Below, in pieces: positions 1 to 64,000 of a stretch of DNA of 64,000 nucleotides; the first letter of the stretch is position 1; every line of letters starts with the position of its first letter. A program made the position numbers and the translations under genes. Source of the DNA: Candidatus Latescibacterota bacterium (GTDB lineage Bacteria > Latescibacterota > UBA2968); assembly GCA_965207885.1 (NCBI GenBank), contig OZ242311.1:4640001-4704000 (forward strand), written 5' to 3'. A model generated the notes under the pieces. It was not told the DNA's origin. It did not search any database and saw nothing but the letters and a program-made list of their open reading frames with translations.

Positions 1-756
1 GCTGTGTGTCGCGTGTTCTTCTTTGATCCAGTCATAGCCTTTTTCTTCCAATTCCAGGGCGAGTGTTTTGTCGCCCGATTGCACGATGCGTCCGTCGAGT
101 ATAACGTGGACGAAGTCGGGCACGATGTTGTTGAGCAAGCGCTGATAGTGCGTGACCACAATGGTCGCTTTGTCCGCGCTGTGGAGTGTATTGACGCCGT
201 TGGCAACAACGCGCAGGGCGTCGATATCGAGTCCGGAGTCGGTTTCGTCGAGTATGGCGAGGCGGGGTTCCAGAACAGCCATTTGCAAAATTTCATGGCG
301 TTTTTTTTCGCCGCCAGAAAAGCCTTCGTTTACCGAACGTTTGAGGAATTTTTCGTCCATTTCGACCAGTTTGAGTTTGTCGCGAATCAGCGCGAGGAAG
401 TCTATGGCATCGACTTCTTCTTCATCTCTGGCCGTTCGAAGGGCGTTGAGTGCTGTGCGCAGGAAGTACGCGCTGTTGACACCGGGTATTTCTACCGGGT
501 ACTGAAAGGCGAGGAAGACGCCATGTGCTGCGCGTTCATCCGGGTCCATATCGAGCAGGTCCTGGCCCTCGTAGATGACTTCGCCTTCTGTAACGCTATA
601 GGCTTCGTGCCCCGCGAGTACCTGGGCCAATGTGCTTTTGCCCGATCCGTTGGGGCCCATAATGGCGTGGATTTCTCCCGCGTTGACCGCGAGGTCGATG
701 CCGTGAAGAATTTCCGCGCCTTCCACACCTGCGTGTAGGTTCCGAATTTCGAGCAT
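1..756 (-). CDS. sufC: Fe-S cluster assembly ATPase SufC (3' end runs off window)
   Basis: Not in ORF track. Manual translation from ATG at 756 gives [42 protein letters not shown] (Walker A) and ends ...[16 protein letters not shown] at the window edge; directly downstream of sufB. Confidence 0.95.
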
Positions 757-777
757 GTTATTTCCTTAGAGTGTGAT

Positions 778-2247
778 CTAACCGACGCTGCCTTCGAGGC
801 TGATGCCGAGGAGTTTTTGGGCTTCGACTGCAAATTCCATGGGTAGTTCTGCGAGAACTTCTTTGCAGAAGCCGTTGACGATCATTGAGACGGCGTCTTC
901 TGTGGAGATGCCGCGCTGGTTGCAATAGAAGATCTGATCTTCGCCAATTTTGGATGTGGTGGCTTCGTGTTCGACCTGCGCGGATGGGTTGCGCACGTCG
1001 ATATAGGGAAAGGTGTGTGCGCCACACTGGTCGCCGATGAGCATGGAGTCGCATTGCGTAAAGTTTCTGGCGTTGTGCGCGCCTTTGAGCACTTGTACGG
1101 CTCCGCGATAGGTGTTTTGTCCGAGCAGGGCGGATATGCCTTTGGAGATGATGGTACTTCGAGTATTTTTCCCTATGTGAATCATTTTTGTGCCGGTGTC
1201 CGCCTGTTGTTTCAGGGAAGTGACGGCGACAGAGTAAAATTCGCCAACTGAGTTGTCACCCTGAAGAATGCAACTCGGATATTTCCAGGTGATGGCCGAT
1301 CCGGTTTCGACTTGTGTCCATGAGATTTTGGAATTTGCGCCCCGGCAAGCGCCGCGTTTGGTGACGAAGTTGTAGATGCCGCCTTTGCCATCTATGTCGC
1401 CGGGATACCAGTTCTGGACGGTGGAGTATTTGATCTGTGCATTGTCGAGTGCGACGAGTTCGACTACGGCGGCGTGGAGTTGATTTTCGTCGCGCATTGG
1501 CGCTGTGCACCCTTCCAAATACGATACATAAGCACCCTCTTCAGCGATGACGAGCGTGCGCTCAAACTGCCCGGTGTTGGCGGCGTTGATGCGGAAATAA
1601 GTCGATAATTCCATTGGGCAGCGCACGCCTTTGGGGATATAGCAAAAGGACCCATCGCTAAAGACAGCCGAGTTGAGGGCGGCAAAATAATTGTCGGTGT
1701 GCGGGACGACAGAACCGAGATACTGGCGCACGAGGTCGGGATGATCTTGCACGGCTTCTGAAAAAGAGCAAAAGATAACGCCCGCTTCGGCGAGTGTTTC
1801 CTTAAAGGTGGTCGCGACTGAGACGCTGTCAAAGACCGCATCGACAGCCACACCGGCCAGCATTTTTTGCTCTTCGAGAGGTATGCCGAGTTTTTCATAG
1901 GTGGCGAGCAGTTCGGGATCGACTTCGTCCAGGCTTGCGGGACCATCGCCTGCGTTTTTCGGTGCTGCGTAATACACGATGCTTTGATAGTCGATATCGG
2001 GGTAGGTGACCATGGCCCACTGTTCGCTTTTTTTGCGTTTGAGCGGGTCTGTCATGGTCAGCCAATGGCGATAGGCTTTTAAGCGCCATTCGAGCAGCCA
2101 GTCGGGTTCATTTTTTTTCTCAGAAATAAATCGAATAATGTCTTCGTTCAGACCTGGAGGCGCAGATTCCTGCTCGATATCTGTCACCCATCCAAATTTG
2201 TAATCACTCGTTGCGAGCGTTTCAAGTTCCTGGGCTTGTGAACTCAT
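778..2247 (-). CDS. sufB: Fe-S cluster assembly protein SufB
   Basis: Typical SufB motifs ([47 protein letters not shown]); AAGGAG RBS. Confidence 0.97.
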
Positions 2248-2292
2248 TGTAGAACTCCTTTTGAGGTCTAAAAAGTAAGCCGTGCAATGGCA

Positions 2293-2321
2293 AACTTACC
2301 TAAAGCATACAAAAATGTCAA
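2293..2321 (-). promoter_or_regulatory. Putative sigma70 promoter of sufBC
   Basis: Minus strand TTGACA-17 nt-TAAGTT upstream of sufB. Confidence 0.55.
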
Positions 2322-2384
2322 GATTAAAGACGAAAAAAAATTAAAAAATAATTTGTTGTAAAGTAATATATTAGAGGTGATAAA

Positions 2385-2807
2385 TTATCCCCATGCCTTG
2401 CCGCTGGCGCGCCTGCGACGCTTGCTGCCGGGCAGGTCTTTTTTGGCAACGGCAAAGCCGAGTAGCCCTTTTTGTCCGAGCTTTTTGAGATAGGCGAGCA
2501 GGGATATTTCGGCTTCTTTCACATTGAGCTGGTGGATTTTGCTCAGGCGTTTAATGATGGCTTCGACGGTTGTGCGCCCGTCACACATGTCCCAGACCTG
2601 CGCGCCAATTTCGTCGAGTACCAGTGTTTTTTGTTGGGGAATCCAAAAGATTTTAGATAGCGTGCGCACTTTCCACGAATCGCCGCGGGTGAGGGTGACG
2701 TGGATCTCGCCATCGTCGTTTTTTTCCCATTCGACCTGGTTGTTGCGAACGGGTTTGGATTTGAACATGGCTTCGCGGCCAATTTTGGGTTGTTTTTTGA
2801 ATAGCAT
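2385..2807 (-). CDS. PqqD-family (RiPP recognition element-like) protein
   Basis: LDEIGAQVWDMCDGRTTVEAIIKRL...LLAYLKKLGQKGLL is the PqqD winged-helix pattern. Confidence 0.8.
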   Translation of the reverse strand: MLFKKQPKIGREAMFKSKPVRNNQVEWEKNDDGEIHVTLTRGDSWKVRTLSKIFWIPQQKTLVLDEIGAQVWDMCDGRTTVEAIIKRLSKIHQLNVKEAEISLLAYLKKLGQKGLLGFAVAKKDLPGSKRRRRASGKAWG

Positions 2808-2846
2808 AACAGGACTCCGCGAATAGATAGGATAAACAATATTCTG

Positions 2847-3794
2847 TCAGGAAATGGCTGTTACATCCTTGCAATAGGCATCGAGGTTTGGGGCACCTTC
2901 GGATTTTTTCCAGTAGGTCTGTACGACAAAAATTTTATTGGTCTCCATATCGGTCCAAACCCGTCCCGAAAGGTTCTGACGGGGGCGCATATTCCAAAAG
3001 GGCAAGGGTTGAAGAAGGCCCTGCCATCGACTTTTGGGATGTCCATTGATCGAGAGTACAATATTGGAACCATGAGTTTGGATATCAGTTTCAATGTGAA
3101 TATGTCGAAGATCTTTTGTAAAAAATTCGACGTACCATTCATCGAGGTCTTTGCTACTGAGGATTGTGCGCGCTAAGCTGAAGCGGTCTATATTGAGCCG
3201 GGTCCGAGTGCTGTCTTTTTGAAATCTCAAGCCTATATGCCCGGATTTGAGCTCAAAATTTTCGAGTTCGTATTCCGGGGGGGATTGGCAGATCATGTCG
3301 TAGAGTGCCCAGGTCAGGGGATCGCCGGGTGGGGTGTCTCGAAGGGTATTGAAGATGGGAGGCAGAACAGCATCGAGGTTTTCATCCGTGCGCCCCATAA
3401 TGCGAATAAAAATGAGACGGTCCGAGGCGGGGCTATACGTCGCGAGCGTGTGTACTGTGTAACGCGATTCCCACACAAAATACTGCGTGTTTTGCATGGC
3501 GGGAAGGTCGAGGTCAATGGCTTTGGGGTTGCGTTCAACGCGCAGACGGCTTTTTTGTTTTTTGGCGTTTTTTGCCAGACCTTCGATGTAGCGATCCACA
3601 ATTTGCGCCACGCGGTCATCCCCTCGCGCTTCTTTCCATTCGAGTTCGAGGCGTGCAATTTGAGAATCGTCGAGGCGCACTTCGCCCGAGTTGGCTTCGC
3701 CCGATATTTTACCCGGGTTCCATTCTGATGGAATGGTCAGGCCAATGCCATGCCAGGAAAAGGGTGCGTATTCGTCAAATGTGAGGTTTTTCAT
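2847..3794 (-). CDS. Hypothetical protein, likely co-transcribed with the PqqD-family gene
   Basis: Long ORF with probable start MKNLTF at 3794; no recognised motif. Confidence 0.7.
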   Translation of the reverse strand: MKNLTFDEYAPFSWHGIGLTIPSEWNPGKISGEANSGEVRLDDSQIARLELEWKEARGDDRVAQIVDRYIEGLAKNAKKQKSRLRVERNPKAIDLDLPAMQNTQYFVWESRYTVHTLATYSPASDRLIFIRIMGRTDENLDAVLPPIFNTLRDTPPGDPLTWALYDMICQSPPEYELENFELKSGHIGLRFQKDSTRTRLNIDRFSLARTILSSKDLDEWYVEFFTKDLRHIHIETDIQTHGSNIVLSINGHPKSRWQGLLQPLPFWNMRPRQNLSGRVWTDMETNKIFVVQTYWKKSEGAPNLDAYCKDVTAIS

Positions 3795-3958
3795 GGTGCT
3801 CTTTCCGTTCCGTGCTCGTGCGTCTGCGCTCACACAGATAAGATACAAGTGGGTATTTGCGGTGTCAAGAGAGGATATGTAGATGTATTTACGTTGTTTA
3901 GTGTGGATGAAATAGGGAAAGAGAGTACATTTTTTTTAAAATTATTTGAGATGAAAAC

Positions 3959-3997
3959 TTGACGGATGCACGAACGTTCACTATATTCAAATGTGCA
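3959..3997 (+). promoter_or_regulatory. lexA promoter with candidate tandem LexA boxes
   Basis: TTGACG(3959)-17 nt-TATATT(3982); TGCAC-GAAC-GTTCA (3967-3980) in the spacer and TATTC-AAAT-GTGCA (3984-3997) over the -10/+1 region. Confidence 0.65.
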
Positions 3998-4043
3998 GGT
4001 TATTGATATATGCGTTTTTAAAAAATAAATAAGGAGGTGTGTT

Positions 4044-4673
4044 ATGCGAAAAAAACTAACTGCGCGCCAACAGGAGATATACGATTTTATTGCCCAGGTG
4101 ATTCGCAACCAGGGATATCCGCCTACGATCCGAGAAATTATGGAGGCTTTTGGCATTGCTTCAACCAATGGCGTACGAACCACGCTGTCTGCATTGGAAA
4201 AGAAGGGGTATATTCGGCGAACTGCCATGCTGTCGCGCAGTATTGAGTTGACGGATTATCAGGCACGCGATGCATCGCTTTCTGGCGATGTGCGCGAAGT
4301 GCCAGTGATTGGGCGCGTTGCTGCCGGTGAACCGATTCTGGCAATGGAAAATATCGAGAGTACGCTTGCGGTTGATTCCGGGTTTGTGCCGCGCGGCGAT
4401 GTTTTTGCCCTTCAGGTTGAGGGTGATAGCATGCGCGACGCCGGAATATTAGACGGCGATTTTGTGCTCGCGCGCCATCAAGAATCCGCCCATCAAGGTG
4501 AGATTGTCGTGGCTGTGATTGGCGAAGAAGCGACGGTTAAGCGCTACTATCGAGAGGGTTCACAGGTTAAGTTGGTGCCCGAAAATGAAGCCTATCAACC
4601 CATTGTGGTGGGTGAAAGCCACGAGTCATTCCGTATTGCCGGTAAAATTGTGGGTTTGATGCGGTCTTTTTAG
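4044..4673 (+). CDS. lexA: SOS repressor LexA
   Basis: N-terminal wHTH (YPPTIREI), Ala-Gly cleavage site (VAAGEP), catalytic Ser (GDSM) and Lys (ATVKR); AGGAGG RBS. Confidence 0.97.
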   Translation: MRKKLTARQQEIYDFIAQVIRNQGYPPTIREIMEAFGIASTNGVRTTLSALEKKGYIRRTAMLSRSIELTDYQARDASLSGDVREVPVIGRVAAGEPILAMENIESTLAVDSGFVPRGDVFALQVEGDSMRDAGILDGDFVLARHQESAHQGEIVVAVIGEEATVKRYYREGSQVKLVPENEAYQPIVVGESHESFRIAGKIVGLMRSF

Positions 4674-4703
4674 ACGAGGCAGAATGCCGCTGCGTGACAG
4701 AAC

Positions 4704-4737
4704 AAAAGAGAGGTCTTAACAGATCTCTCTTTTTTAT
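4704..4737. terminator. Bidirectional intrinsic terminator between lexA and dprA
   Basis: AAAAGAGAGGTCT-TAAC-AGATCTCTCTTTT hairpin followed by T tract. Confidence 0.7.
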
Positions 4738-5852
4738 TTTTTTTGCCTGAAATGCATGCCCGGCAGTTGTTCGACATTGCCCTGGATTTCGAGGCTCAAG
4801 AGGATGTTGAGGGTTTCTCCAGAAGAGAATCCCGCGGCTCTGGCGAGGGTGTCAATATGTACGGGGGTCGCATCGTCAGACGGGTTGGCAAGAGCGTCCC
4901 ATACGCGTTGTTCTCGGTCGGATAGAGAGGGTTGCTCAGAGGGTTGATGCTCGTTCTGCTCCGTTGCGGGGGGGAGCGCTGACTGATGTTCAATTTCGCT
5001 CAAAATATCTTGCGCTGTCTGCACGAGAATGGCTCCCTGGCTGAGAAGACTATTTGTGCCCTGACTTTTTCCCGAGTAAATTGGACCGGGTACGGCAAAG
5101 ACATCGCGGTTCTGGTCAAGAGCAAATTGGGCGGTGATGAGTGCGCCGCTCTGTTTGCCCGCTTCAACAACGACTGTGCCGAGGCTCAAGCCACTGATGA
5201 TGCGGTTGCGTCTTGGAAAGTTGTGGGCTTCTGGACCGGTGCCCAGTGGGAATTCTGAGAAGACCACACCGCGTTCACATATTTGTTGAAATAGGGTGCG
5301 ATTTTCAGGTGGATAGGGACAATCGAGGCTGCTGCCAAGCACTGCTGCTGTTGCGCCGTGTTCGAGTGCCCCCCGGTGTGCATGGGTATCAATGCCGACG
5401 GCCATTCCGCTGACTACTGTTATGCCCGCTCTGGCGAGATCACTTCCCAGGCGATGCGCGGTTTCCCGTCCATAAGCCGTGAAAGAGCGCGAGCCGACAA
5501 TGCTTATGGTGGGGCTGTGGCAATGGCTTATGTCGCCTTTTGCAAAGAGCAGAGGTGGTGGGGCGTAGATTTGGGTTAGAATTTCGGGATAGAGGGGATC
5601 TGTGAGCGTGCAGATCTGGATGTCGAGGTCTTTTGCGCGTGAGACTTGATCTCGCGCCCATGTCCAGTCTCGATTGGTAGAGATAGATTGTGCGGTACTG
5701 GGACCAATGCCGGGGATTTCGCACAGTGCTCTGGGAGATTGCAAGAGAATATTTTCCGGTGTTTCAAAATGCTCGAGAAGAGCGCAATAGGCAGCGGGAC
5801 CCAGACCCGGTACGGCATAGAGTACCAGCCAAGGTAGAGCGTGGTCACACAT
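4734..5852 (-). CDS. dprA: DNA-processing protein DprA
   Basis: IVGSR, VSGMAVGID, FPRRNRIISGLS, SGALITA motifs; C-terminal wHTH. Confidence 0.95.
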   Translation of the reverse strand: MCDHALPWLVLYAVPGLGPAAYCALLEHFETPENILLQSPRALCEIPGIGPSTAQSISTNRDWTWARDQVSRAKDLDIQICTLTDPLYPEILTQIYAPPPLLFAKGDISHCHSPTISIVGSRSFTAYGRETAHRLGSDLARAGITVVSGMAVGIDTHAHRGALEHGATAAVLGSSLDCPYPPENRTLFQQICERGVVFSEFPLGTGPEAHNFPRRNRIISGLSLGTVVVEAGKQSGALITAQFALDQNRDVFAVPGPIYSGKSQGTNSLLSQGAILVQTAQDILSEIEHQSALPPATEQNEHQPSEQPSLSDREQRVWDALANPSDDATPVHIDTLARAAGFSSGETLNILLSLEIQGNVEQLPGMHFRQKK

Positions 5853-5905
5853 AATGTCTCGTTTGAGATGGAGTTTTTGGGGATATAGACAGCAATGTTT
5901 ATGCC

Positions 5906-5936
5906 AAAAAAAAAGCCCGTTAAATGGGCTTTTTTT
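5906..5936. terminator. Intrinsic terminator downstream of sulfatase
   Basis: A9-GCCC-loop-GGGC-T7. Confidence 0.65.
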
Positions 5937-6008
5937 CTTTTTTATGTGAATATTTTGTTCACAATGCGGATGATGGGTTGAAATATTTGAATACTGGAAG
6001 AGAAGGAT

Positions 6009-7487
6009 TCAGTCTCTTGAATATCCGGGGATATTGTAGAGCGGAACCGCCCATCCCGCATCCTGAATTAACAAATTTGCATCCACACTTTTGGGTTCAG
6101 CTATCGCGCCAAAGTCTTTCCATTGGTCGCCATCCAGGGGTTCGGTATAGTTTTCGTTTTGGAAAAAGCCTATTAGCTTTTCCCGCATTGTTTTTACCTC
6201 GGAAGCGTACAGGATATTGTACGCACAGTTGCGCGTTTCCTCTGAGTCTGTGCGGTGATCGAGCAAGTATTCCTTTTGGTCGCCGGCTGAATAGATGTAT
6301 TTCAAGTTGCCGTCATAGGCCATGTACATACCCCGTTGTCCGCGCTGGATCTGACCGTAAATCATTCGTTCGCGCCCATTGCCTACGAGATCGGCCATGT
6401 CCTTCCCGTCTAAATCTGCGTTGTGATGGGAAATATCTGCTGCGCCCAAAAATGTCGGGATCAGGTCCATCAATCCACACGGCGTTTCTTCTATAATACC
6501 GCGGGGAAAACGCTCGGGATAGCGCACCAGCATGGGGACTCGGGCCGCTGCATCGAGAAAGCTGCGCTTGCCGAAACAGTTGTAATCTCCCAGCAGTTCA
6601 CCGTGATCCGATGACCAGACAATGAGGGTATTGTCCAGTTCGCCCTGTTGTTCGAGTTCGTCAATGATCCGGCCCACGCTGTAGTCGATAAACGATATGC
6701 ACGCCCAGTAATACCCGCGCATGACCTGCAACATGCGATTGTCCAATCCCGCATCGCGGTATTTGTATCGATTCTGATGGCGGTTGAAATGCGTCCACAG
6801 GTCTTCCATGTTATCGGGGCGTTTGGGAAAGGGCATTAAGGAACCGCGATAGAGTTTGTTCCAGGGCGTTGGCGGTGAAAAGGGTGGATGTGGATGGATA
6901 AAACTCGACCACAGGAAGAACGGTTTGGAAGTGTCGCGGTTTTTCAGAAAGTCAATGCTGCGGTCCGCGACCCAGGCCGTTGGATGATGGCGTGCGGGAA
7001 GTTGAGAAATTTGCGGGATATAATACATTTCTCCTCTTGCACCCATAGGATCGTGTACATAGTCATAGCCGTGTGCATGCAAGTATTTTAGATAATCGTT
7101 TGTATCAATCGTTCCCGAGATTTCTTCCTGTACATCTCGCGCGTGAAATCCCCGCAGTCCTCCACGATCACCGGTAAAGTGCATTTTGCCCACTCCGTGA
7201 CAGAGGTACCCGCCCTGTGCGAGGAGATCCATCAGAGATGGGCGGTCTGTCGGTTGTCGAAATCCATTGTCAAAGCACCCATTTTTGTGCGGATATTGTC
7301 CGGTAATAAGGGATGCACGCGCCGATACACAAACGGGCGAGGGCGTGTATCCTTTGGTAAAATTCACTCCTTCATGACACAACCGATCCATCACTGGTGT
7401 GCGAATATGCGGATTGCCTGCCGCGTGAATGGTGTCCCAGCGTTGCTGGTCGGTAAATGCGAATAGAATATTGGGTTGTTTGGGCAT
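6009..7487 (-). CDS. Sulfatase (S1 family), CVSAR active-site variant
   Basis: PNILFAFTDQQR, CVSARASLITG, GKMH, SDHGELLGD motifs. Confidence 0.9.
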   Translation of the reverse strand: MPKQPNILFAFTDQQRWDTIHAAGNPHIRTPVMDRLCHEGVNFTKGYTPSPVCVSARASLITGQYPHKNGCFDNGFRQPTDRPSLMDLLAQGGYLCHGVGKMHFTGDRGGLRGFHARDVQEEISGTIDTNDYLKYLHAHGYDYVHDPMGARGEMYYIPQISQLPARHHPTAWVADRSIDFLKNRDTSKPFFLWSSFIHPHPPFSPPTPWNKLYRGSLMPFPKRPDNMEDLWTHFNRHQNRYKYRDAGLDNRMLQVMRGYYWACISFIDYSVGRIIDELEQQGELDNTLIVWSSDHGELLGDYNCFGKRSFLDAAARVPMLVRYPERFPRGIIEETPCGLMDLIPTFLGAADISHHNADLDGKDMADLVGNGRERMIYGQIQRGQRGMYMAYDGNLKYIYSAGDQKEYLLDHRTDSEETRNCAYNILYASEVKTMREKLIGFFQNENYTEPLDGDQWKDFGAIAEPKSVDANLLIQDAGWAVPLYNIPGYSRD

Positions 7488-7534
7488 TTTTCACTCCCTG
7501 GAGAATACTGACTTAACCCGCGTCAGCACATGTT

Positions 7535-8815
7535 TTAATAACTCGAAGCTTTCATGTAAAAACACAGCCAAAATCCCACCAAAACGGTTGTGGCAGATAG
7601 GGCAAACACGCCTTGAAGATGTACGAGGTCTGCGAGTACGCCTCCAAATATGGGATAGAGCGAACCAATGCCCAGCACAGTGTTGGTGATGCCGATATAG
7701 GTTGGGCGACGCTCTGCTGGCGCGATGTCCAAAAGATAACTTTTAAATCCGATAAAGATGCCCGTTGTCGTTCCGCCTATCAAAAGAAAAATCGGTGAAA
7801 AGCAAGCCGCGATTATCCACTCAGACGCATGTTGCAACAAACTCGCCTGGTTGCTCAAGATCAATGCCATACACGGAATTAAAGCTACGCCCAATACGGC
7901 GAACAAGACCACGCGGTGGTTTCCGTAATTGAGCGAGAGTCTTCCCCATATTATATTAAAAATAGCCGCGCCTATGGTTTGTATGGCCAAAAAAAAGCCG
8001 ACGGTACTTTCCGAGATGTAAAATGCCTCTCGGGCGAGCACTACGTAAAAAGGAAGTGAGAATCCGATGCCCGATGCCAGCATTTGGACCAGGAGGAACC
8101 GTCCAAAGTTGCGGTCTCGGCGCAGTAATTGCGGAATACCGCGAATCACCTGAATGGCATTTCGGTGGGTTGTACCCATCTCGCCTTCTGGTTCTCGAAC
8201 CAGACAGAAACACCCGATGCCCAGACTCATCATTCCGGCACCCATTGCGAAGATCATGACGTAATTTATCGGAAAGTCATAACCGCTATCTAAGTCGAGA
8301 AAATACCTGACCAATATGCCCGCGAGAATGCTCAATACGCCGCCGAGAAATGAACGGGATGCGTAAAATAATCCCGTGTGTGACCTCGGTAGGGATCTTC
8401 CCACAATATCTGTATAGGCATTGCCCGCGGGGCCGCCAAAAAGAGAAGCAATGCCGTATAGGATGAGAAAGCTGCTCAATACCAGACTGGGCCGTTCGAG
8501 TCCGTACCACGCGAGGAGTGGCACAATTGTCCAGATCAGCGACATGCGAATGAGGTTGGCTTGCCTGTACACAGGTAGCCGACGCGCACGCCGCTCCAGA
8601 TATCCCGCCACGAGCAATTGGGGCAAATGCCAACCTGCGCGGTGTAGAGAAGCGGCCAGGCCGACCAGCGTATCTGAGGTTGTAAAATGCCGAATAAAAA
8701 CGGGTAAGACTGTGGTGGGGTCTAAAAATGCCGTGCCAAATGCGAAGATGCCGCCATTTAATGTTCCCACAATAAAGTTGAACCGCGTATTGCCCTTTTC
8801 GGGTAAGAATCCCAA
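7535..8815 (-). CDS. MFS transporter
   Basis: About 12 hydrophobic segments; MFS-like C-terminal IAPAERRPTYIG. Confidence 0.8.
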   Translation of the reverse strand: MGFLPEKGNTRFNFIVGTLNGGIFAFGTAFLDPTTVLPVFIRHFTTSDTLVGLAASLHRAGWHLPQLLVAGYLERRARRLPVYRQANLIRMSLIWTIVPLLAWYGLERPSLVLSSFLILYGIASLFGGPAGNAYTDIVGRSLPRSHTGLFYASRSFLGGVLSILAGILVRYFLDLDSGYDFPINYVMIFAMGAGMMSLGIGCFCLVREPEGEMGTTHRNAIQVIRGIPQLLRRDRNFGRFLLVQMLASGIGFSLPFYVVLAREAFYISESTVGFFLAIQTIGAAIFNIIWGRLSLNYGNHRVVLFAVLGVALIPCMALILSNQASLLQHASEWIIAACFSPIFLLIGGTTTGIFIGFKSYLLDIAPAERRPTYIGITNTVLGIGSLYPIFGGVLADLVHLQGVFALSATTVLVGFWLCFYMKASSY

Positions 8816-8945
8816 GGAATTGTCCCCACACCCAGTGAATTGCTAAGAAGTTATACGCTGTTCCACAATATAAAGCTTCTTGACAATCGGAAAACTCATT
8901 TCTATATCTTGGTTACAGATCACAATTCAGTGTAAGGAGAATTCT

Positions 8946-9416
8946 ATGTCCAAAATTATCTATCTCGCCAGTCCCTACGGCTTTTCGTCTCAACAGAAAC
9001 AGAAACTTTTGCCCGAGTTTGTTCAGGTGCTCGAGTCTCTCGGCGCAGAAGTGTGGGAACCGTTTGGACGCAATAATCAGATTGATAAAGCACAGCCTGG
9101 ATGGGCGTATCAAATCGGGCAGGCAGATGTGCGCGATGTCAAAGAATCAGACGCGATATTTGCCATTGTCAATGGTACGCCGCCCGATGAAGGTGTGATG
9201 GTTGAGCTTGGGATTGCCATTGCCCTGGAGAAAAAGACCTTTCTCTTTCGAGACGATTTTCGCCGTTGTACCGATTCAGAAGACTATGCGCTTAACCTTA
9301 TGCTCTTTACTGGTTTGCCAGAACACGGCTGGGAAGATTATTATTACACCTCTTTGGATGAAGTTGCCGATCCGGATAAGGCTCTGGTGCGCTGGCTAAA
9401 TGGAGCGGTAGATTGA
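8946..9416 (+). CDS. Nucleoside 2-deoxyribosyltransferase-family protein
   Basis: IYLASPYGF, D-x-G-x-x-x-E-L-G (DEGVMVELG) and NLML motifs; AAGGAG RBS before ATG 8946. Confidence 0.85.
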   Translation: MSKIIYLASPYGFSSQQKQKLLPEFVQVLESLGAEVWEPFGRNNQIDKAQPGWAYQIGQADVRDVKESDAIFAIVNGTPPDEGVMVELGIAIALEKKTFLFRDDFRRCTDSEDYALNLMLFTGLPEHGWEDYYYTSLDEVADPDKALVRWLNGAVD

Positions 9417-9432
9417 CGATGTGATGTGTTCC

Positions 9433-9468
9433 AAAAAAAGGGGCAACCGGAAAAGGTCGCCCCTTTTT
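9433..9468. terminator. Bidirectional terminator between NDT and KamA genes
   Basis: AAAAAAAGGGGCAACC-GGAAAA-GGTCGCCCCTTTTT. Confidence 0.7.
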
Positions 9469-9487
9469 ACTGTCTATTTGCTGTGCG

Positions 9488-10849
9488 TTATCGCGCAGCC
9501 TCTATGGCCTCAGCTTTCATCTTTTCTCTCTCCACATCGTCCTGCCATCGCGCTTGAATATCTTCGCGCAAACGCCAGAGTGGATCAAAATAAAAGAAAA
9601 ATGTATCGGGTTTTACTACGGGACTGATATAGACGGCGATTCCGGTTTCCCTGTTGTAGTATTCATAGGAGTGCGCGTCTCGTTTTCCGCCACCGCCCAA
9701 TGTATCTACAATAAATGTGGGCATGTTAAACCCGGATGTGGTGCCGCGTATGGCTTTTTCAATGGCGAGGCCGTCGTCGAGCGTTGTACGCAGGTCTTCA
9801 ACGCCGCGCACGAGGTCGTGGAAATACACATAATAGGGTTGTACGTTTAAGTAGCTCAACCTCTTGACCAGGAGTCTCATCGTCTCGGCGCTGCTATTCA
9901 CGCCGCTTTGAAGTACTGCCTGGTTGCGTATTGTTATTCCGCGCGACTGTAGCCGATTAAGCCCGTCCTGGGTAATGCCGGTGATTTCGGCGGGGTGATT
10001 AAAATGGGTGTGCAAGACGACTTCTTTGTGCATTTTGCGCCCGCGATCCACCACGCGTGTCAGCGCATCTACCCAGGCATCATCTGTGACGAGTTTTTGC
10101 GGCATGACCGCCGGGCCTTTGGTCGCAAAGCGAAATCGCCGTATGTGGTCAATATTCAGCAGGCGGTTGCCCAATTCTTCGAGTTGATCGGCTTTGAGTT
10201 GATACATGTCGCCGCCGCTGACTACGACATCTTCGACTTCGGGACGCGATTGAATATACCCAATCGCATTGTCCCATCGCTCGCGATTGACCCGCAGACT
10301 TACTTTTTCCACATCTTCTGTATCCAGTCCCACAGCATAGCTGCGGGTGCAAAATCGGCAATAGACGGGACAGGTGTCCAATACGAGGAATAATACGCGG
10401 TCTGGATAGCGATGTGTCAATCCCTCAACGGGGGCATCTCCCAATTCATTGAGCGAATCGAGGTGCAATTCGGGGTGATCGCACTCTTGCTCGCATCTGA
10501 GAGACAAAAATTGTTTGCGAATCGGATCGCGATACGGGTCATCCCAATTGATCAAGCTCAATATATACGGCGAGATTCGCACACTCATGGGCGCGTGTTG
10601 CAAGCCCGCTGCGACTTCTTGATAAAAGTCATTGGGTACTCGATTTTCAAGTACTCGCATCAATTTGCCCACGCTGGTTATTGAATGGCGCATCTGAAAG
10701 ATGTGCGAGTGAAAGGTGCGCGCGTCTATGTCTGTAAAAGCGGGGATGTGTCGCCAGAATTCGTCCCGACGCAACTCGCGATGCGCGAGATCCTCGGGGC
10801 CGAAGGGCGGTTTTGTGCGAGGGGCATATACTTCTTCAATAACGTCCAT
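9488..10849 (-). CDS. KamA-family radical SAM / PLP aminomutase
   Basis: THRYPDRVLF, CPVYCRFC (CxxxCxxC), VVVSGGD, HFNHPAE, GGGGK (PLP lysine). Confidence 0.88.
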   Translation of the reverse strand: MDVIEEVYAPRTKPPFGPEDLAHRELRRDEFWRHIPAFTDIDARTFHSHIFQMRHSITSVGKLMRVLENRVPNDFYQEVAAGLQHAPMSVRISPYILSLINWDDPYRDPIRKQFLSLRCEQECDHPELHLDSLNELGDAPVEGLTHRYPDRVLFLVLDTCPVYCRFCTRSYAVGLDTEDVEKVSLRVNRERWDNAIGYIQSRPEVEDVVVSGGDMYQLKADQLEELGNRLLNIDHIRRFRFATKGPAVMPQKLVTDDAWVDALTRVVDRGRKMHKEVVLHTHFNHPAEITGITQDGLNRLQSRGITIRNQAVLQSGVNSSAETMRLLVKRLSYLNVQPYYVYFHDLVRGVEDLRTTLDDGLAIEKAIRGTTSGFNMPTFIVDTLGGGGKRDAHSYEYYNRETGIAVYISPVVKPDTFFFYFDPLWRLREDIQARWQDDVEREKMKAEAIEAAR

Positions 10850-11022
10850 CTTTCTGCCTTTTTAGTGAGATGCAAGGTGTGGTTATGCCTGTGTGCAAAC
10901 TACCTATAATACATCCGCTATGTATATCTGTCAAGTCTGGGCGCGGACAAAAACCTTGTCCGACCCGTTTGTTTATTTTACTTTAAAAACGCTATTGCCA
11001 TCATTCTGAACGGAATTTTTTT

Positions 11023-13764
11023 ATGTCAAAACGCGCGTTTGTTATCCTCATTTTGGGTTTTGCCGTTTTTGCAGCTTTTGTTGGGCTGAGGCTGCTCTCG
11101 GTGATTTATACCGATTATCTCTGGTTTTCATCACTCGGTTTTCACGACGTATTTATCACCATTATACGCACCAAAACCCTCGCCTTTTTCGCATTTGGTA
11201 GTGTTTTTGCACTGATCTGCGGTATCAGTATTGTCGCTGCTCGGCGCTATGGACAGCCCACCCGCATCATGGCGCTTGAGGTTATTATCGATGGCGATGT
11301 TCCCATACCGCCTGATCACTCTCTCCGACAGCGTTACGCCTGGATCGGCATTGTCGCGCTGTTGTCCTTTTTTATGGGTGTTGCAGGCACTTCGGCCTGG
11401 TCAGTGGTTCTAAAATACATCAATCCCACCTCTTTTGATCTGGCTGATCCCATATTTGGTCACGACATAGCATTTTATGTTTTCAGCCTGCCGCTGTACA
11501 ATTTTCTGCAGGGTTGGTTCATTTCTGCAATTATTGTGACGGGGATTGCCTCGATTGTTTCCTATCATCAGGATAGAGCGGTTCGATACGATGACAAGCG
11601 CTGGATTACGACCCCACAGGTGCGAGCACATGTCTCGATTCTCGCTGCCATTCTCGCTCTTTTACTCGCGTGGGGATATTGGCTAAAAAAATACGAGTTG
11701 CTCTATTCTTTTCGCAAAGATGCTTTTTTTGGCGCGGGTTATACAGATCTCAATATCCAGATCTGGGCTTACTATCTGATGCTTTTTGGGCTGGTTGTTC
11801 TCGCGGGGTTGCTCTTTTACAATGTGCGCGTTCGCACATGGAAGATTCCCGGATTTGGCGCGGCGGGCTATCTCGGTGCGATCATTGTCGTGAGTTGGTG
11901 CATCCCTATTATTTTTGAATTGGTGGTTGTGCGACCCAATGAATTTGACAGAGAAAAGCCCTATATTCAACATGCCATCAATTACACGCGCAAAGCATAT
12001 CGTCTGGACAAGATCAAGGAGGTGCCTTTTCCCGGCGAATCTGATCTGACTGCGGACGATATTGCAAATAATCAGGCTACCATACAAAGTATTCCGCTGT
12101 GGGATCGCCGTCCGCTTATGGACACGTATTCTCAGATCCAGGAAATTCGGTCCTATTACAAATTTCGAAGTGTCGATGTGGATCGCTATCGCATTGACGG
12201 CACGTATCGACAAGTGATGCTGGCCGCACGCGAACTGGCGAGAAATCCGCGCGATTTACCAGGGGATACATGGGTCAATCGGCATCTTGTGTACACGCAT
12301 GGATACGGTCTGGTCATGAGTCCGGCCAATGAGATTGCCGCCGAAGGGCTGCCGGGTTTTCTGCTGAAGGATATTCCACCGGTTACATCGAATGGCATAG
12401 AGGTCGTTCGCCCCGAACTCTACTACGGGGAAGACATGCGCGATTACATCATCGTTCGGACCAATACACCCGAATTTGACTATCCCAAAGGCGATGAGAA
12501 TATATATACGAATTATCAGGGGCGCGGTGGCGTGCTGTTGGATGGATTTTTGAAGCGCCTTTTATTTTCCATTCGCTTTGTCGATCCATTTATTCTTTTT
12601 ACCGATGCGATAACGCCCCAAAGTCGCATTGTGTTTGACCGGCATATCGGCACCCGCTTTGGAGAAGATGCGCCGCGGCGGTTTGATAAAATTGCTCCGT
12701 TTCTCCGTTTTGACAACGATCCCTATCTCGCCGTGGTTGAAGGCCGCCTGCTCTGGATACAGGATGCTTATACTATATCCAATATGTTTCCCTATTCGAT
12801 GCCTTATGGGCGGCCCTATGTGCGAGAAATGAATTATATTCGCAATTCTGTCAAAGTGGTGCTCGACGCGTACAATGGGAGTGTCACTTTCTATGCCTGG
12901 GATACGAGTGACCCCCTCCTCAAGACCTATATGGCGATTTTCCCGCATCTGTTCAAGTCGGCTGATGAAATCGGTCCCGCACTTCGCGCACACCTGCGGT
13001 ATCCGATAGATCTATTTGATATTCAGGCGGCGCTTTACAATACCTATCACATGACCACTCCGATTGTGTTCTACAACCGCGAAGATGTGTGGGAGATTCC
13101 CACAGAATACTACGGGACAGTTGATCGCCCTATTCGCATGCATCCGTATTATGTGATGGCGCGTTTGCCGGGTGAAGACCGCGAAGAATATATTCTCATG
13201 TTGCCGGCTACGCCTTCCAACAAACCCAATATGATCGGCTGGATATTTGCGCGTTGTGACGGAGAAAATTACGGACGACTCGTGGTCTATAAATTACCGA
13301 AGGAAAAGCTTATTTACGGACCGATGCTTATTGAACAACGCATCAATCAGGATACCGATATTTCCCGAGAAATTACTCTGTGGGACCAGCGCGGGTCAGA
13401 TGTCATACGCGGCAATTTGCTGGTTATTCCCATCCGCAATTCGTTCATTTATGTCGAGCCGCTTTATTTGCGCGCATCCCAACACGGCATGCCAGAGCTC
13501 AAGCGCGTGCTCGCCGTTCACGGTGACCGCCTCGCTATGGGCGAAGATCTCAACGATGCTCTCAACAGAGTTTTTTCCATAACAAAGGGCGTGCCAGTTC
13601 GGGATACGGAAGATTTGCCAGAAGACCTCAAAATACTCGCCCGGCAGGCCTATCAGCAATTTGAAACGGCGCAAAAGCACTTGCAAGCGGGCGCGTTTTC
13701 TGATTATGGCCAAAGCGTTGAGGCACTGCGCCAAACTCTTCGGCGCATGAATGAAAATGAATAA
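11023..13764 (+). CDS. UPF0182-family membrane protein
   Basis: N-terminal TM segments, DVDRY, HLVYTHGYG, NYIRNSVK, YVEPLYL...PELKRV. Confidence 0.93.
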   Translation: MSKRAFVILILGFAVFAAFVGLRLLSVIYTDYLWFSSLGFHDVFITIIRTKTLAFFAFGSVFALICGISIVAARRYGQPTRIMALEVIIDGDVPIPPDHSLRQRYAWIGIVALLSFFMGVAGTSAWSVVLKYINPTSFDLADPIFGHDIAFYVFSLPLYNFLQGWFISAIIVTGIASIVSYHQDRAVRYDDKRWITTPQVRAHVSILAAILALLLAWGYWLKKYELLYSFRKDAFFGAGYTDLNIQIWAYYLMLFGLVVLAGLLFYNVRVRTWKIPGFGAAGYLGAIIVVSWCIPIIFELVVVRPNEFDREKPYIQHAINYTRKAYRLDKIKEVPFPGESDLTADDIANNQATIQSIPLWDRRPLMDTYSQIQEIRSYYKFRSVDVDRYRIDGTYRQVMLAARELARNPRDLPGDTWVNRHLVYTHGYGLVMSPANEIAAEGLPGFLLKDIPPVTSNGIEVVRPELYYGEDMRDYIIVRTNTPEFDYPKGDENIYTNYQGRGGVLLDGFLKRLLFSIRFVDPFILFTDAITPQSRIVFDRHIGTRFGEDAPRRFDKIAPFLRFDNDPYLAVVEGRLLWIQDAYTISNMFPYSMPYGRPYVREMNYIRNSVKVVLDAYNGSVTFYAWDTSDPLLKTYMAIFPHLFKSADEIGPALRAHLRYPIDLFDIQAALYNTYHMTTPIVFYNREDVWEIPTEYYGTVDRPIRMHPYYVMARLPGEDREEYILMLPATPSNKPNMIGWIFARCDGENYGRLVVYKLPKEKLIYGPMLIEQRINQDTDISREITLWDQRGSDVIRGNLLVIPIRNSFIYVEPLYLRASQHGMPELKRVLAVHGDRLAMGEDLNDALNRVFSITKGVPVRDTEDLPEDLKILARQAYQQFETAQKHLQAGAFSDYGQSVEALRQTLRRMNENE

Positions 13765-14665
13765 ACAGGTTTCAAAGTGGGCTGGATTGCTCACTGAACA
13801 GCGCAATTCCAATAGCACCCATATTGACCGGTGTTCGACAGTGGATGCACTGCGCCTTATCAATACCGAAGATCAAAAAGTAGCGCGTACTGTTGAAGGT
13901 GTGATAGATGATGTTGCCAGAGCTGTCGATCTCGTGGTGTCGGCGTTTCAAAAGGGCGGTCGTCTCTTTTATGTTGGCGCGGGAACCAGCGGTCGTCTCG
14001 GCGTTCTCGATGCGTCTGAATGCCCGCCGACCTACGGCGTGTCACCCGATCTCGTTCAGGGGGTTATCGCGGGCGGTATTCCCGCTTTGACGCGTTCACA
14101 AGAAGGCGCAGAAGACCACCCTGAAGACGGAAAAGCCGCGCTCAAAGATCGCGGTTGTACATCCGATGATGTTGTTATGGGCATTGCGGCGAGTGGGGTG
14201 ACGCCTTTTGTGCTCGGTGCGCTCGAATACGCGCGATGTATTGGCGCAAAGACTTTGTTTTTTACATGCAATCCAGATGTCGTAGAAAAGGCGCGCGCAG
14301 ATGTCGCGATTGTTCCTGTGGTGGGGCCAGAGGTCGTTACCGGTTCGACGCGCATGAAAGCGGGCACGGCAACCAAACTCGTGCTCAATATGATTACTAC
14401 AACGGCTATGATCCGCCTGGGTAAAGTCTATGAAAATCTGATGGTTGACCTCGCGCTGACCTGCGAAAAACTCATAGATCGCGCCGAACGCATTTTGGAG
14501 ATCGTATCTGATCTGACTCCTGAAGAAAGTCGCCGGGCACTCGACAATGCACAGGGAGATCTCAAAACGGCGATTGTCATGACAAAACGGGCTGTCTCTA
14601 TAGAAACAGCCCGTGAATTACTGCGGCAAAACGATGGTGTTATCAACAAGGTTCTGGTGGATTAA
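13751..14665 (+). CDS. murQ: N-acetylmuramic acid 6-phosphate etherase
   Basis: GAGTSGRLGVLDASECPPTYG, GPEVVTGSTRMKAGTATK. Confidence 0.96.
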   Translation: MKMNKQVSKWAGLLTEQRNSNSTHIDRCSTVDALRLINTEDQKVARTVEGVIDDVARAVDLVVSAFQKGGRLFYVGAGTSGRLGVLDASECPPTYGVSPDLVQGVIAGGIPALTRSQEGAEDHPEDGKAALKDRGCTSDDVVMGIAASGVTPFVLGALEYARCIGAKTLFFTCNPDVVEKARADVAIVPVVGPEVVTGSTRMKAGTATKLVLNMITTTAMIRLGKVYENLMVDLALTCEKLIDRAERILEIVSDLTPEESRRALDNAQGDLKTAIVMTKRAVSIETARELLRQNDGVINKVLVD

Positions 14666-16191
14666 GTCCTGTTGTGTTCTCCTTGATAGAAGGTTTTTAC
14701 CAGACCGTTGAGAAAGTCTTTGGGCTGGCGCACGGCTTCTGCGGTAATGACGTAAGATTGGTGTCCCAATAGCTTTAGCCCGTGCCCGTAATCATCGAAC
14801 AAATCCGGGCACACTTCGTCAATTGTTCGATTTTCTTTTGCGGCTTTTTCGGCAAGTGCGCCCAGTGCCTCATCGTCAAAGGTGAGCGCGATACCATAGG
14901 CGTCCTGGAATCGCTTGACAAACGCGCTCGTGCCTCGCAAGATCAGCAACTGCTGAAGCGCGAGTTCGGGGTCTTCAATTACATTTTTCGTGACGTGAAA
15001 CGAATCGATTTCTGTCGATGGCAATGATTTTTCAAATTTTAGCAACGCGCGTTCACATACGCTGACCAGACTTCGCGCGCCGGTTTGTTCCAGGGCGGCT
15101 TGTTCGGCCAATAGCCTGAGCGCGTCGTCGTCAAAAGTCAGATCAATGCCGTAGGCTTTGAAGTCGCGTTTTTTGCCCAGAATTACCGAACTGGTCTGGC
15201 TCCGCAAAATCGCGTAGAGATCGTCCACGCTCAAGGGTGTTAAAACTGCTGTTACGGGCAATCGCCCCACAAACTCAGACTCAAAACCGTATTCGATCAT
15301 GTCTTCTGTTTTGGCGTGCTGCAAAAGTTCTGTGTGGTCCTGTTCGTGAGACATGTCGCGCCCGGATTGGAACCCGACTTTGCCCAGATTGAGACGTTTT
15401 CGCACGATGTCATCGAGGCCGCTAAATGCACCGCTTACGATAAACAGGATGTTGCGCGTGTTAATTTTTTGACGCTCTACTTTGCCACTGCGCTGAAATT
15501 GCATCATGGATTCCATCTGCGATGTGAGGTCGTGTGGTGCTTTGAGATCGACATCGGTTTCTTCCATGAGCTTGAGCAAGTTGCGCTGAACGCCCGTGCG
15601 CGATACGTCTGGGCCGACCAGATTTGAGGCCGATGCGATTTTGTCTATTTCGTCGATGTACACGATGCCGTATTGCGCCATTTCAATGCTGCCATTGGCT
15701 TCGCGCACGAGTTCTCGAATCAGGTCTTCGACATCGCCGCCCACATATCCCGTTTCGCTGAATTTTGTCGCATCGCCCTTGACGAATGGAACGCCAATGC
15801 GTTGTGCAATCAACTTAATCAAATACGTTTTGCCCACGCCCGTAGGCCCAATCAGGAGGATATTGTTTTTGATGTGTCCCACATTTTTGCGCGAAAAATC
15901 CGGGTCTTCGCGGTCGAGTTTCATGCGATTGTAGTGTGTACATATCTTGGTGGCCAATACTTCTTTTGCTTCGGATTGCTGTACCACATATTTGTTTAGA
16001 TAAGCCTCCAATTCTTCGGGCTTGAGGTCAAAATCTATGGTTTGTTCTGCGGGTTCTTCCACGCGGGGACCTTCCTGTATCCCATCGGCTTCTCCCTGCG
16101 GAAAGACTACCTGATTCCCGTATTTTTCTTCGAGGAAGTTTTTGAGATCTTTTTGCAATTCTGCAGGAGAAAAAGGTCTTTTTTCAGACAT
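14662..16191 (-). CDS. ClpX-like AAA+ ATPase lacking the Zn-binding domain, with a duplicated C-terminal small domain
   Basis: GPTGVGKT, DATKFSETGYVG pore loop, YIDEIDK, GVQRNLLKLME, VGF loop, EFVGRLP, TGARSL. Confidence 0.85.
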   Translation of the reverse strand: MSEKRPFSPAELQKDLKNFLEEKYGNQVVFPQGEADGIQEGPRVEEPAEQTIDFDLKPEELEAYLNKYVVQQSEAKEVLATKICTHYNRMKLDREDPDFSRKNVGHIKNNILLIGPTGVGKTYLIKLIAQRIGVPFVKGDATKFSETGYVGGDVEDLIRELVREANGSIEMAQYGIVYIDEIDKIASASNLVGPDVSRTGVQRNLLKLMEETDVDLKAPHDLTSQMESMMQFQRSGKVERQKINTRNILFIVSGAFSGLDDIVRKRLNLGKVGFQSGRDMSHEQDHTELLQHAKTEDMIEYGFESEFVGRLPVTAVLTPLSVDDLYAILRSQTSSVILGKKRDFKAYGIDLTFDDDALRLLAEQAALEQTGARSLVSVCERALLKFEKSLPSTEIDSFHVTKNVIEDPELALQQLLILRGTSAFVKRFQDAYGIALTFDDEALGALAEKAAKENRTIDEVCPDLFDDYGHGLKLLGHQSYVITAEAVRQPKDFLNGLVKTFYQGEHNRT

Positions 16192-16321
16192 AAAAAAAGC
16201 TCCAGAGTCAAGGGGCTGGGGACTGGGGATGAGCTCTCAGTCCATCCAGAGTAGTAATACTGAAAGTTCCTAAACAATACCAATACTGCTTCTGACTGTC
16301 AAGTTATCATGAGACACAGTT

Positions 16322-18043
16322 ATGAATCTCAGTCCACTAACACTTCGCAGATTATGCGATGAATTGCGGCCTCAGATTGACCATCGCCTGATCCGCGATG
16401 TGTTCCTCGTTGGTCGGCACGATCTGTTTCTGCATCTGGGCGATGCCGGGTATCTCTTGCTTTCCGCACATCCAGGTCGAAGTTGTCTGATGCTGACGCA
16501 ACAGCCCAGCGAGGCCCAGCGCTTACGCATTCCCTGGGCAGATCGCTATTTGCGCGGTGCGGGTATTATTGGCATTGAGCATGTTCCCCACGAACGCATT
16601 GTGCATATCATAGTTCGCAAGCGCGACCGCATTGGCACGGTTACTGATTCCCGCATTATATGTGAATTGATCAACAGGTATGCCAATGTTGTTCTCGTCG
16701 ATATGAGAACGAGCCGAATCCTGGGGGCGCTCAGGTCCGTTCGCGCGCGCCAGAACCGCGTGCGGGAAATAGCTCCGGGAAAATTCTATCAGCCGCCGCC
16801 AGCACTTGACCGCATGCCGCCGGAAAGCGCGAAGCTCTCCTTTTTGGCCGATATTCCCGAAGATGCGCGCGCAGACGCGCTTGTACAACATATTGCGGGG
16901 CTTGACCTTTTATCTGCGCGCGAATTGCTTCATATTGCTGGTTTTGGGGAGAAACGCCCGCTTTCCGCCAGCGATATCGCGAATTTTGCAGAGATTATTC
17001 GCACGTTTTTTGCGAATCCGCCATTTTGTGACGGAGGCCTGCGCGTGCGAGAAGGGGATAATCGCAACGCGGTTTGTGCTCTTGGTATTCGGCATACGCA
17101 GATAGAACAAGCGTATCGCTCGCTCAGCGAAGCTATATCGGATGTTGTGGCGTGCGAAGTCGAGTCTGAGGCTCTTAAAGGGCGGCAAAAAAATATCGAG
17201 AAGGATCTAAAAAATCGCCTGACTGTCTGCGAGCGAAAAATTGGGCGTATCCGCGCAGATATCGACGATGCGGCCAATGCAGATCTGTATGAAAAGATGG
17301 GGAATGTGCTGATGTGTCACATCGCGCAGATTCCTGCGAATGTCGATACCATCACGCTTCCCGATGTATTTGACCCGTCTTGCGAGGATATGGTTATCTC
17401 CCTCAATCCCCGGCGCACGGCCTCGGAAAATGCCAGCGCGTACCTCAAGCGGGCGCAGAAAGCGAGAAAAGGCGCTCCCATTCTCGCCAAACGTCTCGAG
17501 GTAGCACGGAGGGAGAGGGATGAAATTCTGCATTATACAGATCGCCTCAATACTGTCCGTTCGGAAGCCGAGTTCGACGAGATACGGCGGGAACTGGAAG
17601 ATGCGCGCCTGATCAAAGCGCCTAAAAAGAGGCCGCGAGTCAGGTCTAAACGCCAGAGTGGCGATATTCATCCCAGACGGTATCGCACACAGGATGGTTG
17701 GCGCGTGCTGGTGGGTCGAAATAATACGGAAAACGATAGGCTTACCAAAAGTTCAGGCCGAGACGATTTCTTTTTGCATGTTCACGGATGCCCGGGATCC
17801 CATGTGATTCTCAAACGCGATGGCAGAGCGGACCACCCCTCTCGAAAAACGCTTGAAGAAGCGGCCTGTCTGGCGGCTTATTGGAGCAAAGCGCGGGGTG
17901 CTAAACGTGTGCCAGTCAATTATACAGAGGTTCGCTATGTGCAAAAACCGCGTGGGGCACCGCCGGGGCTGGTCACGATTCGGAATGAAAAAACTCTGAT
18001 GGTCTCGCCTCGCGAACTCAAGCGCGAGGATGAATATTCGTAA
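16322..18043 (+). CDS. rqcH: NFACT-family ribosome quality control factor (RqcH/FbpA)
   Basis: NFACT-N (HERIV, ELINRYAN), coiled coils, NFACT-R (VGRNNTENDRLT, GCPGSHV, AAYWSKAR, VQKPRGAPPGLV). Confidence 0.88.
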   Translation: MNLSPLTLRRLCDELRPQIDHRLIRDVFLVGRHDLFLHLGDAGYLLLSAHPGRSCLMLTQQPSEAQRLRIPWADRYLRGAGIIGIEHVPHERIVHIIVRKRDRIGTVTDSRIICELINRYANVVLVDMRTSRILGALRSVRARQNRVREIAPGKFYQPPPALDRMPPESAKLSFLADIPEDARADALVQHIAGLDLLSARELLHIAGFGEKRPLSASDIANFAEIIRTFFANPPFCDGGLRVREGDNRNAVCALGIRHTQIEQAYRSLSEAISDVVACEVESEALKGRQKNIEKDLKNRLTVCERKIGRIRADIDDAANADLYEKMGNVLMCHIAQIPANVDTITLPDVFDPSCEDMVISLNPRRTASENASAYLKRAQKARKGAPILAKRLEVARRERDEILHYTDRLNTVRSEAEFDEIRRELEDARLIKAPKKRPRVRSKRQSGDIHPRRYRTQDGWRVLVGRNNTENDRLTKSSGRDDFFLHVHGCPGSHVILKRDGRADHPSRKTLEEAACLAAYWSKARGAKRVPVNYTEVRYVQKPRGAPPGLVTIRNEKTLMVSPRELKREDEYS

Positions 18044-18073
18044 ATTTTTTTACATTTTTTCAAGGGAGATATT

Positions 18074-18805
18074 GTGGCGCGAAAGAGGGTGTTGATTACA
18101 GGTGCAGCAGGGCGTATTGGCGTGGTTCTCACAGATGGCTTGTACGAGCGGTATCAACTGAGGGTGCTTTACAATCGCACAGTTTTAGATCAGAAGTACG
18201 ACGAGGAAGTGATGGTGGGAAATATCACGGATCTGGAGAAGATGGAAGAGGCTGTGGATGGCATGGATGCGGTGGTTCATATGGCGGGCAATCCATCGGG
18301 TGGGGCGACGTTTGAAGAAACTGTGGAGGCAAATATTATCGGTACCTACAATATTTACGAGGCGTGCAAGCGCAAGGGGGTGAAGCGAGTCATTTTTGCC
18401 AGTACAAATCACGTTACTGGCATGTACGAGAAGAAGGGCCCGATTTATACGACCTGGGAAATGCCCGTGCGTCCCGATAGTTATTACGGTGCGAGCAAAG
18501 CGTATGGCGAAGCGTTGGGACGGTATTATGTCGATGCGTATGGCCTGTCTGTGATTTGCCATCGCATTGGGTCTTTTCAGCCCGTGTCTTCTGTTCAGAA
18601 TCGAGGCAGTGACCGCATTTTGTCGTCCTGGCTGAGTTATAAAGATACGGTGCAGCTGACCTGGCGGAGCATTGAGGCACCGGAGAAGATTGATTTTGCG
18701 ATTTATTACGGTATTTCGGGTAATACGCGGGCGTATTGGGATATTCAAAATGCGCGCGAAGAGATCGGGTACGATCCCGTGGATAATGCTGAAGATTATG
18801 TTTAG
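18074..18805 (+). CDS. NAD-dependent epimerase/dehydrogenase (uronate dehydrogenase-like SDR)
   Basis: ITGAAGRIG, FASTNH, RPDSYYGASK (YxxxK), RIGSF, WLS. Confidence 0.85.
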   Translation: MARKRVLITGAAGRIGVVLTDGLYERYQLRVLYNRTVLDQKYDEEVMVGNITDLEKMEEAVDGMDAVVHMAGNPSGGATFEETVEANIIGTYNIYEACKRKGVKRVIFASTNHVTGMYEKKGPIYTTWEMPVRPDSYYGASKAYGEALGRYYVDAYGLSVICHRIGSFQPVSSVQNRGSDRILSSWLSYKDTVQLTWRSIEAPEKIDFAIYYGISGNTRAYWDIQNAREEIGYDPVDNAEDYV

Positions 18806-18818
18806 TGGGAAATGGGAG

Positions 18819-18852
18819 AAACCGCCGATTGCTCAAGATCGGCGGTTTTTTT
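18819..18852. terminator. Intrinsic terminator between SDR gene and folD
   Basis: AAACCGCCGAT...ATCGGCGGTTTTTTT. Confidence 0.75.
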
Positions 18853-18870
18853 GTGTCTGAATGCGACGGT

Positions 18871-19752
18871 TTATGCGAGGCCGTACATGCGTTTTGCCGA
18901 TGTTATGGTGTTGTACAGGAGCATGGTGATGGTCATGGGACCAACGCCGCCCGGGACGGGTGTGATGGCGCGCGCTTTTTTGCTGATGGCCGTGTAATCG
19001 ACGTCGCCAATGAGGCGATAACCCGCTTTTTTGGATTTGTCGGGTACGCGGTTGACACCGATGTCGATGACGACTGTGCCGTCTTGTACCATATCGGCTG
19101 TGACGGTGTTGGGATGTCCTGTCACCACAATGAGGATATCTGCCTGACGGGTGAAGTGTCCGAGGTCGCGCGTGCCGGTATGGCATAAGGTGACGGTGGC
19201 ATTTGTGGCTTTTTGCGAGAGGATGTTGGCGAGGGGGCGGCCCACCAGAGTGCTGCGCCCCACGATGACGACGTGTTTGCCTGCAACTTCGAAGTTGCCG
19301 CGTTTGAGGATTTGTTGTACGCCGTGAGGCGTGCAGGGTAAAAAGCCTTCTTCGCCGCGCATGAGGCGACCGAGGTTGACCGGGTGGAGGCCATCTACAT
19401 CTTTGTCGGGTGAGATGCTGTTGAGGGCGGTTTGTTCGTCAAAGCCTTCGGGCAGGGGAAGTTGAACGAGGATGCCGTGAATAGTGGGGTCGTCGTTGAG
19501 TTGTTCAATGGTGTTGAGAAGGTCGGATTCGGGCTGGTCGGCTGTCAGGGTGTGTTCAATAGAATACATGCCGATGTCTGCACAGGCTTTGCGTTTGCCT
19601 TTGATGTAGGATATGGATGCCGGGTCGTCGCCGACAAGGACGACTGCGAGGCCAGGGGTGAGGTTGTGCTCTGCTTTGAGGTGCCTGACTTCTTTAGCCA
19701 TTTCTGCGCGCATGGTTTTGGACAGGTCTGTGCCGTTTATGATTTTTGCCAT
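18871..19752 (-). CDS. folD: Bifunctional methylenetetrahydrofolate dehydrogenase/cyclohydrolase
   Basis: GILVQLPLP, KDVDGLHP, PCTPHG, ITPVPGGVGPMTI; start MAKIING at 19752. Confidence 0.97.
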   Translation of the reverse strand: MAKIINGTDLSKTMRAEMAKEVRHLKAEHNLTPGLAVVLVGDDPASISYIKGKRKACADIGMYSIEHTLTADQPESDLLNTIEQLNDDPTIHGILVQLPLPEGFDEQTALNSISPDKDVDGLHPVNLGRLMRGEEGFLPCTPHGVQQILKRGNFEVAGKHVVIVGRSTLVGRPLANILSQKATNATVTLCHTGTRDLGHFTRQADILIVVTGHPNTVTADMVQDGTVVIDIGVNRVPDKSKKAGYRLIGDVDYTAISKKARAITPVPGGVGPMTITMLLYNTITSAKRMYGLA

Positions 19753-19814
19753 GATCGCTTTCTCCCATGTGAATGCCCAAAACAAAAATACGCCCGGGCG
19801 ATGTGATTGTTTTT

Positions 19815-19890
19815 AGCCCAGGCGGTCGGCATGTGATATAGTCCAGCGTTTCCTCGTGGTTATTTCCACTTTTCCGCCAGTTACACTGGA
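19815..19890 (-). ncRNA. ZMP/ZTP (pfl) riboswitch upstream of folD
   Basis: Minus strand CCAGTGTAACTGGCGGAAAAGTGGAAATAACCACGAGGAAACGCTGG...GCCGACCGCCTGGGC matches the pfl consensus (ACUGGCGG, GUGG/CCAC stem, 3' GCCGACCGCCUGGGC); followed by a GCCTGGGC/GCCCGGGC hairpin and U-rich tract; folD is a canonical target. Confidence 0.9.
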
Positions 19891-19961
19891 GATTTCTATA
19901 AATTTAAGGGATTTGTGCAGACAATCCAAATCTTTTTTGGCATTTTACCAGCCCGTATTTT

Positions 19962-21371
19962 TTAAAGGGAAATTGGGTGCTCGAAATCTCTTTCCATTGT
20001 TTCGGGGAGTTGATAGACGTTGCCTTTTTTGTCGCAGAAGTAAAGGCAGGATTTGGATGCACGTCGCGCATTGCCGTCGGCCCAGAGGGCGTAGAAGTCG
20101 GGGTGAGCATTGACGGGGCTTCGGGCATAGGTGTGGTTGCGCATGCTGTTTTGCGTGAGTTGTACGACGCGCTCCCACGTTTGTCCACTGCGTTCCCACA
20201 TCGCCATTTCCCCGCCGGGATTGTAGGGTTGTGGCCCGGTTTCTGTGGGGGCGATGACGCGCCAGGTGCCGTCAGTTTCGAGGTAGAGGGATCCCATGTC
20301 GTAGTTGCTGTCGGATGTGGTGATGGGGTGGGCGTGCCAGTCGCTTCCCGTCCATTGCAATAGGGTCCAGGTGCGCGGGTCATTTTCCGGTCCCGATTCA
20401 TAACCTTTGCTGGTGATGACGAGGATGACGGGATTTCCCTGTGGGTCGAGGCGAATGTCTTTGAGATAGACTTTTCGTCCTTCGGCTGCGTAATCGCGCA
20501 CGAGGGCGTTGTTGTGTGGGGTTGTGAGTGGGACTTCAACGGGTTCACCGGCTGCGTTTTGCCATGTTTGTCCAAAGTCGGGGGTTTCGAGATAGTAGAG
20601 GTTGGTGCGCCAGTTTACGCCGAGAGGGTCGGGGTGATAGTTAAAGGCTGTGACGGCTTTTTGGCTGGAGCATATACTGATTTGATAATGTCCTTTTTCG
20701 ATGGCGGCCAGGCGCGTCCATTCAGACCATTTGACGCCGTTTGGGCTGGTCGTGAAGAAGAGGGTGCGGTCGGCCGGGTCTTTGTAGCGGGTGACAAAGT
20801 TGATGAAACCGCGACCGGGTAAGTGCCAGGCTTGCATGTAGGAGAAGTTGTCCATGGGCTGTTCTTCGCCATTGAAGCGATAGGTTGCGTCAATTTGTTC
20901 AAATTCGTCAATGGCGTAGGGTTTTGCGCTTCGGTGGATATACGAGGGGCGCGATAAGCCGTGTGCGGTTGAGAAGATCCAGATATAGCCGTCGTCGTCT
21001 ATGGATATGACGGGGTTGTCGTGGGCATCGGCTGTGTTTTTGTCGAGGAGGATGGTGGGGCGGGGAACCTGTCGGGTTTTGTGGTCAAAGTAGGAGATCA
21101 TGTGCAGGAGAAAGCCGCTGCGATTGCGCGCGAACGAGCGGTCGCCATTGAGGTCTTCTTTGCTGTGTTTGAGGTGTGCGTCAAGGGGGGTGCCGCCGTA
21201 ACAGAAGAAGGTTTTTTCGACTTCGGGACGGTACACGGCAAAGGGGCGGTGTTTGGCACAGTACGTGCCCAATCCGCCGCTGTATTTGTACACGTATTCA
21301 TCGCCGGATGGCTGGTTGTAATACCATATTCCGCGGTAGCCCGTGTCTTTTTGGTTTAAGGTTAGGGTCAT
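19962..21371 (-). CDS. BNR_4-repeat beta-propeller protein (putative carbohydrate-active)
   Basis: DAHDNPVISIDDDGYIWIF motif, Asp-box-like TSPNGVKW and TPDFGQTW; probable start MTLTLNQK after GGAG. Confidence 0.7.
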   Translation of the reverse strand: MTLTLNQKDTGYRGIWYYNQPSGDEYVYKYSGGLGTYCAKHRPFAVYRPEVEKTFFCYGGTPLDAHLKHSKEDLNGDRSFARNRSGFLLHMISYFDHKTRQVPRPTILLDKNTADAHDNPVISIDDDGYIWIFSTAHGLSRPSYIHRSAKPYAIDEFEQIDATYRFNGEEQPMDNFSYMQAWHLPGRGFINFVTRYKDPADRTLFFTTSPNGVKWSEWTRLAAIEKGHYQISICSSQKAVTAFNYHPDPLGVNWRTNLYYLETPDFGQTWQNAAGEPVEVPLTTPHNNALVRDYAAEGRKVYLKDIRLDPQGNPVILVITSKGYESGPENDPRTWTLLQWTGSDWHAHPITTSDSNYDMGSLYLETDGTWRVIAPTETGPQPYNPGGEMAMWERSGQTWERVVQLTQNSMRNHTYARSPVNAHPDFYALWADGNARRASKSCLYFCDKKGNVYQLPETMERDFEHPISL

Positions 21372-21485
21372 GTTTTGCTCCTTTGGAAGAATAGTGGCAG
21401 AGGGTAAAAAAAGGGAAAAGGAAATTCTCGTCAAGTTTCTTGACAAAATTTGGTTTCCTGGCTTCATTGAAAAAATAAGTGCCAT

Positions 21486-21511
21486 GTAGGGGCAGGCTCC
21501 CGTGCCCGCCC
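21486..21511 (+). repeat. GTAG-type REP-like palindrome
   Basis: GTAGGGGCAGGCTCCCGTGCCCGCCC: GTAG followed by an imperfect GGGCAGGC/GCCCGCCC hairpin. Confidence 0.5.
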
Positions 21512-21530
21512 GCTCTTAGAAAGGATTATT

Positions 21531-22283
21531 ATGTCGAATTCCACGATTGATGTGTTGATGTCGCACAGGAGTATTCGAAGGTTTGAAGATCGGCCATTGC
21601 CCGATGGGGTGTTGGAGAGTCTGATTCGGTGCGGGCAGCAGGCGAGTACGTCGAGCAATTTGCAGGCTTATACGGCGATTCATGTGGCTGATCCCGAGCG
21701 AAAAAAGAAGTTGGCCGAGTTGTGTGCCGATCAGGTGCAGATTCATCAGAGTGCGGCATTTTTGGCTTTTTGTGCGGATTTGCATCGGGATCGGATGGCG
21801 AATCAGATGCACGGGGTTGAGCGATTTGATGGGGATTATGTCGAGGCGTTGATGATTGCGACGGTGGATGTTGCGCTGATGATGCAGAATGTGGCGATTG
21901 CGGCGGAGTCTATGGGTTTGGGTATTTGTATGATTGGGGCGATGCGGAATAATCCAAAGGCTGTGGGTGAATTACTCGGTTTGCCGCCTTATGTTGTGGC
22001 TGTGTCGGGATTTTGTGTTGGTTATCCAGCGCAGGAACCAGAGGTGAAACCACGCTTGCCCCTCGATGCGGTGTTGCATCGGGAGCGCTATCTGGACGAT
22101 GAGACGCATTCCGCGATTATGAAGGATTACGATGAGAAGATGGTGGAATTTTATGCGTCACAGGGAATGCACGAAGGAGATCAACGCTGGACGACGGTGG
22201 TGGGAGGACGCACCGGGCAATTTCATGTGCGTGAGGAACTGGACGAGTTTCTGACAGCGCAGGGGTTTAAGTTGCGGAGGTGA
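21531..22283 (+). CDS. NADPH-dependent flavin oxidoreductase (NfsA/NfrA family nitroreductase)
   Basis: HRSIRRF, ASTSSNLQ, AAESMGLGICMIGAMR, KPRLP. Confidence 0.9.
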   Translation: MSNSTIDVLMSHRSIRRFEDRPLPDGVLESLIRCGQQASTSSNLQAYTAIHVADPERKKKLAELCADQVQIHQSAAFLAFCADLHRDRMANQMHGVERFDGDYVEALMIATVDVALMMQNVAIAAESMGLGICMIGAMRNNPKAVGELLGLPPYVVAVSGFCVGYPAQEPEVKPRLPLDAVLHRERYLDDETHSAIMKDYDEKMVEFYASQGMHEGDQRWTTVVGGRTGQFHVREELDEFLTAQGFKLRR

Positions 22284-22392
22284 AGGTACGAGACGGTGGG
22301 ATAATGGAATTGGAAAAGCACTTGACCGAATTTCAAGCGTGTATTATATACGCTTGTGACTCGGAAACGAATAACTATACAAGGAGGACCAG

Positions 22393-23040
22393 ATGAAAGT
22401 GCTGATTTTGTCAGGGCCGAACCATCGGTTTGATGCAAGTGCCGAGGTTATCAATGGGTTTTTGGGTGCTGAGGACGATTTGTCTGTGGCGCTTGAAGAC
22501 AATAAGGATGTGCTGACTTCAGACGCTTTGGACGATTTTGATGTGCTGGTACACGGTACGGGATTTACGCGCACAGAGCGGGATGCAGATGGGACGGTGA
22601 ATCGCTTGCCGGATTTGACGCCTGAGCAAGAAGAGGGATTGTTCGATTTTGTGGCGGGTGGCAAAGGTCTGGTGGGTATTCACGGTACGGCATGGTGGAT
22701 TGGTGGGAGAGCGGTGGATTTGATCGGCGGGCACGCAAACTGGCATCCGCCGGGATTGACGTTTACCGTGAATATTGCGGATAACGCGCACCCCATTACA
22801 CAGGGGGTCGATGATTTTGAAGTGGAAGACGAGATTTATATGTCGGCATGGGATCCCGCCGTCCATATTTTGGCAACCGCGGATTGGAGCGATAAGCAGC
22901 ATCCCATGGCATGGGTGAAAGATTATGGCGAAGGACGGGTATTTTACACGACTCTGGGACACGGGCCAGGTACATTTGAGCGGGCGGGGATGCAGCAACT
23001 GGTTACGCAGGGCGTGAAGTGGGCTGGAGGGAACTCGTAA
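22393..23040 (+). CDS. ThuA-domain protein
   Basis: GGKGLVGIH, HPIT, EDEIY, YGEGRVFYTTLGH. Confidence 0.85.
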   Translation: MKVLILSGPNHRFDASAEVINGFLGAEDDLSVALEDNKDVLTSDALDDFDVLVHGTGFTRTERDADGTVNRLPDLTPEQEEGLFDFVAGGKGLVGIHGTAWWIGGRAVDLIGGHANWHPPGLTFTVNIADNAHPITQGVDDFEVEDEIYMSAWDPAVHILATADWSDKQHPMAWVKDYGEGRVFYTTLGHGPGTFERAGMQQLVTQGVKWAGGNS

Positions 23041-23690
23041 TGCTTAGATTTGCCGAAGAACTCTTGCTTCTGACACTCGATGACGAGAATGGGAGGTTTG
23101 CGCGCGTGCCAGACCGGCTGATGCGGTACGCGCTGGCTGGCGGTGTGTTGATGGATTTGGCGCTGGAGAATCGGATTGATACGGATCTCAAAAATCTGAT
23201 TCTCGTCGATTCGACTCCGCTTCAGGATAGCTTGCTTGATCCGACGCTGGCGGATATTGCCCAGGCGGACGATACTAAAGATGCGCGCTTTTGGGTGGAA
23301 CGCACCGCGCTTCGCGCAGATACGATTCGAGAAGTGGCACTCAATCGGCTCGTAGAACAGGGTATTCTCAAGCGCGAAGAGGATCGGTTCATGTGGGTAT
23401 TCCAGGCGCGGCGCTATCCCATTGTTGACAATACGGCCGAGCGCGAGGTTAAGCTGAGGATTATGGAGGTGTTGTTTAGCGACCAGATCCCCGGTCCGCG
23501 CGATGTCGTGATTATTGGCCTGGCACATGCGTGCGATATTTTCAAGGAGATTCTGTCCGCACGAGAACTGGCGCGTGTTTCAGATCGAATTGATCAGGTG
23601 CGAAAGCTGGATTTGATCGGTCAGGCTATGTCGCAGGCGATTACAGATATCGAGCTGTCGCTCGCCCTCGCCGTGCAGATGATGCCGTGA
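23040..23690 (+). CDS. GPP34/GOLPH3-family protein
   Basis: MLRFAEELLLLTLDD...LAGGVLMDLALENRI...L-V-E-x-G-I-L...RRYP pattern; ATG overlaps the ThuA stop (TAATG). Confidence 0.8.
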   Translation: MLRFAEELLLLTLDDENGRFARVPDRLMRYALAGGVLMDLALENRIDTDLKNLILVDSTPLQDSLLDPTLADIAQADDTKDARFWVERTALRADTIREVALNRLVEQGILKREEDRFMWVFQARRYPIVDNTAEREVKLRIMEVLFSDQIPGPRDVVIIGLAHACDIFKEILSARELARVSDRIDQVRKLDLIGQAMSQAITDIELSLALAVQMMP

Positions 23691-23763
23691 GAAGTGTGAA
23701 GGGGATTAGTCGTAGGGGCCCTTGTGGTCCCCCGCGACTATGAGCTATTATGTTAAGCAATAG

Positions 23764-23803
23764 AAAAGCCGCTTTGCTGAAGTCCCAGCAAGGCGGCTTT
23801 TTT
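23764..23803. terminator. Bidirectional terminator between GPP34 and DUF1330 genes
   Basis: AAAAGCCGCTTTGCTG...CAGCAAGGCGGCTTTTTT. Confidence 0.75.
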
Positions 23804-23829
23804 GAGGTCCCGCTGTAGTGAGGCAGAAG

Positions 23830-24117
23830 TTACACGCCTTCGGCGATTATCACGGAGGCGGTGGCGGACCTCAGGCGGATCTCTTTGAGTCTGGCGTATT
23901 CCGGGGAATTTAGCCACGTCCTCGCCTGTTCAACGCTGTCGAATTCTACCACTACCATGCGGTCGGGTATCCAATCGCCCTCTATCGCCTCAGTGACACC
24001 GCCTCGCACCAGGTATTTGCCGCCGTGAGCCTCAACGGTCGCTGCAATCCCTTTTTGAAACTCAGCGAAGACAGCCTGGTCCGTTATTCCGTTATTCAAA
24101 ATTACATATCCAGCCAT
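23830..24117 (-). CDS. DUF1330-domain protein
   Basis: HGGKYLVRGG...EG-W...VVVEFDS-E-A--W--SPEY signature. Confidence 0.88.
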   Translation of the reverse strand: MAGYVILNNGITDQAVFAEFQKGIAATVEAHGGKYLVRGGVTEAIEGDWIPDRMVVVEFDSVEQARTWLNSPEYARLKEIRLRSATASVIIAEGV

Positions 24118-24207
24118 GTTGACTTCTCCTTTTATGTGAGTACTGCGTAGATGGTAATGCCGATTTTACTATAAGCAAGAATCTAAAGTTTTTGTCAACA
24201 CCCTTTT

Positions 24208-25263
24208 TTATGGATATTTGGTGTCGCTCGTATCCTCAATGGGTCCGTCTCTGGTTTGCAATCGCATCCCGGTGTTATTGGCGCGCGTGCTCCAGACTTG
24301 CCCCGAGATGGCAGCGTGCTTCCGTAAGGCTGTTAGCAACTGCGCCTTGACTACATCATCTGAGGTCTCATCGGCGTCAAAGAATCCGAAGACTGTGGAT
24401 CCAGTTGACGAAAGGCCACACCCAACAATGCCGGCCACCTCGTTAAACCCGCGCCGAACCGCCTGAAGCGGGGCGAGTTCTGGTCGCTCCCAATGTCGCC
24501 GCTTCCAGCCAGTCTCCTGCAGGGCACTCACTGATGATCCAAACGCCGGCAGGTCGAACTCCAGGATCGCGGACAGGAGTTGCATCAGGATCACATGCGA
24601 CACCGCTTGAACCTCATTCAGTGGTATCGGTGTGTTAGCGACCATGAATTCAAGTTCTCGCTGGCCCGATAGCCCGCCCAAATCCCGAGGTCTGAACAGG
24701 ACCACGCCCCAGTGAACTGGAAATTCGTAGCGAAGTAAGAGAGGCGGTTGACGCACATCGCGGGCAAAGCGGCTGGGCGCAAAGAAGTCCTTATCCCGGT
24801 CAACGGAGTGGCCGCCATCCAGTAGCAGACCGCCCCATTGGAATGCACCAATGCCGATGCCCGACGTACCCCCTCGCGTCGATATTTCTGTCAGTTTGGA
24901 CTGTGACAGGTTCAGTTCGAAGCAGTGATTCAGTGCCGCCAGCAAGGACAGCCTCCACTGGGTACCCGAACCAAGCCCATGATGGGGAGGGATCGTCTCG
25001 CGGATAACGACCTGCAAGGCTGGATCAACATCCAGCAACTCGCTGCTGGATATGAGTTCTCTCATCACGAACTTTCGTAGCCTGGCGTCGCCACCACGCA
25101 CGTTGGCGTGCCCGTGGGAGCAGAAGTCGAACACGATTCCCGGTTGTTCCAGCGCAACGCCGAGACCGCCGTCGATGCGACCCAGTTGACCGTTCATGTC
25201 AACGAGCGTGAAATGCAAACGCGACGGGGTGCGAATGCGATTGTGAGTGAAGGTTGAGGACAT
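24208..25263 (-). CDS. Beta-ribofuranosylaminobenzene 5'-phosphate (beta-RFAP) synthase family, GHMP kinase fold
   Basis: TPSRLHFTLVDMNG..GRIDGGLGVAL, PPHHGLGSGTQ, RGGTSGIGI..F..GG..LDGGH, GLSSTG; start uncertain (ORF extends to 25368). Confidence 0.85.
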   Translation of the reverse strand: MSSTFTHNRIRTPSRLHFTLVDMNGQLGRIDGGLGVALEQPGIVFDFCSHGHANVRGGDARLRKFVMRELISSSELLDVDPALQVVIRETIPPHHGLGSGTQWRLSLLAALNHCFELNLSQSKLTEISTRGGTSGIGIGAFQWGGLLLDGGHSVDRDKDFFAPSRFARDVRQPPLLLRYEFPVHWGVVLFRPRDLGGLSGQRELEFMVANTPIPLNEVQAVSHVILMQLLSAILEFDLPAFGSSVSALQETGWKRRHWERPELAPLQAVRRGFNEVAGIVGCGLSSTGSTVFGFFDADETSDDVVKAQLLTALRKHAAISGQVWSTRANNTGMRLQTRDGPIEDTSDTKYP

Positions 25264-25370
25264 CGGCAGCCTCTGTGGAAATGGTCGAGCAACGGGTGCT
25301 GGATACGAAGCTGTGGTAACGCAGAAGTTATTCGACGATGATAGATTTGATTTTGTGTGTTCTGTCAATA

Positions 25371-27131
25371 CTATCGCGAGCCATCGACTTGTACTGTAAT
25401 AATGTCTATGCCGTGATATTTCCGGTGGCGCACAGAAGACGCGTAATGCCGCAACAGGCGGAACGATATCTCGCTTTCTTCCGGAACTTCGACCTGTTCG
25501 CTCAGGTACGCCAGTTGGTCTTCGATGTTCTCCTCCTCGAAGACCGCCAGGAACTCTATCTCTATTGTCCCGTTGTTGGGACGCGCAAAGAGGATCAACT
25601 TCGGCGCATTATCAGCCGTGTAGTTACCCCCCAGCTGTAACAGACTCGACAGTGCCTCCTCACCGGCGGCACGCAGCCGCTCCGTCGAAGCATCATTCCA
25701 GCCGATCCTGGAAGCGAGGTCGCGGAGTAATGCGTCAATCCTGGGCAGAGCGGAGATGTCCAACGCGGTCTCCAGGCGTCTGCGCCTCGGGTTGGTCAGC
25801 TCTGTGAATGAGGTCATCAGAATCGCAGCCAGAACGCCGGCTGTCATGCCGTTGCCGAGTGACGCGCCCCACGTCTGGCCCAGCAGGTCCAGGAAGATGT
25901 TCTGATTCTCCAGGCCCACTCCTATTGAGAGTGCCAGGCCCACCGACAGAGCCTTTCGATGATCGAGACCGTCCTGAAAGACTGTCCTCATACCTTCCAC
26001 GAAGAGCAGCCCCATTATCATCAACAGGAAAGCTCCCATGACGTGACTGGGAATTGTGAGCAGGATAGTCGCCGCCTTGGGCAAGAACGCCAGTCCGAAT
26101 AAGATGCCCCCAATAATATATCCAACGCTGCGTGCTGCGACTCCAGTGAGGGTGATGAGCGACACGCAGGAAGGCGAATAGATTATAGTGGGTAGCGTTC
26201 CCGCAATTCCGGATAGCAGCGCGCCCAGTCCGTTGGTGTTGAGTGTGCCCTGGACCAGGCGGAAATCGGTCGCCTGTGGCCTGCGTCGCGAAATCTGTTG
26301 TATGACAACGCTATCGCCACTGGTCTTGATGGCGACTACGAGACTCACAATCACGAACACCGGCAGAAGTGCCCAGAACTCCGCACCCGGTCTCAGGTCG
26401 AGCCCCGCCCATACTGCGATATCCGGCAGGTCAAACCAGGGTGCTTCGATTATTCGCCGAGCATCGTACAGTCCGAAGTATGCGGCGACCGCGCAACCCG
26501 TTGCGATTCCGATAAGTGGCGACCACAGCCGCCAAATCCCTGAAGCGCGCAGTGCCAGTGCTACGGCGACGATCAGTGTCACTGCAGCACTGACTATACC
26601 CGCGGCCAGAGGCACCCCTTCGGGTACTTCTTTCAGCCCGTCGAATGCGATTGTCATGACTGTGACTGCTATCAGCATGAGCGCTGTGCCTGAGACGACC
26701 GGCGTGATGATGCGCCGCAGCAGCGGGAGCCAGGCGGCCAGCGCGAACTGCATTAGTGACGACACGACGATGAGACTCGCCAGCATGGACAGGTCGCCCT
26801 CCTTTAGCGCCAGGACAGAGATCGCTATGAAGTGAGGTCCGGCACCTGTCATGAGCACCTGCCCAGATCCCAGCCGTCCGACCCGACTAGCCTGTAGCGC
26901 AGTAATAACGCCACCGATTATAAGCGAGGAAAAGATGGCCCACGATAGGTAGTGATCACTCTGGCCGGCCGCACGGAAGATAATGGTTACAAACAACACC
27001 GTGTTGGCCAGAGTAAGCATGACACCCTGAAAGGCGACACCAATCGACACTGAGGGAGGACACCGCTCGTCAGGCTCGTATTGAATGGTTTCATTTTTGT
27101 GCGCTATACTCAAAGATAGCTCCCAATTCAA
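25371..27131 (-). CDS. NCS2 (xanthine/uracil permease family) transporter fused to a C-terminal degenerate HATPase/RsbW-like domain
   Basis: N-terminal Y-x-P-D-E-x-x-P, LQA...G, ITPVVSG, LTGVAAR, AFLPK typical of NCS2; last ~140 aa are soluble and align by eye with the RsbW at 33831-34253. Confidence 0.8.
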   Translation of the reverse strand: MNWELSLSIAHKNETIQYEPDERCPPSVSIGVAFQGVMLTLANTVLFVTIIFRAAGQSDHYLSWAIFSSLIIGGVITALQASRVGRLGSGQVLMTGAGPHFIAISVLALKEGDLSMLASLIVVSSLMQFALAAWLPLLRRIITPVVSGTALMLIAVTVMTIAFDGLKEVPEGVPLAAGIVSAAVTLIVAVALALRASGIWRLWSPLIGIATGCAVAAYFGLYDARRIIEAPWFDLPDIAVWAGLDLRPGAEFWALLPVFVIVSLVVAIKTSGDSVVIQQISRRRPQATDFRLVQGTLNTNGLGALLSGIAGTLPTIIYSPSCVSLITLTGVAARSVGYIIGGILFGLAFLPKAATILLTIPSHVMGAFLLMIMGLLFVEGMRTVFQDGLDHRKALSVGLALSIGVGLENQNIFLDLLGQTWGASLGNGMTAGVLAAILMTSFTELTNPRRRRLETALDISALPRIDALLRDLASRIGWNDASTERLRAAGEEALSSLLQLGGNYTADNAPKLILFARPNNGTIEIEFLAVFEEENIEDQLAYLSEQVEVPEESEISFRLLRHYASSVRHRKYHGIDIITVQVDGSR

Positions 27132-28408
27132 ACTAATTTCGCAGGATCGTTGATGCGCGCGCCTTCGGGGGCAGGGACTGAGCCTGCCAGCAGTGGGTCG
27201 TCGGTTGTTTCCATCCAGGTTTGGAGGCGATGGCGCAGGTCGTCTAACGCGTCCTGATATTTGGGATCAGAGGCGAGATTGTTGGTCTCATATGGGTCAA
27301 AAATGAGGTCGTAGAGTTGTTCCGGGGGCTGGTTTTTCTGCCGCCAGCCCTGGGCGAGAAAGTAGGATTTGCTGGGACTGCCGTCGCAGTTGATGTCACC
27401 GGGACGCAGTGTGGGATACCAGTGGCGGATGTATTTCCATTTTTTTGTGCGTATGGCGCGTTGCGGGTCGTAATAGCTGTGGTAGTTGATTTCTGCAAAA
27501 ATTTCATCGTGGATTTCATCTGTTTCTTCGCGGATGAGTGGCAGTATGGATTTGCCTTGCAGCCAGTCTGGATGGTCTATGCCGATTACATCGCACAAGG
27601 TGGGGAAGAGGTCAGTTTGTGAGACCATTCCATCGATGACTTTGCCGCCTGAAAAACCCGGTCCGCGCATGATGAGCATGACGCCGATGCCGTGATCGGT
27701 GAGGTTGCATTTCATCATGGGAAATGCGATGCCGTGATCTGTGGTGCTTATGACGATGGTGTTGTCTGAGAGCTTGGCACTATCTATGGCGTCGAGGACG
27801 CGCCCGACTTCGGTATCGAGGATGCGAACGCAGGTTTTGTATGCAGCGGTGTCGTATCGAGTTTCGGGGGTGTCGGGTAAGGGCGCAGGGGGTATGCAAT
27901 AGCGCGGGTCGTCTCCGGGACCCGGTTCGGGGAAGCTGCGGTGGGTGACGGTATATCCGACGTCGAGGAAGAAGGGCTTGTCGTGAGACCGGTTGAGAAA
28001 TGCAATGGCCGCGTCGGAGGTCGCGCGTTGATTTTTCGCTGTGTCGAATATTTCGTCATAACCGATTTCCGAGGGATCGGCTGCTGGGGGACGGCCGACG
28101 TGCTGAAAACCCGATAGTGCGGTTGTGTAACCCGCTTTTTTGAGGGTGTGAACGAGGTGATGGCTGTAATCGTTGAGCCGAAATCCGCGGTGGGCAAGTC
28201 CCAGCATGCCACAACTGTGAGGCCATTGTCCAGTCAGGAGTGCGGCTCGGCTCGGCGAGCAGGTTGGGTTGGCGCAAAATGCCTGGCGAAAGAGAACGCC
28301 CTGTTCGGCGAGGCGCTGAAAATTTGGGGTGGGCATGGCATGTCCAAAGGGCTGAATGTAGCGACCCGTGTCGTGAGAGTGGATGTAGAGGATGTTTGGA
28401 TGAGACAT
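27128..28408 (-). CDS. Sulfatase (N-sulfoglucosamine sulfohydrolase-like)
   Basis: PNILYIHSHD, CSPSRAALLTG, TTDHG, LYDL..DP.E..NL. Confidence 0.9.
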   Translation of the reverse strand: MSHPNILYIHSHDTGRYIQPFGHAMPTPNFQRLAEQGVLFRQAFCANPTCSPSRAALLTGQWPHSCGMLGLAHRGFRLNDYSHHLVHTLKKAGYTTALSGFQHVGRPPAADPSEIGYDEIFDTAKNQRATSDAAIAFLNRSHDKPFFLDVGYTVTHRSFPEPGPGDDPRYCIPPAPLPDTPETRYDTAAYKTCVRILDTEVGRVLDAIDSAKLSDNTIVISTTDHGIAFPMMKCNLTDHGIGVMLIMRGPGFSGGKVIDGMVSQTDLFPTLCDVIGIDHPDWLQGKSILPLIREETDEIHDEIFAEINYHSYYDPQRAIRTKKWKYIRHWYPTLRPGDINCDGSPSKSYFLAQGWRQKNQPPEQLYDLIFDPYETNNLASDPKYQDALDDLRHRLQTWMETTDDPLLAGSVPAPEGARINDPAKLV

Positions 28409-28426
28409 TGCATTCTCCTGTGATTG

Positions 28427-29842
28427 TTACGTATGCGATAGATACGCTCGGAGGTGTTTGAGGGCGCGGCCATTATCTATTGCTTCTCGCGCCTGTTGAA
28501 TTGCATCTTGGGGATCGGCGGTGAAACCGAGCAGATAATCTGTGAGGGCTGCATTGAGTACAATGCGGTCGTAAACAGGCCCTTTTTCGCCAGAGAGGGC
28601 TGCAAGACCGAGTTCGGCAAAGGTCTGCGCATCGACGGTGTTGGGACGTGGATTTTGTGTGTAGTGAAAGCCGTAAGTGGTGGGATTGATGTCGCAAGCA
28701 TAAGTTTGATCGACGCGAAAGCCCTGTGAAAAATTGATGGCGTTGCGCGTTTTATCGGTGGGTTTTCCCAGGCGAAGGGAAAAGTGGCTGGTGCCTTCTT
28801 CTCCCTTGATTGCGACTGCAGATGTAAATCCGGTCTCGCGTGCGATTTTCAGAAGGGGGATTTCGTATCCCGAATGGTAATAACCGATGACGATGTGATT
28901 GCTTCCAGAACAGGTGAAGATTTGCTGCGCTTTTTCTGTGGCAGACCACGGGGGGCGTTTGCCAATGTGGGCGCGAAGGTCGCGGGCTGCATAGGCCGCT
29001 GGCGCATATTCGCGCTGGCTGATGTAGGCAAAGCCAATCTCGGGATTTTCGAGTCGTTCTGCTGCTTCTGAAAGCGACAGATTGGTGCGGGCATTGAGGG
29101 CGTTGAGGATCTGTTCGTCGGTTACACCCCATTTGGGCGGCATGGCATCTACACCGTGAAGCACGGTGGGGCGACCGAGGGCTGCGCGCAGTGCTGCGAC
29201 AAAAAGGGTGGGTTTGAAGTAGCGGGTTGAGCCATTGTAGGGTTGACCAAAGTGGGTGAGGTTATTCACCTTTACTGTGTGGGCGCATTCGGGCGCAAAG
29301 GTCGAGTGGAGGTATCCGCGCACCTCGTCGTAGGATTCGAGGTTCATGCGTTGGCCTATCAGTGCGGCACCTTTGAAGCTGGCGCGAATGCTTTCGGTGA
29401 GAATGGCTTCGCACATAAGGCGCGTTTGGTCGTAGGTGAGATGACCACCGGCGAGAATGGTTTTTAGAGAGGCAATGATGGTTTGCTCGTCGGGTGATTC
29501 TGCGGGACAGTGATCTTTAAGGCCGAAGATATATTGCAGATCCGGTGAGAGGTGGGTTTGTAGATGGGGGGTATATTGTTCAAAGGCGTTGATTTCTGCC
29601 TGGCTCCAGGTTGTTTTGGGCGGGTAACTGCGCCGCAGACGCATGGCGGCAAAGAAGGATCCCATCTGGATATCGGAGACCGGATGATGCGCTTTGTTTT
29701 GCAGGGTATTGATGATGGCATCCAGTACGGGCTGCGGCTGTGGATCGCTGGATTTGTTGCCCAAAGGACGAGATTGCGTGGGGCCTGTACACACACGCGC
29801 CTGGGCTTCGAGGACGAGGGGATTGGGATCAAATAGTGGCAT
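28427..29842 (-). CDS. Anthranilate phosphoribosyltransferase-like protein (TrpD2/YbiB-like)
   Basis: PYNGSTR, VLHGVDAMPPKWGVT, R..IGKRPP.AT.EK, KGEEG; TrpD-like C-terminus. Confidence 0.7.
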   Translation of the reverse strand: MPLFDPNPLVLEAQARVCTGPTQSRPLGNKSSDPQPQPVLDAIINTLQNKAHHPVSDIQMGSFFAAMRLRRSYPPKTTWSQAEINAFEQYTPHLQTHLSPDLQYIFGLKDHCPAESPDEQTIIASLKTILAGGHLTYDQTRLMCEAILTESIRASFKGAALIGQRMNLESYDEVRGYLHSTFAPECAHTVKVNNLTHFGQPYNGSTRYFKPTLFVAALRAALGRPTVLHGVDAMPPKWGVTDEQILNALNARTNLSLSEAAERLENPEIGFAYISQREYAPAAYAARDLRAHIGKRPPWSATEKAQQIFTCSGSNHIVIGYYHSGYEIPLLKIARETGFTSAVAIKGEEGTSHFSLRLGKPTDKTRNAINFSQGFRVDQTYACDINPTTYGFHYTQNPRPNTVDAQTFAELGLAALSGEKGPVYDRIVLNAALTDYLLGFTADPQDAIQQAREAIDNGRALKHLRAYLSHT

Positions 29843-30012
29843 AGGATGAAAAGTATTGTGAGGCTACAGTGTTGTCAAGCGATTGAAAAGGATAAAGTCA
29901 CAGAGGGTGTAAAAGTGCTATACATCACCCCAATTTGTTTGTATTATGTTTCCCATTAGTCGCGTTTGGTGTTTTACGAGAGAGTATAAATCAAAAGCTG
30001 AGGAATTTTCCA

Positions 30013-31563
30013 ATGTTTTTCAGGTGTTCTCGTTTCGCTTTTCTGATGGGCCTGTTTCTGGCCCGTGATGCATTTGCACAGGAAGCTTTGGCTGGCGAGT
30101 CGTCTGGCGCGATACAGATGGTTATTGACGTATTGAATGCAGGCTTGGGTGCGATAACCAATTTTCTATCTTCGATTATATTTTTTGATTTTGGCCTGGG
30201 TATTCCACTCGTTATTATTGTGCTCGTAGGTGGTGGCCTTTATTACTCTTTTTATTGTCGCTGGATCTCTCTGCGCGGAATGAAACATTCGATTGATGTG
30301 ATTCGCGGAGGGTATGATAATCCGGATCATCCCGGTGAGATTTCGCATTTTAAAGCTCTGACCAGTGCGTTGTCTGCCACTGTGGGGCAGGGGAATATCG
30401 CGGGTGTAGCGATTGCTGTGAGTGCCGGTGGTCCCGGTGCTGTTTTCTGGATGATTGTCACGGCTTTTTTTGGTATGGCGTCCAAGTTTGTATCCTGTAC
30501 TCTGGCGGTGATGTACAGAAGAATCCATCCCGATGGGCGCGTGTCGGGTGGGCCAATGTACTATCTGGAACAGGGCTTAAAAGAAAAAGGCCTTGGGATT
30601 TTGGGGCGCGTGATGGCTGTGTTTTTTGCCGTGTTGACAGTTGGCGGTTCTCTGGGCATTGGCAATATGTTTCAGGTGAATCAGACAGTTGAAATGCTCG
30701 GTACTGTATTCGAGGGATTTAAGACCTATAACTGGGTTGTCGGGATTTTAATGGCGGGGGTAGTGGGCATTGTCATTAGTGGAGGTATCAAGCGCATTGG
30801 CACTGTCACAGCGAGCATTGTACCCTTCATGTGTGGTTTGTACGTGCTCACATCCTTTCTCATTATTCTCGCGCGTATTACCGAATTGCCCAATCTGATT
30901 GTGAATATCATTTCCCAGGCGTTTATACCTGAAGCCATATATGGTGGCTTCATGGGATCCCTGGTTCAAGGGGTACGCAGGGCGGCTTTTTCCAACGAAG
31001 CGGGGTTGGGTTCTGCGGCATTTGCCCACGCGGCAGCCAAAACTGATGAACCCGTGCGTCAGGGGATAGTGGCGATGATTGGACCATTTATTGACACCGT
31101 TATTATATGTTTAATGACGGCATTGGTTTGTATGATTACGGGTGCGTATCAGTTGCCCGAATTTCAAGGGCAAAGTGGGTATCTCGTGGGAATCCAGATG
31201 ACATCTGTGGCATTTGATTCGTTTGCGCCCGGGTCGCGTTATGTCATCGCAATTGTGGCAATGTTCTTTGCATATACGACGGTGATCGCGTGGGCATATT
31301 ACGGCGAGCGAGCGTGGGAATATCTTTTTGGATTGCGATCTACTCTGACGTATCGAATTGTTTTTGTGTGCTTTGTATTTATCGGGTCTGTCACCGCGCT
31401 AAAGAGTGTGGTCGATTTTTCCGACGCGATGATTTTTGCAATGGCGTTTCCGAATATTGTCGGCTGTATTATCATGAGTCCACAGATCAAAGACAGGCTC
31501 AACGAATACTGGGGGCGTTACAAGGCGGGTGAGATAAAGGCGTATCCGAGGAACGTATATTGA
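30013..31563 (+). CDS. Alanine/glycine:cation symporter (AGCS family)
   Basis: GNIAGVAIA, GGPGAVFWM, GGPMYY, FSNEAGLGS, PFIDT. Confidence 0.93.
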   Translation: MFFRCSRFAFLMGLFLARDAFAQEALAGESSGAIQMVIDVLNAGLGAITNFLSSIIFFDFGLGIPLVIIVLVGGGLYYSFYCRWISLRGMKHSIDVIRGGYDNPDHPGEISHFKALTSALSATVGQGNIAGVAIAVSAGGPGAVFWMIVTAFFGMASKFVSCTLAVMYRRIHPDGRVSGGPMYYLEQGLKEKGLGILGRVMAVFFAVLTVGGSLGIGNMFQVNQTVEMLGTVFEGFKTYNWVVGILMAGVVGIVISGGIKRIGTVTASIVPFMCGLYVLTSFLIILARITELPNLIVNIISQAFIPEAIYGGFMGSLVQGVRRAAFSNEAGLGSAAFAHAAAKTDEPVRQGIVAMIGPFIDTVIICLMTALVCMITGAYQLPEFQGQSGYLVGIQMTSVAFDSFAPGSRYVIAIVAMFFAYTTVIAWAYYGERAWEYLFGLRSTLTYRIVFVCFVFIGSVTALKSVVDFSDAMIFAMAFPNIVGCIIMSPQIKDRLNEYWGRYKAGEIKAYPRNVY

Positions 31564-31570
31564 TAACTTT

Positions 31571-31604
31571 AAGACGGGTTGACCATCACAGGTGAACCCG
31601 TCTT
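31571..31604 (+). terminator. Hairpin/terminator after AGCS gene
   Basis: AAGACGGGTT...AACCCGTCTT inverted repeat. Confidence 0.6.
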
Positions 31605-31687
31605 GTGTGTACTAAAAAGGTGAAAGACGAGATAATATGTTACTTTACAACTTGTCGTGTACTATGAAATAAGAGTTAAAAAAAGAT

Positions 31688-31716
31688 TTGACTTTCGCAT
31701 AGACAAGTAATATTTT
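31688..31716 (+). promoter_or_regulatory. Putative sigma70 promoter of the partner-switching cluster
   Basis: TTGACT-17 nt-TATTTT. Confidence 0.45.
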
Positions 31717-31859
31717 AGCTGAGCTTCTCAATTCCCTGCAAGAATACATCTCGCTATGGGGCGCAATGGCTCTTGACCGAATTGAGTGCATTTGTTTTTT
31801 GCACGCGACGTGCGACAAGAGCTTCCGTAGATAATTTTCACACATCAGGATACAGGTCC

Positions 31860-32198
31860 ATGGAGATTAAAACCCAAAAAGAAAATGGCATTTTAATCGC
31901 GAACGTGAATGGCCGGGTTGATAGTGCCAATGCCCGCGAGTTCGAAAATGTATTAAGCTCTGCAATCAGTGACGACGATACATGCGTGGTCGTAGATTTT
32001 GGGGGGCTTTCTTACATTAGTAGCTCGGGCCTGCGGGTCATTTTGCTGGTTGCCAAGTCACTCCGGAATCGCAATGCGGAATTCGCGCTTTGCTCGCTTT
32101 CTGGTCCCATCGGAGAGGTCTTCAAAATCAGCGGATTTGACAAGATCATTTCGATCTACGACTCACAGGCAGAGGCTTGCGCTGCACTGGGCGGATAA
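31860..32198 (+). CDS. STAS-domain anti-sigma factor antagonist (RsbV/SpoIIAA-like)
   Basis: GRVDSANA, YISSSGLR (phosphorylated Ser motif), VFKISGF; start MEIKTQ at 31860. Confidence 0.9.
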   Translation: MEIKTQKENGILIANVNGRVDSANAREFENVLSSAISDDDTCVVVDFGGLSYISSSGLRVILLVAKSLRNRNAEFALCSLSGPIGEVFKISGFDKIISIYDSQAEACAALGG

Positions 32199-32664
32199 CC
32201 TGCTGTCGCGTGTGCTCTCAAGCCATAGATGAGAGTTTGGCGTGTTTTATTTAACATTATTACACGGACCGGACCCGCCATGCTTACTGTGTGCTTCCCT
32301 CAATCGGGTTACAGGCGTTCTCGAACTCATACGCCGATCCGATTTCCTGTGTATCTAGTCTATAGATCACTTTCCAGGGTATTTCTCATGCCCTGTATAT
32401 CCGCTTTCAAAACCTCCCGAATAACAGCCAACCTTCTGCAATTCAGTAACCGGTGTCGTGCAGTTTGTCATTACACAATGACCGACCTGGCATTTGTCCA
32501 TGTATTGTATTCTCCCCGTAGGTCCTCTCCCTTACAACGTAGCAGAGTAAGTAACAGGGACAGGCCCATGAAGCGAGGACTTTTGCTATCGCAATGATTG
32601 TGTTCCGATCAAAGAGTGCTTAACATCAGTATAAGTAAGACACCATTAATTAAGAGGCGCGTAT

Positions 32665-33834
32665 ATGAAAAAGGCGCAATACAAAATACTCGTGGTTGAT
32701 GATGAACCCGATCTCGAACATCTCGTGCGGCAGCGCATGCGGCGCGATGTTCGCGCCGGACTCTACGAATTCGTCTTTGCTTACAACGGCGTTGAGGCTC
32801 TCGAGGTGCTGAACGCGGATCCGGATATCGATATGGTGCTTTCGGACATTAATATGCCGCGGATGGATGGTCTCACGTTGCTCGAACAGATGTCGGAAGT
32901 TGATCCCGACCTCCGCGCTGTCATTGTCTCGGCTTATGGCGATATGAAAAACATCCGTACGGCCATGAATCGAGGGGCGTTTGACTTTGTTACCAAGCCC
33001 ATTGATTTTCAGGATTTGAGGGTCACAATTGAGCGCACTCTGGAACACCTGAAGCTTTGGCGCGAGGCTGTGGCTTCGCGGGATAAGCTGGTGGCACTGC
33101 AAAACGAGCTTCGCGTTGCCCATGATATGCAGCAGTCTATTCTGCCGAAGACCTTTCCCGACAAACCTGGCTACCAGCTATTTGGAAGCATGGAGCCTGC
33201 ACGCCAGGTGGGAGGTGACTTTTTTGATATTATCAATCTGGAAAACGACCGCATCGGCCTGGCAATTGCCGATGTCTCCGACAAGGGCGTACCGGCTGCT
33301 CTATTCATGATGTCCAGTCGCACGTTGATGAAAGGGGCTGCAATTGGCAAATCGAACCCGACCGATGTGCTGACCGAGGTCAATCATCTCCTGCAGGAAG
33401 ACAACGACGCAGCGATGTTTGTCACCGTGTTTTATGCCGAATACAATCCGGTGGATGGGTCGCTATCGTACGCCAATGGGGGGCACAATCCCCCGGTCAT
33501 CGTCCACGCAGATGGCAGCTCGACTGTGCTCCCCCAGACCAACGGAATTGCTCTGGGTATTTTGCCAGACATCGAATACGAACAAAACTCAGTCACTCTA
33601 TCGCCCGGCGATACCCTCGTGCTCTACACAGATGGCATTACCGAAGCCATGAATGCCCAGAATGAGGAGTTTGAGATGGAGCGTTTGCTTACAGTATTGT
33701 CCGGGGCGAGTTCGCAGGATGTCCGCGAAATGAATCAGGCGATCTTTCAAGCTGTGCAGGCATTTGCAGGTGATATGCCCCAGTTCGACGATATGACCTG
33801 TATGACACTTTTTTGCAGAGAGATAGGGACATGA
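32665..33834 (+). CDS. Receiver domain + PP2C/SpoIIE phosphatase (RsbU/RsbY-like)
   Basis: ILVVDDE, SDINMPRMDG, KPID; VGGDFFD, IADVSDKGVPAA, LYTDGITEA, DDMT. Confidence 0.93.
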   Translation: MKKAQYKILVVDDEPDLEHLVRQRMRRDVRAGLYEFVFAYNGVEALEVLNADPDIDMVLSDINMPRMDGLTLLEQMSEVDPDLRAVIVSAYGDMKNIRTAMNRGAFDFVTKPIDFQDLRVTIERTLEHLKLWREAVASRDKLVALQNELRVAHDMQQSILPKTFPDKPGYQLFGSMEPARQVGGDFFDIINLENDRIGLAIADVSDKGVPAALFMMSSRTLMKGAAIGKSNPTDVLTEVNHLLQEDNDAAMFVTVFYAEYNPVDGSLSYANGGHNPPVIVHADGSSTVLPQTNGIALGILPDIEYEQNSVTLSPGDTLVLYTDGITEAMNAQNEEFEMERLLTVLSGASSQDVREMNQAIFQAVQAFAGDMPQFDDMTCMTLFCREIGT

Positions 33835-34253
33835 AGGTGAAACGTTCTCTATGTATTGCGTCGGATCTCAGCGAGTTGGAGCGGCTTCACGATGCCGTGG
33901 CAGAACTCAGCGAGGCGGGAGATTGGCCCCCCGATCTCGTGTACCAGGTTGATCTCGTTCTCGAGGAATTGATCGTCAATACTGTGAACTACGGGTACGA
34001 CGACGATGCACGCCACGAGATTGAGGTCACGCTGACCTCGGATGAGGATGTTTTCACCGTTGAGATTATAGACGACGGGCATGCCTTCAATCCACTGAGT
34101 GACGCTCCCGAACCAGACCTGGACGCAGGGATAGAAGATCGGCCGATAGGGGGGCTTGGCATCCATCTGATGCGCGTTATGATGGACGATGTACACTATC
34201 GCCGCGAGGAGAATAAGAATCATCTTACTCTGGTTAAGCGGAGGAATGGATGA
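33831..34253 (+). CDS. Anti-sigma factor / serine kinase (RsbW-like, HATPase_c_2)
   Basis: EELIVN (N box), IDDG..FNP (G1), GGLGIHL (G2); ATGA overlap with upstream gene. Confidence 0.9.
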   Translation: MKVKRSLCIASDLSELERLHDAVAELSEAGDWPPDLVYQVDLVLEELIVNTVNYGYDDDARHEIEVTLTSDEDVFTVEIIDDGHAFNPLSDAPEPDLDAGIEDRPIGGLGIHLMRVMMDDVHYRREENKNHLTLVKRRNG

Positions 34254-35422
34254 GGAGAACGCGCTACAGTTGTGCAGTTTTGCTACTCGTCTTGCTGATT
34301 GTGGAAATCCGCGCAGAAGAATCTGGAATCTCTGATGAGCGCATCCTTTTTGGGCAGTCCGCCGCCTTTAGCGGTCCCGCTCAAGAACTGGGCAAGAACA
34401 TGCGGATTGGAATTGAGGCAGCTTTTCAGGAGGCTAATGCGCGGGGCGGCGTGCATGGTCGGCAGCTCATGTTATTGTCTCTCGATGACGCATACGAACC
34501 CGAAGCTGCTATCGCCAATACCCGTCGCCTGATTGAACAGGAAGGGGTTTTCGCGCTGATTGGTGCTGTCGGCACGCCTACATCGCTCTCTGCCACCCCT
34601 GTGGCCGCAGCCGCTGACGTCCCCTACATCGCCCCCTTTACCGGTGCTGCCTTCCTGCGTGAAGCCAGGTGGCAAAACGTGATTAACCTGCGGGCGTCTT
34701 ATAACCAGGAGACCGAGGCTATGGTCGCTCGCTTGACCACAGACCTGGGTATTAAACGCATTGCCGTTATGTACCAGGATGACTCTTTTGGTCGGGCGGG
34801 TTATCGCGGCGTGCGGCAGGCACTTGAGCGGCGTAGCATGGAACCTGTGGCAATAGGGGTGTACCCGCGCAATACCACGGCGGTGAAGACGGGTCTGCTC
34901 AACCTGCATAGTGCAAACCCCGATGCAGTCATCCTGATAGGGGCCTACCAGCCGGTAGCAACGCTGATTGCCTGGGCGCGACACATAGGGCTGGATCCCG
35001 TATTCATGACCATCTCCTTTGTGGGCAGCAATGCGTTGGCCGGGGAACTCGGTCGCAGTGGTGCTGGGGTCTTTGTCACGCAGGTCGTACCTTTTCCAAC
35101 AGATAACACTCTACCCGTTGGTATTGCCTATCGCCGTGCCCTAACGGCCCACGCCCCCGAAGCGACTCCCGGCTTTGTCTCCTACGAAGGCTATTTGGCG
35201 GGGCGATTGGCTATCGCCGCTCTCGAACGCTGTGGGGGAGAGGTTAACCGCACCCGGTTTCTCAACAGTTTGCGCGGTGCGGATGCTATTGATCTGGACG
35301 GCTTTGAACTTCGCTATGACGCAAATGACAATCAGGGTTCAGACGCTGTTTTTCTCACCGTGATTGGCACAGATGGCAGTTATCGCTCGATCCAAACTCT
35401 GCGGGACGCAATAAAGCCATGA
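34250..35422 (+). CDS. Periplasmic binding protein type 1 (LivJ-like) sensor/SBP
   Basis: Signal peptide, GQSAAFSGP, GGVHGRQL..LDDAYEP, VGTPT, RASY..E. Confidence 0.85.
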   Translation: MRRTRYSCAVLLLVLLIVEIRAEESGISDERILFGQSAAFSGPAQELGKNMRIGIEAAFQEANARGGVHGRQLMLLSLDDAYEPEAAIANTRRLIEQEGVFALIGAVGTPTSLSATPVAAAADVPYIAPFTGAAFLREARWQNVINLRASYNQETEAMVARLTTDLGIKRIAVMYQDDSFGRAGYRGVRQALERRSMEPVAIGVYPRNTTAVKTGLLNLHSANPDAVILIGAYQPVATLIAWARHIGLDPVFMTISFVGSNALAGELGRSGAGVFVTQVVPFPTDNTLPVGIAYRRALTAHAPEATPGFVSYEGYLAGRLAIAALERCGGEVNRTRFLNSLRGADAIDLDGFELRYDANDNQGSDAVFLTVIGTDGSYRSIQTLRDAIKP

Positions 35423-37581
35423 TTGACATAATAAAACACCTGCTTGAAGGCCGCTACCGAATCTCGACGCAACTCTATTTGGGTATTGGCGGTGCTGTTG
35501 TCCTCACTATGGGGGCGAGTCTGGTTGGCTGGTTTTCCTTCAACAGCGTGGGTGACGCGCAAAGTCGCGTGAATGAAGGCAGTGTGCCTGGAATGGCAGC
35601 CGCATTTGGAGTCGCTCAACAAAGCGGTGCCATTGTAGCCGCAGCCCCGCGTCTCATCGCTGCGGCAACGCCGGAGACATTTGATCAGGTTATTGCCGAG
35701 ATCGCCACAGAGCGAAACACTTTTGAAGCGCAGTTGGCGGCTCTGACGCAGCAAGGTGAAGAAGAGGAACGCTTCAGTCGCATTCGCGCCCAGGGTGGTA
35801 CTCTGATCTCAAATATCGAAGAAATTGAATGCTCCATGGCGGAGCTTTTTGTGCTGCAAGCGCGGAGTGAAGCCCTGCGTGCGGAACTCGCCGAATTGCG
35901 CAATGAACTGGTTGGCGTTCTGGTTCCGCTTATTGACGACCAGTTGTTCTATGCTATGACGGGGTATCGCAATCTCGACGAAGCACCCGCGTCGCCTGCA
36001 CAGCACTTATCAAAAAAAGAGTTCGACCACTATCGCCATCTGGCTGCATTACAAGCAGACGCCACCACAGCAATCCAGCTTCTGTCGAGTGCTTTCAATC
36101 TTTCAGATGCGCCCTTGATTGAGCCATTGCGGGAGCGATTTGAGGCTGCTAAAGATAGGATTGAATGGAGTTTGTCGGCACTCGGAATGGCCCGTGCGCG
36201 CAGTCAGATCGCTCCGATATGTGCCCGCCTGTACCAGTTGGGGCTGGGGGAAGAAGGGGGCTTCGACCTGCGTACACGAGAACTCGAACTCGCCGGTCAT
36301 CAGCGGGACCTGCTCGCACGCAATCAGTCTCTTGCCCTCGATCTGGTCGCCGAAGCCGAGGGGCTGGTAAATGCTGCCCGCATAAGTGCGAAGGAAGCTA
36401 CCCACGCTTCCACACTGGCCATCGGCACCGGGCGCAGTCTTCTGTTGGTTTTGAATGTGATCAGCATTACTGGCGCGTTGTTGATCGCCTATTTATTCGT
36501 GGGACGAATGCTATTGCCCCGTCTCGAGCGACTATCCGCACGGATGCGCGGCATGGCTGACGGCGACCTGGAGGGCAAGGTCGATATCGGCGGGAACGAC
36601 GAGGTGGCAGACATGGCCGCAGCCCTTGAAGTCTTTCGCCGCCATGCCCTGGAGGTGCAGCGCCTGAATCTGGTGGAAAAACTGGCAGAAGAGTTGCAAT
36701 CTAAGAACGAAGAACTCGAAAAAGTGCTGGACGACTTGCGTGTGGCGCAGGACCAGATCGTCATGCGCGAGAAATTGGCCTCGCTCGGCGAACTCACTGC
36801 AGGTGTAGCGCACGAGATCAAGAATCCGCTGAATTTTGTGAAGAACTTTTCAGAATCGTCGGAAGAGCTAATGGAGGAATTGGTGGAGGTACTGGACGAA
36901 AGTCCCGGAGCACTGAGCGAGGAGCAGCGCGAATTGGTTGACGAGATATGCCAGGACCTCACCGACAACATGGGGCGCATCCTCCAACACGGCAACCGCG
37001 CTGACCGCATTGTTCACGATATGCTCATGATGGGGCGCGGCTCTGGTGAGAGACAGTCCATTGAAATTAATAATCTGCTCGATGAACACGCCCGCCTTGC
37101 CTATCACAGCGCACGGGCAACTGACGCGGACTTCAACTTGACTATTGAGACGGATTTCGACCCGGATGTGGGACAAATTGAGGCTGTTCCGCAGGATCTG
37201 GGGCGCGTCTTCCTCAACATGGTAGGCAATGCCTGTTACGCTACCGACGAGAAAAGGCGTGCTATTGAAGCAGATGATGGCGGGACTTTTTTCCCGACCC
37301 TGTCGCTGAGCACCAGGCGCATGGATGATCGGATAGAGGTGAGCATACGGGATAACGGGAATGGGATTCCACCCGAGGTTGTCGATAAAATTTTTAATCC
37401 TTTTTTTACCACCAAACCGACAGACAAGGGCACGGGTCTTGGCCTTGCCCTTTCCAACGATATTGTGCGCGAACACGGGGGAAATATCCGGGTTGTATCC
37501 GAACCCGGGGAATTCACCGAGATGATAGTAGAATTGCCTTTGGTGCCGCCCGCGGTGACGACTGAAGAGGTGGCGAGATAG
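35419..37581 (+). CDS. Membrane sensor histidine kinase (periplasmic helical sensor, HAMP, HisKA, HATPase)
   Basis: Two TMs flanking a long helical region, HAMP (DEVADMA), AGVAHEIKNPLN, DNGNGI, FFTTKP..KGTGLGL. Confidence 0.93.
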   Translation: MIDIIKHLLEGRYRISTQLYLGIGGAVVLTMGASLVGWFSFNSVGDAQSRVNEGSVPGMAAAFGVAQQSGAIVAAAPRLIAAATPETFDQVIAEIATERNTFEAQLAALTQQGEEEERFSRIRAQGGTLISNIEEIECSMAELFVLQARSEALRAELAELRNELVGVLVPLIDDQLFYAMTGYRNLDEAPASPAQHLSKKEFDHYRHLAALQADATTAIQLLSSAFNLSDAPLIEPLRERFEAAKDRIEWSLSALGMARARSQIAPICARLYQLGLGEEGGFDLRTRELELAGHQRDLLARNQSLALDLVAEAEGLVNAARISAKEATHASTLAIGTGRSLLLVLNVISITGALLIAYLFVGRMLLPRLERLSARMRGMADGDLEGKVDIGGNDEVADMAAALEVFRRHALEVQRLNLVEKLAEELQSKNEELEKVLDDLRVAQDQIVMREKLASLGELTAGVAHEIKNPLNFVKNFSESSEELMEELVEVLDESPGALSEEQRELVDEICQDLTDNMGRILQHGNRADRIVHDMLMMGRGSGERQSIEINNLLDEHARLAYHSARATDADFNLTIETDFDPDVGQIEAVPQDLGRVFLNMVGNACYATDEKRRAIEADDGGTFFPTLSLSTRRMDDRIEVSIRDNGNGIPPEVVDKIFNPFFTTKPTDKGTGLGLALSNDIVREHGGNIRVVSEPGEFTEMIVELPLVPPAVTTEEVAR

Positions 37582-37624
37582 AAGGGCGTGGAGGCACTGT
37601 CTCATTACTATGGGAGGAGTAGCT

Positions 37625-39022
37625 ATGCAGACGTTCTTGAAAACCTTTATTTATCACCGGTTCACCAACCGGGTGGGAAAAGCACTCGCGGTGCTCGGTT
37701 TGCTTGCGTGTGCTACAACCGCCGCGCATGCAGCGGTTGACGAGGAAACCCTGTTCGTCTTCAATACTTTTTCATTCCTTATTTGGGGCGCGCTGGTGAT
37801 GTGGATGTGCGCGGGATTTACCATGCTCGAGTCCGGCTCTGTGCGCACGAAGAATGCCTCCATGATCTGCCTGAAGAATATTGGCATCTATTCCATTGCC
37901 GGGCTTGCCTACTATTTCATCGGCTATAATCTCATGTACGTCGATGTGGAGAGTGTGATCGGTTCATTTAAATTCTTATACGGACCATCTGGCGATGAGA
38001 TTGCTCTGCTGGCGGCGGAAAATGATGCTGCAAAGGCGGCCGCAACGGCGGCAGTAGTTAAGAACGGCTATTCCACTATGTCGGACTGGTTTTTCCAGAT
38101 GGTCTTTGTTGCGACCACCGCTTCTATTGTCTCTGGAGCTCTGGCTGAACGAGTCAGGTTGTGGTCCTTTTTCCTTTTTATTCTGGTGATGACAGCGGTT
38201 ATCTATCCCATCGTCGGTGCGTGGACATGGGGCGAGGGATGGCTAAGTGCGATGGGTTTCAAGGATTTTGCTGGATCGACCATCGTGCATAGCACCGGTG
38301 GCTGGGCGGCTCTTGCTGGTGCGATAGTCGTTGGGCCGAGGTTGGGTAAATTCCGCAGCGATGGTACGGTCAAATCCACGCCACCATCCAATATTCTTGT
38401 GGTGACGCTGGGTGTCTTCATCTTGTGGTTAGGCTGGTTTGGCTTCAACGGTGGATCGCAACTGGCATTGGGAAGCGCGCTTGACGCGGTCGCGATGAGT
38501 CATGTACTGGTCAATACCAATCTGGCGGCCGCAGCCGGTGTTATGGCAGCTCTTTTAGTTTCTCGACCGATCCTGGGGCGCATAGATCTGTTTGCAGGGC
38601 TGAATGGCGCAATCGCCGGTCTGGTCTCGATTACTGCTGGCCCCGATATTGTTGCTCATTACTGGTCGGTCATTATTGGTGCTATTGGCGCAGTTGTGTG
38701 TACTGCCGGAATCAAGCTTCTGGAAAAAATCAAGGTGGATGATGTGGTGGGGGCGATACCGGCTCACCTGTTCGCCGGTATCTGGGGCACCATAGCGGTC
38801 TGCATCGCTGGCGGCGGCAACTTAGGCGTGCAATTGATCGGCATCGTAGCGATTGGCGCATTCGTGTTTGTGACCTCGTGGGTTTTGTGGCGCGTGATTG
38901 ATATGATGTTGAGTGCGCGTGTGTCGCGCCAGGTCGAACAATTGGGTCAGGATGTCGGGGAATTGGGAATTGACGCCTATCCCGAATTTGTGCTTATGCC
39001 GGAAGAGGATGATGAGGAATAA
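37625..39022 (+). CDS. amt: Ammonium transporter
   Basis: FFQMVF, SGALAER, DFAGSTIVH, GWFGFNGGS, DDVVGAIPAH; GGAGGAG RBS. Confidence 0.95.
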   Translation: MQTFLKTFIYHRFTNRVGKALAVLGLLACATTAAHAAVDEETLFVFNTFSFLIWGALVMWMCAGFTMLESGSVRTKNASMICLKNIGIYSIAGLAYYFIGYNLMYVDVESVIGSFKFLYGPSGDEIALLAAENDAAKAAATAAVVKNGYSTMSDWFFQMVFVATTASIVSGALAERVRLWSFFLFILVMTAVIYPIVGAWTWGEGWLSAMGFKDFAGSTIVHSTGGWAALAGAIVVGPRLGKFRSDGTVKSTPPSNILVVTLGVFILWLGWFGFNGGSQLALGSALDAVAMSHVLVNTNLAAAAGVMAALLVSRPILGRIDLFAGLNGAIAGLVSITAGPDIVAHYWSVIIGAIGAVVCTAGIKLLEKIKVDDVVGAIPAHLFAGIWGTIAVCIAGGGNLGVQLIGIVAIGAFVFVTSWVLWRVIDMMLSARVSRQVEQLGQDVGELGIDAYPEFVLMPEEDDEE

Positions 39023-39963
39023 GCGCTGGCAAGAATCTTCTGCATATCTTCTGGTGGATGTGCTTCAAACATCATTTCTTCTTGTGTTACGGGATGCACA
39101 AATGTCAATCGAGTCGCGTGGAGCATCTGTCGATTTGTTTGCGCGAGCAGGTGGGTTGCCTCTCTCCGAAACAGAGGGGCAATCCCAGACAGCCGATCCT
39201 CGCGTCCACCGTATAGCGGGTCGCCAAATACAGGACGATTGAGATGCGCGAGGTGCACTCTGATCTGGTGTGTACGACCCGTCTCCAGCGCGAGTGATAG
39301 CAAAGAGAGAAAATCGTAGCGCGCTCTTATTTTCCAGCGCGTTGCTGCATATCTCCCATTCTGAGAAACGGCCATTCGCCTTCGATTTTTTGGATGCCTT
39401 CCAATTGGTGCTTCTATGCGCCCCTCATCCACTTCAAAGCCCCCCCATATCAACGCGAGATAACGCCGCTCCATTGCACGGGCTTCCAACTGGGCAGCCA
39501 ATCCGCGATGCCCTTTATCACTTTTGGCGACGACCATCAGCCCCGATGTGTCTTTGTCCAGCCGATGTACAATACCCGGTCGTAAAACCCCGTTGATACC
39601 CGATAAATGCGTGCAATGTGACAGGAGAGCATTGACGAGTGTTCCCGAGGTCACGCTCCCCGCAGGGTGTACTATCATACCCGCAGGTTTGTCGAGTACC
39701 AGCACATGATCATCTTCAAAAAAAATATCCAGAGGTATATCCTCTGGATTAATTGTACTATCTATTGGAGGGGGTATATCTATTGTGATGCTATCGCCAA
39801 CCACCAGCCGATAGCTCGACCGCGTCGTCTTTCCATTGATGCATACAGCACCCTCGACAATCAATTTTTGAAGGCGTGAACGCGAAAATTCTGGGCGTTG
39901 GTCGGTCAAATAGCGGTCCAGACGCTGGCCTTCATGTTGGGGCAGAATTTTTAGATGAATCAC
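38977..39963 (-). CDS. rluD: RluA/RluD-family 23S rRNA pseudouridine synthase
   Basis: S4 domain (RLDRYL..SRSRLQ), KPAGMIVHP, HRLDKDTSG, GRTHQIR, QMLHA; probable GTG start 39963; 3' end overlaps amt by 46 nt. Confidence 0.9.
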   Translation of the reverse strand: MIHLKILPQHEGQRLDRYLTDQRPEFSRSRLQKLIVEGAVCINGKTTRSSYRLVVGDSITIDIPPPIDSTINPEDIPLDIFFEDDHVLVLDKPAGMIVHPAGSVTSGTLVNALLSHCTHLSGINGVLRPGIVHRLDKDTSGLMVVAKSDKGHRGLAAQLEARAMERRYLALIWGGFEVDEGRIEAPIGRHPKNRRRMAVSQNGRYAATRWKIRARYDFLSLLSLALETGRTHQIRVHLAHLNRPVFGDPLYGGREDRLSGIAPLFRREATHLLAQTNRQMLHATRLTFVHPVTQEEMMFEAHPPEDMQKILASAYSSSSSSGISTNSG

Positions 39964-40429
39964 GGTTGTACACCGTCTTACGGTGTTTAGATGTGATGCC
40001 AAAAGCAAAAATTAAAAGGGCGGTTCCCACACTGACGCAGGTATCCGCGAGGTTAAAAACCCACCACCGCGCAGTTCCAATGCCAAAATCGAGAAAATCA
40101 ATTACGACGCCAAATCGCACGCGGTCGATGATATTGCCAATTGCACCTCCCAGTACCAGAGTCAAACCAATGGCTGCGAGACGGTCTTCTGGAGAGATCC
40201 GCCACAGTAACCCACCAACCACTATGAGTGCCACACAAGCCAGTAACAGGTGCAGGTATGGGTTGCCCAATCGGATGCCGAATACTGCACCCGGATTGTG
40301 AATGTAGGTCAGCTTAAAAAAAGATCCCAATACCGGTACAGATTCTCCCAAGGTCATGGTTTGCAACACCCACCATTTGGTGAATTGATCCAGCATCAGT
40401 GCCACGCCTGTAATCCACAAAAATCTCAC
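39932..40429 (-). CDS. lspA: Lipoprotein signal peptidase II
   Basis: DQFTK, NPGAVFG, GGAIGNIIDR...VIDF, FNLAD. Confidence 0.95.
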   Translation of the reverse strand: MRFLWITGVALMLDQFTKWWVLQTMTLGESVPVLGSFFKLTYIHNPGAVFGIRLGNPYLHLLLACVALIVVGGLLWRISPEDRLAAIGLTLVLGGAIGNIIDRVRFGVVIDFLDFGIGTARWWVFNLADTCVSVGTALLIFAFGITSKHRKTVYNRDSSKNSAPT

Positions 40430-40438
40430 AAGTACACC

Positions 40439-40810
40439 TCATGCCGATTTGTTTTGTTTTTCTTTACAAGGAACGCAAACTTCCGTGGTCGGCACCGCTT
40501 CCAGTCTTTCTCTTGGGATGGGATCTTTACACGCTCGACACACGCCAAATTCGCGTTTTTTGATGCGCGCTAAAGCGGCTTCAATTTGGTCCAGATAAGC
40601 ACCGTCGCGTGCTGCAAATAGAAAAGCCTTTTCGCGTTCCATGGTCGAATTGCCCAAATCGGGCATGTGATCTGAATACGTCAGGTCGCCCGACGATTCT
40701 GCCGAGGTGATCTGCATGGAATGGCTCTGCAAAGTGCCCAGGTCTTTAACGATAGAGGTGCGTTTGGTCTCTAAAAGATTTCTGAAATACTCCAGATCAC
40801 GGTTTGTCAT
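40439..40810 (-). CDS. TraR/DksA C4-type zinc finger protein
   Basis: Coiled coil with HMPDLG tip; CRAC...ERLEAVP...CVPC. Confidence 0.88.
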   Translation of the reverse strand: MTNRDLEYFRNLLETKRTSIVKDLGTLQSHSMQITSAESSGDLTYSDHMPDLGNSTMEREKAFLFAARDGAYLDQIEAALARIKKREFGVCRACKDPIPRERLEAVPTTEVCVPCKEKQNKSA

Positions 40811-40811
40811 T

Positions 40812-41276
40812 TTAATCCTTTCTATCCACAGCTTCCCGAATTTGACGCGCGTTTTCTTCGATTAGCGCGCGTTGTTCCGGCCAGAAAAACACAGGGAGTG
40901 GATCGAGTGGCACCCAGGACATGCTTTCGTGGTGCGTTGTGTCGGTTGGCACGGCATCAATCTGCTCGGTCGAATACAAAAAATAATGTGTTATTTTCCA
41001 CTCTTTCTTGTGGAAATCAAGTCGTTCTTTTGTACCGAGTTTTTCCACGAGTTGCAGTTTTGATACCCCAACTTCTTCTTCGATCTCTCGTCGGGCAGCA
41101 CATTCGATTTTCTCGCCCGCTTCAATGTGTCCTTTGGGCAACACATAGTCGGTGTGCCCTCTTTCGCTGGCCAGAGCCAGCAATATCTGATGGCCATCCC
41201 AACGCACCACCACACCGCCCGCAGCGTGACGTTCTCGCAACCCTTTGGGGCGTTTGTACCAGCTATCGTCGATCAT
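40812..41276 (-). CDS. NUDIX hydrolase
   Basis: LPKGHIEAGEKIECAARREIEEEVG Nudix box. Confidence 0.9.
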   Translation of the reverse strand: MIDDSWYKRPKGLRERHAAGGVVVRWDGHQILLALASERGHTDYVLPKGHIEAGEKIECAARREIEEEVGVSKLQLVEKLGTKERLDFHKKEWKITHYFLYSTEQIDAVPTDTTHHESMSWVPLDPLPVFFWPEQRALIEENARQIREAVDRKD

Positions 41277-41303
41277 AAAAGTTATCAGTGGCTCGCGTCT
41301 TCC

Positions 41304-42185
41304 TCACGCCCAGTACTTGTCGTATAAAAGACTGAGACGTTCTTTTGCCGCGCTGGAAATAGCATCTGGCGATGTAATAATCGCAAATTGTGCGGCATTG
41401 AGACAATCGCAATCCGATGTTCTGGGCAACTGTGCAGCCAATGTGCATACAATTTGATTTGCGTGTTCGGCATTGGCTTTTAACACAGCGACCACAGCTT
41501 CGACCGACACATCTTCTTCGGCTTCATGCCAGCAATCGTAATCGGTGCCAGTAGCCAGCATCGCATAACACATTTCGGCCTCGCGCGCGAGCTTGGCTTC
41601 GGGCAAAGCCGTCATCCCGATCACGGTCGCATTGACTTCTCGGCGGTAAAAATGGGACTCTGCGCGCGTGGAGAACTGCGGTCCCTCCATACAGATATAC
41701 GTTCCGCCATCGTGGGTGGTCACTCCGGAATTTTTTGCAGCAACCAACAGCAAATCGCGCAATTCGCCGCAAAAAGGATCGGCAAAAGCCACATGTCCGG
41801 CGATGCCCCCGCCAAAAAATGTGCTTGCACGGATGCCGCGGGTGCGATCAAAAATTTGATCGGGCACTACCATATCACCCGGTTTTATGGTTCCCTGCAT
41901 AATTCCCACAGCACTTATCGCCAACAGATGCGTCACGCCCATCTGTTTCATGGCATATACATTGGCGCGATAGGGCACTTCAGAAGGCAACAGCACATGC
42001 CCGCGTCCATGACGGGGCAAAAAATATACCGATTGGTCGCTTATACGCGTTTCGACAACTGCATCTGAGGGCGCGCCAAAAGGTGTGGCAAGGCGATGTT
42101 CGGCTACGATTTCCACACCTTCCATGTGATAAACACCAGATCCGCCCATAACACCCAGTCGAACAATCTGTTCAGGCATCTTCAT
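41304..42185 (-). CDS. mtnP: S-methyl-5'-thioadenosine phosphorylase
   Basis: GVMGGSG, TPFGAPS, LPRHGRGH, EGPQFSTRAES, GMT..PEAKLARE, TDYDCW. Confidence 0.9.
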   Translation of the reverse strand: MKMPEQIVRLGVMGGSGVYHMEGVEIVAEHRLATPFGAPSDAVVETRISDQSVYFLPRHGRGHVLLPSEVPYRANVYAMKQMGVTHLLAISAVGIMQGTIKPGDMVVPDQIFDRTRGIRASTFFGGGIAGHVAFADPFCGELRDLLLVAAKNSGVTTHDGGTYICMEGPQFSTRAESHFYRREVNATVIGMTALPEAKLAREAEMCYAMLATGTDYDCWHEAEEDVSVEAVVAVLKANAEHANQIVCTLAAQLPRTSDCDCLNAAQFAIITSPDAISSAAKERLSLLYDKYWA

Positions 42186-42693
42186 CGTCCTGATCTGTGG
42201 CTTCATCTTCTACTTTCGGGATATCCTCTTGCACCACATCGAAGGTTGTCACTTTCAATTGATCTAAAAAATCAGTCTGAACCTGTATCAGAGCTTTAAA
42301 TCTGGACAAGAACATATCGCGTTGATTTTGTAACTCCACAATCTCTGTGCGGATCTCATGCACCTGCGTGCGCGCTTTTTCAATGGCCCGATTGCTGCGG
42401 ATCTCTGCTTCTTTCACAATCAGCCGCGCTTCTTTTTGCCCATTTTCCTTGACTTCCTCAGCCGTTTGTTGGGCAGTTCTGAGCATCTCCTGGAGGGTTT
42501 GCTCTATTGACCGATAGTGATGCACTTCTGATTGCAACGCATTGAGATGTTCTTTTAGTTCGATATTTTCGGCGCCGAGATGTTCGACTTCTGTAGCCAG
42601 CATGTCGAGAAATGCCTGCACTTCCTCTTGATCATAACCGCGAAAAGACTTCTTAAAAATCTGCTTGCGAATATCCAGTGGTGTGATGTTCAC
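42172..42693 (-). CDS. divIVA: DivIVA-domain protein
   Basis: ITPLDIRKQIFKKSFRGYDQEEV followed by coiled coil. Confidence 0.9.
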   Translation of the reverse strand: MNITPLDIRKQIFKKSFRGYDQEEVQAFLDMLATEVEHLGAENIELKEHLNALQSEVHHYRSIEQTLQEMLRTAQQTAEEVKENGQKEARLIVKEAEIRSNRAIEKARTQVHEIRTEIVELQNQRDMFLSRFKALIQVQTDFLDQLKVTTFDVVQEDIPKVEDEATDQDDEDA

Positions 42694-42712
42694 ATTTCCC
42701 CTCCCCTAAGGG

Positions 42713-43300
42713 CTATAACTCAAATACACTTTGAATGGCACTTTGAACAACCTGCAGAAGTAAAATTAACAAAATGGGCGACAAATCGAACATGCCCAGT
42801 GGAGGAACGATCTGTCGAAAAGGTCCCATAATGGGCTCAGTCAAGCTATAAAGGGTCCACATAAATCTGCCCCCGCGCACAAAGGGCAACCACGAAAATA
42901 CGATACGCGCGATAATTAAAACCAGCAAAACCGCAACGGCTCCATAGAGCAACCATCCGATGATATGCAGGATTTCGCCAGAAGAAATACCGTGTAACAA
43001 TCCTATAAGTGAACGCAGCACATCGTTGGTCAACCACTTAAAAAAAAATGCCCCGATCAATGTCGCAATCACCAGAATCAACGGTGCCGCAGCGGTATTT
43101 CCAGGCATGTGTTGCGCAATGGGCCACACGAGCGGATCGGTTATGCGCCGAACATAATATTGAGACCAGCCAAAAGAACTCATACGCACCAAAATAGCGC
43201 GTAATAGCAATAACGTCACCATGCCGATTACCAATGCAACAAGCATCCAGTCAATGGCTTGTTGTATTAAAATAATCGCCTGAGCAACCACATCAACCAT
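42713..43300 (-). CDS. yggT: YggT-family membrane protein (two YGGT repeats)
   Basis: ITDPLV.P and LTEPIMGPFR.IVPP.G.FDLSP motifs. Confidence 0.85.
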   Translation of the reverse strand: MVDVVAQAIILIQQAIDWMLVALVIGMVTLLLLRAILVRMSSFGWSQYYVRRITDPLVWPIAQHMPGNTAAAPLILVIATLIGAFFFKWLTNDVLRSLIGLLHGISSGEILHIIGWLLYGAVAVLLVLIIARIVFSWLPFVRGGRFMWTLYSLTEPIMGPFRQIVPPLGMFDLSPILLILLLQVVQSAIQSVFEL

Positions 43301-43303
43301 AGT

Positions 43304-43987
43304 CTATACCGCCCGCTGGCCAAAAATCGCCGTGCCCACGCGAACCATTGTCGCGCCTTCTTCAATTGCGACTTCAAAGTCGCTGGTCATCCCCATAGAC
43401 AGGGCAGATACATGGGGCTTGTGAATTGCAATGCGGTCCCTGATTTGTCGCAATAAGACAAAATTTGGTCGCGCTGTTTCGGGGTCTGGATCAAATGCGC
43501 CAATTGTCATCAGCCCTGTCACCGAAACGCCCTGCAGGTCATCGACCTGCGCGACCAGATCCAATGCCGCGTTGGGCGATATGCCGAACTTCGATGTTTC
43601 GCCCGATGTATTTACCTGTACTAATACGCGAGTTGGGGTGTTTCTCCGCACGGCGCACCGGCTGATCTCTTTCGCCAGGCGCAATGTGTCAACCGAGTGA
43701 ATCAGGTCGAATAAAGGCAACGCCTGTTTGACTTTGTTGCGCTGTAGGTGTCCAACCAAATGCCATGATACCACGCCGTCCACCTCTGGGACCTTGTGCT
43801 GTGCCTCTTGTACGCGACTTTCACCTAAAACCCGTGTTCCCGCATCTACGACCTGTTGCACGACATCGGCAGGCCAGGTCTTTGTTATAACAATCAATTT
43901 AACCGCATCTGCCGACTGCCCGGACCGATGGATAGCCCTATCAATGCGGTCCTGGACGCGCTTTAAGTTCTCAGCAATTGCCGACAT
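43304..43987 (-). CDS. yggS: PLP homeostasis protein YggS
   Basis: ITKT, WHLVGHLQRNK, QVNTSGETSKFG, LSMGMTSDFEVAIEEGATMVRVGTAIFG. Confidence 0.95.
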   Translation of the reverse strand: MSAIAENLKRVQDRIDRAIHRSGQSADAVKLIVITKTWPADVVQQVVDAGTRVLGESRVQEAQHKVPEVDGVVSWHLVGHLQRNKVKQALPLFDLIHSVDTLRLAKEISRCAVRRNTPTRVLVQVNTSGETSKFGISPNAALDLVAQVDDLQGVSVTGLMTIGAFDPDPETARPNFVLLRQIRDRIAIHKPHVSALSMGMTSDFEVAIEEGATMVRVGTAIFGQRAV

Positions 43988-44194
43988 AGGTTTCGGTCTC
44001 AAGTGAAATATAGATTTTCTAATTTATGTAAAAAACAGTGTAATGGCAACAAAAACGGCTTGGAATACTGAGGTGAGCCGCACGAGGTTTTTTGCCATAT
44101 AGGCCAAAAAATCGTTGACCTTATACAGGGGATATATGTATCGTAGAGCGCAGTGTAAGGGTCCTTTCTCTCTTTCAAATCTGGAGCTATTCTT

Positions 44195-46128
44195 ATGCCG
44201 CGAAATGGTTATGGACACATGGTGCTGGATGATTATGTTGCGCGCGTGCGGGCTGTAAATGCCGATCGCGCAAAACGCCTATCATCTATCCGCAGTAAAA
44301 AAGAAGCTTTCGCATACCGCGATGAAGTGCGCGAGGCGATTGACAAAGCCTATCGCCCCTGGCCGAGTAAAACACCGCTCAATGCGCGTGTCGTCGGTAC
44401 AATTGAACGCCGCCATTACCGCATTGAAAAAATCCTTTTTGAGAGCCGTCCGGGGTGTTTGGTCACTGCCCACCTTTACGTGCCCAGCAACCTCGACGGG
44501 CCAGCACCTGGTATTATTGGCTCTTGCGGTCATGCTGCCGATGGCAAAAATGCACCGCTTTATCAGGCATTTTGTCAGCGTCTGGCGCGCAATGGTTTTG
44601 TCGTCTTGATCTACGATCCCTTTAATCAGGGCGAGCGCGATCAATATTATGCCCTGCACAGCCGCGAGAGTGTGCGGTCGTCAACACATGCCCACAATAT
44701 GATGGGCAAACAACTCGAACTCGTGGGCGAATGGTTTGGCGCGTGGCGCGCATGGGATGGTATCCGCGCACTCGACTATTTGCTTACCCGTCCCGAAGTC
44801 GATCCCGCGCATATCGGGCTTACGGGCAATTCGGGCGGCGGTACTATGACCAGTTGGATCTGGCCGGTGGAAGCGCGTTTTACTATGGCTGCCCCCAGTT
44901 GCTTTGTCACTACGTTTGCCGCCAATCTCGAAAATGAATTGCCCGCCGATTCGGAACAGTATCCGCCAGGTGTGATTGGCGCGGGCCTGGATATGGCTGA
45001 TTTTTTATTGCCCGAGCACCTGCTCCCGTCATTTTGCTCGGGCAAGCCTATTGCTTTTTTGACCGACGCGGTCTCAAACAAGCCTATTCTGAAATCCGTC
45101 GTTTCTACGATATCATTGGCGCGCCAACCAATGCGACTGATATTTTTATCGGGTCAGAAGGCCACGGATTTTTCCGCGATAATCAGGAAGCTATGGTGCA
45201 ATTTTTTGCAACACATGCGGGCATTCAGGAGGTTACCCGTTTGGAAGAGACCGAAGACTTGAGCGATGTCTTAAATGTCACCCCAAAAGGCGAGGTTGTG
45301 CCCGAAGGGGCTACCCCCATTTACGATCTGATTGCCCAAAAAGCAGATATTCTTGCATCAAAACGCAAAGCGTTGGGTAAGGATGAACTCACCCGTTGCG
45401 TGCAGAGCACGCTCAATTTGTCTGGTGACCGCGACCTGCCCCACCACCGCTGGTTGCGCAGCACGACGGAAGATGGTGTTCGCTTGGCGCGGTATGCGAT
45501 TGAAACCGAGGGCAATATTCGCGCTATTATGCGGAAGCGTCTGTCCAATCCTTCTTATTCGCATACGCTCGATGTCGAGCGCGAGGTTCATCTCTATTTG
45601 CCACATGTTTCTGCGGAAGAAGATTTGATAGAAGATCCTTTTGCGAAAGGATTGAAAGAACAGCATCCGCTCTATGCACTCGATGTACGCGGTCTGGGAG
45701 AATCGCTTGCCGATGATGAACGCGACTTTTTTCATCCTTATGGCAACGACTATATGTGCAATGGATATGGCCTGATGCTCGGTCAGAGCTTTCTCGGACG
45801 GCGGGTTCACGATGTGTTATCCACACTCGACCTGCTGGTTTATGAAGGCGCGAAAAAAATCCATCTTTACGGTCGCGGACAGGGTGCGATTCACGCGCTG
45901 TTTGCCGGATTTCTGCATTCTGCAGTGACGACTGTTACGCTGAAAAACTATCCACAGTCCTATCGGGTCTGGACACAAACGCCCCTGGTCAGTTGGCCTG
46001 CTGCCAATATCCCTCGGGGCGTTCTCACATCTTATGATCTGCCCGATTTGATACACGCTCTGGACAAGAAACTCGAGCTTATACAGCCCTGGGGGGCGGA
46101 TATGTCGGAAGTGGAAAGTGAGAAGTAG
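44195..46128 (+). pseudogene. Alpha/beta hydrolase (acetylxylan esterase-like, two domains), frameshifted at a T6 run (45001-45006)
   Basis: ORF 44195-45262 has the GNSGGG nucleophile elbow. Adding one T at 45001-45006 gives ...MADFFIARAPAPVILLGQAYCFFD, in frame with ORF 45034-46128. Confidence 0.8.
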
Positions 46129-46143
46129 GAAGTGTGAAGGAGT

Positions 46144-46902
46144 TCATCCTTCCAGCCGCTCGCGCAAATGGGCTTCCATTGCCACGAATTGGGGGTCGGC
46201 GCGCAAGGTGTTTTCCCGAGGGTGGGGAAAATGAACGCTCAGGTCTTCCGCGATTTTGCCGGGTCTGGCAGACATTACCACAACGCGGTCGGAGAGGAGC
46301 AATGCTTCGGAGATGCTGTGGGTTATAAATAAGACAGCAGCACCTGTTGCCTGCCATATTCGCAACAGTTCAATTTGCATCTTTTCCCGCGTCATTTCGT
46401 CCAGTGCCCCAAAAGGCTCGTCCATAAGCAAAACGGATGGGCGGAAGGTCAAGACTCTGGCTATGGCGACCCGCGATTGCATGCCGCCCGATAGTTCGCG
46501 CGGATACGCATGCTCAAATCCAGCCAGTCCGACAATGTCGATCATCTCAGAGACCCGGCTTAAAACTTCTGCGTCTCCAAAGACCTCGGCGGGTAGGCGC
46601 ACATTTTCTTCTACTGTGCGCCAGGCGAGAAGCGAGGGATGTTGAAATACAAAGCCCACCAACCGTTCGCGCCGTGCGGTTTCGGGTATTTTCCCCAGTA
46701 CGCGAACCGTGCCCTTTGTCGGTGTTTCCAGGTCGCCGACAATCCGCATTAAGCTCGTTTTGCCACATCCCGAGGGTCCGATCATACTGACAAATTCCCC
46801 CTGCGCTATTTGCAGAGAAATTTGTGCGAGTGCTTCTACCCGGTTGCTGTCGGTCACAAAAACCTTTTGAATATCCCGCAGTTCAATGGCTAATTCACTC
46901 AC
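46144..46902 (-). CDS. ABC transporter ATP-binding protein (NitT/TauT type)
   Basis: GPSGCGKT, LSGGMQSR, LLMDEPFGALD, FITH. Confidence 0.92.
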   Translation of the reverse strand: MSELAIELRDIQKVFVTDSNRVEALAQISLQIAQGEFVSMIGPSGCGKTSLMRIVGDLETPTKGTVRVLGKIPETARRERLVGFVFQHPSLLAWRTVEENVRLPAEVFGDAEVLSRVSEMIDIVGLAGFEHAYPRELSGGMQSRVAIARVLTFRPSVLLMDEPFGALDEMTREKMQIELLRIWQATGAAVLFITHSISEALLLSDRVVVMSARPGKIAEDLSVHFPHPRENTLRADPQFVAMEAHLRERLEG

Positions 46903-46918
46903 TTCGCGTCTTACCTTT

Positions 46919-48400
46919 TCAATGTTTGATCAAGTGCTTTTCCAGGGTCTTGACCACGGTTTTTAGCGTTTTAATGCGCGCATATAGCTTGCAATTGGAC
47001 TCGACAATGGTCCACGGCGCGTAATCTGTATTCGTGCGATACAACATGTCATCCACTGCGTCGCGATACTGATCCCATTTCTCTCGATTGCGCCAGTCTT
47101 CATCCGTAATTTTCCACTGTTTGGACGGTACTTTTTCGCGGTCTTGAAAGCGCTTCAATTGTTCGTCTTTGTCGATATCGATCCAGAATTTGAATAATAA
47201 GGTGCCGTAATTTGCCATCTGTTCTTCCATTTCGTTGATTTCGCGGTACGCGCGTTGCCATTCCGGTATTGTCGCAAATCCCTCTACGCGCTCGACCAGA
47301 ACGCGCCCGTACCACGATCGGTCAAAGATGGCAAAATGACCGGCTTTGGGCATTTTGATCCAGAACCGCCACAAATAGTGATGTGCCAGTTCAATATCAT
47401 TTGGCGCGGCGATGGGGAACACGTCGTATCCCCGCGGGTCCATGCGGCGCACCAGGCGTTTGATATTGCCTCCCTTTCCCGCAGCATCCCAGCCTTCGTA
47501 CACAATGACTACCGACTGCCTTTGCAAATACACTTCGTGCTCGATTTCCCATATCTTTTTTTGATAAATGCGGCGCAGGCGATCGTATTCTTTGCGCGTG
47601 AGTTCTCTGGACAAATCAGATGTTTCGAGCATAGAATGCGGGATTGAGGATAGGGAAACCGCTTTGGTCCGCGTCTTTTTGTTCAGAGATGCCAGTTTTT
47701 TTTCGAGGACTTCAATCACTTTTTCAAATACTGAAACCGTTGCAAAACGCCAGTTTTCAGCCGGCACAATATGCCAGGGCGCGTATTTGCTATCCGTACG
47801 TGAGATCATTTCTTCGATGACTTCTCCATACCATTCGTATTGTTTATTTTTTTTCCAGTCGTAATCTGTCACGCGCCAGGACGTCAGGGGATTTTTCTCG
47901 AGTTGCTTAAAACGCTTTTTTTGTTCTTTGCGCGAGATGTGCAGGAAGAACTTGATGATTACATGGCCGTCATCTACAAGTTGTCGCTCGAAATTATTCA
48001 CTTCTTGATACGCCTTATCAACCGGCAGTTTGCTCATCATCGGATCTAATTTTTCCACAATAAATCGACTGTACCAACTCCGACCGTAAATCGCCATGCG
48101 CCCGCGTTCGGGGATTTTGGTCCAGAACCGCCACATAAACGGTCGGTAAATCTCTTCTTCATTGGAAACTTGCGTCGAATATACTTTGACACCCCGGGGA
48201 TCGAGTACTTGCAACAACTCATTGATTTGTCGTCCTTTGCCAGAAGCGCCCCAGCCTTCGAATACAATCGTGATGGGGACTTTGTTTTCCAGTGCCTTTC
48301 GCTCGAGTTGGCCCATTTTTATTTCCAGTTTTTCCATGCGGGCGTTGTAGTCCGATTTTTTTATTCTTTGTTTTAGATCAATAGCATCCATGATTTCCAT
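46919..48400 (-). CDS. pap: Polyphosphate:AMP phosphotransferase (two-domain PPK2)
   Basis: Two PPK2 domains: FEGWGASGKG (degenerate) and YEGWDAAGKGG, FDRSWYGRVLVERVEG. Confidence 0.9.
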   Translation of the reverse strand: MEIMDAIDLKQRIKKSDYNARMEKLEIKMGQLERKALENKVPITIVFEGWGASGKGRQINELLQVLDPRGVKVYSTQVSNEEEIYRPFMWRFWTKIPERGRMAIYGRSWYSRFIVEKLDPMMSKLPVDKAYQEVNNFERQLVDDGHVIIKFFLHISRKEQKKRFKQLEKNPLTSWRVTDYDWKKNKQYEWYGEVIEEMISRTDSKYAPWHIVPAENWRFATVSVFEKVIEVLEKKLASLNKKTRTKAVSLSSIPHSMLETSDLSRELTRKEYDRLRRIYQKKIWEIEHEVYLQRQSVVIVYEGWDAAGKGGNIKRLVRRMDPRGYDVFPIAAPNDIELAHHYLWRFWIKMPKAGHFAIFDRSWYGRVLVERVEGFATIPEWQRAYREINEMEEQMANYGTLLFKFWIDIDKDEQLKRFQDREKVPSKQWKITDEDWRNREKWDQYRDAVDDMLYRTNTDYAPWTIVESNCKLYARIKTLKTVVKTLEKHLIKH

Positions 48401-48403
48401 ATT

Positions 48404-49528
48404 TTACTCCTCTATCCACGAGCGCGAGTCGGGTACATCTAACCACGCTCCGTCTTGTACAATTGATTGTTGACTGAGTAGTCCCGGTAAGGTCATGTCC
48501 ATGGCTTCGTGAATGCCAATTGGACAGGCGATTTCGCCGTTGATGCTTTGAATAAAATCCATGATTTCGAAATAGTCGCCCCCGCCGTGTCCGGCTTTTA
48601 ATGCCGCTTCAGAGGGGTTGCGCCACATGTCGGGTAAATAGTCTTCTTCCAGATCTGTCAGATCTATCCATTCATTTTTTTCGCCGCAGATATCTTCAAG
48701 CCATATGCGATTGACACCGCCGCGCATGCGCGCCGATTCATAACATCCTTTTGTCCCTTGCAGTTGAAAATTGCCGGTTGCGTGGGGGCGTTCCGATAGC
48801 ATATCTACCCGGATTTTTACCAGCCCGCCGCTCGCCATCTGGCACAACATGACGCACGAATCTTGATTTTCATACTGGTCTCCCCGCGGGTCTGTATAAT
48901 GGTGTCCGCTGCCCGCACAACACACGCGCACTACGCGGTCGCCCGGCATCCACTGCAAAAGAGGCCCCAGGCTGTGGGTGCAATAGGTGACACCATCAAT
49001 GCCCGTTTGCCACTTGCGCCGCCATTTTGTGATTTCATTCAGGGCTTTTAATTCGTGCAAATACTCTCCTTCTCCGTAATATACATCGCCAAACAAACCC
49101 CGCCGCACGAGTTCTTTTACCAGTACATTGGGGCGGGTGTAGGTGTAATTTTCTGCCATCATATAGATTGCTTTTGACGATGTTGCGGCGTGTACCAGGG
49201 CGCGACATTCCTCCACGGAGACCCCGGCTGTGACTTCGCTCAAGACGTGGATGTTGCGATGCAGTGCCTCAATTGCTTGCTGAGCGTGAAAGTGCATGGG
49301 CGTGCCGATGACGACCGCATCGAGTTCAGAACGCGCGAGCATGGTTTCGTAGTCCGCGTATTTTTCAGAGGCTCCCAATCGTTCAGCAGCAGCGTCGAGT
49401 TCCTCTTCGCGCACATCGCATACCGCGTGAATGCGAGCCGTTTCATGGGCTTCAAAAGCGACCCGAAAACTGCCCCCACGCCCAGCAGCCCCCACAATGC
49501 CCACGTTTAATTTTTCAGCAATGGCCAT
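48404..49528 (-). CDS. Gfo/Idh/MocA-family oxidoreductase
   Basis: VGIVG..GRG, HVLSEV, MAENY, HGGGD. Confidence 0.88.
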   Translation of the reverse strand: MAIAEKLNVGIVGAAGRGGSFRVAFEAHETARIHAVCDVREEELDAAAERLGASEKYADYETMLARSELDAVVIGTPMHFHAQQAIEALHRNIHVLSEVTAGVSVEECRALVHAATSSKAIYMMAENYTYTRPNVLVKELVRRGLFGDVYYGEGEYLHELKALNEITKWRRKWQTGIDGVTYCTHSLGPLLQWMPGDRVVRVCCAGSGHHYTDPRGDQYENQDSCVMLCQMASGGLVKIRVDMLSERPHATGNFQLQGTKGCYESARMRGGVNRIWLEDICGEKNEWIDLTDLEEDYLPDMWRNPSEAALKAGHGGGDYFEIMDFIQSINGEIACPIGIHEAMDMTLPGLLSQQSIVQDGAWLDVPDSRSWIEE

Positions 49529-49742
49529 GGTTTTACTCTCAGGTGTTGTTTGTAAAGTTCATTGAATTTTTGTTTGCCGCTTACCGCGTTGATCGCGTCC
49601 AGACAGAGGTAGCGCAACTTCAATGAGTTTTCTGGGTATTTTGACATTCTGATTCATACATGCTCGTTTTATTGTGTAGGTGGGGTTTCCTGCTGAAGAT
49701 TATACACGATATACTGATTTAGATTCCCAACTACTAACATCC

Positions 49743-50933
49743 TCATGTGCGATCAGGCCCTATCCAATAGTGCTTACATTCTCTTATTAACTCACAATTA
49801 AGATCGTTATTCTCATAGAGCAAGTTTAGAAAATGAAATTTTGTGACCACAGTCAACTTACGGCTGAGTTTGTTCAAATTAGAAAAATCTATCTCTTCCC
49901 CTTCAAAGTGTGTGACGCCCCTTGCATTACGATATTTTTTAACTTCCTTGCCAAAATCTACGCATTCGGTGTCGTTGTCAAATATACAACCTATCAATGG
50001 CTTTGCTAACAGTCTAATCTGTTTCCACTTTTCGACTGGTTGTCGTTCCTTCTCGACAACACCATTTTTATTTATTCGTTTTCTTCTGCCTTTTAGCTTT
50101 TCGTTTTCAGGTAGGCCGGCATTGTACTTGTGAAACAGATATTCACAATCATCCGCCACAGATTTCCACCGATCTATAGGCAGAGCAGGTAAAAATCTGT
50201 AAATATATTTTTTTATAAACGATTCAAGATACTTGCCGAGCAGATTTTCTTTGCCCTTGTTAAAGTTTTTATAGCGCGTATGAGGATAGTCATTATACTC
50301 TCTTTCCCATTCACATCCCTTGTAATACAAATTCCAATAGACAGGATAGTTTATGACATCGCCTGCTATTCGTTCCCCTTTTTTGTTATATACGCCATCA
50401 ATCAGAAGTTCTTTCTCCTGTCCGGTCAAGTACCCATAGATATCTGTAATACCTATACGTCTGTCGAACAAAAAGCCAAAGAAGTACTTGATAGCCTCCA
50501 CTTTTTTTCTACAATCCTCTGCTGGCAATGGCTCCGAAAATTCCAAAACACAGTATGCTTTGGGTTCAATTGTACCAGACCATCCCCACGCTTTTAATTC
50601 TATTTTGAACGTAAAATGTTTAGTTTTGCACTCCAAAGGCTTTGGTTCATGCCATTCTATTTTGAGCGTTTTAGCGTACCCATGTTGATGAACCTCAACC
50701 TTATCATATATTGGCTTTGCTTTTTTGACACCCTCCAAGTCGGGAAGAGCAAAAACCTCGACACCGTCCAGACAGAAGCGAATTTTATCAAATTTAACTG
50801 GATCATTAGGCTCGAATCTATACCAACCTTCCCCCTGTTCTCCAAGTGAAGCTCTTTGGATTAAGCAAATTTTGGGATATAACTTTAGAGCACCACCCAA
50901 AGATTTCCCAAAATCACAGTCTAATAAAATTAT
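49743..50933 (-). pseudogene. ApeA-like HEPN protein, C-terminal part (downstream of IS insertion)
   Basis: AT-rich ORF; C-terminal RNARGVTH fits the HEPN R-x(4-6)-H motif; in frame with 52131-52394 once the IS and one TSD copy are removed. Confidence 0.65.
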
Positions 50934-52130
50934 CATAGTACACGACAAAACCTAAATCGGGTTAAAATCTGGCGGATTAATCAGTAAACGAATGCATTTG
51001 AGGAACTGCTGGGCTTGTTGGTGTATATTGAGCAGGACATACTGCAAATAGTCCAACCCATATCGGAAGAGACTTTTTTCCATCCGTCCGTGGTTTTTGA
51101 CCTTCAAAGGTTTTGTAAGGGCGATCCATTCGCCGATGATATGGGCCCAGGTGCAGGCAATAGCCAAAAGCGCGATGAGTTTTTCAATGCGATCTTGATG
51201 TATAAGGTGGGTCTCTTCCAGATTAAATCCTCGACTTTTCAAATTTGCAAAAAGGACTTCAATGCCCCAACGTTTTTTATACACCTCCAATGCGACTTGA
51301 CGTTGTTGGTTGCTTGCAAGAATGAGGTATTGATCCTTCAATCTTAGCGCAGACACATACACAGGTAGGTCATAAACGCGGCGAGGTCTTTGTAGGCTGA
51401 CCTGCTGATGGATGTGCAAATTTTCAAAGAGTTTTTTTATGGGTATCTCTCTATCTGCCCTTGAGACAAGGGCATTTTCCTTGATGCGGATGACAAAAGG
51501 GATGTTTTGTGTGTCTAACCACGCAAACCATTCTCTTCCAATGAATTCTCTATCTGCCAATACAACGCGGATATGAGACTTGGGAATGCGCGTAAGCACC
51601 TGTTTCATCAAATTGATACGCTCATCACTATTGGAATTGCCTCGTTTTTTTAACAAGTGCCAACACATAGGAAAGGCGACCCCTTCATAGATAATGCCTG
51701 CGGTTAGGATGTTGATATTGAATTTGCCTAACTTCCAATTAGTGCGATCTATTGAGACTGCAAAATCGGTCTTTATAGGTAATAAGTGCAAGATCAGTCG
51801 CGTCACGGCTTCATAAGGAATGTCAAACTCAGCGAAAAAACGCTGTATCCTGCGGTAATTTGATTGCGGTTTGACCTGTCCATTTAGCGCATTAGCCAAT
51901 TTGGCGAAGTTGACCCTGCTCAGCTTGACCAAAGACAAGATGAAGGCCGCTGTGAAAGTGATGCGTGCTTTATGCCACCCAAAATGGCCTTGCAATACAT
52001 GGTGAAGTTGTATAACTTGACGAGACATAGACCTGTGCCTTGTTGAGATGAGAAGGTTCGTTTTCACACATTCAAACCTAACTCTTTTTCACGTTTTGCA
52101 CAGGTCTTTTATTTTTTGTCGTGTACTTTA
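50934..52130 (-). mobile_element. IS4-family insertion sequence, 1197 bp, with 9-bp TSD TAAAATTAT (50925-50933 and 52131-52139)
   Basis: Terminal inverted repeats CATAGTACACGACAAAA / TTTTGTCGTGTACTTTA; identical 9-bp flanking direct repeats; internal DDE transposase. Confidence 0.92.
50952..52028 (-). CDS. IS4-family DDE transposase
   Basis: SIDRTNW, LADREF, YKKRWGIEVLFANLKSRGF (YREK motif); start uncertain (ORF extends to 52067). Confidence 0.93.
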   Translation of the reverse strand: MSRQVIQLHHVLQGHFGWHKARITFTAAFILSLVKLSRVNFAKLANALNGQVKPQSNYRRIQRFFAEFDIPYEAVTRLILHLLPIKTDFAVSIDRTNWKLGKFNINILTAGIIYEGVAFPMCWHLLKKRGNSNSDERINLMKQVLTRIPKSHIRVVLADREFIGREWFAWLDTQNIPFVIRIKENALVSRADREIPIKKLFENLHIHQQVSLQRPRRVYDLPVYVSALRLKDQYLILASNQQRQVALEVYKKRWGIEVLFANLKSRGFNLEETHLIHQDRIEKLIALLAIACTWAHIIGEWIALTKPLKVKNHGRMEKSLFRYGLDYLQYVLLNIHQQAQQFLKCIRLLINPPDFNPI

Positions 52131-52394
52131 TAAAATTATATAAAACTGCCCATACGATGTCTCGCCATCAATTCTGGGAAATTTTAAAATTTTTCTTCTT
52201 TGTAGAATGGAAAAAAGCCTTCCAGGACCCAATCCTTCCAATTCCAACAAAAGAGAACCATCCTCTTTGATTGTCAATTCTCCTCGAAACCCTTTCTTGT
52301 TATTCCCCTGATAAATATCAGACTTAACAGGATACCTATAGTCATTCTCGCAAAACCTGAAAAAACCATCAAGCTTTTGTTCTTCTAATCTCAT
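52128..52394 (-). pseudogene. ApeA-like protein, N-terminal fragment
   Basis: G-F...GELTI..DG.L.LELEG...IDG....G....IL(LDC) resembles the ApeA N-terminal domain; stop codon supplied by the IS end. Confidence 0.6.
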
Positions 52395-52467
52395 AACACT
52401 CTTTCTTTTTTTAAGTAGTTCCTACCCACGTTTTTTAGGCTTTATCGGCTATGTCTGTATGTTTCAG

Positions 52468-52959
52468 TCATCTTGCGTCCCTCAGCAATTGTGCCAGAGA
52501 AGTTCCACATCTGGTTCTCTGAACGATTACCGATCTCCCGCGAAACCGGACTTTGTTAGACGTGTTTCTCAGTCGTCTTTGCTCAATTTTCGAAATCCTG
52601 CCTGATGCAACAACCGGGGTAAACTTCGTACCTGCGTTATGTGGAATGATCTGATCAGCGACATCAGCACCAGCCTGAAGTTGCCTTGCGGCCTCACTGG
52701 CACTGATCCCACCCGATTTCAACTCTATGGGTACGGTCCACGGACTTCCATCTTTATCATCTAAATATCCGATGTACAGGTAGTCGCATCGTGTTTCATG
52801 CTGGCTTGGAGGTGAACCAGGAGAATTCATGTGGATCAGGACGAATTGACGCGAAATCCCCTTGAGCGAAATCGAACACTTTCCTGCCCTACACTGCTTT
52901 CTCTGGCATCGAGCATCCAATTTCTCTCGTACCGATTCCATCATCGTCATCTGGTTCAA
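52468..52959 (-). CDS. Small hypothetical protein with a PD-(D/E)xK-like motif
   Basis: RCDYLYIG...VPIELKSG...ARQLQAG; ATGA overlap with the upstream ATPase. Confidence 0.6.
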   Translation of the reverse strand: MNQMTMMESVREKLDARCQRKQCRAGKCSISLKGISRQFVLIHMNSPGSPPSQHETRCDYLYIGYLDDKDGSPWTVPIELKSGGISASEAARQLQAGADVADQIIPHNAGTKFTPVVASGRISKIEQRRLRNTSNKVRFRGRSVIVQRTRCGTSLAQLLRDAR

Positions 52960-54467
52960 TTTTCCTCAATTCGGTTGGAGATTGTTGCCCAGTCGTTGTG
53001 GGTACCGATCGCGACATCGTCGTAATCGGATCGGAATCCGCCATAATCCACATCAAGGGGTATCTCCTTCACAATCGAACCCCTGGGGCGTTTTTTAGGT
53101 TCGAACAGCCAGGTGCCTACCTGGTCGGGACTGAGCGCGTAGTCCGCACCGCCGATTCCTTTTCTGTCAGATTCTGAAAGTTCGGAGAGACGTACCAGAT
53201 TGGCGAGTTCTTCCAGTACCCATTCGCTATGTGTGGTAATGATGACCCGTATGCCAGAACGCACCGCCTCAGCGAGATGCCGGATGAACGCGACCTGCAT
53301 TCCGGGGTGTAAGTGGGATTCAGGTTCTTCGATGATTAAGACTTCTCCAGGTGAGACGACATGGCGCAGGTACAATACGACGGGCGCGAGTTCCGATACC
53401 ATTGATGAGGTATTCATCAGCGGCATGTCTTCTTTCCACCCTGTTGGTTGGTAGGAAAATACGGGATACCCAGTTTCTGATTTTTCGTTGCGAATTGAAC
53501 CACTCAGGATTTCTTTTTCAAGGCGTTGGGTGAGGTTCTCATTCAGCCTTCTCCTTCTGCTTGACAAATCGCCCAATTCAAGGAGTTGTTCGATGAAGTC
53601 TGCGACAACGCCAGAGAGCGCCGGTAATGCCCGTGTGGGATGGATACCTCGCGATGCACCCCGGATCAAAGAACCTACAACAACCTTGTGCGCGTGCATA
53701 ACGCCCGTGCGATCTGCAGGGAGATAATGGGCGGGCTGACTTATTGGATTATCGAAGTAAGAAGCAATGTTCTCAGAAAGGCCTCTCATCAATTTAGCCA
53801 CAAAAGACTTTCTTTCATCACTATCTGTCCATTTTTGTCCGAACCTTATTTTGCCTTCGGATGCGTCTTGGATATACTCCTCAAGAGCGTCTTTTCCGAT
53901 CTGCAAATTGGTATCGGGAATTGAAGAGGTAAAAGCCTCTTTTGCAATGGTGAATTTATACAATGAACTGTGGCTGTACCCGGCTTGTAGGGAGACTGGT
54001 GGGAGAGAGATCTTAGCACTTTCCTTACTTCCGTAGCGAATAAGTCTTCTGGTCTCGTCAATACCAAAACACCGCATTATCTCGTCGGCGAGATCACTGG
54101 CGGGAAGAAGATTACTGAACATAGCGCGGATCAGCGACGCAATTTCATCTGGTGGAATAGTAGAAGAATTCTCGTTCACTTGTGAAACGATTTCGTCTGC
54201 TCTGCCAATCAAACGCGTGATGTCTTGCCCGTATATCACGGCCTCGTCTGGGAAACTCGGACTGCTAATATATAAAAAAGGAGGCTCCTTTCCTTCGTGA
54301 CTATTAAAAAACTTATGCAGCGCGTAGATCAAAATTGCCAAATAAGACTTTCCCGTATTGCTCGGTCCAACAAATACGGTGAGTGGGCGCAGTTCAACTT
54401 CTGCACTATAAATCGGTCCGAAATCTTTGACCGATAGCGTAAGATTTCTGTCTTGTGATGTTGCCAT
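52956..54467 (-). CDS. ABC-type ATPase (AAA_15/AAA_21, OLD/AbiEii-like), non-transport
   Basis: VKDFGPI, GPSNTGKS (Walker A), TSSMVSEL (signature-like), LIIEEPESHLHP (Walker B/D-loop), ITTHS (H-loop); no TM partner. Confidence 0.88.
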   Translation of the reverse strand: MATSQDRNLTLSVKDFGPIYSAEVELRPLTVFVGPSNTGKSYLAILIYALHKFFNSHEGKEPPFLYISSPSFPDEAVIYGQDITRLIGRADEIVSQVNENSSTIPPDEIASLIRAMFSNLLPASDLADEIMRCFGIDETRRLIRYGSKESAKISLPPVSLQAGYSHSSLYKFTIAKEAFTSSIPDTNLQIGKDALEEYIQDASEGKIRFGQKWTDSDERKSFVAKLMRGLSENIASYFDNPISQPAHYLPADRTGVMHAHKVVVGSLIRGASRGIHPTRALPALSGVVADFIEQLLELGDLSSRRRRLNENLTQRLEKEILSGSIRNEKSETGYPVFSYQPTGWKEDMPLMNTSSMVSELAPVVLYLRHVVSPGEVLIIEEPESHLHPGMQVAFIRHLAEAVRSGIRVIITTHSEWVLEELANLVRLSELSESDRKGIGGADYALSPDQVGTWLFEPKKRPRGSIVKEIPLDVDYGGFRSDYDDVAIGTHNDWATISNRIEEN

Positions 54468-54671
54468 TGTTGCCTCCTCTGAATATCCTGGATGGCTTAT
54501 TGGGCAAGTGTACTTTTTTGGAGCAACGTTTTCAGATCCTTTGGCGGTTCAATACCTATGAGCGAGTTACCCTCAGATAAGTCTTCAAGATGCATTAAAA
54601 AAACCTTTATTAACAAATTTTCTCGCAATCAGCACACAGGCGTAACACAACGACATTAATGATAAAAAACT

Positions 54672-54707
54672 TTCTGGATCGCGGCTCAAAACCATGCCGC
54701 GATGACG
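54672..54707 (+). repeat. Dispersed palindromic repeat, copy 1
   Basis: TTCTGGATCGCGGCTCAAAACCATGCCGCGATGACG; inverted copy at 63227-63262. Confidence 0.8.
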
Positions 54708-54740
54708 GCTTTCGTGTATGCTTTGCTGACTGCTATAATT

Positions 54741-56426
54741 TCAACCTTTCCCAGAACTCGACAAGCGGATGTCCTCTACCAGCATTTGCACGCTGGTTCT
54801 GCCCTGCCATGTATTGGCCTGTAGTGCAAAGGCGAGATCGACGTGGTCGCCCACTGACAATTCGTAAACCCGCTCGCCCTGGCGAAACCAGATTGCATCG
54901 CACAGGTCAGCACCTGTATCTACGCTGAGTTTCAAATGCGCCCCGCGGCCGATGGCGCGCGCATCTGCAATTCGACAATCGCGAGCTACAAAACGCGGCA
55001 ACTCGTTTTTTGCACCAAAAGGGGCCAATTTGTCCAAGGTGTCAACGGTTGTCAGCGAAATATCGGACGGTTTGAGGGTGGCATCGACTTCCAGTTGGGG
55101 CGTCAGTGCTTCCTCTGATAGCCGCGCTTGAGCATCTGCGATCAACCGCTCTTGAAATTCGAAATAATTTTCAGCGGGGACCGAAAATCCGGCGGCATCG
55201 GCGTGTCCACCAAATTCGGTGAGCAGATCTGAGACGCGGAAAATCGCCTCGACGATATTGTATCCACCGGCTGTGCGCGCAGAACCCGTGTAGATGCCAT
55301 TTTTCCGAAAGTTGGTACACACCAGCGCTGGCCGCGAAAATTTTTCGACCAATCGCCCGGCGATCAGCCCGACCACACCCAGATGCCATTCTTCACCGCG
55401 CACGACCAGAATGCGATACTGATCCAACCAGTTATCTTCTACCATGCGTTCTGCTTCGGCTATGCCGTCGTTTTGCAGGGTCTGCCTTTCGCCATTTAGA
55501 CTGTTTAATTCTTCGGCGAGTTTTGCAGCCTGTTCTCGGTTTTGACAGCGCAACAAATTGAGTGCCAAATCTGCCGATGATAGGCGCCCTGCACTGTTGA
55601 TGCGCGGTCCCAGAAAGAATCCAATAGAGATTGTGTCAACGGGGCGGTTGGTCGTGCCCGCGACGGCTTTGAGTGCCTGCAAGCCCGGGCGCGCGGTGGT
55701 ATCGAGGACCTGCATCCCCTTTCGCGTAAGCAGGCGATTTTCTGCAACCATGGGGGCCATATCAGCCACAGTGCCCAATGCGACGAGATCCAGAAGCGAG
55801 TTCAAATATCGGCGGCGTTCCGAATCGGGCAGGAATTCTGATGCCAGTGCCTGTACTACTTTAAATGCCACCCCTACGGCAGCCAGTCCTTTGAAGGGAT
55901 ATTCACAGTCTGCGCGATTGGGATTCACCAGTGCCAGAGCGTCTGGCAATTTGTCCTGTGGATGGTGATGGTCAATGACTACCACATCAATTCCGGCGTC
56001 ATTAGCCGTGTCAACAGCCTCAAAAGCTGAAATGCCATTGTCCGCGGTTACAATGAGTTGTGCTCCTTGTGCGTATGCCGTCTCTACACCCGACGGTTTC
56101 ATGCCATACCCATCTCGGAACCGGTCGGGTAACAAAAATGTGGCATTGGCACCTACCAGATCAAAAAAATCCAGCAAGACAGCGGTGCTCGTGACACCAT
56201 CTACATCGTAATCGCCAAAAACCACAATGCGCTCTTTTTTGCGAATGGCTTCTGATATGCGTTCGACAATGCGGTGCATGTCTTTCATTAAATAGGGGTC
56301 ATTCAAAATATCGGGAGAATCGGCCAAATCTTCTATTTTTAATGAACGGTTTGTGAGAATGACATCGGCAATAGAATGATAGTCGCCCTTATGGCGTATG
56401 TTCCATATCGGGTACCTGGGTTCCAT
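54741..56426 (-). CDS. recJ: Single-stranded DNA exonuclease RecJ
   Basis: GDYDVDG, TADNG, IDHH, GTVAD, PRINSAGR, GSAR, GGHADAAG. Confidence 0.96.
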   Translation of the reverse strand: MEPRYPIWNIRHKGDYHSIADVILTNRSLKIEDLADSPDILNDPYLMKDMHRIVERISEAIRKKERIVVFGDYDVDGVTSTAVLLDFFDLVGANATFLLPDRFRDGYGMKPSGVETAYAQGAQLIVTADNGISAFEAVDTANDAGIDVVVIDHHHPQDKLPDALALVNPNRADCEYPFKGLAAVGVAFKVVQALASEFLPDSERRRYLNSLLDLVALGTVADMAPMVAENRLLTRKGMQVLDTTARPGLQALKAVAGTTNRPVDTISIGFFLGPRINSAGRLSSADLALNLLRCQNREQAAKLAEELNSLNGERQTLQNDGIAEAERMVEDNWLDQYRILVVRGEEWHLGVVGLIAGRLVEKFSRPALVCTNFRKNGIYTGSARTAGGYNIVEAIFRVSDLLTEFGGHADAAGFSVPAENYFEFQERLIADAQARLSEEALTPQLEVDATLKPSDISLTTVDTLDKLAPFGAKNELPRFVARDCRIADARAIGRGAHLKLSVDTGADLCDAIWFRQGERVYELSVGDHVDLAFALQANTWQGRTSVQMLVEDIRLSSSGKG

Positions 56427-56472
56427 AAAATCTCCAGAGTGGTTGATCAGAGTGCGTATATGCGATCTCTAC

Positions 56473-56502
56473 TTGACTTGAAGTCAATTTGAACGTTAAT
56501 TT
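56473..56502. promoter_or_regulatory. Dyad TTGACTT-G-AAGTCAA overlapping the -35 of the ybjN-pspA promoter (divergent from recJ)
   Basis: Perfect 7-bp inverted repeat at 56473-56487; TTGACT-18 nt-TAATTT. Confidence 0.45.
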
Positions 56503-56588
56503 TTGAAACCAATATTTCGCTTGCGTATCTCATAGGCAGGACGGTGGGTCACGTTACACCTTCCGCTAACCGCTTTCAGGAGTTTAAA

Positions 56589-56984
56589 ATGTCAGAATAT
56601 TTCAATACAGTCAAATCTTATCTTCAAGACCTCAATCTCGCGGTTGACGAGGAAGATACCGCTGAAGAACTCGTTGTGGTGAGCGACGAAGACCGTGGTG
56701 TCAATCACCTCATTGTCGATTGCGAAGATCCCATCCTCATTATTGAGCAGGCTATTATGCCTATTCCCAACGTCCCTGGGGATCTGTACAAAAGGTTACT
56801 CGAAATGAATCGCACACTCGTTCACGGGGCGTTTGCCCTGGACGATGAAACCGGCACGGTTCTTTTCCGCGATACCCTGCGCCTCGATACCCTCGACCGC
56901 TCTGAGCTTGAAGGCTCTATCACCGCGCTCGAACTCGCCTTAGCCGATAATGCCGCAGAATTACTCGAATATAGCCATCAGTAG
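56589..56984 (+). CDS. YbjN/CesT-like chaperone-fold protein
   Basis: LLEMNRTLVHGAFALD...VLFRDTL..LD..EL pattern; adjacent to pspA; AGGAG RBS. Confidence 0.75.
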   Translation: MSEYFNTVKSYLQDLNLAVDEEDTAEELVVVSDEDRGVNHLIVDCEDPILIIEQAIMPIPNVPGDLYKRLLEMNRTLVHGAFALDDETGTVLFRDTLRLDTLDRSELEGSITALELALADNAAELLEYSHQ

Positions 56985-57024
56985 TCAGTTGACTGCTGAC
57001 CATTTTTAAAAAAAGGAGTATCTT

Positions 57025-57735
57025 ATGAGCATCTTTCAACGTCTCTTCAGTGTGGGCAAGGCCGAAGTCCATTCGGCTATTGACAAATTTGAAGATCCGA
57101 TAAAAATGACCGAACAGGGTATCCGCGACCTGAAAAATGATCTCAATAGCGCGATGACCAGCCTGGCTGAGGTCAAAGGTCAGGCCATTCGATTGCGAAA
57201 GCAAGCCGAAGACAACAAGAAGGCATCTGCTGATTGGGAGCGTAAGGCCATGGTTTTGCTCCAAAAAGCCCAGAGCGGTGATCTGGATGCTGGGGAAGCC
57301 GACCGGTTGGCAACCGAAGCCCTCAGTCGCAAAACAGAGGCCGACAGCCGCATCTCTCAGTTTGAGCAAGATGCCGAGATGCAGGAAGATATGGCAGCTA
57401 AGCTTCAAAGTCAGGTGGAGAAACTCAAATCTACCATTGCAACACACGAAAATGAACTCATTTCACTGCGCGCGCGGGCGAAAACAGCGGCTGCGACGAA
57501 GAAAATCAACAAGCAGCTCGCCAAAGTCGATTCGTCTGGTACAATTGCCATGCTCGAGCGTATGAAAGAACGGGTTGAAGAGGATGAATCGCTCTCGCAG
57601 GCTTATGGCGAAATAGCCGGTGAATCCAAGAGCGTTGATGAGGAGATTGACGCGGCACTGAGTACCTCATCGGGTGACACAGATCAACGCCTTGCTGAAC
57701 TCAAAGCAAAGATGGGGATGACTTCGAAAGACTGA
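57025..57735 (+). CDS. pspA: PspA/IM30 (ESCRT-III-like) protein
   Basis: MSIFQRLF amphipathic helix, EDPIKMTEQ.IRD, long coiled coil, RLAELKAK C-terminus. Confidence 0.9.
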   Translation: MSIFQRLFSVGKAEVHSAIDKFEDPIKMTEQGIRDLKNDLNSAMTSLAEVKGQAIRLRKQAEDNKKASADWERKAMVLLQKAQSGDLDAGEADRLATEALSRKTEADSRISQFEQDAEMQEDMAAKLQSQVEKLKSTIATHENELISLRARAKTAAATKKINKQLAKVDSSGTIAMLERMKERVEEDESLSQAYGEIAGESKSVDEEIDAALSTSSGDTDQRLAELKAKMGMTSKD

Positions 57736-57815
57736 CGCTGGGTGTGCCTGTAGGGGAGACACTGGCGCACCCGTTCTATCTGTCGTAGAAGGTTCATGGG
57801 TTGCAGGGAGAGAAA

Positions 57816-58373
57816 ATGAATTGGAATCCTTTTAAGAAGAAGAAACAAGAACCTGAAGCTCTCGATCCCCTCAGTGTTACGCTGTCCGATCTCAAGCTGG
57901 GTTATGTCCTCGACTACGATCTCAAAACCTGGCAGGTTACAGCGCAGCATTATTACGATTACGAAGGTGACCGCGCGGATGAATGGGAACTCACCTGCGG
58001 CGATGATGTGGCATATCTCGAGCGGTCAGAAGACGATAGTATCTCCTGGGCCCTGACGCGCAAGATCCCCCTTTCCGATATTGAGGGCGATATCCGTGGG
58101 CATATGCGCGACCACGATAATGAGGATCCTCCAGATGAAGTTAGATGCCAGGGGGTTATGTTCTATGGCATATCGTCAGCCGTTGGATCTTTTTACAAAG
58201 ATAGCGGGGACGAGGGACAGCAGTTTATCATCTGGAATTATCTCGACGAGTCGGAGGAACACACCCTATCTATCGAGCAATGGGACGAAGACGCTTTTGA
58301 TGCCGCGGTGGGTGAGATTGTCGAAGAATATCAATTTACCAATATTTTGCCGTCAGTAGCCAGCAGCCAGTAG
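57816..58373 (+). CDS. DUF4178-domain protein
   Basis: Acidic beta-rich protein (WQV...EWEL...YLE, PP.E.....G, W.Y.D, LSIEQW); PspA neighbourhood. Confidence 0.7.
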   Translation: MNWNPFKKKKQEPEALDPLSVTLSDLKLGYVLDYDLKTWQVTAQHYYDYEGDRADEWELTCGDDVAYLERSEDDSISWALTRKIPLSDIEGDIRGHMRDHDNEDPPDEVRCQGVMFYGISSAVGSFYKDSGDEGQQFIIWNYLDESEEHTLSIEQWDEDAFDAAVGEIVEEYQFTNILPSVASSQ

Positions 58374-58380
58374 TCAGTTG
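58353..58380 (+). repeat. Heptamer tandem repeat (YCAGYWG) overlapping the DUF4178 stop codon
   Basis: TCAGTAG CCAGCAG CCAGTAG TCAGTTG. Confidence 0.65.
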
Positions 58381-58440
58381 CTGGTCCGCTTAACCGCCCC
58401 AAGCTATTAGCGGTCAGCAATCAGCCAGCCTCTTGCCTCT

Positions 58441-58470
58441 CATCTGCGTCCATCTGCGTCCATCTGCGGA
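58441..58470 (+). repeat. 10-bp tandem repeat CATCTGCGTC x3 (last copy imperfect)
   Basis: CATCTGCGTC CATCTGCGTC CATCTGCGGA. Confidence 0.85.
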
Positions 58471-58484
58471 TACTTTTCTCGTCT

Positions 58485-60011
58485 TTACTCAAACCCCCAT
58501 TCTGATTTCCGATAGTATCGATCTACTGTTGGCTCCATTTCCGTGCTGACCTCGATTGCATGTTTTTCATCAAACATGCCCTTCCAGAAGTGCAACATTC
58601 CCCGCATTGCTTCTGCATTCAAAAATTGCGTTTCAATATCCTCAAAGGTGAGTTGCCGCATTCGGCGAATGAGGTCCATTTCTTCGGCTTTCATTCCCAA
58701 TACCCATCCCCAATCTCCCATTGTTGGTATATAGGTGTGATAGGGTATGGTGGAAAAACCGGCGTCTGTCATCGTGCGCTCAATGCACAGAAATGCAAGG
58801 CGCGCGTTGAGGGGACTTGATGCCTGGGTTACCAGTACGCCATCGGGTGTTAAGTGACGCGCACACAGGCGATAAAATTCCCGCGAATACAATCTGGCGA
58901 GGTCTGGTCCTTTGGGGTCGGGCAAGTCGATGATGATGATATTGAATAACGCACCTGAATGCGCCAAAAATGCGCCTGCATCGCCGATTACCACATTGAC
59001 ACGCGGGTCGTCCAGTGCCCGCGCATTCGCTTCTACAAAGACCGGGTGTGTGCGCGCCAGATTGATTATCGCTTTGTCTAAATCTACAAGGGTAATCGCT
59101 TTCACGTCTGCATATTTTACGACTTCGCGCACAGCCAGTCCATCCCCCCCGCCTAAAATGAGTACGTTGTTCCGCGATCCCGATAGTTTCATGGCCGGAT
59201 GTACCAGCGATTCGTGATAGCGTTCTTCGTCATAGGTGCTGAATTGTACGTTGCCATTTAGGTGGAGCCAGTGGTGGCCTTTCCATTCTGTTATGACAAT
59301 GCGTTGATAAGCGGTCTGATCTTGATAGATTACGCGGTCGCGATACCGACTTTGCTCGCCCCATATCACAATGGGGCGGATATAAAGCCCCAGTACCAGA
59401 AGGCCCGCGCCCAGGATCCAGAATGCCGTCAATAGCAGCGAGCGACGCGCCAATAAGTGCCGATATTGCCACAGCAATACCGATGCCACGATAAAGTTAA
59501 TCGCGCTCAACGCGAGTGGTGTGTACGTCAGGCCCAATTCTGGCAATAAAAAAAAAGCGAATAGTAGTCCGCCGATCAATGCGCCAAAATAGTCTTTTTC
59601 CATTACTGAGGCGATATTGGTGCGCAGATCCTGATATGCTTCGTTCATGCGCGCGACCAGCGGAATTTCCATGCCGATTAGTATGCCGATGGCAAAGGCA
59701 TAGCTATAGATGAAAACACCTGCCGATAAGGCGAGTACCGACCCAAAATACGCTACAACCGCACAAGTGGCACACAGGACCGAGAGATAAAATTCGATTG
59801 CGATAAAGCGATCCAGCAACCTGTCCGTCAATAATCGGCTCCATCGGCTGCCCAGGCCCATGGCAAATAACATCAGCGACATGAGCAGTGCCCACTGCAA
59901 TGTCGTGTTGCCCAATAGATAGCTCGCCAGCGTTGACAATGTAAATTCCGCTACAATGCCCGCGCATCCCGTGGCGAATATACAGGCTTTTAAGAGATAG
60001 CTCTGTCGCAT
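58485..60011 (-). CDS. speE: Membrane-bound polyamine aminopropyltransferase (spermidine synthase-like)
   Basis: About 7 N-terminal TMs (MLFAMGLGS, GMEIPL, DYFGAL), then YQRI, DE.RYHE, LILGGGDG, IIDLPDP. Confidence 0.88.
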   Translation of the reverse strand: MRQSYLLKACIFATGCAGIVAEFTLSTLASYLLGNTTLQWALLMSLMLFAMGLGSRWSRLLTDRLLDRFIAIEFYLSVLCATCAVVAYFGSVLALSAGVFIYSYAFAIGILIGMEIPLVARMNEAYQDLRTNIASVMEKDYFGALIGGLLFAFFLLPELGLTYTPLALSAINFIVASVLLWQYRHLLARRSLLLTAFWILGAGLLVLGLYIRPIVIWGEQSRYRDRVIYQDQTAYQRIVITEWKGHHWLHLNGNVQFSTYDEERYHESLVHPAMKLSGSRNNVLILGGGDGLAVREVVKYADVKAITLVDLDKAIINLARTHPVFVEANARALDDPRVNVVIGDAGAFLAHSGALFNIIIIDLPDPKGPDLARLYSREFYRLCARHLTPDGVLVTQASSPLNARLAFLCIERTMTDAGFSTIPYHTYIPTMGDWGWVLGMKAEEMDLIRRMRQLTFEDIETQFLNAEAMRGMLHFWKGMFDEKHAIEVSTEMEPTVDRYYRKSEWGFE

Positions 60012-60046
60012 AAAAAAATACTCGGCGGGTGTTTATACCGCCGAGT
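60012..60046 (-). terminator. Terminator-like hairpin + T tract immediately before the speE start codon
   Basis: Minus strand ACTCGGCGG-TATAAACAC-CCGCCGAGT-ATTTTTTT-ATG. Confidence 0.65.
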
Positions 60047-60073
60047 TAGAGAAATTTAATACAACTTCCTTTT

Positions 60074-60919
60074 TTACAAGCTCCATACGATCAGAAACGA
60101 TGCACCGACGTAAGATGTGGCTTCGATGAAGCCCGCGCCGAGATTGGGGTGTTCTTGATTGGCGATTTCATCGGTCAGTTTTTGTCCGGGTAAGAGGATT
60201 ACATCGGAGATGAATCGGACGATGGGTAGCAAGATCAATCCCGCGACGACTTCGATTGCAAAGTCCTGTAAATTTACAGTCCAGGAAATAAAATTGCCCG
60301 CCGATGCGTGAAATACGATGATGCCAATGCCGACTAATGCGCCCGCAAAAGCGACGCCCGCGGCGACGTTGTCTTTTTCGATTTCATCGTGAATGCTATA
60401 CGGGGTAATCCATTCGTACACCAGCCCGGCCAGTACCAGAGCTACCTGACCCAATGCCCAGAAAATCACGGTTGTCACAATTCCGCCAATTTCACCCGAT
60501 ACCGCGCCAAAGATCACCAATCCCGTTGCTATGTACGACGCGGCAATCACGGCACCGGTGCCCGCGTTTTGATCGTTGATTAATTCATCCCGAATTTTGA
60601 ATCCGTGCAGGATCACTCCGTCGTTGACCAGACGCGAGAGATTTAGCAAGATGATCGCCAGCAATCCGTATATGCCGATGTCGATCAAATCGTTTTCCAA
60701 TCCCTGAGATGGGCCAGATAGGGTGCCGCCGATGGCCATGATCAATCCGAAGTAATATCCCGCCATGGCCACACCCAGTGCGACGTTGTCTTTTTCTACG
60801 AGTTCTTCTCGCACGCTGTAACTCGTTGTCGTCAAGTCCTTGATCAATTTGCCGATCCAGAATAATACAAACGCGCTGATGAGATAAATACCCGTTGCGA
60901 TTAAGTCCTGTCCTATCAT
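60074..60919 (-). CDS. DUF350-domain membrane protein (duplicated)
   Basis: Repeated EL.EKDN.A.GV..AG motifs (EELVEKDNVALG, DELINDQNAG, DEIEKDNVAAG, DEIANQEHPN); start MIGQDL overlaps the upstream stop. Confidence 0.8.
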   Translation of the reverse strand: MIGQDLIATGIYLISAFVLFWIGKLIKDLTTTSYSVREELVEKDNVALGVAMAGYYFGLIMAIGGTLSGPSQGLENDLIDIGIYGLLAIILLNLSRLVNDGVILHGFKIRDELINDQNAGTGAVIAASYIATGLVIFGAVSGEIGGIVTTVIFWALGQVALVLAGLVYEWITPYSIHDEIEKDNVAAGVAFAGALVGIGIIVFHASAGNFISWTVNLQDFAIEVVAGLILLPIVRFISDVILLPGQKLTDEIANQEHPNLGAGFIEATSYVGASFLIVWSL

Positions 60920-61647
60920 TTTCCAAACCCTCCAAAACTGCGGCTGCCAAATCCAGACCGGCTGCGACTCGTTGAACGCGAACTGCCAAATCCACTGCGA
61001 CTCTGGCTCGCGCGACTTTGCACTTTTTGTGTGAACGATTGTCTCTTTTGCGCTATGTTTGCCTGGCGTCGCTGGAATGTCGATGGCTTTTGTTTCTGTG
61101 TTACAGATCCCTGCGTGCCATATTCCCGATTGCGTCCGTAATACGGACGTTGATCTCGGCGATAAGACCGATAATCGTCGTAATCGTAGCGACTCATGCC
61201 AAATCCGCCGCCCCAACCGAGCATATGACTCATGAGCGCGTATTGGCCGTAGAATTCCCAGAACGATGTGCCCCCGCGATCCGTCCAACGCCCGTAGCTC
61301 GGATTGCCCACATAGTGGTATCCGGGCGGATGTGGCGTGTTGTTGACGCCATCTTGCTCAGATTTGGCAACGAGCGCCATTCCCAAAAATGGTTCGTATT
61401 TTCGATAGATGGATTCCGATACTTCTATCCAGTCCGATTGTACCTTTTTTTCTCCCTGTGTTATTAAATACCGGTGGTAATACGTGGTGAAAAGAGAGCC
61501 TTCTTCGCGTATATCATCCAGTACAATCATATATGCCGGTGCCGAGGCCAGCGATTTTTGCATTTCAACGACGGGATCGCGCTCGCCGCCGCACCCGGAT
61601 AATAACAGCAGGCCGATTAGCAAGACTGGCAGTCGTCCTCGTGTCAT
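60916..61647 (-). CDS. Putative lipoprotein with Arg/Ser/Gly-rich disordered tail
   Basis: Lipobox LLLLSGC; C-terminal SRSGFGSSRSTSRSRSGFGSRSFGGFGK; AGGAGG RBS. Confidence 0.75.
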   Translation of the reverse strand: MTRGRLPVLLIGLLLLSGCGGERDPVVEMQKSLASAPAYMIVLDDIREEGSLFTTYYHRYLITQGEKKVQSDWIEVSESIYRKYEPFLGMALVAKSEQDGVNNTPHPPGYHYVGNPSYGRWTDRGGTSFWEFYGQYALMSHMLGWGGGFGMSRYDYDDYRSYRRDQRPYYGRNREYGTQGSVTQKQKPSTFQRRQANIAQKRQSFTQKVQSRASQSRSGFGSSRSTSRSRSGFGSRSFGGFGK

Positions 61648-61698
61648 AATTCCTCCTTTGTTTTATTTAAGATACCTCAATATCAGTTTTGTGCAATA

Positions 61699-63159
61699 CT
61701 ATCTCGGGTCTTCGGGTAATTGTGAGAAGTCGAATTCATTTACTTCATCAATGTCTGGTGCAAATGGGGGGATGGCGTGGGGGATATGGCTGTGCCCACA
61801 GCGTGCGATGAGTGCTCGGGCGCGTGCTTGTCGTTCGGCTTGTGCCAAGATATCATCGGCAGACCAGCGTGCAAAGATTTTTTCGAGGCCCGATTGGATC
61901 ACGTCACGATACCGGGGATCATTGGATAGGTCGCGGCGTTCTTCGGGGTCTTGGTCAATGTTGAACAATTGGCAAGAGTCAAATTCAGAGTAATAGTTCA
62001 ATTTCCACGGTCCCGTGCGGAGCATGCACGCGGGCTGGTCGCCGAGTAAGCCGATGTATTCTGCAAAGACTTCATTGGGCCAATCTGGCGGGGTACCCTG
62101 GAGGAATGGGGCGAAGCTTTTTCCGGAGACATCGGGCATGGGGTCAGCGCCCGCAATGTCCAGAGCTGTGGGTCCGACGTCGATGAGGCTGACGATGGCA
62201 TCTTCTGTGTGGTTTTCGCGAAGATGACCTGGCCCTGAGCAGATCAAGGGAATGCCTACAGAGCCTTCGTAAAAGCTGCTTTTCCACCACATGCCGTGTT
62301 CATGGGCCATGTCGCCGTGGTCTGAGGTGTAGATGATGACGGTATTGTCCGCATCGGAGGAGGATTGTACGGTGTCAATGATCTGGCCAATGTATCGGTC
62401 GAGTTCGGTTGTCAGGCCGTAATAGGCGGCTAACCCGCGGCGGTTTTGTTCTGGGGTGATGTCTTCAACGCCGCGTCTTTCGCGCCATTTTTTCATGGCC
62501 GGATGCAGGGCGTTTAAGTATTCGGGCGATTCGGGTTCGAGTGGTGGGATTTGCGCCATGTAATACTCGAAATCTTCTCTGCCGCAGATCAGGGGATTGT
62601 GCGGGTTCATGTAGCCGACGACGAGGGCATAAGCTCTGTCGCCCTCTTGCCGATCGGCGATGAATTTGCAGGCTGTTTCGGTGACGGATTTGTCAAAGTG
62701 GCGATAGCCCGTTTCGCCATGACCAGATACTTGAACGCCGTATTTGGTCTGTCCCGTTGTGCGGTTGTATCCAGAGCCGAGAATTTCTGCGGATAGCCCG
62801 CCGCAGTCGGCGTGGATGCGTTTTTCAAAGCCGTGGAATTGGTCGGGGTTTCTAAAGTGCATGCGACCGCATAGTACGGCTTCGTATCCCGCCGCGCCAA
62901 ATGCATGGGCAAATGTGGGGGTGTCAAAAGACAGGCTGCCGCTGTTGTCATAGACGCCCACGTCGCTGGGGTACTGCGCGGACATAAAGCCCGATCGCGA
63001 AGGCGCGCAGAGGGGATAGGGGCAATACGCATTGCGAAACCGGACCCCGCTGCGGGAGAGTGCGTCCAGATTAGGCGTTTGCACAATGGGATTTCCCGCA
63101 CATCCCATTACATGGGGGTTGTGCTGGTCAGAGATGATGATGATAATGTTGGGAGTCAT
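61699..63159 (-). CDS. Sulfatase (choline-sulfatase-like)
   Basis: PNIIIIISDQH, CAPSRSGFMS, GRMH, TSDHGDM..HG.W.K. Confidence 0.9.
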   Translation of the reverse strand: MTPNIIIIISDQHNPHVMGCAGNPIVQTPNLDALSRSGVRFRNAYCPYPLCAPSRSGFMSAQYPSDVGVYDNSGSLSFDTPTFAHAFGAAGYEAVLCGRMHFRNPDQFHGFEKRIHADCGGLSAEILGSGYNRTTGQTKYGVQVSGHGETGYRHFDKSVTETACKFIADRQEGDRAYALVVGYMNPHNPLICGREDFEYYMAQIPPLEPESPEYLNALHPAMKKWRERRGVEDITPEQNRRGLAAYYGLTTELDRYIGQIIDTVQSSSDADNTVIIYTSDHGDMAHEHGMWWKSSFYEGSVGIPLICSGPGHLRENHTEDAIVSLIDVGPTALDIAGADPMPDVSGKSFAPFLQGTPPDWPNEVFAEYIGLLGDQPACMLRTGPWKLNYYSEFDSCQLFNIDQDPEERRDLSNDPRYRDVIQSGLEKIFARWSADDILAQAERQARARALIARCGHSHIPHAIPPFAPDIDEVNEFDFSQLPEDPR

Positions 63160-63165
63160 AGGTAA

Positions 63166-63224
63166 AAGTGTGAAGTGAGGAGGATGAAGTGTGAAGTGAG
63201 AAGGATGAAGTGTGAAGTGAGAGG
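63166..63224 (+). repeat. 21-bp tandem repeat (three heptamers each), about 2.8 copies
   Basis: AAGTGTGAAGTGAGGAGGATG / AAGTGTGAAGTGAGAAGGATG / AAGTGTGAAGTGAGAGG. Confidence 0.85.
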
Positions 63225-63226
63225 CA

Positions 63227-63262
63227 CGTCATTGCGGCATGGTTTTGAGCCGCAATCCAGAA
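63227..63262 (-). repeat. Dispersed palindromic repeat, copy 2
   Basis: CGTCATTGCGGCATGGTTTTGAGCCGCAATCCAGAA is the reverse complement of 54672-54707 with two substitutions. Confidence 0.8.
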
Positions 63263-63422
63263 GAGAAAAGTGTGAAGTGTGATGAACAATAAAATCCAAG
63301 CAACCACAGATAAACGCGGATGAACACAAAGAGATACGCCTACATCCATGTAGAAGCGATCCGGTCTCATATTCTTAGATCAGAAAATGGCCTCGCGCGT
63401 TCCAGATTGATCAATCCCGCCC

Positions 63423-64000
63423 CTATTTTCGATCATTTCCGTTATACAATCCCTCGCCGCGTACGAGCAGACGCTTGGGGTTGGGAATGTCCATGAGTTC
63501 ATCGACGCTGTGATAGCCTACTGTCATGCTCATGCGCGTGTCGTCGGTGTGGTTTTCGCCTGCGCCGTGGACGACCATGCTGTCGATTGCGAGCATTCCA
63601 CCTGCGGGCATGGGTACGGGAAGTGCCTGGCCCAGAATATCGTTTGCCCATTCTGCATCGTGAATAGATGTGGGGGTGCCGGGGAAGTGATGCGATCCGG
63701 GAATGATACGGGTGCATCCATTTTCGAGGGTGGTTTCTTCGAGGTAAAAGATGATGGTGTAGATGTTGCGCGTCCACTGTCTGACATCGCGGTGAAGATA
63801 TGCGCCTTTGTTGTCCGATGCTGTGCGCAAGGTAGCGTGGTTGTGGCGGTTGGTGAGGATTTCGATATTGGGTCCCAGAAGCGATTCGAGTGGGTCGAGC
63901 GCGTATGGATGCGTGACTGCTTCTCGAAAGACCGACGCGCGGTCCATAAGGGCAGAGATGCGCACGGCGCAGCCATCCTTATTGCGCACGATGGGTTCGA
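63423..64000 (-). CDS. Phytanoyl-CoA dioxygenase (PhyH) family protein, 5' end off window
   Basis: LHRD (HxD), ENGCTRIIPGSH, VHGAGEN..D..R. Confidence 0.85.
   Translation of the reverse strand, partial: EPIVRNKDGCAVRISALMDRASVFREAVTHPYALDPLESLLGPNIEILTNRHNHATLRTASDNKGAYLHRDVRQWTRNIYTIIFYLEETTLENGCTRIIPGSHHFPGTPTSIHDAEWANDILGQALPVPMPAGGMLAIDSMVVHGAGENHTDDTRMSMTVGYHSVDELMDIPNPKRLLVRGEGLYNGNDRK

Follow-up and report, generated by a model that had tools for sequence, protein, structure and literature searches.

The open reading frame described here is a divergent secondary transporter of the NCS2/NAT (UraA-fold) superfamily, in which the last transmembrane (TM) helix is followed, after a linker of four residues, by a domain with the RsbW/SpoIIAB fold that has lost the ATP-binding residues of that fold, and this architecture is kept throughout a large family of mainly sponge-associated bacteria. 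We propose that the C-terminal domain (C-domain) acts as a constitutive, ATP-independent cytoplasmic dimerisation and regulatory module, the counterpart of the STAS domain of SLC26 transporters, and we give this reading a probability of about 0.5. The window, namely the whole stretch of 64,000 nucleotides that was analysed, contains the following features of relevance:

25371..27131, minus strand: whole open reading frame, NCS2-type permease with an RsbW-like pseudokinase domain, 586 aa from the TTG at 27131
25794..27056, minus strand: TM core, residues 26-446, placed by Pfam PF00860, AF2 secondary structure, Foldseek and an HMM alignment to UraA
25782..25793, minus strand: linker N-P-R-R, residues 447-450, from DSSP of the full-length model
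25374..25781, minus strand: RsbW/SpoIIAB-like GHKL-fold domain, residues 451-586, from profile-profile comparison, fold and conservation
23830..24117, minus strand: DUF1330 gene, 95 aa, Pfam PF07045 at E 2.6e-28
24208..25368, minus strand: gene of the beta-RFAP synthase family (GHMP-kinase fold), TIGR00144
27128..28408, minus strand: sulfatase gene, context only, Pfam PF00884 at E 5.3e-33
31860..34253, plus strand: partner-switch module by Pfam matches, with STAS (31860-32198), response-regulator-PP2C (32665-33834) and RsbW (33813-34253)

Near-identical database proteins have 580 aa and begin at the TTG at 27113; if this alternative start is the one used, the permease has 580 instead of 586 aa.

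The TM core is assigned by both sequence and fold. Pfam Xan_ur_permease (PF00860) matches residues 32-407 at E 1.4e-37 (129.8 bits, cut-off 27), and the AF2 model of the full-length protein (pLDDT 83.3, pTM 0.78) shows the UraA/UapA-type 14-TM 7+7 fold, in which TM3 and TM10 contain short strands. Upon Foldseek comparison, this model retrieves SVCT1, UapA and UraA structures at E 4e-15 to 1e-14, and the target-normalised TM-score to NCS2 structures reaches 0.85. The NCBIfam models for the ncs2 superfamily (TIGR00801, 144.2) and for pbuX (TIGR03173, 177.9) score below their cut-offs of 291.8 and 414.15, respectively. The NAT signature in TM10 reads [Q/E/P]-N-x-G-x4-T-[R/K/G]; the corresponding stretch here is P320-S321-C322-V-S324-L-I-T-L-T329-G330, so that the alteration noticed in the initial annotation (PSCVSLITLTG) consists of Asn and Gly both replaced by Ser and of one added residue. 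In particular, the HMM alignment to UraA places P320 at E290, S321 at N291 and S324 at G293, with C322 as the extra residue, while in TM8 K269 and D273 stand at E241 and H245. The alteration of E241, H245, E290 and N291, which we take to be binding-site residues of UraA, argues that neither uracil nor xanthine is the substrate; the beta-RFAP-synthase and dioxygenase neighbours hint at aromatic acids as candidates, and the 'xanthine/uracil permease' annotations that family genes carry in symbiont genomes are probably wrong on substrate. As compared to UraA, UapA, XanQ and SVCT1, the TM fold is alike, whereas the permease described here has 137 extra residues that form a folded domain: the solved UraA chains (429-437 aa) align to the TM part only, and the C-domain found no match among solved NCS2 chains.

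Standard sequence models do not reveal the nature of this domain. The last ~140 aa alone gave no Pfam or NCBIfam match, with PF13581 absent at E<=10, and PF13581 matched weakly in 6 of 30 family C-domains (best E 2.2e-4). BLASTP against the RsbW encoded at 33813-34253 yielded E 0.22 over 132 columns, in the same register as the alignment made by eye in the initial annotation, and hhalign of the 30 family C-domains against 26 RsbW homologues gave E 7.5e-5 and a probability of 62% over 122 columns. When the C-domain alignment was used as a profile to search PDB sequences, spurious weak matches alone were returned (GAL4 at E 0.0059, GspD), so that only profile-profile and fold comparisons reveal the kinship with RsbW. 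As modelled by AF2 without templates (pLDDT 85.8, pTM 0.79), the C-domain has the element order strand-helix-helix-strand-strand-lid-helix-strand-strand, and each of its 12 best Foldseek matches in the PDB is a UsfX, RsbW or SpoIIAB structure (E 1e-7 to 2e-6). VIA-align superposes 114 of 115 residues on B. subtilis RsbW (6m37_C) with Z 17.0 and an rmsd of 1.8 A; RsbW, UsfX, SpoIIAB and the RsbW domain of Rv1364c score Z 13.5-17.0, generic histidine-kinase ATP domains Z 7-8. Of 30 feature matches obtained from the ESM Atlas, 17 fell among clusters carrying PF13581. The predicted structure thus confirms an RsbW/SpoIIAB-type Bergerat (GHKL) fold, for which HHpred and Foldseek had been proposed as checks. 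In the full-length model TM14 spans 428-446 and strand 1 of the C-domain 451-456 (DSSP). Fold, element order and alignment register are shared with RsbW, SpoIIAB and UsfX, as are a conserved Trp and the N-box Glu; members of the RsbW family are, however, free proteins of 140 aa, whereas here the domain forms the C-terminus of a membrane transporter.

The loss of the N-box Asn and of the G1 and G2 residues, first seen in this single protein, holds family-wide over 274 distinct rows. The N-box Asn position is occupied by S in 180, T in 36, C in 14 and Asn in 1; the G1 Asp position by A in 205 and never by Asp; the G1 Gly position by F in 133 and Gly in 7; and the G2 positions by E (215) or D (33) and by S (254), with no Gly. 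Bulky residues (F, I or L) stand at G1 and G2 positions in family rows, while 254 of the 255 rows without a gap at the N-box Glu retain that residue. With the N-box Asn, G1 and G2 lost, neither canonical ATP binding nor kinase activity is to be expected, and the domain is therefore a predicted pseudokinase.

The fusion is neither rare nor confined to one lineage. The family comprises 549 representative clusters (50% identity, E<=1e-3) and at least 557 matches in species genomes from eight or more phyla, largely sponge-associated metagenome-assembled genomes, with 1-5 copies per genome and 4 in the source genome. The C-domain ends within 25 aa of the C-terminus in all 166 family proteins of at least 500 aa, and the fusion thus appears to be obligate. 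Paralogues of the permease, both within the source genome and in other phyla, retain the C-domain in differing catabolic contexts (PLP enzyme/UxuA/aminotransferase, extradiol dioxygenase, SDR, MR/MLE) and no neighbour gene is common to all family loci, which together point to a generic role of the domain. Weak PF13581 matches in Dehalococcoidia frames of ~570 aa were considered as further paralogues and set aside, the one examined being an ordinary histidine kinase. The statement that the architecture is undescribed held up: neither Pfam nor NCBIfam has a model annotating a permease with an RsbW-like domain, and the searched literature contains no description of it. In particular, the excerpted text of the NAT/NCS2-hound paper mentions no extra domain (PMC6308229), and that of a second paper reports marine Gemmatimonadetes with more xanP genes, with nothing beyond this on architecture (PMC11596202).

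The C-domain also appears, from its conservation, to be under selection. When 38 sequences were aligned, mean pairwise identity came to 44% in the C-domain and 42% in the TM core, with 59% over the last 30 residues. The domain carries a conserved RLRAAGEE helix and a near-invariant C-terminal SFRLLRHYASSVRHRKYHGID motif. E492 and E491 rank first and fourth in conservation among 136 positions and are the two best-conserved polar residues. By chained alignments, E491 maps to S48 and E492 to E49 of RsbW, and further RsbV-contact positions of RsbW map to R485 and R558. In the solved complex RsbW S48 and E49 touch RsbV, with E49 contacting Ser56 of RsbV, and the RsbW homodimer interface is built from strand 1 and helix 1 (PMC7340262). 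This docking-face mapping runs through two chained alignments at about 15-20% identity, and the enrichment of conservation on the face (P about 0.01) is suggestive only, because it was computed after the residues had been inspected. Conservation is only moderate at the positions that correspond to the dimer elements of RsbW, strand 1 and helix 1: L457, F468 and A473 rank 22-24 of 136, and R464 ranks 129.

These features may be combined in the following mechanism. The four-residue linker ties the last TM helix to a cytoplasmic RsbW-fold domain, and strand 1 and helix 1 of two C-domains would pair, as in RsbW dimers, beneath both gate domains of the dimeric transporter. Indeed, NCS2 and SLC26 transporters dimerise via the gate domain. 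The face that once docked the kinase substrate, retained as R485, E491, E492, N535, S556, R558 and the RHYASSVRH-KYH motif, would then bind a regulator or the cytoplasmic face of the transporter itself, so that transport would be tuned. Within this proposal the moderate conservation of the dimer-element positions counts against the dimer part, and the strong conservation of the Glu residues on the former catalytic face favours partner docking over mere dimerisation. SLC26 transporters, which are regulated through their C-terminal STAS domain, provide the parallel. SLC26/SulP proteins have a related 7+7 fold (Foldseek E 7e-9 to 1e-6 for SLC26Dg, SLC26A6, SLC26A11 and prestin), both groups have a folded cytoplasmic domain directly after the last TM helix, and both appended domains come from the partner-switch toolkit; SLC26/SulP proteins, however, append STAS, the antagonist half, whereas the permease described here appends an RsbW-like domain, the kinase/anti-sigma half. 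Its TM core resembles NCS2 structures (Foldseek E about 1e-14) more closely than those of SLC26 (E about 1e-8), and Pfam finds neither Sulfate_transp nor STAS in the protein.

The alternative that survives best, although we consider it improbable, is that the C-domain docks an unphosphorylated STAS antagonist, so that a partner switch gates the permease or the permease, as a transceptor, sequesters STAS. Indeed, all ten structures matched at Z 13.5-17.0 are RsbW-type anti-sigma factors, whose binding partner is a STAS antagonist or a sigma factor, and the RsbW residue in contact with Ser56 of RsbV corresponds to the most conserved residue of the family, with E491, R485 and R558 at neighbouring contacts. 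UsfX is described as homologous to RsbW, devoid of kinase activity and nonetheless able to bind STAS antagonists. The source genome has six STAS matches in open frames of 115-159 aa (genome positions 4671866, 926489, 1166957, 1659415, 1658997 and 5466289) as compared to three HATPase_c_2 matches at E<=1e-15, and single-domain STAS proteins occur in this genome and in all 10 others checked. Gene neighbourhoods speak against such docking. The partner-switch module of the window, complete in itself with its STAS, response-regulator-PP2C and RsbW (Pfam), lies ~4.7 kb from the permease on the opposite strand, with three unrelated genes in between. In a tblastn search with the window's proteins (E<=1e-5, 10 kb) over 80 related loci, STAS was found near the permease in 4, RsbW in 4 and the response-regulator-PP2C in 5; 76 loci have no STAS or RsbW homologue within this distance and no adjacent STAS or sigma-factor gene. 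The four loci with STAS/RsbW nearby are one syntenic close relative and three from Vicinamibacterales, in which the STAS/PP2C/RsbW module is 6-8 kb away. No partner-switch gene is present among the 24 annotated neighbour clusters found in at least 7 loci, or beside the three other permease paralogues of the source genome. In five Dehalococcoidia genomes single-domain STAS genes adjoin their own RsbW, far from the permease, and in three of the five this is the sole single-domain STAS. R464, the helix-1 position aligned to R24 of the window's RsbW, is variable (rank 129 of 136) and also disfavours STAS docking. Thus, of the initial suggestion of a pseudokinase docking domain coupled to a STAS switch, the kinase-dead RsbW fold stands, while the specific link to the module at 31860-34253 and the expected co-occurrence with partner-switch genes nearby are not supported. 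A rather unlikely version would have the C-domain as a kinase-dead receiver of partner-switch signals, on whose E491/E492 face STAS proteins in their unphosphorylated state, or STAS domains belonging to SulP transporters, would dock. If this were true, nutrient transport would be directly coupled to partner-switch signalling, with the permease as a bacterial transceptor, and the 7+7 elevator superfamily would have captured the two partner-switch halves independently, STAS in SLC26/SulP and RsbW in an NCS2 clade.

A different partner could be encoded next to the permease. Small regulators are encoded beside their transporters in AmtB-GlnK and SbtA-SbtB, and DUF1330 might by analogy dock on the C-domain as a GlnK- or SbtB-like regulator, although we hold this to be quite doubtful. 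In its favour, a DUF1330 gene accompanies the permease in 51 of 80 loci from several phyla, at a median of 65 bp downstream and on the permease strand in 47 of the 51; the source genome has no other DUF1330 match, and alignment of 23 paired loci shows the proteins to be 44-73% identical. As in the two precedents, the transporter gene has a conserved neighbour that encodes a small protein (about 95-110 aa); DUF1330 is, however, not a PII protein, and its pairing is known here from gene adjacency and in one subfamily. Indeed DUF1330, the only widely conserved neighbour, is limited to the permease subfamily of the window: pairing falls from 26 of 29 loci at >=70% permease identity to 19 of 29 at 60-70% and 5 of 22 at 50-60%, the gene is absent beside the three paralogues of the source genome, and permeases without it still keep the C-domain. 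A metabolic role specific to the subfamily, with DUF1330 acting on the imported substrate, accounts for this pattern better than a general partnership with the C-domain. Complex prediction of the C-domain with DUF1330, run without controls, gave ipSAE values of 0.00 and 0.00, which carry no weight either way as to binding. The nearest solved relatives of DUF1330 are the uncharacterised proteins 2fiu and 3lo3. Two small ORF clusters (95 and 92 aa) near Vicinamibacterales copies of the permease were rejected as DUF1330 (hhalign probability <1%, no Pfam match) and are probably shadow ORFs.

The degenerate pocket could also have been re-used as a small-molecule sensor, with a cytoplasmic metabolite, either substrate or product, feeding back allosterically on transport. 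Conserved polar residues do surround the former nucleotide site and the lid (E491, E492, N535, E537, D538, S556, H562, H569, Y572), the lid segment is variable and of low pLDDT, and the domain occurs in permeases of diverse catabolic operons; the bulky hydrophobics in place of the G1 and G2 glycines, however, probably fill the pocket, and substrates apparently differ among subfamilies whereas the motif is identical in all, which makes a sensor a poor prospect. A membrane-tethered anti-sigma factor, holding a sigma factor at the membrane and freeing it on substrate transport, is very unlikely: RsbW, SpoIIAB and UsfX bind sigma factors with the same fold (structure entry titles), but no sigma-factor gene is found among the annotated neighbour clusters, and 1-5 copies in varied catabolic contexts poorly fit a dedicated sigma regulator.

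As regards the proposed dimerisation and regulatory module, to our knowledge NCS2/NAT proteins are textbook minimal elevator transporters without a cytoplasmic domain. A large NCS2 clade in which the RsbW half of the STAS/RsbW pair is present, in the form of a conserved pseudokinase domain that current domain databases do not detect, would provide a new model for the control of elevator transporters by a cytoplasmic domain and a natural case of a GHKL fold re-used without ATP. It also represents an unannotated multi-copy gene family of sponge-associated bacteria, which share it across at least eight phyla at 55-81% identity, thus pointing to a shared host-related nutrient niche.

The remaining neighbours of the permease are less widely kept. 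Sulfatase, TrpD-like, beta-RFAP synthase and AGCS genes were rejected as conserved partners, being present in only 3, 1, 6 and 1 of the 80 loci, respectively. Contigs from two sponge metatranscriptome runs, 90-99% alike, span parts of the genes for DUF1330, the beta-RFAP-synthase-like protein, the permease and the sulfatase; they are a weak hint of expression of the locus, as DNA carry-over is possible and the contigs carry no expression level. The beta-RFAP-synthase-like gene, which in this genome lies between the DUF1330 gene and the permease, scores 239.6 bits with TIGR00144 (cut-off 113.5) and 266.7 bits with NF040726, under the cut-off of 328. The stop of the sulfatase gene overlaps the permease start, and the beta-RFAP-synthase-like gene starts 2 bp past the permease stop, a spacing that suggests a common operon for the latter two.

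The permease lies within a run of genes on the minus strand:

23830-24117, minus strand: DUF1330 gene (Pfam PF07045, E 2.6e-28)
24208-25368, minus strand: beta-RFAP-synthase-family gene, in an apparent operon with the permease
25371-27131, minus strand: NCS2-type permease ORF, 586 aa from a TTG start
27128-28408, minus strand: sulfatase gene, in an apparent operon with the permease
28427-29842, minus strand: TrpD-like phosphoribosyltransferase gene, in an apparent operon with the permease

The start codon of the permease is ambiguous, as the longest ORF begins at TTG 27131 and overlaps the sulfatase stop, whereas near-identical database proteins are 580 aa long and start at TTG 27113. The last ~140 residues of the protein, for which the initial annotation had proposed an RsbW-like fold by visual alignment, have no match in Pfam and NCBIfam scans, and PF13581 (HATPase_c_2) matches weakly in 6 of 30 family members (the window domain plus 29 short family fragments; best E 2.2e-4). 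When the alignment of these 30 members was compared by hhalign with that of 26 homologues of the RsbW encoded in the window, 122 colinear columns were obtained (E 7.5e-5, probability 62%), in a register identical to that of BLASTP between the two window proteins (E 0.22) and to the visual one. In its AF2 model (pLDDT 85.8, pTM 0.79), the domain runs strand-helix-helix-strand-strand-(low-confidence lid)-helix-strand-strand, and its top Foldseek matches in the PDB are UsfX, RsbW and SpoIIAB (E 1e-7 to 2e-6). VIA-align superposes it on B. subtilis RsbW with Z 17.0 over 114 of 115 residues, at an rmsd of 1.8 A; UsfX, SpoIIAB and the Rv1364c RsbW domain follow at Z 13.5-16.4 and SiaB at 11.8, while ordinary histidine-kinase ATP domains reach only 7-8. 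Among the ESM Atlas feature neighbours, which are hypothetical proteins some 135-140 aa long, 17 of 30 matches fall in the cluster set carrying PF13581. Profile-profile, Foldseek, VIA-align and ESM Atlas results converge on a predicted domain that is specifically of the RsbW/SpoIIAB type, beyond general GHKL likeness, and the fold proposed at the outset is borne out.

Using the hhalign register, the ATP-binding motifs of RsbW-type kinases were located in 274 distinct family sequences. The N-box Asn position is occupied by S (180), T (36) or C (14) and by Asn once; the G1 Asp position by A in 205 and never by Asp; the G1 Gly position by F in 133 and by Gly in 7; and the G2 glycine positions by E (215) or D (33) and by S (254), never by Gly. 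Bulky residues occupy former glycine positions, and the motif loss first noticed in the window protein is, as judged from these counts, old and family-wide. Of 255 non-gap rows, 254 keep the N-box Glu (E492); the Trp of helix-1/helix-2 is retained in 238. Mean pairwise identity is 44% in the domain, 42% in the transmembrane core and 59% in the last 30 residues; on sequence grounds, the domain is under strong constraint despite its degenerate ATP site.

The architecture is widespread. Searching 1.84 billion representative proteins by phmmer with the C-terminal ~140 residues returned 549 clusters at E<=1e-3, the match lying at the C-terminal end of the full-length members listed (about 540-600 aa), and a word-seeded search with scoring restricted to residues 440-586 returned 1911 proteins at E<=1e-3, of which the 120 listed carry PF00860 alone as precomputed annotation. 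The domain is C-terminal in all 166 examined family proteins of at least 500 aa. Relatives are annotated at source as 'hypothetical protein', as 'purine/pyrimidine permease' or as 'uracil-xanthine permease family protein', and a full-text literature search, with supplementary files outside its scope, returned no description of the architecture, in line with the earlier impression. Neither the transporter fold nor the domain fold is new by itself; the novelty lies in their fusion, in its scale and in its ecological pattern.

The full-length AF2 model (template-free, from a 38-sequence alignment; pLDDT 83.3, pTM 0.78) ends its last transmembrane helix at residue 446 and begins strand 1 of the domain at 451. 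Passages of PMC7340262 assign the homodimer interface of B. subtilis RsbW to strand 1 and helix 1 and the binding of RsbV to helices 1-3, with E49 touching the phosphorylatable Ser56 and further contacts by D42, K44, S48 and Y118. Chaining the PDB alignment with the hhalign register places these residues on the permease as follows:

D42: R485, conservation rank 18 of 136
K44: R487, rank 56 of 136
S48: E491, rank 4 of 136
E49: E492, rank 1 of 136
Y118: R558, rank 37 of 136

All five fall in the top 56, for which the chance is about 0.01, computed post hoc with the residues already viewed. The short gap after the last helix, the RsbW interfaces and the conserved contact positions favour an ATP-independent module that would be tightly held beneath the gate domain. 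It would probably dimerise in RsbW fashion and present a partner, or the cytoplasmic surface of the transporter itself, with its former substrate-docking face; we infer dimerisation and docking as well as any influence on transport. In SLC26 transporters, the STAS domain plays the role proposed here for the RsbW-like module.

The most interesting special case of such a module, docking of a STAS protein as suggested in the initial annotation, is rather improbable. Single-domain STAS proteins occur in all 10 other genomes checked, and in the window's own genome short open frames yield six STAS matches, compared with three HATPase_c_2 matches at E<=1e-15, so a STAS partner acting in trans is possible. 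Gene order lends it no support. When the window's neighbouring proteins were searched by tblastn (E<=1e-5, up to 10 kb each side) against 80 related permease loci, homologues of STAS were found in 4, RsbW in 4, RR-PP2C in 5, sulfatase in 3 and TrpD-like protein in 1, and the supposed link to the neighbouring partner-switch is not conserved. The four STAS-positive loci are a syntenic relative and three loci of Vicinamibacterales; in these three, the module is 6-8 kb off and the gene order differs. In five Dehalococcoidia genomes each strongest-class single-domain STAS has its own RsbW about 1.6 kb away and is far from the permease. In the window, the partner-switch region (29935-35422, plus strand) holds a stand-alone module of STAS, response-regulator-PP2C and RsbW with no adjacent sigma factor, and with a Na+/alanine symporter gene and a Peripla_BP_6 gene on its flanks.

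Returning to the favoured ATP-independent module, the core of the transporter that would carry it is, in the full-length model, of UraA type, with 14 helices and with short strands in both TM3 and TM10. Pfam Xan_ur_permease matches residues 32-407 (E 1.4e-37), scores lie under the NCBIfam curated cut-offs of pbuX and the ncs2 superfamily, and Foldseek retrieves SVCT1, UapA and UraA (E 4e-15 to 1e-14), followed by SLC26 transporters (about 1e-8). E241, H245, E290 and N291 of UraA bind substrate and proton. HMM alignment puts K269 and D273 at E241 and H245, and P320, S321 and S324 at E290, N291 and G293, with one extra residue, in agreement with the altered NAT signature noted before. If the residue roles hold, uracil or xanthine would be an unlikely substrate. 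Ahead of TM1 lies a conserved cytoplasmic N-terminal motif, Y-E-P-D-x-x-C-P-P, whose Cys is conserved (residues about 17-26; window positions about 27054-27083); the model gives it pLDDT 79-93 and places a beta-bridge at residue 18.

DUF1330 recurs near the permease, with homologues in 50 of the 80 loci by the same tblastn search. De novo clustering of all ORFs of at least 80 aa found it to be the sole widely shared neighbour (51 loci, several phyla), at a median 65 bp downstream and on the same strand in 47 of the 51. Adjacency varies with permease identity: 26 of 29 loci at >=70%, 19 of 29 at 60-70% and 5 of 22 at 50-60%. It is absent beside the three paralogues in the window's own genome, whose neighbours are either a PLP enzyme, a UxuA-like dehydratase, a DegT aminotransferase and an HpcH aldolase, or else an extradiol-dioxygenase-type protein. 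Because the RsbW-like domain is retained in every subfamily, a link of DUF1330 to the substrate of one subfamily is more probable than a link to that domain. The window gene is the single DUF1330 match in its genome, and the nearest solved relatives are the uncharacterised proteins 2fiu and 3lo3. In 6 of 80 loci, spread over three phyla, the permease and DUF1330 genes are again accompanied by the beta-RFAP-like gene, a hint that the substrate is an aromatic amine or an aromatic acid. PRPP is used by both the beta-RFAP synthase and the TrpD families. The remaining recurrent neighbours have catabolic or transport roles (SDR, MR/MLE, PBP_6, ABC, SSF, DctM).

Contigs from one genome per species hold at least 557 confirmed relatives (557 of 599 pattern matches), the best 80 of which are 55-96% identical to the window protein and come from MAGs labelled Latescibacterota, Gemmatimonadetes, Chloroflexota/Dehalococcoidia, Alphaproteobacteria, Acidimicrobiia, Vicinamibacterales, Rhodothermales and Immundisolibacterales. 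Several of the names, among them Candidatus Spongiisocius and Candidatus Poriferisodalis, suggest an association with sponges, and sequencing runs from at least 5 studies that are labelled sponge metagenome contain 31-mers of the permease gene. The closest record among the matches listed is the syntenic relative (L011), a Latescibacterota MAG with 96% identity and full synteny. Within the phylum, the domain occurs in 73 of 168 genomes but in just 10 of 49 genera, at 1-5 copies each. The window's genome has four copies: besides the window permease, two intact paralogues (52% and 43% identity to it) and another split by a DDE transposase. The window subfamily shows 55-81% identity between MAGs of at least 8 phyla (L011-L090) against 43-52% to own-genome paralogues, which, as a comparison of sequences, suggests gene transfer among sponge-associated bacteria.

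The split paralogue (G000:C1, about 672-675 kb; L095:6076-9043) is interrupted by a 374-aa transposase gene (PF01609, E 4.6e-16) between parts matching residues 9-164 and 199-585. In one orthologue group of one genus (genomes G128, G132-G135, G138, G143, G144 and G152), frames of about 585 aa have a single in-frame stop (TAG, TAA or TGA) within the domain match, and these could be split or truncated domains, or pseudogenes. Two or three permease copies per 20 kb are found in 9 of the 80 loci (L023, L034, L039, L040, L042, L043, L044, L061 and L081).
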